Below, piece by piece: positions 1 to 64,000 of a stretch of DNA of 64,000 bases. The translations under genes were made by a program, and so were the position numbers. Within the stretch, counting starts at the first letter, position 1; each line of letters begins with the position of its first letter. The notes beneath the pieces are model-generated. The model made no database searches. It saw nothing but the letters and a program-made list of their open reading frames with translations, and had not been told where the DNA came from. This DNA is from Hormiphora californensis (Eukaryota; Animalia; Ctenophora), in NCBI GenBank assembly GCA_020137815.1, contig CM035350.1:10230001-10294000 (forward strand), written 5' to 3'.

Positions 1-902
1 GGTCATCAAGAGGACTACCTCCCTTACATGAGAGAAACCCACATTCTCCCTGTGGAGCAACGGGTGATCTTTAAGGCCTGTCTCATGGCCTATAAGATTG
101 TACATGGAATTGCTCCAGATTACCTCATTGAGCAAATACCTACAGATATCGTTGATGTTACTTGCCGTACCAGATCGACTGCTGTTCCAGACCCTTATAA
201 GCTCCAGTACCCGAAGCTGTCGAGCATTAATGCAAATTCTAAACTGAGGAAAAGGAGACCATCTGTTCTCCTGCCAGATCTGTGGAATGCACTCCCCCTT
301 GAGTTGCGATCTCGGCCTGCTGTGGAATCTTTCAAAACGGGGTTAAAGACAAGATTGTTTGTGGATGCCTTTGGATCGGGCTAGTTTCGGTTGTTTTTCC
401 TTTTTCCAGCCTACATCTTTTCTCGGTACCTACTCCTCTCATCCCGCTGTACTGTCTAGCGTAAGTATTGTACTTAGGTCTGTATCTTACCTCGTGACAA
501 GTTTTTAACTGATCTTTATTCGATGGGTTTGCAGCATGAGTGAAGCACGAGTGTGTAATTTTATTCCGATTTTCAGTTATCCAGTTGTTCAGAATCTGTT
601 GTCTGAACATTTGATCTGTGTCTATATTTGGAGTGATGAAGTGACAGTGGTGACATATATCCTGTGGCCTTTTTTCGAGTTTTTTCTATTTTAGTCTGTT
701 ATGAGCCTAATCTGTTTTCCACTTATGTGAGCCGGATAATTTGGATTTTTCCACCGTTTTTTTGTTTGAGTCTCTATATTTGGGTTAAGAGTTAGTTAAC
801 TGCTCTGAGTTTCCTCCAGTGGCAGCATCTGTAAAGCTCTGCTGTCCCTGTAGAATATGGGCAGGATATAAGTTTGAATATTATTATTATTATTATTATT
901 AT
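1..902 (+). mobile_element. 3' end of a non-LTR retrotransposon (L2/CR1 group): RT ORF C-terminus 1..384, 3'UTR and (TTA)n tail
   Basis: Translation HILPVEQRVIFKACLMAYKIVHGIAPDYL...LWNALPLELR...SFKTGLKTRLF matches the typical L2/CR1 ORF2 C-terminal motifs. A (TTA)n microsatellite tail lies at ~881-902. Confidence 0.85.
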
Positions 903-1149
903 AGCAGGCCAATTGTAAAACACAGATTAGCATATAAGTCCAAATTAAGAGCTCTCTCTCTAATATGGCGTTAATAGCTGAACGATACCTAAAAGCAAAA
1001 CAATTCTCCAATGAATTTAAATTACTTCGCAAGTTTTCCTGCTATATGGATGATATAAATGGTTCTCACTGGAAACATTAAATCATTACTATAAAGGGGC
1101 CAGCTAAAACAAAACTCTTTTGTTTTAGACACACGAGGAAAAAGAAGGA

Positions 1150-1159
1150 GAGAAAGAGA

Positions 1160-1230
<71 letters not shown>

Positions 1231-1250
1231 TGTGTGTGTGTGAGAGAGAT
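1150..1250. repeat. (GA)n/(GT)n microsatellite
   Basis: Direct inspection. Confidence 0.95.
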
Positions 1251-2093
1251 AGACTGAGTGCATAAATTATGATGTAAGTCCCATTTACAACCTTAATTAT
1301 AAGCCACAGACACACGGGCCGGGTTAATGAACCAACGTTAAAGCCCGGTCATTATAAACCAACGTTTGGTTGGGGTAAAATTCACGTGCCTTTGGAGGAA
1401 CAGGCCAGAAATTGTTACAGTCGGACCCCGATTTAATAAAACGTGATTTACTTCTTAAGGTTTTAACGATTAACATGATACCTAAAGCTAACTTTTTAAC
1501 CATTTTCCGTATCTAGATATCGATTTACTGGAAGAAAAGTCTTTATGAAGAGTTAGATAGATGCAATAAGACATTTCTCTGATTAACTGTCGACGATAAA
1601 ATCTAAATTTGAAGTTACCAGTAATTTGGCAAATGATTTTAGATTAATCTTAATTACCGGACCGTACAAGTCATAAACGGAAGAAAATAAAGCGCTTGTT
1701 CAAATACTCTGGAAAGTGAAAGGGAAGACTCAAGCGTAAAATTTCACATTTTGGGACTGAAATGCACCGCGGGTCGACTGATTCAAGAAGAATAGTTACA
1801 CAACACATGTTGTACCTGCTAGCGTGTTCTGTAAATGTACTAATTCATTACACACCAGCATGTACACATGTGATGCCCATTATAGTCATTGCCATGATTA
1901 ATATACCATCCACTAAAGACCATCTAGAATGGAAGGGTTTTGTGAACAGTGCCATTGCAGACAAATAACTTTGATAAGTACTTAAAAAGGTAAATAAACT
2001 AAGGTAAATAACTAAATGCTAGAACTCGCTCCCAAGATGCGGGGGCCAAGAATGGTGGTTTGGGCAATGAAATCTTTTATGTAGCACAAGCTC

Positions 2094-2096
<3 letters not shown>

Positions 2097-2132
<36 letters not shown>

Positions 2133-2133
2133 T

Positions 2134-2190
<57 letters not shown>

Positions 2191-2292
2191 GAGGAGATCT
2201 CAGGACTAGGACTAGGAGTGTGGGAAAATTAATGAACCACCTTAGAGAGGGTGAGAGAGACAGAGACAGAGAGAGAGAGAGAGACAGAGAGG
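2097..2292. repeat. Interrupted (GA)n microsatellite
   Basis: Direct inspection. Confidence 0.9.
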
Positions 2293-4114
2293 GAATGAAA
2301 AGTAAAATATATACAGTCACAAAATATATTATGTGAATATTAGCCTATAAAAGATCTGTGAGGTCTGTATATTTTGTGGGAGGTCTCTCATCGTAGGATT
2401 CATTGCATCGGAAAGTGAACGAAAGTTAGAAATAAGGAGAATATTCTTGTGAAAGAAAATATGGAGTGCGTTTGAGTTAAATCTACATATTAGATACACC
2501 AAGTGTAAACAGCCCGACTATGAAGACCTCACTATTAGTCGCCTTAGCTTTCGAAACAGCGTCTCATATCCAACTCTATTATAGATAATGTCGTCTCCTT
2601 GGTAATCAAAAGCAATATTAAAACGAAAGTACTTGGTTTCATATCCACTTCAATCTAAGACTTCATATATCACTTCATATATCACTAATATAATGAGTCG
2701 ATATATCGCCGACACGCTAATAATCTAATATAAAGTAGCAACAAACTATTTAGTTATTAAAACAAAAGTACGTGATATTAAGTACTGACATAGTAAGTTA
2801 CTGAATTTAAGATTATTTCTTGTGGCCGCGTTCAAGTCATTTCTTTTAAACGGTTTTCCTGGAGGCTAAGCACTTGCTTTATAATGACATAATTAATGTC
2901 TAAACTCAACAGCTACAATATACGTTGAAAACAAAAATTAGTCGTATTCAGTACAGGGTTGGTGAAAAAAGAGGACTCTAATATAGAGCATGATCGTTGA
3001 TACTAGTTGGTAAAAGGGAGATCCAGTATTAGAGCTGTCTGACAATGGAGCACACAGTAACTCCGTACAGTATAGTACATCCAATATCTACAAAATGAGC
3101 CGCATGGTTGGTATCTAATATCTAGATAGATCAAAGGCTATATCTACTTGGATGTGTGAAGTTTTTGAGGTGTGATATGTACTGCACGTGTTGCTATGCC
3201 GGCCTATAAAAGTTATATATATACCGCGAGTGCACATATCACTCCCGCTGTGCGCGACCATTTGCACGCTGAAATATGCACTGTGCTTCCGCGGGAGCGT
3301 GCAGATATAGAGGTAGCGGGATATAATTGAGAAATGTGTTTTTACACCTTATTCACACACAAACACACCGAATATGACTGACAAGGTACTGCACGACACA
3401 CAGTCTGCCATTTTACACTCACTCTCCCTCTTTCTCTCACTAATTATCCCCTTACACGTTTTGTTGTTTGCTATTTCCAAGAATTCCAATCTCCCTCTCT
3501 CGCATCTCTCTCTTTATCTCTCTCTTCTTTTCACTGTTTCAAACTATCAGACCTTCTTTCCCTTGTGTGTAACCGGTGTAGAAGTGTATTTTTGTCTAGT
3601 TTTGCTTAGTTTGTACCTTGTTTTGTCACATCTCTCTGTGTGTAATCACCTAAAATTATGATTGTTTTGCTTGTCATGTGTTTTCTCGCGGAATATATAC
3701 TCAATAACGTCCTGCACGGCATGTGCAAACGCCTCTATATCGCACTCGTTTCACTCGTGCAATATAGATGTGAAATGCACTCCAGCTCCGCTGTCGTGCA
3801 TTTCACCTCCATATACGCTCTGCAGTGCAGAGCGTATATGGCGCGCTTGCACTGCGTGCAGAACGTTATGTACTATATACACCCTCATTAGTATAGTTGA
3901 TTTATACATTGATCTAGGGTTCTAGACTGATCTGTTTGGTCCAATTGTACTTGTAACGTGTTCTTTCTAGTTTCACGATGGAATATTTTTAAAACTTACG
4001 TTGTATGTTTATCTTTTCAAATACTTACGAATAAGGAAGTGTGCCTCCCCAAGATGCTCCTGAAAGTATCGGGTGAGTTCCCACAGAGGGAGTCCTGACA
4101 TCATCATGGTGCTG

Positions 4115-4154
4115 GTTGCTATGGTAACTAGTTGTTGTTGGTTGCTATGGTAAC
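4115..4154. promoter_or_regulatory. Two tandem RFX X-box-like motifs GTTGCTATGGTAAC
   Basis: Exact 14-mers at 4115-4128 and 4141-4154 fit the X-box consensus GTNRCY-N2-RGYAAC. Confidence 0.45.
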
Positions 4155-5114
4155 TAGTTGTCTGATGGTACAGCTTGTTGTTGCTGGTGTAATAGGCGAG
4201 TTACCTTGATATCCGGGTCATAATGTGATAGAGAGCTGTAGAAATAGTACAAACGATTTTAAATTAGGTGGTGGTACAATATAATGAACATATCGAATTT
4301 GCGTTTAATTTAGGACGTACGTGCTTTGGCAGACACCTCTTATTTATAGTTATAGGTAAAGATATAGTACGGCAGACACCTCTATCGTATCTAAGTAGTA
4401 AGGCAGACAAAGCTCGAAAAGAAAAAGCAGTTGTTCAAGAAATCTGTCATCGGGGAGAAAGCCATAAAATTCTTCGCTTTTGCTTGAGAGAAAACGAGAT
4501 ATAATATATATGTGTGGACTGCAGTTATATTATATATGGTGTAGTCGAGAGAAGACGAATGACAAGTGGTAAAGTTTCGCCATCTCGTAGTGGATTAGCC
4601 AACAACACTTTCAAAATACCTCCATTACTCCATGGATCAAGAGAACAAAACTGGACTTTAGCGATTCATTGAAGAGTTGGCACGAGGCCACGTACAGTAA
4701 TTTGACAGTACTGCACTTGTAAGGGTTGTGGAGGAGAAAAGATCAATTAGGATGCCTCTAAACATGGAATAAACGTGTATTTAATGAACAATCGTCCAAA
4801 CTGCAAGTGCAAAGACATAATAAACACCGGCGAGAATGTCGGAAGTTCACTATTTTAGAAGTGCAGGGGAAGTGCAACATGGTAGCTGTTTGATGAAGAA
4901 CATTTCTGAATATTTGAATATGAACTGAAAAAGAACTAAAGAATGAAGTTTGCCACAAACCGGCTGGTAATGGCTCCTCGATAGTTTTCACGTGTACAAT
5001 AGTGCGTGGTTCAGGCTTGAAAAGAATGAGAATTCATGAAGCACGTGTGGATCAGCTGCTTGGCAGGATTAAAGCACAAAGGACCATGGTATCATGTGTA
5101 CAACAACAGCCCGC

Positions 5115-5980
5115 GTGTTACCAAGGCAACAGGGTTGGGACGTGGAGCTGCTGGTGTGTAACCAAGGCAACAGGGATGGGACGTGGAGCTGCTGGTGTGT
5201 AACCAAGGCAACAGTGATGGGACGTGGAGCTGGTGTGTTACCAAGGCAACAGGGATAGAGCTGCTGGTGTGTAACCAAGGCAACAGGGATGTGGAGTTGC
5301 TGGTGTGTAACCAAGGCAACAGGGATGGGACGTGGAGCTGCTGGTGTGTAACCAAGGCAACAGGGATGGGACGTGGAGCTGCTGGTGTGTAACCAAGGCA
5401 ACAGTGATGGGACGTGGAGCTGGTGTGTTACCAAGGCAACAGGGATAGAGCTGCTGGTGTGTAACCAAGGTAACAGGGATAGAGCTGCTGGTGTGTAACC
5501 AAGGCAACAGGGATAGAGCTGCTGGTGTGTAACCAAGGCAACAGGAATGGGACCAGGAGCTGATGTGTAACCAAGGCAACAGGGATAGAGCTGCTGGTGT
5601 GTAACCAAGGCAACAGGGATAGAGCTGCTGGTGTGTAACCAAGGCAACAGGGATAGAGCTGCTGATGTGTAACCAAGGCAACAAGGGATAGAGCTGCTGG
5701 TGTGTAACCAAGGCAACAGGGATAGAGCTGCTGGTGTGTAACCAAGGCAACAGGGATAGAGCTGCTGGTGTGTAACCAAGGCAACAGGAATGGGACCAGG
5801 AGCTGATGTGTAACCAAGGCAACAGGGATAGAGCTGCTGGTGTGTAACCAAGGCAACAGGGATAGAGCTGCTGGTGTGTAACCAAGGCAACAGGGATAGA
5901 GCTGCTGGTGTGTAACCAAGGCAACAGGGATAGAGCTGCTGGTGTGTAACCAAGGCAACAGGGATAGAGCTGCTGATGTG
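5115..5980. repeat. 34-bp minisatellite (ggtgtgtaaccaaggcaacagggatagagctgct), ~25 copies
   Basis: Direct tandem periodicity. It explains the repetitive ORFs in all frames here. Confidence 0.97.
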
Positions 5981-6141
5981 TCCCATGACATACAATGTGT
6001 TTCAAACACACTGTTTGTGGTGGCTGGTAGTAATTTGCTGGTATCCAATACCACACACACAGCCAAAACCTTCCCTAGAATAATGCAGCTATTATATGGT
6101 CGATTATTATAGAGAATATGTATTGGATAAGGGTGTAAGAG

Positions 6142-6224
6142 CAGGAACCGACCGAACCAAGTAAACAACCAATCAGAGCTCGTTATTTAGGTCACGTGAC
6201 TGGTTATCAGCCAATCAGGGACCA
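6142..6224. mobile_element. Short interspersed non-autonomous element (caggaaccgaccgaa...gggacca) flanked by a 22-bp direct repeat
   Basis: gtattggataagggtgtaagag occurs at 6120-6141 and 6225-6246. The insert resembles an abundant short repeat I recall from Pleurobrachia (from memory, unverified). Confidence 0.7.
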
Positions 6225-6993
6225 GTATTGGATAAGGGTGTAAGAGTTTGACAAAGAATATATTCTATACAAATACGGATGTTCTTGTTGCCTAGCTTGT
6301 CTATCTGGAGAGTGTGAATGTACACAGTTGCACTAATAGGAATTGGCTTATTTCCAAGCCGTATTATAGTATGTGTGAGATATATGCCTTACCAGTGACC
6401 AGTGACCTCGCTCCGCTCACACGAGCGTCGAGCGAAGCACGCGAGAAAGGGGTTCATGGTGCCTGACTGCATAGTGAGCTGGGAGCTGGGTAATTGGTTG
6501 TGTGAAGCTGATGTAATTAGTTACAAATGGGAACCATGCAATTAGAAACATGACGAAATGTGTGAAGTGACAACACTTAGTTACCCATGTTTACAGTATA
6601 ATAGTGTGTAACAACTATTGCAGTACACACTGGGCATGGCACATACGAGAAAGAGAGATATTATAAACGGTGAAGCAAGGGGTGTGTGTAGGCTCCAGTG
6701 TGTCTAGACACGCATTGTGATGTGGTTGTTACAGACGGGGGCGGGTATTTGAGTGTGGCGATGCAGTTGACAAGGTGTGGCTGAAGAAGAATAAAACATA
6801 TCCTGTTGTTGACGTAATGGGATGGGATGGGATGGTAAACTAATTTGGTGCACGGGATAACTAACAGGGGGACTAGAATGAACTATGAGCGATAAAGCTC
6901 AGTACAGCTGTATACAGTACATCATGGTGAAAATGATATTCAGAGTTTTTGTTATTCTCTCTGTGGCTGAACAAATGAATCAGACGGGTATAA

Positions 6994-7036
6994 TGACGCT
7001 ACCAGTTTCGAGGATCTACCTCTTCATCGGGCTACA
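6994..7036 (-). ncRNA. Variant minimal hammerhead ribozyme motif in the PLE 3' region
   Basis: The minus strand reads gc CCGATGA a GAGG tagat CCTC GAAA ctg GTA gc. This is a CUGANGA core with U4>C, a 4-bp stem II, GAAA and a GUA cleavage triplet. Stems I and III are weak. Confidence 0.55.
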
Positions 7037-7332
7037 AAATAAATAGTGTTAATTATAAATATATAGTAAAAACTAAAATCACACACGTCAATCAACATAA
7101 AATTATAAATCAGCACTTTAATAATAAACTAAACACTGTACAGAGGAGCAAGTCTCATATGATCAGTACAGAGTGAACTGAAGTTACCGTTACAATACAG
7201 TAGGTGAGATGAAGTGATAAACAAATAGGGCGTGCATGAGGTGATACACAAGGACTATCACAAATTAATACAAACTATTACGCACACAAACACACGAACC
7301 CACTGGACAACAACAACAACAGCAACTAAATA

Positions 7333-9702
7333 TTAAATTAAATATCTCGTAAGTTCGGAACATTCCTCTTTATTGTTCATACCAGGTCTCAGTTTCTGTA
7401 TATACATGGCCTCTAAAATTTTCCTCTTTAAAATGTTTCTCTCGGTGGTTAATATCTTAAAACTGAGTTTAGGGGGTGTGTTTTTATGACGTGATGTGTA
7501 ATGAATGGCTAGAGGGGTATCAATGTAGCTCGGCGCATTAGGATTGTTAGCATTGCGGGAATGTTCTGACAATCTGTCGTGTACCGACCTACAAGACTCT
7601 CCCACATAGATTTCACCACACAATAAACATGTTATCTGGTACACTGGTGACATGGTGTTACACGAGCCCTTCTCGAGTCTTTCACAAATATTACAATTTT
7701 TCGCAAGACACTCTAGATTGTCGTGAGGTCGTGAGCTACATAGCATGTCTCTCAAGCGGGTGCCTGGGGTGAAGACTAAATCGATTGGCAGAGCTCTGGC
7801 GGTGATAAACTTACGTATTTCACCACTCACAGTTTCAGAAACATACGGTAATTTCAACATCACATTGTTATTACCCTTTGTCAACCTACCCCGGGTTCTC
7901 TGTTCTCCAAATTGTCTGGGGTGTTCATACCCATTAGCTAAAAGAAGTCTGTCAGTAATGGCTAAGGACTGTTCCAATAATTCCGGGTTAGATGATGAGA
8001 TCTCTGCAGTTCTGTAGAAGTTGCGTACTGTCTGCACTTTCGTTTCCAGAGGGTGGTGAGACCGGAAGTGCAGGGTGATGTCCTTTCTCGTACCTTTTCG
8101 ATAGAACTTAGATTCCAGCTTATCATCAGTAATTCGAATCTCAGTGCCAAGGAATGGTGTAAAATCTCCGTCCTCAGGAAAATCCACCTCCCATTTTAAC
8201 AATTCTCTCGGATCTTGTCGGGCAATGTTATTGAAAAGAGAGATGGCGGTTTCCCTGTTATCTGCGAGCGTCCAGGCATCATCAATGTACCGGCCGTACA
8301 ATGATAAAGAGATGAATTTCACGTCGGTATAGATGGTTGCCCTCTCAAATTTGTAAACTCGAATAACTGCAGCAATGGGACTTGGTCGACAGCCCATAAA
8401 CAAACCAACCAACTGTTTGTATACTCTACCACAGTAAGTGAAGTAGGAGTTAGTTAGCACCAATTCCAGGATCTGGTGCACGTCACAGAGGTGCAACTCA
8501 CGGAGATTCAGGAGCTCTCTATTCTCAGCAGCAAAGTCAATGACATCCTTCACACAATCCTCGATCACAAGATTGGTGTATAGAGCTGAAATGTCTGCTG
8601 AGCAGAAGTGCTTACCCTTCAGCTGTTCTGGTGGGAGTTCAGCTAACTGTTTGAGGTGCGTGTGTATGTTGCTCAGATGACTGGGGATCAGATTCAGGAG
8701 GGGACTCAGGATCTGGGTTACCAGAGCAGCCAATTTCTCCGAGGGGGATCCGACACATGACACAATTGGCCGCACCTTCCCTTGCTCTAAGATGTCTGTT
8801 GGAGAGCATAGGGAGTCAGCATTGAACTTATGGGTCTTTACGAGAACATACATACATGGCAGACGAGTGTTGGTCGTCTTTAGTGCCTTGTACATTTGAT
8901 CCCCAAAACCTCTCGACACACAGATATCTCCCCACAGGTGATTGCATTCATTTTCAAGGTGGGAAACATACCAAGAGATCTGATTTTGGTATGTAGTCTG
9001 GGTTGGTCGACGTACATCCACCCACTCTCCCTTCAATTTTCTAGTGGGGTGTATGATTTGATACACACCTGAGTTAGTATCTAAATGAGTCTGTGTCAAT
9101 TGTTGTTGCAGGTTGCGATCTGTTACCACGAACTCACCACCCTTATCACTAACCGAGATATGTATGTCATGGAGACGGGATTTGAGAGATTTCAGACCAG
9201 CTGCTTTCTGGTGTGAGAGATTGAACTGGATCTTGGTGTGTTCCAGTTGCACGTGGATTTTCTTCTGCAGCTGTCGAAGGTTCTCCTCCATCTCAGTACT
9301 AGCTGGTGGGGGTGGGTTGATGAACCTCCTGTTGGTAGGTATCTTGTCCTGTCTCCATACCTGCAGCCGTGTGGGCACTGTGTCCCGTTCGAGGGAAGAC
9401 TGTTGCCACCTGAGTCGGTAGGCACAAGCCGCGAGTTCTGCGTTGACCTCTGATATGAATCTGTCTCCCACAGTAGGGGTCAATGCAAAGTTGGGACCTA
9501 ACTCAAGAACCGCTTTTTCTTGGGGCGACAAAACGGTCAAAAGGTTTGTCACACGCTCCTCTGGGACACTTTCAGGTTTCATGGACGGAGGGGAAGCAAG
9601 ATGTTGTGGTGTAGGAGTTGTAGGTTCGGGCGGGACCGGGCGTTGTCGGGTACGCTGCAACTCAAATTTCCCCTTAAGTTTCCTCTTAATCTCACTCTTC
9701 AT
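7333..9702 (-). CDS. Penelope-like reverse transcriptase / GIY-YIG endonuclease (the frame stays open to ~9842)
   Basis: KTHK, RPIVS, SADISALYTN, GLFMGCRPSP, RYIDD and FLG RT motifs; a Cys-rich linker CLAKNCNIC; PVYQITCLLCGEIYVGES...RLSEH GIY-YIG domain; ILEAMYIQK...MN end. Confidence 0.95.
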   Translation of the reverse strand: MKSEIKRKLKGKFELQRTRQRPVPPEPTTPTPQHLASPPSMKPESVPEERVTNLLTVLSPQEKAVLELGPNFALTPTVGDRFISEVNAELAACAYRLRWQQSSLERDTVPTRLQVWRQDKIPTNRRFINPPPPASTEMEENLRQLQKKIHVQLEHTKIQFNLSHQKAAGLKSLKSRLHDIHISVSDKGGEFVVTDRNLQQQLTQTHLDTNSGVYQIIHPTRKLKGEWVDVRRPTQTTYQNQISWYVSHLENECNHLWGDICVSRGFGDQMYKALKTTNTRLPCMYVLVKTHKFNADSLCSPTDILEQGKVRPIVSCVGSPSEKLAALVTQILSPLLNLIPSHLSNIHTHLKQLAELPPEQLKGKHFCSADISALYTNLVIEDCVKDVIDFAAENRELLNLRELHLCDVHQILELVLTNSYFTYCGRVYKQLVGLFMGCRPSPIAAVIRVYKFERATIYTDVKFISLSLYGRYIDDAWTLADNRETAISLFNNIARQDPRELLKWEVDFPEDGDFTPFLGTEIRITDDKLESKFYRKGTRKDITLHFRSHHPLETKVQTVRNFYRTAEISSSNPELLEQSLAITDRLLLANGYEHPRQFGEQRTRGRLTKGNNNVMLKLPYVSETVSGEIRKFITARALPIDLVFTPGTRLRDMLCSSRPHDNLECLAKNCNICERLEKGSCNTMSPVYQITCLLCGEIYVGESCRSVHDRLSEHSRNANNPNAPSYIDTPLAIHYTSRHKNTPPKLSFKILTTERNILKRKILEAMYIQKLRPGMNNKEECSELTRYLI

Positions 9703-9930
9703 CCTCTCATTATTTTCCTCAAAGACAGACTGGACAAAATAATATACTGAACTGGAACAATAACTGGACAGTCTCTGTCTGGATTCAATGATTCGATGCT
9801 TCTCCTGACTGATTAGATTGAAGTGATTGGCGAAAATGTGTGCATGGTGAAAATGTGTGCATAATATGTAGAGACAAACAGCAGCGAAGAAACTGAAATA
9901 GTTGCTAATTTGGCTGGCAATTCTCTGAAC

Positions 9931-10865
9931 AAGGGAGGGTCTTAAATCTTAGATTTCTCCGGCACCTTAACTTCAATGGTTCTGAAATTTTGACACATTG
10001 TTGTTGGGCTTATGCCAGATATGTGTACAGAGTTTCAAGTTCAAAAATGCAAAAATTCATTAATGAACTTAAATTCCCGTTTTTTTAGTTAATTGAAGGT
10101 TTTCCCTTGTTCCAAGTTGATTTTGATCGCAAAATTGCAGCCACTCAATAGTGTTAACATTTATCAATGGCAATCTGAAATTTCATTGAAAATGAATAAA
10201 GTTTAGTGGGTGAAATTAATGAATTAAAAATGATCATTTTTTCAAAAAAAATTATTTTCGCTGAAAATGAGAGATTTTCACTGTAGAGATGAAATTAAAA
10301 CCTAACTGGGTTATGATTTAATCATTTAAGTTCATTCTGGTATGAAAAACTGTTAAGTTCAAAAAAATTAATTTTTTTTAAATTTTCGTTTTTTAAATTT
10401 TTTCGTTAATAACTGCATAAATTAACATTTAACCGATAGTCTATTAACAAACCGTTAGTTGAGACATTAATAAATCGAAACCTTGCTAATGGAAGCTTGC
10501 TAATGCTTATACTGATTGGTAACAACAAGCGTCATGTGACCTCCATGCAAGCAACAAGAAACGTAACCAGGATGTGACAAAATCTTGTTAGCAAGATTGC
10601 AATTGGTCTCCAATGCCCTCTGTTGTACCCAGTATCAGATATCTGGCGTGGAGTACAATGAGGTTCCTGGAAAACAAAAAATATGGACTAGAGAAAACCT
10701 TCAATTAACTAAAAAAAGGAAATTTAAGTTCATTAATGAATTTTTGCATTTTTGAACTTGAAACTCTGTACACATATTTGGCATAAGCCCAACAACATTG
10801 TGTCAAAATTTCAGAACCATTGGAATTAAGGTGCCTGAGAAATCTAAGATTTAAGACCCTCCCTT
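9931..10865. mobile_element. Non-autonomous DNA transposon/MITE with ~175-bp terminal inverted repeats
   Basis: 9931-10105 (aagggagggtcttaaatcttagattt...) is the near-perfect reverse complement of ~10693-10865. No ORF. Confidence 0.9.
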
Positions 10866-11344
10866 TTTATTGGCCCACGCGGTATGTACTCAGGAAGGCA
10901 CCGGAAAGTGTCTTCAAGTATAACTAGTGATGTCATCAGTCATTATCACAATTGTAGCTTGTGTGCGTCATCTGATTCTTAAAGAAATTCGAAAGAAGAA
11001 GAGAGTTATCTATTATTACAAAAAGAGAGAGAAGGCGTGACTGTTATAACCCACATGGAATATGTAGAGGTGCTAATACAATTACACACCTTCATACTGA
11101 CTCTATAGGTTCCTATTTCTAGGTTCTAGAAGCTATATTAATTGTGAGGTCGCACTGACATAGAGCATTCTTTCATTCACAATTCGATTTGCTCTAAATG
11201 TTCATGCGGAAGCAACTGGAGCATGGTCTAAATGAGTGGAAACTAACTGATCAGGGACTAACTGGCTGATCAACATGGATCTTTCTGTATTCTCTCCGCA
11301 CCGTGGAAATAGTAAATACAATAATCAATAGTCGCCAGATAGTG

Positions 11345-11483
11345 CAGTGGTGATTTATAGAATTATGAAGTGTGGTGGGTGTGGTGTGATTTATAGAAGT
11401 ATGAAGTGTGGTGTGATTTATAGAAGTATGAAGTGTGGTGGGTGTGGTGTGATTTATAGAAGTATGAAGTGTGGTGGGTGTGG
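11345..11483. repeat. Short tandem repeat (gtggtgtgatttatagaagtatgaagt)
   Basis: About four copies are visible. Confidence 0.85.
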
Positions 11484-11527
11484 CATTGTTGATTTTTGTT
11501 GATTGGGTGTGATTTGTTTATTTGATG

Positions 11528-12015
11528 GGGGGGGGGACATGTTAATTGTTAATAAATCACCTCTTTCTTCCGATTTTGTTAATTAACGTTAATTAACAAA
11601 ATTAACAAATGCTAAAATATTGGTGTTATCGGTTTATAATACGACTTTAACTGATTTAATTTTGTAGTTTAATAACTTATCTAACGTTTGTATACCCATA
11701 CAAGGCCTCCTCCGATAACCAAAGTCCAACATACAAGTTTTTTGGCTCCAAATCGATCAAAGTTTAAAGATTACGAATATTTCAATTTAGCGTGTAAAAT
11801 GTCACTTGAATGTAATTTTTTCATTGATAATCCATTCTTCAGAAGAAAGAAAGTGGTGTACAACGTTTCTGTTTGGAAAATACGAAAAAATTCCCAAATT
11901 TGCTTTTTTTGGTCAAAAATTGAAAATTTGCTTCGCTACAAATCCTTGTGTCTTTTTAGAAAAAAAAATGTTAATATTAACAAAGTTAACAAAATTAACA
12001 TGTCCCCCCCCCCCC
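11528..12015. mobile_element. MITE with G-run/acatgttaatt TIRs and an 8-bp TSD
   Basis: TIRs ggggggggacatgttaatt...aattaacatgtcccccccc; atttgatg duplicated at 11520-11527 and 12016-12023. Confidence 0.85.
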
Positions 12016-13337
12016 ATTTGATGCTCGTTCAATTAGTAATCTGATCAATTACCCGCTGCCTGACAGAAAATTCGCGCTTTACTACCAAATCACGACTGTA
12101 TGGGTGAATCCCTGATCAGTTTACCATTGCAAAATTCACAGCTTTCAGCGGCATAGCGTCTACACAGTTCGCAATATCAAATTTACTTACAGGGATCGGA
12201 TCTAGAGTTAATGTACTTACAAGATATCTATATACATGTACTTACAGGATCTGTTGATATCTCCTCGGGAGGGGGCGGTGTAGTTATTCGTTGGTTCACT
12301 GGCCCTCTTGTGATTGAGGGCTCTTAGAGCAGGGGAGGGTTGGTAGTAGGAGGAATCGTCCGTCGACGAGTATCGTTGTAACATAGTCTAAAAAAGGGTT
12401 AAATTCCCGTTAAATTAAATATAGCTGGTTTGATACCGCTGGATTTCAATAATCAAATAATTTTAAACAAAAGATTTCATATAATTTGATGGGCAACAGT
12501 AAATTTCCAAGGTAGAAATATGGAGACTGGAGAGATAGAGTGGACTAGAGGTCGGTATTCAACCTAAATTACCAACGTTAGGAGACATCTTTCTAATTTT
12601 ATTAATCACTGTAATCACGGAGTTAGAGTGCGGTACGGTAAACAGCTCCCTGAAACTGAATATATTGCAATGTTGAAGACAGCAAAAAGTTTGCGGAAAG
12701 GACGCGATATTTAGGAGACTCTGGATACAACTCGCTCTGAAGAGAGCCGCACACAGTTGCTTATAACTGTCAGAATAATTTTAAAACTACTACTTCCACT
12801 ATCTATAGGCGGTTTTCTAAGAAGCTCCTGGCGTGAATATTTCTGGCTTGACTCCTGGATAATTATCAGCTATGTAAATCTGTAAAAACAGTAAATTTAC
12901 AAGTTTACACACGTCAGTACACAAGCTGTAGGTACCAGGGACAATTGTTTGAAACAAGATTAACAACGACAACACGCTTCAGTACGTAACAATTACATGA
13001 ACATAACGACAGTGCCATGTGCTAATTGCCTGATAGCGTATTATACTCTCGATACATGTGTGTCACATGTACCATTACCAATATCATACTGACAGTCCTG
13101 ACAATTAGCCAGACACATGTCCATTGTGTGTGAAGAATGTTATATGTGCTATAACACCGGTGACACATGTCCAATGTGTGAAGAATGTTATATAGGGGTA
13201 CATGACATTTGACACATCTCACAGATCAGTGACACATTATCTGAGATCCCTGCCATTGTCAATAGGAGATAATGGAAGCTGCTCAAACAAAGACAATATA
13301 TTGGTATACCGTTATGAATGCCTATATACTGAAGAAT

Positions 13338-13576
13338 TGATAGAAGTTTATGGACAACTGAGACAATTATTTTATTGCAGGAAATAAATCACACGTTTTC
13401 AAAAAGTTTTCAACACTACTTTAAACAAATTAATTTGAGCAGCCTGATGATGTCGATGTTCGACGAAACCGTCGTGTGATTTATTTCCTGCAATAAAATA
13501 ATTGTCTCAGTTGTCCATAAACTTCTATCAACTATTGAAGATGAGACTCATATCAAGCGTGGCAACACATGAACTT
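13338..13576 (+). mobile_element. 240-bp hammerhead-containing mini-element with a 59-bp inverted repeat and 13-bp TSD (PLE/retrozyme-like)
   Basis: IR arms 13337-13395 and 13473-13531; TSD tatactgaagaat at 13325-13337 and 13577-13589; hammerhead core 13444-13473. Confidence 0.8.
13444..13473 (+). ncRNA. Minimal type I hammerhead ribozyme motif
   Basis: CTGATGA t GTCGA tgt TCGAC GAAA cc GTC: canonical core, perfect 5-bp stem II and GUC cleavage triplet. Stem III is minimal, as in PLE-associated hammerheads. Confidence 0.7.
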
Positions 13577-13924
13577 TATACTGAAGAATATAATGGGAAA
13601 TATAAGTGGAACAATATGTGAAACATATATAGCTGACAAAGGACGGCAATTGCGACAGCAACATATTACCACCGAGACAGAGACAAGTTATAACGATAGC
13701 AATATATTATAGATAGAGTGATAGTTGTTATACTGTCCATATCTCTCTCATGCACTACATCGAGTAATAACAAGTTATTAACGTGTAACTGGAACAGGCA
13801 ATGGGATCCATACCGGCTGGGATCTCAAAACTACATCTATCACACACACCTCTCAGATCATTGCAGCCACAGATTCGCCATTCAATTTCCCCACGCAGAT
13901 CATAGTTCCCACATCATGGCTATA

Positions 13925-14050
13925 TAGATCTACTACTACTCACAGCTACTATACTACAACAGATCTACTACTACTACTACTACTACAACTGAGAACAGAT
14001 CTACTACTACTACTCACAGCTACTACAACTAAGAACAGATCTACTACTTG
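13925..14050. repeat. (CTA)n-rich degenerate tandem repeat
   Basis: Repeated agatctactactact units. Confidence 0.8.
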
Positions 14051-14227
14051 TATACTGGTGGACGCGTAATTACGCTCTGACACACACTATATCGCTCTGA
14101 CACACATCTTGTGTGAGTTGTGATAGAGATATTGGACTCTCCAGTATCCTCCGATATGGAGTTGTTAATTTACAGAACGTTACATCACATGACACACGCC
14201 TCTACCACTTCACGGACAGTATCTATA

Positions 14228-15596
14228 CATCTGGTACTTATGTCAACCTCGGCTAAGGGTCTACAAAAACTCCTCGATGCCCTCTACCGGTTCTGCTCTG
14301 ATTGGGATCTTACCGTTAACACCGAAAAAACGGCTATAATGGTCTTCAACCAAGCTGGGAGGAAACTCAAAGAATCCAACGGCTTTCTCTACGGCGACTC
14401 ACACATCCCATCAACCAAGACCTATCAATATCTCGGTTTGACTTTCTCGGTGAATGGTAACCTACGAGAAGCCCAAAAACAACTGAGAATCAAGAGCATG
14501 CGGAGCATTTTCGCCATAAAAAGAATAGTGGATATCAGATCAATATCCAAGCAAGCGGCCCTAAAACTATTTGATGCTCTGGTAGCACCTGTAGCAGGGT
14601 ATGCATCAGCTATCTGGCTGCACGAAACAAGATTTCTCAAGACATCTCTAAATGGGAAGCATGTGAAAACTACATCGAAGGACATCTGGGACGACCAAAC
14701 AGAAAAATGTCAAACCAGCTTTCTGAGATGGCTACTAGGACTTCGGAAAAACACACCGCTACCTCCACTCTACGGGGACACTGATAGAGTCCCCCTGGCC
14801 GTAAGAAACAGCAAACACCTGCTGGACTTCCACAATAGACTATGTATCATGAGCAACACTCTCGACAACCAAAGCAAGCTAGTCGTACACGCCTATAACG
14901 AACAGAAGCGACTACAGTTGCCCTGGTATCAAAGTGTCCTAAGGACCTCCGAGATATTCGACTCCAATGCCCACCACCCGCAGAAGATACTTCTCCCTAA
15001 CTCCCAACTCGTGCAGGCCCGTATCTCAGATTGGTTTTGGACCCAATGGGACGATATTCGCCACAGCAACCGGAAGCTTGAATTCTACAACAGTGTCAAG
15101 ACCGGACATGGCTTTGAGGATTACCTAGAAAGAAGGACGGCACCTGACTTCATCAAGTTAAGAACGAGTACCCACCGCCTAAAAATCGAAACCGGACGCC
15201 ATAACAAAACTGACAGATCTGAGCGCCTCTGTGATGATTGCTCCTCACCCGAGTCTATACCTCTCCTGCGTGCCCTCCCTTTCTTCGACCCCATCATCCA
15301 AGATGAGTGGCACATGCTGAATGAATGCACCCGCACCAAATCAGCTCGAGACCGCCTAACAGATCAAGACAGAACCTCCCTTCGTGGTCATGTCTTCCCC
15401 TCACATATCAATCATCATCTCTCCCACCTAATTCACACCATCATCAACCCATAATACACACACTACCACCGCCCACCTTACCTCTCCTCTCAACCCCCTG
15501 AACCCTCTCTCTACCCCTCCTACTCCCACTTTTTTACCTATAGTTATATGACAATAATATTATTGTTAAGTACTTTTTAATTTGAATCTTGAATCT
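14228..15596 (+). mobile_element. 5'-truncated LINE (RTE-X/Daphne-like) with RT C-terminal ORF ending at 15454 and a ttgaatc tail
   Basis: LVLMSTSAKGLQKLLD...WDLTVNTEKT...YQYLG...KLRTSTHRLKIETGR...ERLC..C...DEWHMLNEC are typical of this LINE group. The 3' end is tttgaatcttgaatct. Confidence 0.88.
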
Positions 15597-15841
15597 CTAC
15601 AATTATACTTCACGGGCATGTCCGGACAATATCCATCGGTATATTGATGGCACGCACTATATCGCTATTTTCACACTTGCTACTATCACACTTCTCACCG
15701 CGGTACCACAATGCCCCACCACATGTTCACACATGTGTAGTATATTAAACACAATATGGTATTGAGAAGTGCACCTAGATGTTGTATACAAGATTTAGTG
15801 GGTTAAACAGCTTGTACCCTCAGCTGGAAGTGTAAGGCAGC

Positions 15842-16041
15842 GGATTACGGCGGCCGAAAGGAAAACCCGAACCCGATGCCCAAAAGATCCATCTGCGCAT
15901 TACAGATTGTGTACTTTTGCATGAAAAAAAGTGTGCATGTACACTTTTTTCACGCAAAAGTACATATTCTGTAATGCGCAGATGGATCTTTCGGGCATCG
16001 GGTTCGGGCAGTCGGGCTCTCCTTTCAGAACCCCGTAATCC
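15842..16041. mobile_element. 200-bp palindromic MITE
   Basis: ggattacgg...ccgtaatcc termini; the interior is a near-perfect palindrome centred at ~15935. Confidence 0.85.
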
Positions 16042-17514
16042 CCCGTGTAATCCATGATATACACGTGGACAAGGAAAACTTGGCAGTATTTAGTCCCCGA
16101 ACAACTGTGTATCCTCATTTCTACAATTGAGGCAAAATATATTAATTGGCAAGTGGCCTAGAGGGAAATAGTAATTAATAGATGACCTAATTTCTCAATA
16201 TAACCTGATAATTAATGATAATTCACTTGTCAACATATTCAGCATGTATTTTACGCTTCACTTTCTATAGAACTGGTTTCTATCACTCATGCACTTGCAC
16301 AGTGCAATCGACTAGTTGCGACACAGAAATTAACTGAAAACGATGGCCGGAAGTGCTGTGTGCTAAGACCTCTAATCTGCACTTCTACAGTACAAATTAA
16401 TTGATAAAGACCGATACGACAGATATATATCTGTTGAGTTAATTCCTGGAAAAAGTCTGCAGCTGGTAAGCTGTGGCAGTCATTGGCCTGATAGAGCCAT
16501 GTGCAATGACATTGCATCTGATCATCGCGAGTATCACAGTGTGGGGTAATATCTCTCCTGCAGCACGTTCATTCATCACAGTTACAAGGTGTTATATAGC
16601 GCCTGGTCCATATAGCGGAATAAATGACTCCCAACCACTTTCTCCCTGTCAGGCTCTGAAAGCAATTCCTCCCGTAGTAACCTGGCATCAAAGGAATGCC
16701 TGACAGTACTGAATACTGGTGTAAAATACGGAACGTATACTAAAGAAGAGTACTACTGCATATGGCGATTAAACCCCTCCCTACCTGCCCAGTGAATCAG
16801 TGCTCTGATGCAGTTAAACAGTTAGCTAGGGCATTTAGACTCAGTTCTGAACAGATCGTTCTGACCTTCCACCTACCCCGAGTTATAGTGCTCAACTATA
16901 TTCAACTTCCATGGAACGTTGTTTAGTCAGAGCATTGACCTGACAGTGTTTAGCAGTGATCTTTATGAGAAAATATCGGAAATGAAGTGCGGTAAAGGTT
17001 TAACCACACGTACAAGAGAACAAAATAAAAATACCTGGGTTGAATAACAAAGACTTTGAACCGAGACACGGTAAGGGAAAACGTTGGGAACGCACATGCA
17101 ATAGTTAGCACGTGGGCCGATCAAGTAGACTATAGTACCTCCTGGCACAGACTTCTTAAACTACACCTAATTGAACACTAGATACAGACTGGACTAATTA
17201 CACGTGTTGAGCATGGGCACAACTAGTTAACAGGGTGGCACAACTACTTGTTAAGTAAGGGGGTGCCGGGTGGAACAACTACAGTTGACAGATCTGTATA
17301 ATCTGTCACTGGCGCTGACAGTAATGTATCCCATATATCAACAACCACATGTGGTCTAGACTCAATCAGATCGTGATCAGTCAAAACCCTAATTTCATCA
17401 GGAAATTAGACATGAGCATTAAGCACTTTGCCACATACCATGATAGTGCTAAGTACGTGGCCCACTTCACATTAAATCTACCCAGCACTGTAACTCAACA
17501 TCAGGGAGCACTTA

Positions 17515-17632
<118 letters not shown>

Positions 17633-17974
17633 TAATTAATCAGGTGTTAGCGAATGATCGAGTGCATTGACATGATTATGTTCATCATGAACTTCACTCA
17701 TGAACAATCTCACATGATCTGCCAAATGAGCATTTTAAATGCGTCCTAATTATCCGGCCAACAGAGGTTTCAACCATATTCCGTTCCTCAAGACTTCCCG
17801 AGCATTCTAAACCTTTCCCAACTTTACTAATAGTCTGCCCGGTTCAAATTGCTATACCATACCCTGCACTCCCCTGTCTCACTTTCCAACCCTACAACCC
17901 TCTACCAGCTACCTACCTCTAACTACAACACTGTCCTGTACCGACAACTATAATTACTGATTGCAAGTACGAAC

Positions 17975-18350
17975 AACTATAACTACCTGTACCTCTGTAT
18001 AGCCATGACAACTATAACCCCTCTCTCTGTATAGCCATGACAACTATAACCCCTCTCTCTGTATAGCCATGACAACTATAACCCCTCTCTCTGTATAGCC
18101 ATGACAACTATAACCCCTCTCTCTGTATAGCCATGACAACTATAACCCCTCTCTCTGTATAGCCATGACAACTATAACCCCTCTCTCTGTATAGCCATGA
18201 CAACTATAACCCCTCTCTCTGTATAGCCATGACAACTATAACCCCTCTCTCTGTATAGCCATGACAACTATAACCCCTCTCTCTGTATAGCCATGACTGA
18301 ATGCAAGTACCGACAACTATAACCCCCTCCCTCTCTGTATAGCTATGACT
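17975..18350. repeat. 32-bp minisatellite (ccatgacaactataacccctctctctgtatag), ~10 copies
   Basis: Direct periodicity of 32. Confidence 0.95.
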
Positions 18351-19125
18351 GAAGGTAGGTCGAATGAGGAGGATGCCCACACCACTCTACCCGTTACCTC
18401 AGAGCCCCTTGCCCAGCCCACTCCGGAGCAGACGGAGAGAACCCTAACTGATAGGCTGAACCAGAGACTCCTAAACTCATTCCTGACAAGGCTCAATAGT
18501 GGGCAGGTATGTGTCGGAATGATGCTCAGCGTTTTGGAATCTTTGCGGTCGCAGCGATGTGGTAAAAAAAGCTGTAATAGGGAAATGAATCCTTGGGAAA
18601 ATGAATCCCTGGGAAAAGTTGTTGTTTTACTCAACAAGGGAAAAGTCTCTGCTGTCATGATCAGTAGGTTTTTGATAAAGTTTTACTTACTATGCAGTAA
18701 GATTTAGATCCCCCGTCCTATAGGCTGATAATAATTATCCTAGTTATATAATGTGCCCATTAAGTCAGCCTATAATGGGCGCTAAGTGACATTAGCTGCC
18801 ATTACTTTACCTCTAAAACTATCTACTACATACTCAGCTTAGTAAAGCGCTCTGCATGAACGATGTAATGAATAAATGGAAAGGAGGGTGGCTCATAGGC
18901 CATGCGCCAGTTAGGGACGATGAATAGTTGATATTTAATAGCAAATACAATCTATACAATATATACCGGCCATGATACTGGCTATCCCCCCGCCCCCGAT
19001 ATGACACGTGATTCCTGCAGGTACCCATGGCAAGTGAGACTGGTGACACCTCACAACAGGAATGGGATGACCACGAGGAGGAGGAGGTAGAGGAATCTGA
19101 GCCGGCTACTGTCCCCAGTAATTAG
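18345..19125 (+). CDS. Small (88 aa) two-exon acidic protein; exons 18345-18506 and 19021-19125
   Basis: tag|ctATG start; phase-0 intron cag|GTATGT...cctgCAG|; joined ORF MTEGRSNEED...TLTDRLNQRLLNSFLTRLNSGQ/VPMASETGD...EWDDHEEEEVEESEPATVPSN*. Confidence 0.7.
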
Positions 19126-19622
19126 GTAATGTATTAGACCTCGACGATATGCCTTATTTTGACCGGGACTCTGAAACACTCAGCACCCCATCATTATTAG
19201 CAATTTAGCATCCACCGTTATGTCGCGGGATCGGTATCTCGAGGGACTGCCTGGCGGCGCCCCGTTTTGACAGCTCGGAGAGGACTGTTGTAATGAATGT
19301 ATCAAGATAAAACACACTATTAGTTGCAGGAAACAGGGATACAATTAAAACTTTACACAAAAAACAGTCCTCGACCACTCAGTTCAGTTCAGTCATGCGA
19401 TGCTTTTGGTTTATGGCTTCTTCACCACAACGACAAAAACACATACACGCCTTGGCCACAAACACACACGCAAACCTCTGGAGTAATTCCAAGTTTTGAC
19501 CAAGTCTCCTGACGTACAAACTGATGCAACCACAGCTCAATAAAATATCTTTTTCCTTCCCGTACAAACATGAGCAAGTTCTAACAAGTATTCAGCATGA
19601 TTATTAGCGGGGTTTCTTTCAT

Positions 19623-19726
<104 letters not shown>

Positions 19727-19910
19727 ATTCCATTACAATCGTCTTATGGTCTAAAAAGTTTATGTTTACATCCATCGTTAATAATCAATCCATCTCTGAG
19801 ACCATGCCGACAAATCCAGTCTCCACCTCATCTGATCTCACTGGCACTAATTTGCAGTAGCCTTTACCACTCATAATTGTCCACAACTCCACCTCTCGTA
19901 TCTCTCCTTC

Positions 19911-20853
19911 CTAAAACCTGTCATTAGCGGGGAAATGACCATGATTCAGGAAGACAGACAGGAACTCCTCTTTGCTGATTATTCCATCACTGTTGTTATC
20001 TATCTCATCAATCAGTTCCTGAATCTCTTCCTCGTTACAGCGCTGCCCAATGCTAAACAGAGTGTCCTTGAACTCACTGGAACTTATCTTGCCATTTCCA
20101 TCCGCATCAAACACCTGCATAGGGGGGGGGGTGTTGTGAACAGAGTTAGGGAAAACTGGGGGGGGGGGGGGGGGGGGGTGTGAATAGATTTTGGGGAATT
20201 GGGGGGGGGGGGTTGGTAGGAGATACAGCTGTAGTGGAGAGAGAAAGGGGCCTAGTGAATCAGGGGTGTAGATATGGTATCGAGGCAGTGTTATCTCTCA
20301 CCTTGAATATAGCCTCGTATTGTTGTTGTGGTGTTACAATGGGATTGTGATGTCGGGACATTAGTTTTATAAACTCTGACACACTCAGCACTCCATCATT
20401 GTTGGCATCTACCGTTGCAATCATCTCCTCTACCTCACTAACACTGGGTTTCAGCCCTATAGTGGCCATTAGGGTGCTGAGCTCATCTACTGAGATGGAC
20501 CCATCACCGTTCACATCATACTTACTGAAGGCCTGTTCGTACTCCCTGATTTGGTCCATGGTGAGTGTAACTGGGTGTAGCGTCTTCCTCTCCTCCTTGT
20601 TAAACAGACAGGACTTCCTCCTCGCCCCTGCACCCCTCCCTCCTCCACTACCATTACTACCACTGCTCCCTGGTCTCTTGTTCTCTGCAGCTCGTACCTC
20701 GTGCAGTGTAATGTGGAGATTAGCTGCTGTGCTCTGTGTCTTTAGGAAGTTCTTGGTGGAATCCAGGAACTTCCTCATCCTAGTGGTCATTTGACCGTTC
20801 TTCCCTGCTCCACCGTTCATTTCCTGAACTTCATCGGGTAATCGGTCAACCAT
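19911..20853 (-). CDS. Calmodulin-like 4-EF-hand protein with a ~100-aa N-terminal extension; exons 20853-20302 and 20114-19911
   Basis: EF loops DVNGDGSISVDE, DANNDGVLSVSE, DADGNGKISSSE and DNNSDGIISKEE; phase-0 GT-AG intron. Confidence 0.92.
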
Positions 20854-20971
20854 GGTGGTGGTTTTATGGGGAGAACTGAGTAGCAACAAAACACACAAAG
20901 AGATTCAAAAAGAGGCGTTAGAGAGAAGAGAAGGATGTGTGTGGTCGATTACCCAACTGTCTATAGACGTG

Positions 20972-20985
20972 GTAACCATGGAAAC
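20972..20985. promoter_or_regulatory. RFX X-box-like motif GTAACCATGGAAAC, ~120 bp upstream of the EF-hand gene ATG
   Basis: Near-palindromic X-box consensus in the proximal upstream region. Confidence 0.55.
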
Positions 20986-21689
20986 AGAACGGGCAACAGA
21001 CTCGTTAAAACTCGCTATAATATAGCCTTTATATAATTGAGATGCCAAGAGTTTCAAAGCGATCCCACTTTATATGAGGCAGTTATATATGCGAGATGGC
21101 AATTTGGACAACGCGTTACGCTCTCTTCAAGCGGCTTACTCAACAAGCGGCCGTTATGGAAGGCAAGAATTGAAAAAAGGAAGCCTCAGTTCGGCTATAA
21201 TTATAGGGTATAACGATACAGGGGAGAGATTATCGTTTATAATGGGACAGTTAATGGGGCAATTATCGATAATCGTTTTTAGGGCACAGACGTCTCTATT
21301 GGACTAAAGAGATCTATATTTTAACTTACCATCCACCTCATGGCAATAATAGATCGAACGTGATCTGCAGAATTGAGAGAGTCAGGTTCTAGTTCTACTG
21401 AAGTGAGGTCACTATCGATTGATGTGCTATTTATAGCCCGCGTTCAGAAATCTAACAGTTCAGATCTGAGAACGATTGGCCAGAACAATCATAGACGATC
21501 GTCCTGTAAAGAATGCAAAGTTATTAGTTTATTGCCTGGTGTCAGAACTAGTTTGTTATAATCGAGACACCACAGCTGTCAGAGCATTGGCCTGACAGAG
21601 ACACCAGTGCAGGTATTCAACATCTGCCTGGCAAGCGAAACAAATGGGAAACAAACGCACTGAGAATTCATCACCGGGTCTGACAATTA

Positions 21690-21925
21690 AATCTGTCTGG
21701 CGCCACTAACCCCATTATGACAGTGTCATTTGATTCTCAGATGGGGTCCGTGGCGCCATACAGGGTCTGACACTGTCTGGCGCCGCGGACCCCATCTGAC
21801 ACTTGGTTGGGAAGTCACCCCTGTTATTATTAATATATGGCGGAGGGGTAATTTCAAAATCTGACACTGTCTAGTGCCGATCCGATCTGAGCGCACCGTC
21901 AGACAGGTCTGATATGACACGTCAG
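21690..21925. repeat. Dispersed palindromic repeat family (tgtctggcgcc / ggcgccagaca motifs)
   Basis: Related copies lie at ~48190-48250, ~50170-50420 and ~51895-51970. Confidence 0.6.
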
Positions 21926-22315
21926 CGTGGAGCAATTTTGGCCGGTTCCATCCCCCATTAACACACAACCACCCCTTTCAGGTTAATTGACTGAGATTGG
22001 TACTGACAAGATGCTGAGTGCTGGTATTCCACGATACAAAGACCCCTTTTCCGTGCCCCTCGCTCTCCAGAGTACTCAACAACTCGGAAGAGATTTCCTT
22101 GTTTTTCCGGCCATTTTGAGACAATTACAAAACACAGAGTTCGCTAAGGGTGCAATCAAATATATACGTAGAAACCTAAAAAACCATGGTCTCTTTTTTC
22201 AATAAGTTAGAAAAAGTAAACAATAAAAACACATGTTATCCCTCTGGGAGCATATGTTATTATAGCGAAAAATAATCCTCTCTATATCGACTCGTATACA
22301 TCTCCCCCAGTGTCT

Positions 22316-25300
22316 CTATTGCAATACCAGTCCTATCTCTCCTGGTTCCATCCCCTTACAGATCCAGTTGAAGATGTAGTAGTGCAGATTGCCATCTCCC
22401 ATACCAAACTTCAAATCCTCCAATATAGGCCGGTTCTAAATGAGAGGATTTAGTGTTAGAACATTGTGTTAGAACATTGTGTTAGAACATGGTGTTAGAA
22501 CATGGTGTTAGAACATGGTGTTAAAACATGGTGTTAGGACATGGTGTTAGGACATGGTGTTAGAACATGGTGTTAGAACATGGTGTTAGAACATGGTGTT
22601 AGAACATGGTGTTAAAACATGGTGTTAGGACATGGTGTTAGGACATGGTGTTAGAACATGGTGTTAGAACATGGTGTTAGAACATGGTGTTAGAACATTG
22701 TGTTAGAACATAGTGTTAGAACATTGTGTTAAAACATGGTGTTAGAACATGGTGTTAAAACATGGTGTTAAAACATTGTGTTAAAACATGGTGGTAGAAC
22801 ATAGTGTTAGAACATGGTGTTAGAACATTGTGTTAGAACATGGTGTTAGAACATGGTGTTAGAACATGGTGTTAGAACATGGTGTTAAAACATTGTGTTA
22901 GAACATGGTGTTAGAACATGGTGTTAGAACATGGTGTTAAAACATGGTGTTAGAACATGGTGTTAGAACATGGTGTTAAAACATTGTGTTAGAACATGGT
23001 GTTAGAACATGGTGTTAGAACATGGTGTTAGAACATAGTGTTAGAACATGGTGTTAAAACATGGTGTTAAAACATGATGTTAGAACATGGTGTTAGAACA
23101 TGGTGTTAGAACATGGTGTTAGAACATGGTGTTAGAACATGGTGTTAGAACATGGTGTTAGAACATGGTGTTAGAACATGGTGTTAGAACATTGTGGGTT
23201 TTTTGGGAATATTCTTTTTGTTTTTACCTCCATTAGATCCAGAGCATTAAAGACATCAAAGTTATTACTCTTTGCCATTATAAGAGCATCATTCATCAGG
23301 TCCTTTAAATTTAAACTCTCTGAAAAAGGGCATATTTTACTGGTGTGACTGTTTTTTGAATACTTTTGTTGATTTGTAAAATGTGATATCTTATTTCCGA
23401 AACCTAAATCTTGTTTCTAGCTCCATTGAGCACTGGTTCTGCCCCCTGATACTCCCCCCCCCCCAGACAGCATTGCCACGTACCATTGTAGTAGTAGAAG
23501 CTGTATGCAGCATGTAGGCTCTTGTATTGGGGGTTATTCATTATCGTTGAAGAGAGAGAGTAGAAACTAACAAAGTCTGTTATCTTCCCATCACCATTCT
23601 GAAACAGGGGGAGATGTTAGTTAACTAGGAGAGAGACATCTGAGTGATATAGCAGCACTAGGGTAAAAAGGGAACCCCTGTAATTGTAAATCTCTCTCTG
23701 ATCCCCGTACCTGAACAACGTAGCTGTAAACAATATCCTTCCTTGGTAAGAACCAGTGCTCGAATTCTTCCAAACTGAAGGTCTGGTGCAGTTTGAATTT
23801 CTTGAGGCTATTGTTGAGCCCTGCACAAACCTCCTCGATGTCTACCTTCTCCAGGATCCTGAACCCAGCAGATCGGGGTTGCTGAAACGGCCGCGCATTA
23901 GCAGTGTACTTTCTTTAGATGCGCGCACTCGCGCCCTCCCTAAATCCCACACAGAGCTGTTACATCCGACCTCACCCCAACAAGAATTGGAAGCAGGGGG
24001 GAGGGGGGGGGGGGGGGGGGGGTGGTTACCTCTGGTAGCTTGTAGAGTTTTATAGTTCTTTGCATCGTCATGTTTCGGCTCAGAGATGCAAACTGTACAT
24101 TAATCAGTTTCTTGGGGTTGAGAGATCGATGCCAATACCTGAAAGGTGTGAGGTTAGAGATGGGAGAGTAGAAACAATGATCCCACTACTACAACAAGTG
24201 TAGATTAAAGACACTACTAAATAGATTGCTATTATAATAATACCTGCAGGTAGCAACAGGTTTCGGTAGCACAACACCTGCAGTATAGACCGCCTGGAAT
24301 ATCCCTGTTGCGTTTACACGGCGTGTAATCTCTCGAATTAGGACGGGGGCAACCCTCTTACTTCTCATCTTCTTTAATACACACAGGAAATTAATTTCCA
24401 CCATCGTTTTAGATTTCCCGTGAACCTGAGAGAAGGGAACTTGTTTAGTATGCCGCCTAGGGAGCTGTGTAAGGGGGTGGGATGTGTGTTATTGGAAGTG
24501 GCATCTAATCAAGAGTTCATTATCTTTTGGATGTCTGTGCAAATCACTGCACTGTTTAGGAAGTATGCAGTAGGAAGTATGGAGTACGAAGTGTGCAACA
24601 CACAGTGTATAACAGGTGTACAATTGCTACAGTCACTCTTCCCACAGTGTTGATCCAGAAACTCAAAACAAAGAGTTGTTTGTACAATGTACTATGTGTG
24701 AACTGAAGCTGACTTTACATTGCTCAACAAGTTGAAGAGTGTGTGTAAATGTGATGATCTGATATTACCAGTATGTTAGCAGGGCTGCACCCCCCCCCCC
24801 GCCCCCCCCACACATATTACTCACCAGTATGTTAGCAGGGATGGCGCTGATAAAGGCGACTAGTTTCTTGTTTGACGCAACCCTCACTCCACAAGCCCAC
24901 TCTGCCCTCCAGCCGGGGGGTCGTAGGGCCCACTTGAGAAACGGGGCTGAGTAATCAAACCTGGGGGTTTCAATAGTTTCGTTAGTATGTCTGTCATAAG
25001 TCATTACATATTCAGACTGAGCCTTTCACCTTTGCTCAACCTTCTCTCGCCCCGTAAAGGAAGGGCTAGATTAACTGATCCCTGATAACCGTTAGCCCCC
25101 AACCTCCCAGCCCTCTCCCCTCCCCTAAGCCACACTGAGATGTTCTATTATTTACCGGAACATGTTGTCATCATCCTCTACATAGTTCTCATTGAGTAGT
25201 TGGTACAGTTCAATTAGTTGGGATTCATCATCCAGATCTAGATTGCACCACTCAAATCCCTTTACTAGAGAGAATGACTCCTGCCGGACCTCGCTCTGTT

Positions 25301-25855
25301 CCTTGTCCTCTTCAATCGGCCCATTCCGCCCCTGAGAGGGAGAGAGGGTTATGGAGAGGGGCATGATACAGTGTGGAGAGTAGATAACTTATCACTCTTG
25401 GGACCCACTCTTTACTTGTTTGTTTAGTTTAAACAATGTAGTTTACCTGTGCATCTGATGAGAAGGATGGGACGGGTTGGGTCGACCAAAACTGATAATT
25501 CCTCCTTTTAGCATCGTCTTCAGTTTTAGGGACGGCTTTGGGCAACTTCAATTCCTTCTCTATTTTATCGATTATATCCTGCTGGGCCTTCTTATCAACT
25601 GGTGGGGGAGAGGGGAGATATTGTAGGTAGCTGGAGAGAGGGAGAATAGGTAGCTGGTGGGAGATGGGAGTAGGAAGCTCGTGGGAGAGGAGAGAGAAGT
25701 AGCTGGGTGTTTTACAACTCAAACCAAGGATTCAAACCAAGCTACTGACTACATAACAGGGTGTCATGCGGAGCACCCTGAACCACTGTCATACTACAGG
25801 GTGTCATACCTGGTTTTTTAGCAGCCTCATTATTATTTTCATTGTTTTCTGTCAT
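22316..25855 (-). CDS. NMT: Glycylpeptide N-myristoyltransferase, 10 exons (25855-25810, 25598-25447, 25331-25156, 24960-24825, 24425-24244, 24138-24030, 23881-23711, 23598-23484, 23319-23228, 22435-22316)
   Basis: [97 protein letters not shown]-terminal GLVLQ*; all introns GT-AG. Confidence 0.98.
22453..23196. repeat. 13-bp minisatellite (tgttagaacatgg) filling the last NMT intron
   Basis: More than 50 tandem copies. Confidence 0.97.
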
Positions 25856-26090
25856 GCTGCTGCTACCTGTTGTAACACTAATAGTAATAGTAATAGTTGT
25901 AGTTACTAGTTGTAATTTGGAAACACATTAGGAAAGGAATAAAACACTCGATAAAGGGGGGCAATGAAATCAACATACACGCAATAAGTAGTATACAACA
26001 CATGAACATGAATTTAAAGTGTGAGTCTCTCTCTCTCATTCTGCTGTCACCAAGTCTCTATATCATCTACTTGCTCTAGCACTCTCCATT

Positions 26091-26899
26091 CTATTCGAGT
26101 TGGTTGAGGGCCCCCAGCTGCCGTAGAACCTTGTTCTGACTTGTCTCCCTGAGTTCCCCAGCTAAAAACATCTCATCTACAACTGCGTACACTTTGTAGA
26201 AATTAAACACCAGATCCAGCTCGCACACGTTATGGAAATACTCGTTGAGGACCTGGAATAGTAGTAGTAGTTAGTTGTGGGTAGATAAATAAACATCATC
26301 GGTTCAAAGGGCACACTCTGATTCAGTATAATTCTGATTCAATTTTTACCTCTACAAAGTTGTGGATAGCCTCTAGATACATCAAATTATTGTCCTGAAC
26401 ATCAACGCACATACAGAAGTAAAGACCAGCATATCTCCTGTAGACAATCTTAAAGTTCCTGAACTCTACAAAGTTTGTGTGCTTGGCATCTCTCACTGTA
26501 ACACATGCGTGTACCTGGGTGATAGATTAGTAACTTTACAGTTTGCGTTACAGTTTGTGTTCCGGTATTACTTTAGCTTTAGTGACGACACACGGATTTG
26601 GGACCCAATTCCCAAATCCGTGTGTCGTCACTTCGTTACCTCATCTACCGTACCTTGTTTTTACCAAACCCCGGGGTAATGAACGACCGGAACTAAATTA
26701 TGATGGCACACCGACTAGGAGGGAAGCCCTTGCACCCAAAACTTGTCGTCGTTACTTTAGGTCGATTACAGCTCATTTTGCAATGCAAGATAGTTACCTC
26801 TTCAATTAGCTTCTGCTTCTCCTCGTCATCAAAACTCATGTACCATTTAGCGAGGCGTGTCTTTCCAGCCCGGTTCTGAATCAACATGAACCGAATCAT
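26091..26899 (-). CDS. AP2S1: AP-2 complex sigma subunit; exons 26899-26798, 26514-26350, 26252-26091
   Basis: [20 protein letters not shown]...[34 protein letters not shown]...[18 protein letters not shown]...[14 protein letters not shown]. Confidence 0.98.
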
Positions 26900-27309
26900 C
26901 GCCTAGCAAAATACATTTAAATTGTAACCGCCAGGTTTTTATGAATGTCATGGTATACACAGTACGGTATAATAGTCGCAGGTTTACGAGCTCGAGTTGA
27001 GCTCAGACTATGTGTATGGGTAATGGGTCCGGGGTCGTGTGGCATGTTCTGAAATCTGACAGAGGCCCTGGGCTAAGTTTGATACAAATTTAGCTAGGCT
27101 CCATAAAATTTCACCTCTGCTGTTCAATGGTGCTACACTCTGTAGTACTCAATATCAGGCATTCACTGGAAATCCATGGACCCGGCCTAAACATCGGAAA
27201 AAATGGAACACGACTGTGCGGGTGTACCAGTATAGTGTTGTGTTGGCACACGGACCCGGCCTCCGTTAAAAAAGAAAAGTTAAAATGTGTTTTTCAAAGT
27301 TGGCATACG

Positions 27310-27505
27310 TTGCAGGCCCCTTATAATATAATATAAGGGGCCTGGAGGGAATACCGCGCTAGGGGGGAATACATAATCAATCATATCTCCGGTTCCAGAT
27401 AAGGTACAGAAATCGTTTTGGTAGCGTTGGAAAGAGGAAGATAACAGCTTTCAAATGCAACCGGTTTCAGGTCTCTATCTTATCAGGAACAGGAGATATG
27501 AACCA
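27310..27505. repeat. Palindrome-rich segment, probably part of a non-autonomous transposon
   Basis: caggccccttata...tataaggggcctg at ~27313-27343, plus a long imperfect palindrome tcatatctcc...ggagatatga at ~27381-27501. Confidence 0.55.
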
Positions 27506-28032
27506 AACTCCGCAAAATCGAGTGCGGTAAAATAAAAAAATTCGAGATTTTAATTCAAATTTGAAACAAAGTGTCCCTGCAGGGACCTGTGACGTCACTT
27601 TTTGAAAACAACCAATCTTTGAACAACTATTGCTCAGCCTCCTCAAGTCCAATTAACTTCTCTCAAAAACAGCAAGGTAGATAATTGTCAGATCTAACAG
27701 CTAGTGAAAGAATCAAGCAAAACGGATTTCAGGGGCCAAAGTTATAAGCACCGCCGTTTTTTCGCTCGCAAAGTTATTTTCGACCCAGCCGGGCTCAGAC
27801 CAAACGCGCGCGCGGCATTCCCTTCAGTCCCCTCGTTGCGGGGGTGCGCGCATGAGGGGGCTGCAGCGCATTCCAAAGTTAAAATGTGTTTTTCAAAGTG
27901 CTGAGCTGTTCTGGAAATTTAAAGGGTACTTATCGCGCGCGTGATCTACAGCGTGAAATCAATATATTTCGCGCGTTCCATTAAAATTACCACAATGCCA
28001 TGCCGTGATATTTCGAAAATCTGAGCTCGAGT

Positions 28033-28321
28033 AATAGGGATCCCTAAAAAAGTTCAGTATTTACACAGAGTTTACACAGTCTTTACACAGTCGTTACACC
28101 CAGAGCGCCCGCGCCGCTCTGGGTGTAAAGACTGCGTCTTTCGCACTCGATTTGCAGCGTTTTCAGAAACTTTTTTCGCCGCAGCGCTCAATTTACTCAA
28201 TTGTGCAGCACACAATCCAATATTTTCTTAGAAAAAGCCGCAAAACGCAGCACGCGCCGCTCTGGGTGTAATGACTGTGTAAACTCTGTGTAAATACTGA
28301 ACTTTTTTAGGGATCCCTATT
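28033..28321. mobile_element. MITE with long TIRs (aatagggatccctaaaaaagttcagtatttacacagagtttacacagtc)
   Basis: The termini are reverse complements over more than 45 bp. Confidence 0.88.
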
Positions 28322-28519
28322 TTCGTTTACGTTTTTCGTTTTATTTTTTCTCTGTTTTTCGGTTTTCGCCCTTTGAACCAAGAACTAAGCAGTCTCGTAC
28401 GTCGTACGTCGTACTGATACCATAAAGTAGGCCAGCGTTAAAATCTGGGTGTTTCGTGAGTACTGAAAATCGGTTTTTTAGGGTTAGGACTAAAGTAGGG
28501 TTTGGGTTGGGGTTAGGCC

Positions 28520-29565
28520 TTGATATTACCAGTAATCTTGACAAAGATCCTTTATGCAGCACCAGTTTGGTTAAGACAGCGAACGGACTTCTTCGGAGAT
28601 CTTCTTTCCCGAGCACGGCTGAAGATAACAGGGGGACAAGTTCACATAGCCAAACCTCTGTCAGAACTCCTAGCATGCGTGCCTCCTATTGACGTTCTTG
28701 TGGAAACAGTGGTAACCAAATTTGTCCTAAAAGGCCTTGCAGCTAAAGATAATATATCAGCTAAACTACTACAAATTGAAGCGGAACAAAATCATGTGTT
28801 CTTCTGGCAGATTGCTGCTACCAAAAGATATTTGGTTTGGAAGTCGACTCAACTAGACGGTGTCCAGATCCAGGATTCTAACAGAGATTCAATCAGAACT
28901 ATTAACTTGGGAAGTTTAGAGCCGGACACTTTCCTGTACTCAAAAGAGGAAATGAGACAGTACACATGTAGTTTATGGGACCGGTCACTCAAATCATCGA
29001 TTAACCATTTGACTCGAGATGACCCTTTCAGCATACTTCCTATTCACTCTCAAGAAGAACTCGCCAACCTTATCAACTCAGAGGCCACTTTGGATTTCCC
29101 CATAATTCCAAGAAACATGTCCCGACAGAACTCATCTCAGGTCTTAGACTTTGTACATGGCAGATCCTTACGTTTTCAAGACTTCAGCTTCAGTTACCTG
29201 AGATACGAGCGATCACTTACAGTTCCCAATTGTCTTGAATGTGGCCAACTCCCAGATTCAACATTCCACAAGTTGTTTGAATGTTCTGCGATAAAAGATG
29301 TGGAAGGGCCCCGTGAGGAACTAAGGGTGATATCTTCTTATGAAATGAACTTCCATCTTCCACTAATTTTCTCCAAAGACAAGCAGGTAAAATCGAACTT
29401 TAGAAAGCTAGTAAGAGCTGTAATAGAACAATCTTTATTTGGGGATCAACTGCTTGTGTAATGGGTTTATATTCTAATCAATTGTAAATGTATAACTGAC
29501 CAGCCCGAGACGTACACACTGTGTACGAATCGCACTCCACGGAGTGAATTTTTAACTAACTTATT
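28520..29565 (+). mobile_element. 5'-truncated non-LTR retrotransposon 3' region (ORF to 29461 with C-terminal CCHC knuckle; 3' hairpins and TAAC tail)
   Basis: ILTKILYAAPVW post-RT motif; CLECGQLPDSTFHKLFEC zinc knuckle; 3'UTR hairpins cgtacaca/tgtgtacg and cactcc/ggagtg, then taactaactt. Confidence 0.8.
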
Positions 29566-29917
29566 TAATCAATTTACAATATATTTTAATCATTATCTAA
29601 TCAGTATTTTAATCGACATTTTATATTTTTTTGTATGATCTGACAGCTGAGAAAGTGTGAAAGAGACCTAGAGAGTTCCATTTTCCTCGCAAATAGGAGG
29701 GCAATATTGACAATGTCAAATTATTGTAAACAGATTTAATAATAATAATACCAGGTAAACTTTGAATTAGCCAAAACGGTTGAGTGGTTTGGCGGTTAGA
29801 GCCATTTTAGTGAATCAACTTTTTTGGCAGCACGCACCTGTAAACAGGCCTCCAAACACCCAGATCGTAACGGCGCCCACAAAGTATGATTAGTTACTTC
29901 AATACATCCTATGTAAC

Positions 29918-30532
29918 ATCCTATCCTCCACTTTTCGTCCTATCCTCCACCATCTGTCCTATCCTCCACCATCCGTCCTTTCCTCCACCATCCGTCCTAT
30001 CCCCCACCATTCGTCCTATCCTCCACCATATGCTATATGCTCTATCCTCCACCATCCTATCCATCCTATCCTTCACCATCCGTCCTATCCTCCACCATTC
30101 GTCCTATCCTCCACCATCTGTCCCAGTCTCCACCTTTCGTCCTATCCTTCACCATCCGTCCTATCCTCCACCATCCGTCCTATCCTCCACCATCCGTCCT
30201 ATCATGATATCATCCACCATGATCTGGAATATCCTCCACCACCATCTGTCGCATCCTTTCACCATTCGTCCTATCCTCGACCATCCGTCCTATCCTCCAT
30301 CTTTCGTCAAACTTTCCACCACCCGTCCTATCCTCCACCATCTCTCCCATCCTCCACCATCCGTCCAATCCCCCACCATCCGTCCAATCCCCCACCATCC
30401 TTCCTATCCTCCACCATCCATCCTTCACCATCCATTCTATCCTCCATCATCCTGTTCCTATCCTCTATCAGCTGTCCTAGACAGTACCATCACTCCTATC
30501 CTCCACCATCCGTCCTACTTCACCACCATCCC
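29918..30532. repeat. Degenerate ~19-bp tandem repeat (ctatcctccaccatccgtc)
   Basis: Direct inspection. Confidence 0.9.
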
Positions 30533-30795
30533 GAGTTAGGAGAGACGTCCTCCACATATTGTTCAGAGCTAGGGTTTTTTGAGTGCGTATTCTTGTTCGT
30601 TTGTGTGTGGTGGGTGTATGGGTTAGTAGGATCTTGGCAACTGAGATGTGGAGTAGAGTCTGAGGGTAGTCGAGAATTGGCCGAGTATGGGCCAGGAGAA
30701 AACAGTTACAAGAAACGTGTACCGTTACGAAAACGGCTGAAAGTGCAGTTATTCCTGCAGACTGTAAATGAACACTTCGAAAGTGATGATAAGTA

Positions 30796-32151
30796 CCGTA
30801 AGTTGGGGTAACTTTGTACCACATTTTAGCATTCCCCTAAAATAACTCCTTGCCAGAACCACACTCGAAAATTTTTGAACCAAATAATCCCGTTCCAGAC
30901 ACAGTACACCAGATATAACTAGTGAAATTTTTGGTCCCCTCTCATTTAATTAGATTAATTAACACGTATTTTAGTGTAAGTGGGGTTTTAGGGCATGGGG
31001 TAACTTTGGAATGAGGGTGGGGTAACTTTGGACACATTTTGCAATGATAAATGAATGAACATAAAATGTTTAGGTTTTCGATATGACCGTTTGTAGAGTT
31101 GCCTTAGACCCTCTCTGACTTGTTTAGGACGATATGACCAAGATTCAGCCCAATCCACACCCGTTTTCATCCATCTATTCGCTAAGGTAGTGAATAAACG
31201 AGGATTTGGTCTATTTTATGGAGCTAAATCACAAACAACCGTCCTAAAACACATCAAACTTCAATAGTTCAATTATTTGCGGTCTCTCATCCACCCTCTA
31301 GCTTGCTAGGTGGTATTGGCCCCCGAGGCGGCAGTATTAGTTCTTTTTACTGAATTGGACCGCCAGGAAGTGGCCGGACACTTATGGGTACTGGCTAAAT
31401 AAAGGAGTTTTGGTGCCTGTGTTCCTGCATTGATTGTCCAAAAGAACTAATAGACTCGCCTAGAGGGTCAATACCATCTACCAAGCTACAGAATGGATGA
31501 GAGACCCCAAATTATTGAAGTCTGATGGGTTTCAGGTCGGATTTCTATGGTTTAGCTCCATAAAGTAGAACTAATTTTGGTTTATTTACTACTTTAGCGA
31601 ATAGATCGATGAAAATGGGCATGGATCGGGCTAAATCTTGGTGAGATGGTTCTAAACAAGTCAGAGAGGGTTTAAGGCAACACTGCAGACATCAAAAGTT
31701 CAAAACATGTAGTATGGGGTAACTTTGGCACCCCGTCCAAAGTTACCCCAAAATTCAAAATATGGTGGGGTAACATTAGCCAACCCAATTAATCTCAATT
31801 AAAGTAATTGGTCGGATTTGAAAAATGGTGCCCCGAATTATTTGATCGAAACCCTTCCACTCTATGGAGCAAACTTGATTCGATCATTTGCCCGGTCAGA
31901 TCTATGGTACCCATTTTGATTTGAACATTTTTAGCGATTTTGACATCAATTATGTTTGACCCTAATTAGGAGCTAATTAGCATAGACTTGGAAAAAATAA
32001 TTGTACCGTTAGTTAGACATTTGTGGGTCAGTTACTTGAACACCCAAAAAGTTTTCCAAATCTCTCGTTATCTGTTGGTAATTTTGAACTAAAGCCAAAT
32101 TTTGAAAGTGTCCAAAGTTACCCTGCAAAACAAAGTTACCCCAGATTACGG
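30796..32151. mobile_element. Non-autonomous Tc1/mariner-pogo-type element (TA TSD) with an internal ~580-bp imperfect palindrome
   Basis: TA|ccgtaagttggggtaactttg ... caaagttaccccagattacgg|TA; internal repeats of ggggtaactttg; ~31100-31330 is an imperfect inverted copy of ~31450-31680. Confidence 0.85.
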
Positions 32152-32381
32152 TATGTGTTTATCAATGACAATCTTACTATTTTTATGTAAACGATGTGTG
32201 CTGAACATGATTTACTGTTTCCAAGTAGTCTAGGTATGCTGTGTCCGTTTGTGTGTGCACCTCTGTGTTCTCTTGTGAGATGACCATTTTTTAATTAACT
32301 TATTTAACTTAACTTATTTGTGTTTTGTGTATGTCTTTATATTTTGGGTGTTGGGGTATAAGTGTGAGTGTGAGTGTGAGT

Positions 32382-32530
<149 letters not shown>

Positions 32531-33299
32531 GGTGGTGTTTTGTAACTACCGTATTTTTAACTAACTTATTCGCCTTTTTCTTTTCGATTTTAGTAATTTA
32601 TTAAACCCGGTTAAATCTATCTGTCCGTTTAGCTCTCAGCTCATTGTTACCCGTCTCATTGGTTCGTCTGTGTGTGTTTGTCCCGCTTTAGGTAACTGCT
32701 GTTGTGCTATTAGCCTCGGCCTAGAAGCGTATATTAATGTACTTAATTTTTTCCCTGCCCGGGTGAATGCCGAAGGCATTCACCCGGATGCCTTTTTACT
32801 TTGTAAAAAGGCATAGCAGGGTTAGAATTCGAAAACGACATTTTGGTATACTAACTAATCGGTAGAGGGACATTTTTGGTCACACTTTCGTTGCGAGGGG
32901 CAACGGTGTAGCAACAAGAGCCGCGCACACAGTTACGAGCTGCTCCTTCATAAACCACTTCATTGGCACGTTTTCAGGAAATGTGTGGCGCGCAATGTGG
33001 CGGCGTGGCGCGCAATTTAGTGCTACTAAAACACAAGGATTTGCTCTATACTGTTTGTGTGATGTATAAATTAATGGGATTTCGTGTCCCGCTTGCTGCT
33101 ACAGCGAATCTGGTCATGATTTCCTTTCTTCATAGATTCACATGGCAGGGAAATTCAGCATTATGTTAGAACATAATGCAATTAATCTTGTTAACTATAT
33201 TTTATACGTATAGTGTAAGAGCGGGAGAGTCATATATTTTCTTATATTGACTTGATATAAATTGTGAAGTTCATATTCATATTCATAACATTTTAGATC

Positions 33300-36200
33300 A
33301 TGAAGCACTTGCTATCACTGATAGCATTTGAGATCTCTGCCCTGCTCACTCTCGCTCTGGTAATCTACTGGATCGAGCAGTATGCCGGGGGAATGAAATG
33401 GGAATACAAGAACAGATCCAAGTTTAACTATCACCCCCTACTTATGATAATCGCTTTTGTTATCGTTATGGGACATTGTAAGTTAATAGCACGTCACATC
33501 CAACTAAATTCACATAATCTCAGTCTCTTATTTAACCTCCATCCCCAGCTGTTATAACATTCCGGATTTTACCCCTCGCCCACCGTACTAAGAAATACAT
33601 ACACGGAACTTTGAATTTGGTGGCGGCGATATTTGCAACTGTGGGTCTCGTGGCTGTCATTCAGTTTCATAATGAGTTCAATATTCCTAATTTCTACAGT
33701 CTCCACTCCTGGTTGGGTCTTGTAACTCTGGGGATCCTATATCTCCAGGTATGCCCCACTTCTCAGTACTACAATGTCATCATGTCCCCCCCCCCCCCAT
33801 TATTTAACTCCCCCCTCCTTCCGGTCAGGTCTTGGCAGGGTTTGGGATATTCCAAGATCTGTTTGAGGGAGCCAGGAGGGAGATTAGAGCAGCCTACAAA
33901 CCATGGCATGTAGTGGCTGGTATTTGTATGGTTACCTTTGCTGCTTGTACTATGACAACTGGAGTTCAAGAGAAATACGGGTTCACGTAAGTAACTTTAC
34001 TGACCTTCCCTCGCCCAAAACTGTAACTATGATAATTAGCCAGCCACTTGATAAAAGTTGAACCTCTAACACTGTGTCTCTCACCTCCCCTAACACAGTG
34101 TCTCTCCCCTAACACTGTGTCTCTCACCTCCCCTAACACTGTGTCTCTCACCTCCCCTAACACTGTGTCCCCCTCCCCTAACACTGTGTCTCTCACCTCC
34201 CCTAACACTGTGTCTCTCACCTCCCCTAACACTGTGTCCCCCTCCCCTAACACTGTGTCTCTCACCTCCCCTAACACTGTGTCTCTCACCTCCCCTAACA
34301 CTGTGTCTCTCACCTCCCCTAACACTGTGTCTCCCTCCCCTAACACTGTGTCTCTCACCTCCCCTAACACTGTGTCTCTCACCTCCCCTAACACTGTGTC
34401 TCTCACCTCCCCTAACACTGTGTCTCTCACCTCCCCTAACACTGTGTCTCCCTCCCCTAACACTGTGTCTCTCACCTCCCCTAACACTGTGTCTCTCACC
34501 TCCCCTAACACTGTGTCTCTCACCTCCCCTAACACTGTGTCTCTCACCTCCTCTAACACTGTGTCTCTCCCCTAACACTGTGTCTCCCTCCCCTAACACT
34601 GTGTCCCCCTCCCCTAACACTGTGTCCCCCTCCCCTAACACTGTGTCTCTCACCTCCCCTAACACTGTGTCTCTCACCTCCCCTAACACTGTGTCCCCCT
34701 CCCCTAACACTGTGTCTCTCACCTCCCCTAACACAGTGTCTCTCACCTTCCCTAACATCTGTGTCTCTCACCTCCCCTAACACAGTGTCTCTCACCTCCC
34801 CTAACACTGTGTCTCTCACCTCCCCTAACACTGTGTCTCTCACCTCCCCTAACACTGTGTCCCCCTCCCCTAACACTGTGTCTCTCACCTCCCCTAACAC
34901 TGTGTCCCCCTCCCCTAACACTGTGTCTCTCACCTCCCCTAACACTGTGTCTCTCACCTCCCCTAACACTGTGTCTCTCACCTCCCCTAACACTGTGTCT
35001 CTCACCTCCCCTAACACTGTGTCTCTCACCTCCCCTAACACTGTGTCTCTCACCTCCCCTAACACTGTGTCTCTCACCTCCCCTAACACTGTGTCTCTCA
35101 CCTCCCCTAACACTGTGTCTCTCCCCTAACACTGTGTCTCCCTCCCCTAACACTGTGTCCCCCTCCCCTAACACTGTGTCCCCCTCCCCTAACACTGTGT
35201 CTCTCACCTCCCCTAACACAGTGTCTCTCACCTTCCCTAACATCTGTGTCTCTCACCTCCCCTAACACTGTGTCTCTCACCTCCCCTAACACTGTGTCTC
35301 TCACCTCCCCTAACACTGTGTCTCCCTCCCCTAACACTGTGTCTCTCACCTCCCCTAACACAGTGTCTCTCACCTTCCCTAACATCTGTGTCTCTCACCT
35401 CCCCTAACACTGTGTCTCTCACCTCCCCTAACACTGTGTCTCTCACCTCCCCTAACATCTGTGTCTCTCACCTCCCCTAACACAGTGTCTCTCACCTCCC
35501 CTAACACTGTGTCTCTCACCTCCCCTAACACTGTGTCTCTCACCTCCCCTAACACTGTGTCCCCCTCCCCTAACACTGTGTCTCTCACCTCCCCTAACAC
35601 TGTGTCTCTCACCTCCCCTAACACTGTGTCTCTCACCTCCCCTAACAATGTGTCTCTCACCTCCCCTAACACTGTGTCTCTCACCTCCCCTAACACTGTG
35701 TCCCCCTCCCCTAACACTGTGTCTCTCACCTCCCCTAACACTGTGTCTCTCACCTCCCCTAACACTGTGTCTCTCACCTCCCCTAACACTGTGTCTCTCA
35801 CCTCCCCTAACACTGTGTCTCTCACCTCCCCTAACACTGTGTCTCTCACCTCCCCTAACACTGTGTCTCTCACCTCCCCTCACATCTGTGTCTCTCACCT
35901 TCCCTAACATCTGTGTCTCTCACCTCCCCTAACACTGTGTCTCTCACCTCCCCTAACACTGTGTCTCTCACCTCCCCTAACACTGTGTCTCTCACCTCCC
36001 CTAACACTGTGTCCCCCTCCCCTAACACTGTGTCTCTCACCTCCCCTAACACAGTGTCTCTCACCTTCCCTAACATCTGTGTCTCTCACCTCCCCTAACA
36101 CAGTGTCTCTCACCTCCCCTAACACTGTGTCTCTCACCTCCCCTAACACTGTGTCTCTCACCTCCCCTCACATCTGTGTCTCTCACCTCCCCTCACATCT

Positions 36201-36730
36201 GTGTCTCTCACCTTCCCTAACACTGTGTCTCTCACCTCCCCTAACACTGTGTCTCTCACCTCCCCTCACATCTGTGTCTCTCACCTCCCCTAACACTGTG
36301 TCTCTCACCTCCCCTAACACTGTGTCTCTCACCTCCCCTAACACTGTGTCCCCCTCCCCTAACACTGTGTCTCTCACCTCCCCTCACATCTGTGTCTCTC
36401 ACCTCCCCTAACATCTATGTCTCCCCCCTTCCCTAACTTGATAAAAGTTGAATCTCTAACACTGTGTCTCTCACCTCCCCTAACACTGTGTCTCTCCCTA
36501 ACACGTGATGCCCATATATGGTATTAACACTGTGTGTCTTCACCAGGAACCCTGAAAAATTTTCCTCTCACGCCTATGCCTTCAACTTCCTGGGTCTCTC
36601 CATCTTTCTGTGGGTTGCCACCGTTATTTGGATCCTTATTGCTGTGGAGAAACGTGAACCTGAGGTGAGATACAGACAGATCGTGGTTGAAGAGCTAATT
36701 GAACAGTACTACCCCGCTGGGTGCATGTGA
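33300..36730 (+). CDS. CYB561: Cytochrome b561 family ascorbate-dependent reductase; exons 33300-33477, 33549-33748, 33829-33986, 36547-36730
   Basis: FNYHPLLM, KYIHGTLN, FHNEFNIPNFYSLHSWLG, YKPWHVVAG and TGVQEK: four heme histidines. Spliced frames join with GT-AG. The exact paralog is uncertain. Confidence 0.93.
34065..36502. repeat. ~2.4-kb minisatellite (cccctaacactgtgtctctcacct, 24/21-bp variants) in CYB561 intron 3
   Basis: Direct periodicity. It accounts for all the repetitive ORFs here. Confidence 0.98.
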
Positions 36731-38106
36731 CAGACAGACAGACTGTGACAGACAAACTGTGTGACAATGTAACAATGTGACAATGTAACAATGTGACAAT
36801 GTAACAATGTAACAGACAAACTGTGTGACTATAATGTGACAAACAAACAGACAAACTGGGTGACAAACTGTGTGACAACAATGTGACAGACAATGTTGGG
36901 TGCATGTGACTGTGTTACAATGTGTTTGGGGTGTGCTATGAACTGCTATTATATTGTGTGAAGTTTGCTACTTATAAAAGTGACAAGTGTGCTATGTCTG
37001 CAGGTTCAGTAATGCCGTGTATGCCGCATGTTGCATGAAGTGTGAGTGATGCCGTGTGAACTGTGAAGGTACGTGTGTGTGAACTGTGAAGGTACGTGTG
37101 AACTGTGAAGGTACGTGTGAACTGTGATGCCGTGTGACTCTCCTCTCTTGTGATCCAGGACGCGAACTACAGTGAGATAGAGAGAGAGGGAACCACCAAT
37201 CCAGGGGAGGAGGAGGAAGGAGACAAGGAACATTGACACTTGGGAGAGAGCAGGGACAACAGTGATAATATCGACTGTTACATTAGTGATTTAGCAACAA
37301 GACATTATAGACTGGGATGTAGCTATAGAAAATAAATCAGTTCCTACCATCAATTGTAGGGGTACGAGGCGATAACTGGTCAAGCTGTTACTCGATATGG
37401 GGATGACACCAACTGACCCTCTGAGGATATACCCCCTTTTTAATATGAATTTAATGTTTTAATTTGTTAATTATTCTTCTCTCTCTCGCAGTTAATCTCA
37501 CCCGGGTAATTCTCTCTGTTTTTTGTTCTAATATTTGTGTATTTTGATCGAGTATTATGTCGAGTTAATATTATATCCGTGACCCACCTTGTATATGTTA
37601 TCCCTTTACCACTTCTTAGCTGAATAACTACTGCAGTTTGTTATTGTCTATACTGGCAGGTGTGTGTGTTGCTCAGAGACACACAGTGTGGAGCACATGG
37701 AGCGCGAATATTGCGACACCCCCCGCCCTTCTCTCTCTCTCTTTCTCTCTCCCCCCCCCGGCCCCGCTATTACCCTTTCCTACACGTGCAGTGTATTGCA
37801 GCAGCATTATAATATGTACAATATTGCTGCCACGGCCCTTTATTGGAAAGCATATTTTACTGAAACTTACCGTCTCACAGTGTGAACTGAAACGAAGCTT
37901 ACCATTAGAAATGCCCCTCGGCCCTCATCACACATAGAATACTGAATATGACTCTGTCAAACAAACCTGACCGTCCTTTGTCCTTGACTACCTCATCCTA
38001 TAAACCCTCCATAAAACTCTTCCTGTTAATAAAGGATGCAATTGCATGTGTTCCTAACATGACATGACCTGTTAACATGACGTGACTCTGATCTCCCTAA
38101 TAAAGG

Positions 38107-38634
38107 ATGCATGTATTCCTCACCGGTAAGCCCGGTGTTGGAAAGACAACGCTAGTGAAACATCTCCTGGAGACAATTCCAGCCGGATCTGTTTCCGGGT
38201 TTTACACGGAGGAGGTCCGGGGTGAGGGAGGGAGGATTGGGTTTGATGTTGTCTCAGTTACAGACCCCACCAGCCGCTCTAAACTTGCCCGGGTGGGTGC
38301 CCCAGGGAGGCACAAGGTTGGGAAATACACTGTTTGCAAGGACGGGTTTGAGATACATGCACTACCCCTCCTCTCAACTCCATCTCGAGTTGTGGTGATC
38401 GATGAGATAGGCAAGATGGAGTTGTTTAGTGATTCGTTCAAAAGGAAGGTTGGTGATGTGTTGAATAGACCCGGGACACTTGTCATAGCTACTGTCCCAG
38501 TGCAGCCGATACCCTTTGTGAACCAACTCAAGAGCAGGGAGGATGTTGTGTTGTTCACCATTACTAAAGAGAACAGAGATGAAGTGAAGGGAGTTGTAGG
38601 TGATAAGATTCAATATATCTTATCTAACTTGTAG
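38107..38634 (+). CDS. NTPCR: Cancer-related nucleoside triphosphatase (NTPase_1/THEP1 family), single exon
   Basis: HVFLTGKPGVGKTT Walker A, GFYTEEVR...RIGFDVV, VGKYTV, VIDEIGKMELFS. Confidence 0.96.
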   Translation: MHVFLTGKPGVGKTTLVKHLLETIPAGSVSGFYTEEVRGEGGRIGFDVVSVTDPTSRSKLARVGAPGRHKVGKYTVCKDGFEIHALPLLSTPSRVVVIDEIGKMELFSDSFKRKVGDVLNRPGTLVIATVPVQPIPFVNQLKSREDVVLFTITKENRDEVKGVVGDKIQYILSNL

Positions 38635-38871
38635 CTTACTACGTTATACATTGTTTGAAACTCATTAGATCCCAGAGAACACATTGTTTGAAACTCACTA
38701 TGTAGAATCTACATTGTAGATCCCAGAGAGAAGTTGTTTTTTTTACCGGGTAATTTATTATTTTAACAATTCAATTGCATGTTTTTATCCCATACTAAAA
38801 ACGGTATCAGTGGTTTTCTTTTAATGTGTCGTTGTAGTCCTTGTATTACACTACCTCCCAGTATAACAGGT

Positions 38872-40342
<1,471 letters not shown>

Positions 40343-40761
40343 GAGAGAGGGATTTCGATTTGTTGTTGTCAGATTCTGTTTACTATTCAGAGGTATTTTA
40401 TATTCTACTCAAGGGAAATATGTTGTTACATTGTTACAATGTGCCTTAGCTGTACAGCTGAGTCAGTAGGCCGCGTGATGTTTTGTAGTACAGAATCTGT
40501 ACGTGTCAGTGTTAGATTTCATGTGTCGAGTGATTTGTTATCTGATACTTTTCGTTAAAAAACTCGTCTTATCTACTCCTTCCTTGTGCGTGATTTCTCC
40601 TTTCTTTGTGCGTGGTTTGTATTTTTCAAGTTGTTACCCCGAGCCCATGGGGTTCGGGTAAGTTACCCGAAACCCGTACAGTGGGCTATGGACACCATCC
40701 ACTGCTTCATTCCTCTTTTCACTACTACTCTATCCCTAACGTGCCCTTTTTAGCAAGTACA

Positions 40762-42013
40762 ATGGACCCGAAAGGTCGACCAAGAGCTCTCAGGGCTAGC
40801 GATATATGGGCCTTCCTAGTCTTCCTGACCATAACTGAAGGTGGTGGAGCTGTAATGGGTATCCTCTCTGCTGGTGGCTTCTCAGGGGAATGGTTTAAAA
40901 ACCTTGTCAAACCCTCCTGGAACCCTCCCGCCTGGTTGTTTGGGCCCGTCTGGACAACCCTCTATTTCCTAATGGCTGTCGCTGCATTCCGTGTTTGGAG
41001 GAAGGTCGGGTTTACAAAGGTAGGTTGAATGTGGTTACTATGTGGTTACCATGGTGAGTTGGATGTGGTTACCATGGTGAGTTGGATGTGGTTACCGTGG
41101 TGAGTTGGATGTGGTTACCGTGGTGAGTTGGATGTGGTTACCATGGTGAGTTGGATGTGGTTACCATGGTGAGTTGGATGTGGTTACCATGGTGAGTTGG
41201 ATGTGGTTACCATGGTGAGTTGGATGCGGTTACCATGGTGAGTTGGATGTGGTTACCATGGTGAGTTGGATGTGGTTACCGTGGTGAGTTGGATGTGGTT
41301 ACCATGGTGAGTTGGATGTGGTTACCATGGTGAGTTGGATGTGGTTACCGTGGTGAGTTGGATGTGGTTACCATGGTGAGTTGGATGTGGTTACCATGGT
41401 GAGTTGGATGTGGTTACCATGGTGAGTTGGATGTGGTTACCATGGTGAGTTGGATGTGGTTACCATGGTGAGTTGGATGTGGTTACCGTGGTGAGTTGGA
41501 TGTGGTTAACATGGTGAGTTGGATATGGTTAACATGGTGAGTTCAGAGTTGGATGTGGTTACCATGGTTACTTGTGTGGTTGCGGTTGTTTTTAACCAAG
41601 TTTCTATTTCAGGCACTTCCCCTTGGATCATTCTTTGTTCAACTGGCACTAAACTTCGCCTGGGTTCCAATCTTTGCATTGCAGAATTCTTTTAAGTAGC
41701 CATTACTCGGTCAGGGGTTTTTTGGGTTAGTTGATATAGCAAAAGCACTATTCGATAGATAGCGAGTAGCTAGCGACGATGCGATAGAGCTGCGGATATA
41801 GGCAGCGAGGGTTGGAGAGCGAGATCGTCGCTCGATAGCATAGCGCGAGGTCTCTCTCTCTCTCCTCACGTCCTCTCTAGAGCTCTCTCTAGCTCGCGCT
41901 ATCGCTCTGAGTCGAGAGAGAGAGAAGAGCTCGCTCTCTCGTCTCCTCTCTCTCTCTCTCTTTACTCGTCCTCTCTATCTGCTCTCGTTCTCTCTACTCT
42001 CTCTCTCTCTCTT

Positions 42014-42054
<41 letters not shown>

Positions 42055-42342
42055 ATCTCTACAACCTCTCTCTACAACCTCTATCTCTCTACAACCTCCC
42101 TTTCAGGCATTTGTTGAGATAGCTCTACTGGATGTTGCTATTATTGTCTGCATTGTGATGTTCTCTCAAGTGGACGACTCGCTGCTGCTCTCATGATGCC
42201 ATATCTCCTGTGGTCTCTATTCGCCAGTCTCCTCAACTTCACTCTGTGGAGACTGAACCCCACTACTGTGGGCCTCTATTGTGCTTCACAGTTCGGTTAC
42301 CCAGGTTACCAAACTGCAGTACCACTACCAATGGAACTATAG
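40762..42342 (+). CDS. TSPO: Translocator protein TspO/MBR; exons 40762-41019, 41613-~41690, 42107-42342 (apparent frameshift near 42180)
   Basis: WFKNLVKPSWNPPAWLFGPVWTTLYFLMAVAAFRVW, QLALNFAWVPIF, LMMPYLLWSLFASLLNFTLWRLN. The surrounding sequence is low quality. Confidence 0.93.
41030..41572. repeat. 23-bp minisatellite (gtggttaccatggtgagttggat) in TSPO intron 1
   Basis: About 22 tandem copies. Confidence 0.97.
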
Positions 42343-43215
42343 AACTCTAGAACTCTAGATGATATTTTCTAATGGACACGTTGTTTTAGCTGTGCTCTAA
42401 CCCTCCTTTACGTGCCCTCTTCCTGGGTGAGAGCAAGTTTTTTAAATGTTGTTATTCTTGTTGTTAATGTTGTAATGATTGTAATGATGTAATGATGAAT
42501 CAAGTTCAATCCTTTTCTATACTGGTCAATAGTTCTGTATAACTTTTCAAATTTAATTTCATTATACGCAGGTTGTATTACACAAAAATCACCAGGTGGC
42601 TGCCATCCCCCAGTGATCTGGTGGCTGGATGCTGCATGATTTCAAGGAGACAGTGACCCTGATCTCTCTTTTTTTCTCTCTTTTTCTCTCTTTCCTCTCT
42701 CTTCCTTCTCTCCCGCTCACTATTTCTCTGTCTCTATGTCTCTCGGAAAATTCGATCTCCCGCAGCGGGCTCATGGATGATTACACGTTGTGTGCTAGGG
42801 ATTGTGTTATCCGAATTACTCGTTTACCTCCATAACATACTCGGTCACTTAAACTTTCCTCTCTCTCATCAGTCCTCTCTCACTGCTCTCTCTTCTCTCA
42901 CCTCTCTTCCTCTCGCTCTCCTCTCTCCTCTAACTCTCTCTACTCTCGTCCTCTTCTCTCTACTCCCTACCCACTCTTTGTCGTAGTTAGTAGTTATCAA
43001 AAACTCCCGTACTTTCATTTACTGTTGTCTCTATAGCATGATCATCTCCCGTTCCTAGCATGACGCATCTTGTGATTCTTATTTCCCATTTTATATCCGC
43101 TTGCTTTTTTTATTTAAATTTTGCATGTTTTAACAATAGGTCCCTACCCCATGTCCCTATCCCCATGGATCCCTAACACCATGTCCCACAGTTTTAGACT
43201 ACTATACTGCACACT

Positions 43216-44099
43216 ATGGAACCAGGGAGATCTGGAATTCTGAACTCCAAACCTTTCCGAAAGGATAAAAAATTTGACCTAATAAAGTCTGACATGTATT
43301 CCACCCCGAGGAAGTTGAGGGCCGCTATGAAGCGAGGAAAAAACAAGCAAACGGTCATGGGGACTTTCACGACATTTGACGGCAATGGGGGTGGATGAAA
43401 AAACCAATGTACTGGTTTTATCTAGCAGATAAAAACTAAGCGAGTTTCCCCCCCTTTGACTATCTAAAACCCCTTTCTTTCCCCTGTGGCAATAACAACA
43501 GGATATCCGGGTAGTTTTTTCCTGGGCCAATTTCCAGGTGGGAGTTTACCTCAGAAAAAAATGTCCCCAGTATCACTGGCTCACTGAAACAACTGAAATG
43601 TCTGAACACTCTCTTTCTACATGTTAATCAGTTGACCTGTGTTAGGAGCTGTGTTAGAGAGCTGAGGAACATGTTATCCCTACACACACTGAATCTGTTT
43701 GGTAATCCCATCAGTCAAGAGGAGAATTATAGGGAGTATGTGATCCACCACCTCCCATCAGTCACCCTACTAGATAGACAGACAGTTAGTAGAGGGGAGA
43801 GAACCGCTGCTGAGAGGCTGTTTAGACCCTATGTGGTGGGTATTAGGGATTCTATAAAGTTTGGGAGGAGAGAGGTGTTTGTGGAGGAGACACATGATGG
43901 TGAGGGGGAGGTGAGGGGACCTACTAAAGTGAGGTTTGTTGAGGTCACTAAACACCCTCACTCTCATCCCTTGGTTAGTAAACCAAGGAGAAGCCCTCCC
44001 CCAATGTCCTACTCCTACTTTGATTGGTGCACCACTGGGGAAGAGTTCTTGTGGTCCAAACAGCGATCACCACCTTCACGTCTCACCTTTACTGTCTAG
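43216..44099 (+). CDS. LRRC72: Leucine-rich repeat protein, LRRC72-like (5' part garbled by assembly errors)
   Basis: ITGSLKQLKCLNTLFLHVNQL...LHTLNLFGNPISQEENYREYVIHHLPSVTLLDRQTV: LRRs plus LRRcap, resembling LRRC72. Confidence 0.7.
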
Positions 44100-44386
44100 C
44101 TAGATCACCACCTTCACGTCTCACCTTTACTGTCTAGCTAGATCACCACCTTCACGTCTCACCTTTACTGTTTAGTTGGATTGTCCAAGACAGCTGTTTA
44201 GATGAGAGAACTGAGTTATTCCATGGTTTTATTGTGTAATTTTAACATGTGTGTACAGAGTGTAATTTATTGTGATTTTATGACCAATCTTGACCAATTC
44301 CACGTGTTTTGCTATTCTCTCCCACCAGTTACAAACCACCATCATTTCACATTTCACATTGAACACTTCCCCAGTGTGAGTTCAGA

Positions 44387-47300
44387 ATGACAGATGTAGA
44401 GAAGATAAGGGCATTGAAAAGTTTGATAAAGGAGCACTTGAAGGGAGCGGGAGTAGCGGAAAAGATAGATGCAGCACTTGGAGACAATAAAGATGCGCTG
44501 AGTAGGGAAAATGTGATAGATCATGTAGTCAGGGATATCAAAAACACTTCCCTCAATTCACCGGAAAAGGGGGATGAAACGAAAAAAGCACAACCAGGTA
44601 CGATCCCGGGCAAAGGAATTTTGAAACTTCCGAGGAAAATTCAATTTTCCTTGGAATTTCGCTGATATCACGTCCTAAAGTTCATGTCACCCACACTCTG
44701 TAACCCTAAACCGGAACTTGTACTCGGGGGGCTATTGGTTTTTTTGCGTGTCTGTGTGGCCTGTAAAGTTAACGATTCCTCATTGAGTGTCATGACAGTG
44801 TTTCTGATGACAATTCATTATGTTTCAGAAGGTAACACACAAAGATCAGGCAAGAGGTTCCTGCAGGTGTCAATAACAAGGGGCAGGGCATTCCTAGATG
44901 ACCTAGTTGAGGAACACACTGCTACCATCCAGATACATGCCATCTGCTTAGGTAATAAGGAAGTTGGGCAATCCGGAGATTAAACAACATCCGGACAACA
45001 TATTACCCCCCCCCCAATGTGTTTTACTCACACCCTCTCACGCCAGGTAAAAGGGTGACCAGTAAGGCGGTTAAAGCAGAGTGTGACCCTACATTTGATG
45101 AAACCTTCTATTTCTGTGTTGATGAAGTTGAGAAGAAGCCTGGTGGATTACTGGAGTGTTCAGATAAACTGGTTATATTGCTGACGAGAACAAATAAAGC
45201 AGGGTCCACCAACTTGCTAGGTAGGTGCTGGGTGGTTTATTATTAGAGGGGGTATCAGGGAGTATATTCTGTTGTCTCTAGGACTCGGGCTTTCATTAGA
45301 ACAACTCACGTACATTGAATACACCACATTCAGGTACATGTGAACTGGACTGGAGGGAGGTGTTGGATAAGACAGAGGTGAAACTGAACCCTGAACTGCA
45401 TGGAACCAAATCAGAGGGTGGTGTGTCTGTTGGTCTCCTCTTCCTCTCTCTGAAACTCCTGCCAGTGCCCTCAACTAGGATCTCCAGAGACAGGCTGAGA
45501 GGTCAGTTAGGAGGGGAACAAGAGAGAGCAACAGAACGAAACAGACTGTTCCTAATGTATACTAAACAGTGGTGGAACGAGTATCTAGGGATCAGAGCCG
45601 GGTTAGAGGAGCGGAGGGTGAAAATATTCGCCGAGGTAAATAGTAATGAACTATATAGCTGGAAATGAATGTTATATTTTGTTACTACTTCGGTGCATGT
45701 GGGTACCTCTACACAGCTGTTTGATTGGTGTATTTACCGGTATTACCCCCACACACAGGATGAGAGAGGAGAATCCCAACTAGTTTGTCTCTTTCTGAGT
45801 CCCATTCAGTCCTCCCTCATTGAATCACCCCGGATAGCAACCAGATTTGTATCTCTATTCCCAACACTTCGAACAGCACTCCCTGGTGCAAGTGAACAAT
45901 GGCTCTCTGCTACTGCATTCCTAGTTGGCAAGACAGGGGTAAGTGGTGGTGGAATTAATAACAAACAATTTGTATCACCCCTTTGTTCAGATACCCAGTG
46001 CGTATGTCTCACAATAACCAACACACTATCTAACACTCCCCCACCCCTTCAGGATGCCATTAACCACAGTCTGTTGCTATGTAGCTTCTTTCTTGGTTTC
46101 AAACTGCATTGCTACGTTGCTATAGGAACCAATACTCGTGGTGTCCCAATCTCCTGGGTAGTTCTACTAAACGGACCCACCCCAACCCATGTAGACCCCC
46201 TTACCGGCCAGAGATACGGACCTGGGGTCCCTGCCATGCCATTCAAAACAGTGGACTGCCTGTTCAGTGATAGGGCTCTATTTGCTAACATCCAGGCCAG
46301 CAATAGTGTGGGAAATGTCAGGTAAGTTACCAGAAATGATACCCCCCTCCCCTGATACTACTAAGTAAGGAGTGAGACATGATACACTGAATGAAACTGT
46401 GTGCTTACTAGATTTTAAATAAAAATACTTCAGTTTACCCCTGTTGCAATGATAGTTAGTATGGAATTTAGAAGGGGTGAAGCACTCTATATTTGTAGAG
46501 GCCTTCAAGCATGTGTAGTATGTGTCTTTGTGTGAGCTAGTAAACACTGAGGCATCTTCCACCCATCATGTACCATTACCAGCTTAACATAATGCTATGT
46601 GATGACAAGATCTATCGGCACAAAAGGGAAAGAGATGTTGCCAAATAGCTGTAATAGCATCTACTGCACATTAATATCAGTGCGGGCTCATACTTCAACT
46701 CACAACTGACTGACCAGGCTTCAGGTGTAACTAGCAACACATGTAGGGACATGTGAATGGGCACAATGAACTGAAACTAATGAACGAAGACTATGAGACT
46801 GACAGCGACTTAGTAAGTCTCCCATTATACTGACAACTAGTTTACGTGCTATTTACTGTACTACTAATCCCCACCACTCACCAGGTACATTGTACAATAT
46901 GGCCGACCCAGTGCTATCTACTACTAACCCCCCCGCCCCCAGGTACAATGTAGCTGACCCAGTACTGTGGAAGGAACTAAGTGGGGAGGCTATATGCAGT
47001 ATGAGAGGGCCCCAACCATTACCCATCACTCTAACCCCCAACACCATGGACCTAGATCACATTGCTACACAGCTAGAACACTCTCTAAAAAGGTAGGAGG
47101 AGGCCACAATGCTAAACAATAGTTGGTGTGTTACAGTTGGTCAGTAATGTTGACCAACCCGACCCCAGCAAGATCCAAGTTTCCCCCGTCATTATCTCAC
47201 TGCAAACCCCCCCCCCCCCCCAGGCAGTTTTGAATGAAAAAAAAGGGGGTTTTATTTGGGCCCCTTTGGGAATAAGACCCAGAACTTTTTTCCCCCCCCC

Positions 47301-48527
47301 TCTTCCGGGGGGGTTTTTTGGGGGGCCCCTTTAAATGCAACGGGTTAGAAAAAAANNNNNNNNNNNNNNNNNNNNNNNNNNNNNNNNNNNNNNNNNNNNN
47401 NNNNNNNNNNNNNNNNNNNNNNNNNNNNNNNNNNNNNNNNNNNNNNNNNNNNNNNAAAAGTTGGGGGGTTACAGTTGGGGGCCCAAATTAATTTCCCCCA
47501 ACCCGGACCCCAGCAAATCCCCACCAACCAGTTTCAACAACCTTTCATTAAAAAATTTCTTCCCTAAGGAAACCCCGCGCCCAGCAGACCAGTTCCCCAC
47601 CCCCCCTCCCCAGGCTAGTTCGAGATGAGAGAGAGAGGTTTGATTTGGGCACCCATTGGAATAATGACCTAGCACACCTTCTCCTCCCCGCCCTCAGCGC
47701 ATACGAGTTAGAACGTTGTTCAGGTGGGAACACTTCATTGATATTTACACATGTTTGTTATTATTGTTCTCTCTTTGAATTGTATTTGTTCTCTGTTTTT
47801 AGTTTCAACTGTTTCCAGGGGTTTGTGTGAGCAATGAGGATTTTGAGAACGCAGTGCGACATGCCGTCCCCAGTGGGTTCACCTTCAAGGGATATCCCTC
47901 TCAATTTATACACCTCAATCCCAAGACCATATTTTCACAGTGCCTCAAGTGAGTAACGTTGTTTTGTGCGTTGTAGTAACGCGCCCCGACACCAGTGTTG
48001 GGGTGGTCGCGCGCAGTCAACGCGCCCCTTTTCTGTAGATGCAGCTTCAAGGGGATTTGCTCTGACAAGCGCCCCACACCCCCCCCCAGTGACCATTCCC
48101 TTTCCTCTCTCTTGCAGTACTGCCCAAGGACCATTCGGCAGTTACCACTACCGCTTTAAAATATACTGAACAAGAAATACATGTCCTTCGAAACTGTTTG
48201 GCGGCGCCCACCCAATCTGATCAAAATGGGGTCTGGCGGCGCCAGACAGCCACGAACAGGGCCCTCTCACTCCATACTTACCACGCTATGCGAGATCAGA
48301 GCCCTGTTATCAGTACCAACAAACATTTACACGCGTCTACCCAAATACCCTCCGGCCTCCTAACTCCTAACTCCCTTCTCTCCCACAGGTCGAGTGTCTG
48401 TTCAGAAATCATCTCACTACGGGGCGATAGCCTAGATTTCGCAGTTAAAGTCAAGTTGTACCCGTACCCAGAAAATGTGACTGCCTGCTGGCTAATGTTT
48501 GCCTGTCAGTACCGCTGTGTAACGTAG
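44387..48527 (+). CDS. CEP76: Centrosomal protein 76; ~10 exons (44387-44597, 44829-44951, 45047-45220, 45334-45635, 45759-45938, 46053-46321, 46943-47092, 47614-47723, 47819-47948, 48389-48527)
   Basis: RFLQVSITRGRAFLDDL (C2-like), RLFLMYTKQWWNEYL...VKIFAEDE, NHSLLLCSFFLG...ISWV (transglutaminase-like), PALSAYELER, FKGYP, YPENVTACWLMFACQYR. Confidence 0.93.
47356..47455. other. Assembly gap (100 N) with degraded duplicated flanks
   Basis: N run; ~47130-47225 and ~47468-47615 are error-rich copies of the same intron end. Confidence 0.95.
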
Positions 48528-48781
48528 TTGGGAGAGAGTGTTCTCATTATAGAGCTGGACTCTGTAGAGCTGGACCCTGTAGGGAGACTGAGATCAGAGA
48601 ACATTACAAATTGTAAATAGTTAGAGTTATGTAATATATTTATTATACGATCAAGGTTTAGAGAATTGAATGACTGAATTGTATGAGGGTATAGATTGGA
48701 GTGAGGGTGAAAATATTTTCCCGAAACACAAGGATAGTTTCTATCCCATTTGTCCAATATAAATAACAATAGTGATATTGA

Positions 48782-48921
48782 CTGTCAGCCCCTTCGGCTG
48801 TTCAAGCTAGATCGTCCAAACCAGCGGCGCTAACTCAGTCAAACTAAGGCGATTAGGCCGGGATCGAATCCGTAATGCGTCGAGCAGGCAAGGGGCGCTC
48901 TCCGAGGTTTGAGAGCTTTTT
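48782..48921 (+). ncRNA. Candidate structured element (Pol III-type small RNA/SINE or transposon end)
   Basis: Nested stems gcccctt/aaggggc, ctgttc/gagcag and cggcgc/gcgtcg; A-box-like TAACTCAGTC; B-box-like GGGATCGAATCC; terminal hairpin gctctc/gagagc followed by TTTTT. Confidence 0.35.
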
Positions 48922-50618
48922 GTTTTGCTTTTTGTTTTGCACCCAACTGTCACTATTTATACTTGTTGAGTAACCCCCTACTCGACTATTTAGTTTGACA
49001 GTAACGAAGCTTTAAAAAGAGAGACTATATGAGATTGAGATTGAGAGAGCTGCGTGAGTTAGATGGTTACATATTATAGAGAGAGATATGCAGATTGCAG
49101 ACTCTGTAGAGGTTGTGCGAATGAGAGCACAGAACTCTACAGCTGTAACAGGGGGTAGTACTATAAAACCCGGACTTTAATGTAATTGTGGTGTATTCAC
49201 ATGATGTGTGTTTTAGAGAGGGGGAGCGGGATGAAGATTAAGAGTGGAGATTACCCTCCCCCCTCTCTCTAGTGTGCATTGGAGCGTGTAAAGTAGAAAA
49301 GTGTATTGTGTCTCTCTGTATTGTGTCTCTCTGCTAAGAGCTTGTTTTCATTATTACTTTTCTTACCCCGTAATCCTTTGTTTTTACCTGATCCACCGTC
49401 CAATCACGAGATTGCTACTACGTCCTCGCTGGGACACACGCCTCTCTCTCTCTCGCTATATAAAATACAAAGGACCCCAGCATTTATTTATAACTTCGTA
49501 TCGCCACCAAGCCTGTTACTCGACAACACCAAGCAACAAGTTCATTTGCTCCTTAGAGTATATGTCTCTCCTGAAACTAAACCGGGGACATGTTCCATGT
49601 CGTGTGGATGATCGGGATGCGATGGAAGGGGTTGTGAACACAGGGGTTGTGTGGGGTTGCTTCATCAGGAAACTAAAATTGAATGACATGGATTATAAAC
49701 TGTCAGAGCATTGGTATAATATGATCATATGATCCAAAGTCGAATCATGATTATATTACATCAGTGTTCACTGTTTATCTAATGGGCAAAGGGCATGCAT
49801 TATTATCCATATTATTATTCCATGTCATTAAATTTTAGTCTCCGAATGAAGCTTGAACATTGAACAACCCCAGTACTCTTATCTGTAAACGCCGACAGTG
49901 CTCACTCTCAGTGACTGATGAAGAAATAACCATCCAACTCAGACTTGCTGTAGTTAAACGGTTTGTTCTTTGTATCACAAGGGTGTCGAAGTGGGGTTGG
50001 GGAAGTGGGGGGGGGGGGCGGGGGTTCACTACCCGGCACTCTTTGCTCCAGCATGAACTATCAGGGATTTGGGCTTTCGGGTGGCATTTGTTGTCGCCAC
50101 AGACATTTACAAATGCAAATGCTTGTCAAATCTCATTCTTGTGAGACGGGGAGAGATTCCTCTCAATTCCTCGGTCTAGCGTCGCCAGACCCCGTTTTTA
50201 TTCTCAAGTGCACTTAGATCGGATCGGTGCCGCCAGACAGCAATTACTGCAGTAAAGTGAGGGTGGGGCATCGCACCGTCATATTGGACACCCGTATAAG
50301 CCGTTGCCTATACAATGCGGTCTAGTGGCCACTAGACAGTCCTAGTGACCACTAGACTGTCTAGTGGACACTAGACAGTCTAGTGGACACTGTCTGGCGC
50401 CGCGACCCATCTGAGCGCACATTGAGATTGAGAATCAAATGGCCATGGGGTATGGCGCCTGCCATACAGAGTGGACACCAGACCGCGACACTAAGACGTG
50501 TCCATTTCGCGCGTCTAGGACGTCGTGGACCGCTTCGTGGGCGGCCAAAACTGCCAAAACAGGGTCTGGCGGGTCGAGATGGTATTTATATGAGCTTCAA
50601 ATTAAAGATTCAAGCCCT

Positions 50619-50662
<44 letters not shown>

Positions 50663-51133
50663 CTATATATCATCTTCTATCTAGAGAGAGATAGAGATAG
50701 AGACGGAGCGCTCCTCTAGATCCCTCCCTCTCTCTCTCCTCTCCTCTCTATCTACTCTCTCTCTCTCTTTCTTCTCTCTTTCTCTCTTTCTGCTCTCTTA
50801 CTTCTGCTGCTCTCACTCCTCCTATCTCTCTTCTCTCTATTTCCCTACATCTCTCAATCTCGTCTATGGTATCACAATGTGGGCAGCAGGTCTGCATTGT
50901 GTAACAATGCTGCACCAGCTGTTCCTTGCATTATCTCACGTGCCTATCAACATACCACCACCAGCAGCTGCAGATGGCCATGGGGGATTCTGGGAAGGAG
51001 ATTGGGCTCTCTGTTTAGGCGGGGATCTGGAAGAGAGAGAGAGAGGAGAGAGAGAGATAGAAGAGAGAGAGATAGAGGATGGGATATAGAGAGAGAGATA
51101 GAGAGAGAGACTAAGAGAAGAGAGATAGGAGAG

Positions 51134-51168
<35 letters not shown>

Positions 51169-51258
51169 AGGAGATAGAGAGGGGGGGCACTGCTGTTATG
51201 GTATCTGGAGGCGAGAGAGAGGAGAGAGTGTGGATTGGAGAGAGAGAGAGAGCAGCAT

Positions 51259-51304
<46 letters not shown>

Positions 51305-53028
51305 GGCAAGCTAGCAAGCAGCTAGCTTGGTCTTGGAGAGATCTCCTAGATCGCGAAGCTACAGGAGATAGCATCGTGGAGCGGGGTGTATTTTCTTAAT
51401 TCAGCCCCCGTCCCATATCTCATTCATGATTTCCCCCCACCCCTCCCCCCCTTTTTCACTTTTCTACCATTGATAATTCACACGTACCATCTAGCAAATA
51501 TTAGAGGGTATGTTGCTTAATTATCTGCGGAGCAAGGAGCTCATAAAAGATTGAGAGAGAGAGGGAGAGAGATAGAGAGATAAGAGACAGAGAGAGAAGA
51601 CAGAGAGAGAGAGACATATCTAGACAGATAGATCAGAGATAAGAGAGTATAGTTAGCTATAGAGATAGAGATATATCTCACTCGCTCGTCTCTCTTCTCT
51701 CTCTCTCTCTCCTCTCTCTCTCGCTCTCTCTACTCTCTCTCTCTCTCCTCTCTCCTCCTCTCTATGCTAGCTACTATTTTGGGACTGACTCATTTATGCC
51801 CACTATTCCATTTCCTCTTGTAATATCTGCTTTTTTTGTTGTTTTCAACATTTTTCTCTGCATTTTTATACTCTTCCTACGCTACCCTGATCTTGGTCTG
51901 TCTGGCGGCGCCCAATTTGATTCTCAAACTAACACGACAGTGCGCTCAGATGGGGTCGGCGGCGCCAGAAAGATCTCTTATTGACATTGTCCACCTGATT
52001 TGACAAAGATGCAAATGTACCGGGGCGGGCCGTTTGAGTCCTTGCTAATTTTTTGGCATTTTTAAAACCCCCAATTTGCCCTTGCCGGGCCCCCTTTTAA
52101 TTTAAACCTTAAAAAATTTGCGGAATTTTCCCGGGAAAGGGATTTAAAGAATTAGGGGGGGAAATTTTGGGGGGTCCCGGGGTCTTGGGGGATGAAGGAG
52201 GAACAATGGGGGGGGGGGAGTTCTGGGGAAGGGGGGGGTAGGGGGGGGGGGGAGGGGAAAAGGGAATTGGGGGGAGAAGGGGGGGGGGAAGGGGGTGGGG
52301 GGGGGGGGGAAAGGGGGGGGGGGGGGAAAAAGGGGTGGGGGGGGGGGGGGGGGGGGGGAGTGAGGGAGAAGATGGGGGTGGGGGGGGGAAGGGAAGGGGG
52401 GGGGGAAGGGGGGAGGTTAGGGGAGGGGGAGGTGTCCCCCCAGGATAGGGGGTAAAATTTGAGAATCAGGGGGTGGGTGGCCCCTTCCCCCATGTTTTAA
52501 AAAACCCATTTGAAAACCAAATTTTCTCTCCTTTAAAATTTTTGTACCCCCTTTTTTTTTTTAAAAAGGGGGTTTACCCCTGTCACCCGGGTAAACCCCT
52601 CCGCAAAAAAGGCTTTCCCTAGCCTTTTCTCGGGTAACAAAACTTAAATCCCTTGCATTTCTTTTTTTCCCTTTTTCTTCTCCTTCTTTCTTTTCTTCTC
52701 TCTCTCTCCTCTCTCCCCTCTTCTCTCTCTCCCCCCTTCCCCTTTTTTTTCCCCCCCTCTTTTCCCCTCTCCTTTTCCCCCAAACAATATTACAACCGCC
52801 TGGTTTTTTCACTGGGGCCCCCTTTTTTTCCCCTACCTCCCCCCTTTCCTTTCTCCGGTTGGATTTGCCCCCAGCCCCAATTTTGCCCCCCCCGGCACCC
52901 CACCCTCCCCGGCCCCCCCCCCCCCTGGAAAACCCCCCCCATTCCCCAAAGCTTCCCCCTGGAACCCCAGATTTCCCCTTACCAGATCCCACCAAAAGCC
53001 TGGTTCTTTTCGGGATATCCTGAGTAGG

Positions 53029-54099
53029 TTGGGTGTTTGCCTGGTAGGGTTCACCTGGGCCGCCATCTCCCGTCCCCTATCCTTCCTACACTTCACCTAT
53101 CTCTACCATAAGACATTCACTGCTCGGTGGGCGGGTGTTGGTGCTGTCATATTCCTACCCCTGGTGCCTCTGATCCTCCTGGTAAAGGCAGTCCTCCTCT
53201 CCAAGCTGTCCTTCCTCACCATGCTAGATGTAAATGATGAGGATCTGGAGAGCATGAGATTCTTCACCAATGACCTCTCCCCTGCCGTCAGCACCCTGTA
53301 TGACTACACCCAGGAGATGAGCAACTATGTGGCAAACTTCTATATCCTGGGCCCTAATGAGCTGGCTCTGAGGACCATGTATTGGGACACCCCCCTCACT
53401 ACCAAGAGGTTCTGGAGGGGACAACTCGTGGCGGCCGGTGCAGCAGTTCCCGAGTGCCTGGCAGAGTGGAATGAGGGTAGGTTGGAGATGGAGGTGGAGG
53501 AACTACCTGACAGGGTCCTGGTGAAGGTGGTAGATTCCTGTATGGGTGTGGGAGACAAGTTCCTGACACGGGGGACACACTACAACAGCAGGGTGGAGAT
53601 AGAAAGTTTGATGAAGGAGTCGTACGAGGGAAAGGGTTGTATACTACTCCGAGTTGTCCGGCCCCTGCCTCGGTTGGGGGTTCACTCTCTAGATATCCTA
53701 ACTGCCCGGGCCCCAGATGGTAGTGTGATGTTGGTTGATGTGATTGTGTGGTCAGGAAGTGCTACAGACTCCTCTCACTCTGCCACCAGAAGTCACATGA
53801 TACACCCTGAATCTGGGGAGTCGTGTAACTATGGGAGATGGTACAACCCCAACTTTGTAGGGACGGGTAATGAGGGTCTGGGCGTGGTATACCCTGGGGT
53901 AAAGGAGGCGGTCCAGCTGGCACTGTCTGCCCATCAGAACCTGCCCTATGATTGGTTGAAGGTGATTGGTTGGGACTGTATGATAACAGAGGACGGGAGT
54001 GTGGTGTTCTTCGAGGGGAACCTGGCCGCCTGGAGATGCCCCAGAAGACTGTTTTTAACTTTACCCAGCTTCATCTTCTTTGCTAGTTATCTAGCATAA
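53029..54099 (+). CDS. Membrane-anchored ATP-grasp protein (sugar-transfer-associated ATPgrasp_ST-like); no introns in the readable part, 5' end in low-quality sequence
   Basis: 356-aa open frame with hydrophobic N-terminal helices; VLVKVVDSCMGVG; HPESG; G..YPGVKEAVQLALSAH...LKVIGWDCMITEDGSVVFFEGN (ATP-grasp D...ExN). Confidence 0.8.
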   Translation: MGVCLVGFTWAAISRPLSFLHFTYLYHKTFTARWAGVGAVIFLPLVPLILLVKAVLLSKLSFLTMLDVNDEDLESMRFFTNDLSPAVSTLYDYTQEMSNYVANFYILGPNELALRTMYWDTPLTTKRFWRGQLVAAGAAVPECLAEWNEGRLEMEVEELPDRVLVKVVDSCMGVGDKFLTRGTHYNSRVEIESLMKESYEGKGCILLRVVRPLPRLGVHSLDILTARAPDGSVMLVDVIVWSGSATDSSHSATRSHMIHPESGESCNYGRWYNPNFVGTGNEGLGVVYPGVKEAVQLALSAHQNLPYDWLKVIGWDCMITEDGSVVFFEGNLAAWRCPRRLFLTLPSFIFFASYLA

Positions 54100-55122
54100 C
54101 ATTGTGTGTGTGTAGTGTGTATGTTGCTCATTATATTGCTCTATAAGTTGTAATTATTCCTGACATACTTTCTTTATTGACACAATATGTGATCATATAC
54201 TTTTCTGAGGAACACTCTTCAATATAATATGTGAATGCAGAACTCTCAGTCACACATGCGTCTCGAAAAAATTCCTCTCCCTATCCACTATCCCCTATAC
54301 TTGGTGACATAGACACCTGGCGCGACCTCCCGCCCCGCAGGAGAATGGGATGGTTGAGATAAAATGGAGGCGATGTAGGTAGGTACCATCATGTTACATC
54401 TGAGGGGGGGGGGTCGATTTCTTTCTGAATGCTACCAATTGTCTCTGATGGTGGAACAGTATTCTCACGGAAGGACGCTAGCAAGATTGGAATTGGAAGA
54501 CGTGAGAAATAAAGGGTGAGATAGAGGGATACAGAGAGATATATAGATAGATAGAGAGAGAAATAGAGATGGAGGAAGAGAGGGAGATATAGAGAGAGGG
54601 AATGTGCCGAGTGAGAGTTTGTGTGAGGTGGATTGATTAGTTATTGTACGGGTAGAATATGGGAGAGAGGACACCGTGAACACATCACTGCACAGGACAC
54701 TCAGGCTTCGAAGGTATAAGAAGAGAGAAAGAGAAAAAGAGAAAAAGAAAAGGAAAAAGAGAGAAAGAAGAGAGAAGAGAAGAGGAAAAGGGGGGGAGAA
54801 GAGGGGAGAAGAAAAGAAGATAAGAGAGAGAAAGGGGTTTTTTTTAAAAAACCCCCCCCCCCCCCCTTTTTTTTTTTTGGGTTTTTTTTTTTTTTTTTTT
54901 AGAGAAACCCTTAAAAAAAGTTTTTCCCACCCCCTCCTTTGCCGTAATCAGCTCTTTCCCTATATAGAGAAAGAAGGGGTTTTTCCCTTTAGCCCCCTAA
55001 GAAAAAAGGGGGGGTTGTTCACTAGGTTCCCCTTATCTCAACTACCCCCAAAAATCTAGATTGTCACGTGACTTTCTCCAATGATCACGTACACATCACA
55101 GTGTAGCAGCTTGTTCTTTCTC

Positions 55123-55157
<35 letters not shown>

Positions 55158-56062
55158 CTCTTCCCCTCTCTTTCGAGAAAAAGAAAAACAATAGTTTTAT
55201 CCCTTCTACAGAAGTCTTTGCTGAGGAGTGGGGCCCCTGTTCTTTATGCCAATTTTCAATCCCTCACTTCACGTGTAATTCTTGGATTTACAAGTGAGTT
55301 GAGTACAACACATGCTTGCATTCTCTCTCTCTCTCTCTCTCCTTCTTTTCCTTTTCTCTCCTCTCTCCTCCTCTCTCCTCTTTTCCCCCTCCCCCTCCCC
55401 CCTCCTCTTCTTTTTCGGTGACCAAAGTTCTTTTGCCTCTTTCCCCGGGGTTCTCTCTTTTTTTTATTCTTTTCTTCCAAATCCCGGGGGGTTAAAAAAA
55501 AAAGGGGGTTTTTTGCCCTTACCCAAAACCCCCCAAAATTTGGGTTTCTGATTTTTCCCAATACCCTAAAAAATTTGTTTTTGGGGTGTTTTTTCCCCCC
55601 TTTCTTCTTCTTTCCTTTCTTTTTCCTGGGGGGGGGGGGGGGGCCCCCGGGGGGGGGGGGGAAAATTTTCCCCTTTTCTTTTCCCTTTTAAACCCCTCTT
55701 TGTTTTTTGGTTTCGTTTTTGGTCCTCTGTTTTTCCCCCTTTTTTCTTCTTTTTTCTCTCCCTTTTTTTTTTTTTTCCCCCCCCCCCTCCCCCCCCCAAG
55801 GTTTTTAAAGTTAATTTTTTTTAAATCATAATCCATGTTAAAAATCTCTTTTTTTCTTCTTTTTTTCTCCTAGTCCGGGGGGGAATTTCCCCCCAAAAAA
55901 AATTTTTCGGTTTTTGAAAACATTTAAAGGGTAAAATAAAGGGGTTTTTTAAAAAAGGGTGGGGGGGGGTGGGGGGTGGGGGGGGGTTTTTTAAAAGGGG
56001 AAAAAGGTAAGCAGTTGCCAGTTGCTCGCCCGGGTTTTTTTGAACAAAGAGAAGTAGAAAGC

Positions 56063-56097
<35 letters not shown>

Positions 56098-56386
56098 TTT
56101 CTTCCCAAAATTCCGGGGAAAAGCAAAATTTAGGGGTTTGGGGAGGCAGTTACACCAAAAACAACAAAATTGTAGTACTAACCTGATTTATGGATAATTA
56201 GGTTTCAGGTTTCTTGACAAATTTGTGGGAGTGAAATTCTTGGGGGGAAAAAAGGGGGGTGGGGAAGGGGGTTTGTTGAGTAACCCCTTACTCAACAAAG
56301 AGGGGGTTTTTAACAATGTGAATGTGGTGGGTTTATACGATAATACAACAATAAGCGCTTCAGAACTATCTTTCTTTTAATTCAAG

Positions 56387-58430
56387 ATGAGCTATAAATA
56401 AGAACTACACAATTGACAGGCCACCCTCACTAATCACTTTATCATCAGGTAGTTACAGTTCTGTCAAGGAGGCAGTACAGAATTATAAGATTACCCACAT
56501 AATAAACTGTACCAGGGACCCCGTCCCTTTTTAAAAAACGTTCAATTTCCCACGGTTTTTAATTGTTGTCAGTTTTGTTCGACCCTGTTTCACCACTGCC
56601 CAAATGTTGTATGAAAAAAACGAGCGGTGGGTTTTTCCCAAAAAAAACTCGATCAAAATAAATCTTCAAACGGGTTCCCCCCCACGCCTCTTTTCCCCAA
56701 CAGGGTATCTGTTGATGATCAGCCAGCGGTAAAGATTGGTAAACATTTTGATAAGATAACCAGTAAAATGTTCGATACGATTAAAACTGGTGGAAAAGTC
56801 ATGGTCATCTGTAGAGCAGGTAAATCTTAATCTATACCCTAGATTTGTAAAAATATTGCCTGTTAAATTGACGATTCGAGAAAATTTTCTCGCTTGAATT
56901 TGCGATTCGGGAAAGTTTTCTCGCTTAGATTTGCGATTCGAGAAAATTTTCTCGCTTAGATTTGCGATACGGGAAAAAAAATGTTCGCTTAGGTTTGCGA
57001 TTCGGGAAAATAAATGTTCGCTTAGATTTGCGATTAGGAAAATTTTTCTCGCTTAGATAGATTTGCGATTCGGAAAAAAATGTTCGCTTAGATTTGCGAT
57101 TCGGCAAAATTTTCTCGCTAAGATTCCCGATTCGGGAAAAAATGTTCGTTTAGTTTTGCGATTCGGGAGAATTTTCTCGCTAAGGTTCACGATTCGGGAG
57201 AAAAAAAAAACCGCTTAGATTTGCGATTCGGGATTTTTTTTTCGCTTAGATTTGCGGTTCGGAAAAAAAATGCTCTCTTGGATTTTCGATTCGGGAAAAT
57301 TTTCTCGCTCAGATTTGCGATTCGGAAAACTTTCTCGCTTAGATGTTCGCTTAGATTTTCGATTCGGGAAAATTTTCAAGTTCAGATTTTCGATTCAGGA
57401 AAATTTTCAAGCTTGGATTTGCGATTCGGAAAACTTTCTCGCTTAGATTCCCGATTCGGGGAAAAAACGTTCGCTTAGATTTTTCGATTCGGGAAAATTT
57501 TCAAGCTTGGATTTGCGATTCGGGAAAAAATGTTTTCTCGCTAAGATTTGCGATTCGGAAAAAAATGTTCGCTAAGATTTGCAATTCGTGAAAATTTTCT
57601 CGCTTAAATTTGCGATTCGGGAAATTTTTCTCGCTTAGATTTGCGATTCGGGAAATTTTTCTCGCTTAGATTTGCGATTCGGGAAATTTTTCTCGCTTAG
57701 ATTTGCGATTCAGGAAAAAATTGTTCGCTTAGATTTGCGATTCGGGAAATTTTTCTAGCTTAGATTTGCAATTCGGGAAATTTTTTTCCCCTTAGATTTG
57801 GGAATTCCCGGAAAAAAAAATTCGCTAAGATTTTCGATTCGGGGGAAATTTTTTCTAAAAAAACCCTTAGGATTTGGGGAATTTTTGGGGAAAGGGGGTT
57901 TTTTGGGGTTTAAAGTGGCACCAAAAAACTTTTCCTTGTTTAAAACCCCTTTCCTCCCTCCTGGGCCCCTTGGGGAACAAAACAACACCATAAGGGGCCT
58001 TTTGTGGGGCATTTACTTTCCGGGCAAAACCAAAATATGGGCATACTTTAACCTTTTTTCCCCCGGGTAAGGGGGTCTACACAAAGGGGCTCTCCTATTT
58101 GATGAAACACAAATGTTTTTGTTTGATGTCCCCCCTCCTTTTAAAATTTACAACTCCCAAGGGGAAATAAACAGCTGGTAGTGCGAAAAATTTCCCAACC
58201 CTAATTTCCCCCCCCGCACTCTCGGTCCCCCCGCACCCCTCTCTCGCTCTTCGGGGCCCCCCTTTTTTCGCCCCCGGAATTCATTTCCCGGGGGGGGGGC
58301 CCCCTTTTCCCCCCCCAAGGCCACCCCCCTTTTCCCCGGGGGGCTTTTCTTTTCCAAACCTCATCAGGTCCGGGCCGACTGATGGATTCTGGGGGTCAAA
58401 ATGATTGGAAATACGAGTGGGGAAATCTTC
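56387..58430 (+). CDS. Atypical dual-specificity phosphatase (DUSP14/18-like), fragmentary because of assembly errors
   Basis: KITHIINCT (~56490); RVSVDDQPAVKIGKHFDKIT...GGKVMVICRAG| (56704-56819); garbled AYLMK-like and RP..GFW..-like pieces at ~58070-58420. Confidence 0.7.
56868..57850. repeat. ~31-bp satellite (cgcttagatttgcgattcgggaaatttttct) in the DUSP intron
   Basis: About 30 diverged tandem copies. Confidence 0.95.
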
Positions 58431-59677
58431 AAGAGGGGACTAATTTAAGGGCAAGGGGAAATTTGGGCGGTTTGGGGGTTTCCCTCTGTTCATCTCAACT
58501 GAAAATACGACCCAGTATCGAGTTTTAAAAAACACACAAATCTTTTTGGGTGGGGGAAATTTTTGGGGAAAAAGTGAGAGGAAAAGGGAAAAGGGGGGTT
58601 TGCCAAACAAATGTTGACAATGTTTTGGGTGTATCATTGGGAAAGCCCGAAAAATTTTAAAAACTAAATTTTTTTTTTGTTATAATGAGACAGTAATAAC
58701 TTACCCTTTCCGTTAATACCAAGAACCATCATTGTACACTGTACAGTGTATCATTGCAACGAAATTTAATTTCCCTGAAAGTGGGGGTTAAATTTGTGCT
58801 GAAAAAGGGGAAAAATAAAATTTGGGGGGGAATGCCCGGTGTTTTAAAAAAAAAACAATTTGGGAAAGGAAATTTAAAAATACCAAATACCCGGCCCAAG
58901 CTAGATGATAAACTATCTATTAGATCACGTTGCTGTCGTGGTGGGAAAAAAGCATTTCATTCAGCCTGTTTGTTAGTCCGATTTCTCCCTGGGGGCCCTT
59001 TTGGGGGTTTCCCCGCCAGATTTAGTGCCCGTTTTCCCAAAGACAGACAGGGTAACCAAAACTAAAACTGAAAATCAAGTCAAAAAGCACTGTTCACCCC
59101 AACCCCTAGGGACGATATATTAGATTAGAAAATAATAAACACGAGGTTTTATAAATCTGCTGAGTAAGCAAAAAATAAAAAAAAAAACATTAAAAATGTT
59201 CCTTTCCTTTTTCCTCCTTGTCATGTGCTTGAAAACTATCCTCCCCGCGCTTTGTTTAAAAAGCTCAGTTCGTTCCCCTTTTATTCCCCCGGGGGGGGGA
59301 GAGGGGAGGGGAGAGAAAAGAGGGAAGGGAGAAAGGGGGGGAGAGGGAAAAAGAAAAGGGGAAAAAAAAAAGGGGGGGGGGGGGAAAAAAAAAAAAATTT
59401 TTAAAACCCAAAAAATTTTGTCACCTGACCCTATTTTAAATTTCAGAATAAACTAAGTGGAAATGGTTATGTAGGGTTCTTGGTTTGTTTTTTTGTCCCC
59501 TATACCTTTTTGGGGTAGTTCGATGTATACAAATTTTGCATTGTAGGGGTGTGTGGGGGTTTTCCCCGTTCCCCAGGGGCGAAGGTTTCTTGGGATTGTT
59601 TAAAAGTGGTAGTTTTCCTTTTTTTTCCAAATTTGGGTTTCCAGTAAAAATATAGTGAGGCTAGTTACCATGGTTAC

Positions 59678-62600
59678 CTGAACAAGAATGCGTTTTGCTT
59701 TGTTGAGATCCCTCTTGATACACTGTTTCCCGGCCCCCATTTTTCAGGATTAATCGGCCCAAAAGATCTCCTTTAGATCTTTCCCCCCTTTTTACAGTCA
59801 CACTAACCCCTATTGCAGAGTTGTTTTTTAGATAAAGGAGGGGGGCGCCCGTTTAGTATAGAGGGGCCACCCCCACCACCCCAGGCTGGGGCCACCACTG
59901 GGGCCGGAATAGAGGGGTCGCCACTCGCCACTAAGAGTGTCAACTGTCATGTATGTGTATGTGTGTGTTACCTTGTTTTGCAGTAGCAGCGGAGCTTTGT
60001 TTGATCCTGTCAACCAGTTCAGGAGAGAGACAGGATGTTGCTTCAAAGGTCTTGTCCAGTAGTATGTTAGCCTCTGCTGCATAGATACAACCCAGTAGGC
60101 GGAGGTCTACAGGAGCTGTCCCCTAGTTCGATTAGGGCCTGGGCAGGCTGAATGGCCTGAAGAGGGTCCCCCAACTCGAGCCAGACATATGCCAGATTGC
60201 AGAGCACTGAGGCCCTCAGCCCTGATGGGTTCTTTACAGGAGCTGCCGGCAGACACTTTACACTGAAGGAAAGGTAGTGAATAGTGATACAAATGTTCTG
60301 GAATGAGGGATGCCATTATAGGGGATCAGATATTAAGGGGATCAGATATCGTTTCTCCACTAAAAAGTAATCTCCACACTACATGATACGTACCTCTCAG
60401 CACCAGGCGGTAACAAGTCCAGTGCGTTGTTGAGGCACAATACAGCGTAGGTTAAACTTGGCGTGGGCCCATCGTTCAGCAAACTGGCACTGTAAAATGT
60501 TTTTATTTTACAAACCGGCGCTGCAAAATGTTTTATTTTACAAACCGGCGCTGTAAAATGTTTATATTTTACAAACCGGTACTGTAAAATGTTTTTATTT
60601 TACAAACCGGCGCTGCAAAATGTTTTTATTTTAGTTTTACAGACGTGTCGTTGTTTTTTGTAACTCTCTACTCACTAGAAAGTTTGGAACCTGTCACTGA
60701 GTGGGCCTGTATAACTATAAAACAGTGACAGCTATCAAATCTTTGTGTTTTTTTCTGCAGAACTATACCCAACAATATGTTGTGTTAATATATTCATTTC
60801 CTATAGGATGAACGATACATTAGTAACCTCACTGAGGCCGGGTGTTATTGCCCTGCTATGTACCAGTCCTCCTTTATCCCTCCTGGCCATGATAACCCTG
60901 GTAATGAGGCAATCCATATCCTGCAATAAGATATATATCTACATGGTATCTCTAGACTTCCTTTCCATCCTCTCTGGGTGCCTCTACCTGGCCCACAACC
61001 ACGCCTTCAACTTCACATCCATGGTTGACTACTACAGTATGTTGACCCTGTTTCTCGGTCTGGCTGTGGTCAGATTGAGGCTGTTCCAGGGACCCGTGGG
61101 TTTGATATCAGAGGTCCTGGTGATCACAGGATCACTACTAACCGGGGTCAGTGTTGCTATATTCCACACCCATCAAGGAATGGAGGATGATATGATCACC
61201 ACTCTCGTCCAGGCATGGGTGTTCCTCGTTGCTATGGCAGTCACCACAGTCCTCAATGCCATCCTGGTGATACGACTCTGTGCCTTCATCTCTGAACACG
61301 GTGCTACAGAACATAGAGCAGCACACATCGTCTCCATTATCCTGTTCATCAACTACATCATCTTCCATCTCTTCCCCGTTGCAGTGGAGATAAGGAGAAT
61401 TCTGGGTCTCCAAGGAGAGGGGAGATGTGCAGGGATAGAGGCCGGATCGTGGTGGTATAAAGTGTTTTGTACATCAGAGGGCAGGCATTCCTTCATGATA
61501 CTATCCATGCTGAGCCTCTCTGTTACCAATAGCATGATCCTTCTGCTTCAATCTCAGAGCAGACACGCTTTGAGACGGTTCTACCACTCTCTCAGGTCCA
61601 GAGTCAGAGAGTTCTGGGCTTCTGAATCTAGCTACCAGTACAGACAAATATAATGCAGCAGCAGACAATCCCGTGTGTGTGTGTGTGTGTAACAAAGAAC
61701 TAATTCCTTTTTTACTTTGAACATTGTGAAAGTGAACTGTATTTCTAAAACTCGTGTTTTGTTCAAGTTTAGTTGTTTACCTTGTGCGAAGGGATTTCTG
61801 TTGAAATCCCGTGTTAAGGATGGTTTTCCTGTACGTTCCACTTCCAACAATACACTTCACAGTGCTGCTGTGGGTCGAGGGAGGGCTAGCAGCCTTCTTC
61901 TCTTTACACGCTCCAATAGCACACTCTGCTATCCGGAGCCACAACCTCGGGTTCCTAGTGTAGACACTGGCTGCTTCAGTGAGACAGTTGAACGCTGCAT
62001 TAGGCTGTCCTGGAGAGAGGAGGATATGAGATATGATAATGATATCACGAAATGGTAAAGTGTCACCCTCTCTCTGTTTCATACCAGTGTGGAGAAGTAG
62101 AATCCCATAGTTGTATAGTAGCTGGTAATAGTGGTTAACGCTGTACACTGCACTTGTATTACCTGGAGGGTGGTTAGAATGGTGACTGAGACCCGGTGAG
62201 ACAAAATGGGTGGGACGGCCCCGAGATTCACAACTTCTGTATTCCCCAATCTTGGATTCGAATGTGCGCGCGAGAGAGATCACCATTACCATATCGCGCG
62301 CTCCGTCAATGAAGACAGAAAAGTGTGCCACTGAGTGTGCCAAAAAGGTACCTTTTGGGAGGGACTTCACCGCTTTAGAGTTCGCCTCCAATGCCTGGCT
62401 GAGATACAGTGCTCCCAAGTTGTATTTTCTCATCTGAGGATAGTTTTAGATCAGGGGACAAGTATTTATTAAAACGAGTCAAAAGAAGTTATTAAAAGGA
62501 CTGCTACAAGAAATAATATTTTGAGTGCTGACTCTGTCTCACCGCGGGCCCTCTACATATTTAAAGGTTAGAACATAACAACTAAGTGTTGAGTGCTAAG

Positions 62601-63728
62601 TGCTAAACCCTAGATTACCTTAAAGTGCATGCACCCAAAGTTGTTGTAGTACAGTGTTGGTATGGGCATCACGTGACACACAATACCATATATGGGCATC
62701 ACGTGACAACTAAACCCACCTTAAAGTGCATGCACCCAAAGTTGTTGTAGTACAGTGTTGGTATGTGTTCCTTGCTTGGACAGGTCTTAGGAGAGGAGTT
62801 CAGTAGCTTTGCAGCTCTTCTTGAAGTTGCTTCCGCAGATACTCGAACTCAGACTTCAGGAAGAGAGATGAGGCAGGTCTGAGGGAGGAGAGGGCGGATT
62901 ATTTAGATTACTAAATATCTGATAATGTAGGATACATGAAGGACACACTCGGAGGTGGGGGAGGCACACACTCACCGTCCCAGAAACAGTCAGAACATTC
63001 TTTATTTCCCTTTTGCAGAGGGGAGGGAGGGGGTGGAGGGGTGGGGGTTTGGGGGCACACACTCACCGTCCCAGAAACAGTCAGAACATTCTTTATTTCC
63101 CTTTTGTAGAGGGGGGGGGGGGGGAGGGGGTGGAGGGGGTGGTGGTTTGGGGGGAGTCACACTTACCGTCCCAGAAACAGTCAGAACATTCTTTATTTCC
63201 CTTTTGCAGGCCTTCAGACACTTCTGTTGCGCATACAACCTAGTTTTGTATTGGTGCATGCGGGCCTTGTGCATCTCGCTCAATAGAGGTTCCTTGGCCC
63301 CAGAGAACTGCTTGTCTAGATAGTAGAGAACCATTGCAGCGTCGTCAGTGTGGTAGGTGCACAGGTAACACTCCACCAACAGGAAACATATCTTGTAGGC
63401 TGTTGGGGGGGGGGGGCAATACAATGCTAGGTTTTGGAATGTATATTTGAGAGTTGTTGTGTAACTAGTAGTCACTATCTACTCACCAAGTACTTCCTCC
63501 AGGGGCTCGATCAGTTTAAAAAGCTTCTTCAGTATCTCCAGAGCCTTGTCAAAGTGTTTCGATTGGTATAGGACCAGGGCCGTGTTATACAGTAGAACAG
63601 ATCTCTCCACCTCATCACAAGACTCATCCTCACCTTCCTTCTTCATCTAGAGAGAGGGAGAGAGAGAGAGAATAACAACCATATCGCTTTAACTAGGAAA
63701 ATATCATCCAGCCAAAACGGGAACTAAG

Positions 63729-63785
<57 letters not shown>

Positions 63786-63886
63786 ATTACCTTTCCCTCG
63801 ATCGTGTAGAGGTGATCCAGGAGCCACTCCAGATCATATTCACTATCCTTTACCAGGTACTGGCATAGAACCATATTCTGCTGGAT
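59678..63886 (-). CDS. CNOT10: CCR4-NOT subunit 10 (partial); exons incl. 63886-63791, 63646-63487, 63399-63167, ~62879-62720, 62433-62352, 62162-62085, 62009-61781, 60489-60394, 60262-59972
   Basis: LLYNTALVLYQ, KICFLLVECYL, HQYKTRLY, KACKREIK, FLKSEFEYLR, YYNNFGCMHF, LLYNYGILLLHTG, AAFNCL...NPRLWLRIAECAI, GSGTYRKTIL, YAVLCLNNALDLL. The 5' end is outside the window and the 3' end is garbled. Confidence 0.93.
60808..61653 (+). CDS. Divergent single-exon 7TM receptor (rhodopsin-like), nested antisense in a CNOT10 intron
   Basis: 281 aa; N-terminal NDT sequon; seven hydrophobic segments; SLDFL (D2.50-like), LAVVRL (DRY-like), TNSMI (NPxxY-like) and a basic helix-8-like tail. Confidence 0.8.
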   Translation: MNDTLVTSLRPGVIALLCTSPPLSLLAMITLVMRQSISCNKIYIYMVSLDFLSILSGCLYLAHNHAFNFTSMVDYYSMLTLFLGLAVVRLRLFQGPVGLISEVLVITGSLLTGVSVAIFHTHQGMEDDMITTLVQAWVFLVAMAVTTVLNAILVIRLCAFISEHGATEHRAAHIVSIILFINYIIFHLFPVAVEIRRILGLQGEGRCAGIEAGSWWYKVFCTSEGRHSFMILSMLSLSVTNSMILLLQSQSRHALRRFYHSLRSRVREFWASESSYQYRQI

Positions 63887-64000
63887 CTAAGGGGGGGGGG
63901 GGGGGGTCAGCACTGGAAATAACATGCCCGGGGGGGGGGGGGGGGGGGGTCAGCACTGGAAATAACATGAACTAAAGTTTGCCTGCCACCGCGGGCTCGA

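What the first reader, a model, noticed from the sequence alone, without database searches (positions are those of the whole stretch)
53029..54099. Bacterial-type, membrane-anchored ATP-grasp ligase ORF without introns among intron-rich animal genes
Seen: more than 1 kb of uninterrupted frame with N-terminal hydrophobic helices and a C-terminal block HPESG...YPGVKEAVQLALSAH..LP...IGWDCMITEDG.VVFFEGN. Known: this block resembles the signature of the sugar-transfer-associated ATP-grasp family (Pfam ATPgrasp_ST), which is mostly bacterial and linked to surface-polymer/peptide modification. It is not a standard animal ATP-grasp such as TTLL, RimK-like, synapsin or carnosine synthase. Inference: a horizontally acquired or patchily retained amide/peptide ligase, possibly part of an undescribed biosynthetic or surface-modification pathway in this lineage.
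Basis: partly seen in the sequence, partly recalled or inferred. Interest (0 to 1): 0.75.

Follow-up and report, generated by a model that had tools for sequence, protein, structure and literature searches.

The report
Plankton-type membrane ATP-grasp enzyme in comb-jellies
A comb-jelly genome holds an unbroken gene for a predicted membrane-anchored ATP-grasp enzyme whose closest relatives look like proteins of marine single-celled eukaryotes rather than bacteria, and because the family has mostly replaced the arginine typical of peptide ligases it likely joins some other acid to a membrane-bound acceptor by a reaction not yet described.

Summary
The ORF is real: an open frame with the quoted motifs, 94% identical to a Pleurobrachia bachei protein, with host-like codon usage. 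Structure prediction and fold searches confirm an ATP-grasp core with both lysines, Asp and ExN, behind a hydrophobic helical N-terminus. 'Bacterial-type' is not supported. The Pfam ATPgrasp_ST hit is below cut-off (26.4 vs 31.4 bits). The gene sits in a clade of 14 close homologs (13 unnamed) nested in a family of marine-protist-like proteins, with giant-virus proteins as a weakly supported sister, and grouping it with bacterial ST proteins is rejected (AU p=0.0002). The family mostly replaces the peptide-ligase arginine with Asp/Glu (84 of 91) and adds near-invariant His/His/His/Arg/Arg. Best reading: a membrane-bound ATP-dependent ligase acting on a lipid or lipid-linked acceptor (substrate inferred, untested), gained from a protist or kept patchily. 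Not found in the papers searched; the paper that probably defines ATPgrasp_ST could not be read. The scan had not reported it before. Linkage to the flanks and expression remain unshown.

The parts
53005..54099 (+). Clean coding part of the gene (364 codons plus stop), with no intron in this part
   Evidence: 22 of 358 residues differ from P. bachei P0002, mostly conservative
52720..53004 (+). Low-quality sequence that probably holds the corrupted N-terminal coding region; true start not recoverable
   Evidence: Frameshift-tolerant alignment to P0002 residues 1-120 scores 25.6 vs shuffled mean 18.1, sd 2.6, max 25.3 of 30 shuffles: suggestive only
53023..53349 (+). All-helical N-terminal region (residues 1-109) standing where the usual pre-ATP-grasp domain lies; includes hydrophobic segment 41-59 (53143-53199), the predicted membrane anchor
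   Evidence: AlphaFold2 secondary structure; hydropathy
53356..54048 (+). ATP-grasp catalytic module (residues about 112-342): K128, K168, loop DSCMGVGD, R210 (Glu in most of the family), H221-S-L-D224, H252, H304, D318, E331-G-N333, R338, R341
   Evidence: Fold searches; conservation over 91 family members
53878..54024 (+). The only stretch matched by Pfam ATPgrasp_ST (residues 286-334)
   Evidence: E 5e-06, 26.4 bits, cut-off 31.4

Best explanation
This is a comb-jelly host gene for a predicted membrane-anchored ATP-grasp enzyme of an unnamed, protist-rich eukaryotic family, which likely uses ATP and Mg to activate a small carboxylic acid as an acyl-phosphate and join it to a lipid or lipid-linked acceptor at a membrane surface. 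Shown: the ORF, its conservation, the predicted fold, the nucleotide- and Mg-binding residues, the hydrophobic N-terminus and the place in the tree. Inferred from superfamily chemistry (PMC3249071): the acyl-phosphate step. Inferred and untested: the membrane location, the lipid nature of the acceptor, and that the family's His221/Asp224/His252 and Arg338/Arg341 form the new substrate site in place of the lost peptide-ligase arginine. Origin: more likely one transfer from a marine protist into an early ctenophore (about 0.5) than old vertical inheritance with many losses (about 0.35); the donor is unresolved.
For: Host gene: 94% identity to EukProt P. bachei P003965; 14 close homologs form one clade, SH-aLRT 100; codon usage correlates with five other window ORFs (r 0.64), not with a protist-like homolog (0.11) or two bacterial ST genes (0.08). 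Fold: pLDDT 87.6 and 93.8; top 50 VIA-align rows are dominated by ATP-grasp enzymes, Z up to 12.7, rmsd 4.5 over 237 residues. Active site: K128 85 of 85 non-gap rows, K168 90 of 91, D318 90 of 91, E331 89 of 91, N333 88 of 91. Membrane: 53 of 61 members with a long enough N-terminus have a 19-residue window of KD 1.6 or more, against 5 of 78 bacterial motif-scan proteins. Changed substrate site: position 224 is Arg in 22 of 22 bacterial and 5 of 5 viral rows but 2 of 33 family rows. Eukaryotic family: clade support 99, stem length 1.26; named members are from MMETSP and EukProt; top Atlas cluster is Eukaryota 100%, commonest Haptophyta.
Against: No substrate evidence at all: no conserved gene neighbourhood in the two protist-like contigs or 11 viral loci inspected. 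The adenine-binding Glu is Arg in this protein (R210; 79 of 91 relatives have Glu/Asp). Some members lack a strong hydrophobic window (P0016, P0057, P0123), so the helices could be a soluble bundle or a monotopic patch. Fold hits do not separate ligases from kinases (Ddl, LysX, synapsin, PPIP5K2 and ITPK1 lie at Z 9.3-11.7). An Atlas cluster of 62 bacterial proteins (commonest Cyanobacteriota, score 0.96, 192 of 256 features) could not be fetched and might be a closer bacterial relative than those in my tree.
Confidence: 0.45

Rival explanations
1. It is an ATP-grasp kinase or phosphotransferase (working like ITPK1 or PPIP5K) that phosphorylates a hydroxyl of a membrane lipid or sugar, possibly through one of its invariant histidines.
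For: The peptide-ligase Arg is lost and three histidines are near-invariant (91, 89 and 91 of 91). PMC3249071 notes that ITPK acts on a hydroxyl with a likely phosphohistidine intermediate. ITPK1 and PPIP5K2 are among the fold hits.
Against: Its sequence kin are ST-type proteins, annotated as ligase-like, and the kinases rank no higher than ligases in the fold lists.
Confidence: 0.2
2. It is an ST-like amino-acid or peptide ligase that modifies a surface polymer, protein or soluble peptide, with Arg338/Arg341 taking over from the lost arginine.
For: Best Pfam match is ATPgrasp_ST for 15 of 17 members at E up to 0.1; top fold hits are peptide ligases (3wvq, ArgX, Ddl); a few members keep the Arg (4 of 91); compensation by a shifted basic residue is described for the R2K clade.
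Against: The ST motif N-T-x-R is H-S-x-D here; the hydrophobic N-terminus is rare in the bacterial set (5 of 78).
Confidence: 0.22
3. The gene came directly from a bacterium into ctenophores.
For: No intron in the clean part; distant ST similarity; an unfetched bacterial Atlas cluster scores 0.96.
Against: AU test rejects animal-like plus bacterial ST (p 0.0002); the best bacterial motif-scan protein scores 47.5 bits on the family profile; the GTDB pattern scan confirmed 0 of 21 stretches; 1 of 101 genomes of one phylum had a match, at 42 bits.
Confidence: 0.06
4. The segment is contamination (prey alga or symbiont) or a chimeric join in a noisy assembly.
For: Both flanks are low quality; no read linking it to CEP76 was obtained; the clean 3' flank matches no repeat elsewhere in the window.
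Against: A 94% identical ortholog in P. bachei, a graded clade of relatives at 40-80%, and host-like codon usage with GC3 0.635 against 0.85 in the protist-like homolog. Misplacement within the host genome is not excluded.
Confidence: 0.03

Closest known systems
Pfam PF14397 ATPgrasp_ST (bacterial sugar-transfer-associated ATP-grasp)
   Same: Nearest named family; shares both lysines, the Gly loop, the Thr of the xxLxIxT strand and GWD...EGN.
   Different: Below the cut-off and matched over 47 of 278 positions (true members score 112-188 bits); N-T-x-R replaced by H-S-x-D; added His252, His304, Trp273, Arg338, Arg341; hydrophobic N-terminus; separate clade with a long stem.
Uncharacterised giant-virus ATP-grasp proteins (IMG/VR loci L180, L182, L186, L189, L193; UniProt G9E685 of Micromonas pusilla virus SP1)
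   Same: Hydrophobic N-terminus, KxxW motif and His304; profile-profile probability 98.6, E 6e-16; best viral structure hit, E 3e-08 over 380 columns; sister in the tree at SH-aLRT 92.
   Different: They keep the ligase arginine (5 of 5), lack Arg338/Arg341, are shorter (about 315-350 aa) and share 16% profile identity.
Solved ATP-grasp ligases (entry 3wvq, ArgX/LysX, D-Ala-D-Ala ligase, BesA, RimK)
   Same: Same catalytic fold, Z 10-12.7.
   Different: 8-18% identity, no sequence hit in the PDB, and the model has helices where these enzymes have an alpha/beta first domain (the latter recalled).
Ctenophore horizontally transferred genes of Hernandez and Ryan 2018 (PMC6005172)
   Same: Precedent: five of nine confirmed Mnemiopsis transfers came from non-animal eukaryotes, nearly all enzymes.
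   Different: None is described as an ATP-grasp or ligase in the main text or the one supplement file searched.

Membership tests
ATP-grasp superfamily | Structural core | tested here: met
   Predicted model matches ATP-grasp enzymes, Z 12.7, rmsd 4.5, 237 aligned; Foldseek E 3e-06 to Ddl
ATP-grasp superfamily | Two Lys/Arg for the phosphates (linker and strand 2) and the ssxGbG loop (PMC4431377) | tested here: met
   K128, K168, DSCMGVG; assigned by motif and secondary structure, not by superposition
ATP-grasp superfamily | Asp plus ExN that bind Mg | tested here: met
   D318, E331, N333
ATP-grasp superfamily | Glx/Asp that contacts adenine (PMC3249071) | tested here: not met
   Arg210 in this protein; Glu/Asp in 79 of 91 family rows. 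Position assigned by alignment
ATP-grasp superfamily | N-terminal pre-ATP-grasp domain (most members) | tested here: inconclusive
   The models show helices and one beta-hairpin there; the region was not folded and searched alone
ATP-grasp superfamily | ATP-dependent acyl-phosphate chemistry | not testable with these tools
   Needs an assay
Peptide/amide-ligase assemblage of ATP-grasps | [quoted passage not shown] | tested here: not met
   Asp224 here; Asp 77, Glu 7, Arg 4 of 91; Arg in 22 of 22 bacterial ST rows at the same column
Pfam ATPgrasp_ST (PF14397) | Gathering score of 31.4 bits | tested here: not met
   26.4 bits over residues 286-334; best E-value among 17 members 2.1e-06
Pfam ATPgrasp_ST (PF14397) | Branches within bacterial ST proteins | tested here: not met
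   Separate clade; AU p 0.0002 against joining 8 animal-like with 22 bacterial rows; the bacterial sample was motif-biased
Pfam ATPgrasp_ST (PF14397) | Genomic association with sugar-transfer genes | tested here: inconclusive
   Neighbours here are CEP76 and unrelated host genes; eukaryotic gene order says little

The most novel reading that the evidence does not exclude
Ctenophores took from planktonic protists, possibly by way of giant viruses, a membrane ATP-grasp enzyme with a rebuilt His/Asp/Arg active site that makes an uncharacterised membrane lipid (for example an amino-acid or betaine-type head group), so that comb jellies would make an algal-type lipid unknown in other animals; the Glu-to-Arg change at the adenine site in Pleurobrachia could also switch it to GTP.
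Probability: 0.12. Interest if true: 0.85.

Novelty: new variant of a known kind. Interest (0 to 1): 0.5.

Why it matters
ATP-grasp enzymes known from animals are a short list of mostly soluble ligases. This is a conserved, apparently unnamed family of membrane-anchored ATP-grasps in marine plankton with an altered active site, and it has a foothold in comb jellies. It offers an expressible enzyme for an unknown marine reaction, and a candidate protist-to-animal gene transfer of a kind that alien-index screens against small databases could miss.

Tried and rejected
No whole genome was held, so copy number and synteny were not checked. No reads were laid on the locus, so linkage and expression are open. 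The run search listed 4 runs of one sample at 0.74-0.89 (possibly the assembly's source, so not independent), 2 runs of a second sample and study at 0.21-0.23, and one metatranscriptome at 0.06; none was laid, so none is used as evidence. PDB sequence searches found nothing relevant, nor did NCBIfam. Plasmid and phage tblastn gave only chance hits or none. The viral scan with the family's own motifs confirmed 0 of 8 stretches; viral relatives came only from a looser pattern. Gene neighbourhoods in L034, L050 and L201-L211 showed no recurring partner. A haptophyte-like donor was neither shown nor rejected (AU p 0.34). The hosts of P0003-P0014 could not be named. The cyanobacterial Atlas cluster could not be reached: none of the 121 bacterial loci was labelled cyanobacterial and 10 had no phylum. 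Longer fused forms were not searched with the word-based tool; the profile search showed one 1200-aa protein with a beta-lactamase-like domain, possibly chimeric. A role in coelenterazine synthesis was considered and dropped because Pleurobrachia is non-luminous (recalled). No complex prediction was run.

Full report
Observation. The clean part starts near 53005; upstream and downstream lie homopolymer-rich, low-quality stretches. Animal-like full-length homologs are 420-484 aa, so about 80-90 codons are missing. A frameshift-tolerant alignment of the P. bachei N-terminus to the noisy upstream DNA scores 25.6 against a shuffled mean of 18.1 (sd 2.6, max 25.3 of 30), which is suggestive only.

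It is a host gene. The best hit is 94% identical over the whole query and is EukProt EP00116_Pleurobrachia_bachei_P003965. The 22 differences in 358 residues are mostly conservative and miss the invariant catalytic residues. Twelve more unnamed proteins at 40-80% identity, some on contigs of 0.2-3.4 Mb, join these two in one clade (14 rows, SH-aLRT 100). That they are other ctenophores is an inference; the deepest pair (P0013, P0014; clusters of 66 and 14 members) has an amino-acid make-up typical of an AT-rich genome and could belong to another animal group. Codon usage correlates with five other ORFs of the window (r 0.64) and not with a protist-like homolog (0.11) or two bacterial ST genes (0.08); GC3 is 0.635, somewhat above the window's other frames (0.40-0.59) and well below the protist-like homolog (0.85). 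No reads were laid, so physical linkage to CEP76 (Pfam-confirmed exons at 45300-47827) and expression are not shown. Lack of introns is no strong sign of foreign origin here, since the window has other long single-frame ORFs.

Fold and active site. AlphaFold2 models of the window protein (pLDDT 87.6) and of full-length P0005 (93.8) match ATP-grasp enzymes throughout the hit lists (Foldseek E 3e-06; VIA-align Z 12.7, rmsd 4.5, 237 residues; Z 11.7), with no subfamily standing out. For conservation I took 282 profile hits among the fetched proteins and locus ORFs, kept 149 that span the core and reduced them to 91 at 90% identity. Using the features listed in PMC4431377 (passages read) and PMC3249071 (passages and part 1 of section 4): K128 is kept in 85 of 85 non-gap rows, K168 in 90 of 91, D318 in 90, E331 in 89 and N333 in 88. 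Two departures matter. The adenine-contacting Glu is Arg210 in this protein, though Glu/Asp in 79 of 91. The arginine that PMC4431377 gives as the mark of most peptide/amide ligases is Asp (77) or Glu (7), and Arg in only 4 of 91; in the joint alignment it is Arg in 22 of 22 bacterial and 5 of 5 viral rows but 2 of 33 family rows. The family instead fixes H221 (91 of 91), H252 (89), H304 (91), R338 (88 of 89) and R341 (86 of 89). Positions were assigned by alignment and secondary structure, not by superposition.

Membrane anchor. The N-terminal part is helical in both models; P0005 begins with a 35-residue helix (mean KD 1.26, three charged residues) and has an uncharged helix of KD 2.06. 53 of 61 members with at least 100 residues before the first lysine have a 19-residue window of KD 1.6 or more, against 5 of 78 bacterial motif-scan proteins. 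A few members have none, so a monotopic patch is as possible as true spans.

Relatives. A profile search of 1.84 billion representatives gave 330 hits at E up to 0.001, of which 150 were listed, without names. The named members are three MMETSP transcripts and one EukProt entry tagged Hpha (I recall this as the diplonemid Hemistasia, unverified). A metagenome scan gave 52 loci at 26-44% identity, mostly 1-2.7 kb; one long contig has eukaryotic neighbours such as an ArfGAP. The top Atlas cluster is Eukaryota 100%, commonest Haptophyta, followed by Nucleocytoviricota clusters. The GTDB scan with family motifs confirmed 0 of 21 stretches. For an outgroup I scanned GTDB with a partly recalled ST pattern (121 loci from 4 of 64 parts); 10 of 10 ORFs checked are true ATPgrasp_ST at 112-188 bits, and the best of 93 scores 47.5 bits on the family profile. 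A looser viral pattern gave five giant-virus-like proteins with a hydrophobic N-terminus; the best viral structure hit is an uncharacterised Micromonas pusilla virus SP1 protein.

Tree. 60 rows: 8 of 14 animal-like, 25 protist-like (three chosen rows dropped for lack of the core motif), 22 of 93 bacterial (hand-picked), 5 viral; quick IQ-TREE, SH-aLRT only. The family is one clade (99, stem 1.26), the animal-like rows nest inside it (99), and the viral rows are sister at 92. Holding animal-like with bacterial rows is rejected (p 0.0002); holding them with the haptophyte-like clade is not (p 0.34). 'Protist-like' is mostly an inferred label. Against my reading: a 62-member bacterial Atlas cluster, commonest Cyanobacteriota, scores 0.96 with 192 of 256 shared features and could not be fetched, and the bacterial sample is biased by the motif used.

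Mechanism. The most likely reading is a membrane-bound ligase: ATP-Mg bound by K128/K168/D318/E331/N333 phosphorylates a carboxylate held by R338/R341, and a nucleophile placed by H221/D224/H252 from a lipid or lipid-linked acceptor attacks it. The residues and fold are shown or predicted; the chemistry follows from the superfamily; the roles of the family-specific residues and the acceptor are inference (0.45). Rivals are an ST-like peptide or polymer ligase (0.22) and an ITPK-like kinase (0.2). Neighbourhoods gave no hint.

Literature. No paper in the library holds both 'ATP-grasp' and 'ctenophore', or 'ATPgrasp_ST', 'sugar-transfer associated' with 'ATP-grasp', or 'PF14397'; none of the 25 listed for ATP-grasp with haptophyte terms contained 'ATP-grasp'. 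Searches were seen as listings. PMC6005172 (passages, section 12, one supplement file searched) lists nine Mnemiopsis transfers, five from non-animal eukaryotes, none a ligase; its list of 37 candidates carries only gene ids in what I saw. PMC11957051 and PMC2824669 (passages) concern other ATP-grasps. Iyer et al. 2009 (PMC3268129), which I recall as the source of the ST family, was not held and may mention eukaryotic members. The scan's earlier notes held nothing by sequence, words or place; other notes on this genome also call it a comb jelly.

Verdict. A real gene and a real ATP-grasp, not a bacterial-type ST member but an apparently unnamed eukaryotic family with a changed active site: a new variant of a known kind, interest 0.5.

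Noticed in passing
window 60808-61650 (+): Single-frame ORF of about 280 codons with several hydrophobic helices and no Pfam hit at E 0.01; its codon usage is the closest to the ATP-grasp gene (r 0.68).
   Followed up: partly
window 56870-57800: Tandem array of a roughly 35-base unit (TTTGCGATTCGGGAAA-type), degraded towards its end; seen by eye.
   Followed up: no
window 38104-38631 (+) and 7336-9660 (-): Other long frames without apparent introns, the first NTPase-like by recall.
   Followed up: no
L034 11812-13338 (+): Directly downstream of the protist-like homolog lies a 500-codon ORF that I recall as resembling acid-ceramidase/C45-type amide hydrolases; no Pfam hit and not seen among the long ORFs of L050.
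   Followed up: partly
L180, L182, L186, L189, L193, L201-L211: Giant-virus-like contigs encode an uncharacterised group of hydrophobic-N-terminus ATP-grasp proteins that keep the ligase arginine; related to G9E685 by structure search.
   Followed up: partly
P0002 residues 40-95: The P. bachei protein has about five copies of an 11-residue repeat (PPSNQAVPLAT type) where other homologs have a short beta-hairpin region; remnants may lie in the noisy DNA upstream of 53005.
   Followed up: partly
P0083: A 1200-aa family member joined to beta-lactamase-like and NTP-transferase-like domains on a single 4.1-kb contig; fusion or chimera.
   Followed up: partly
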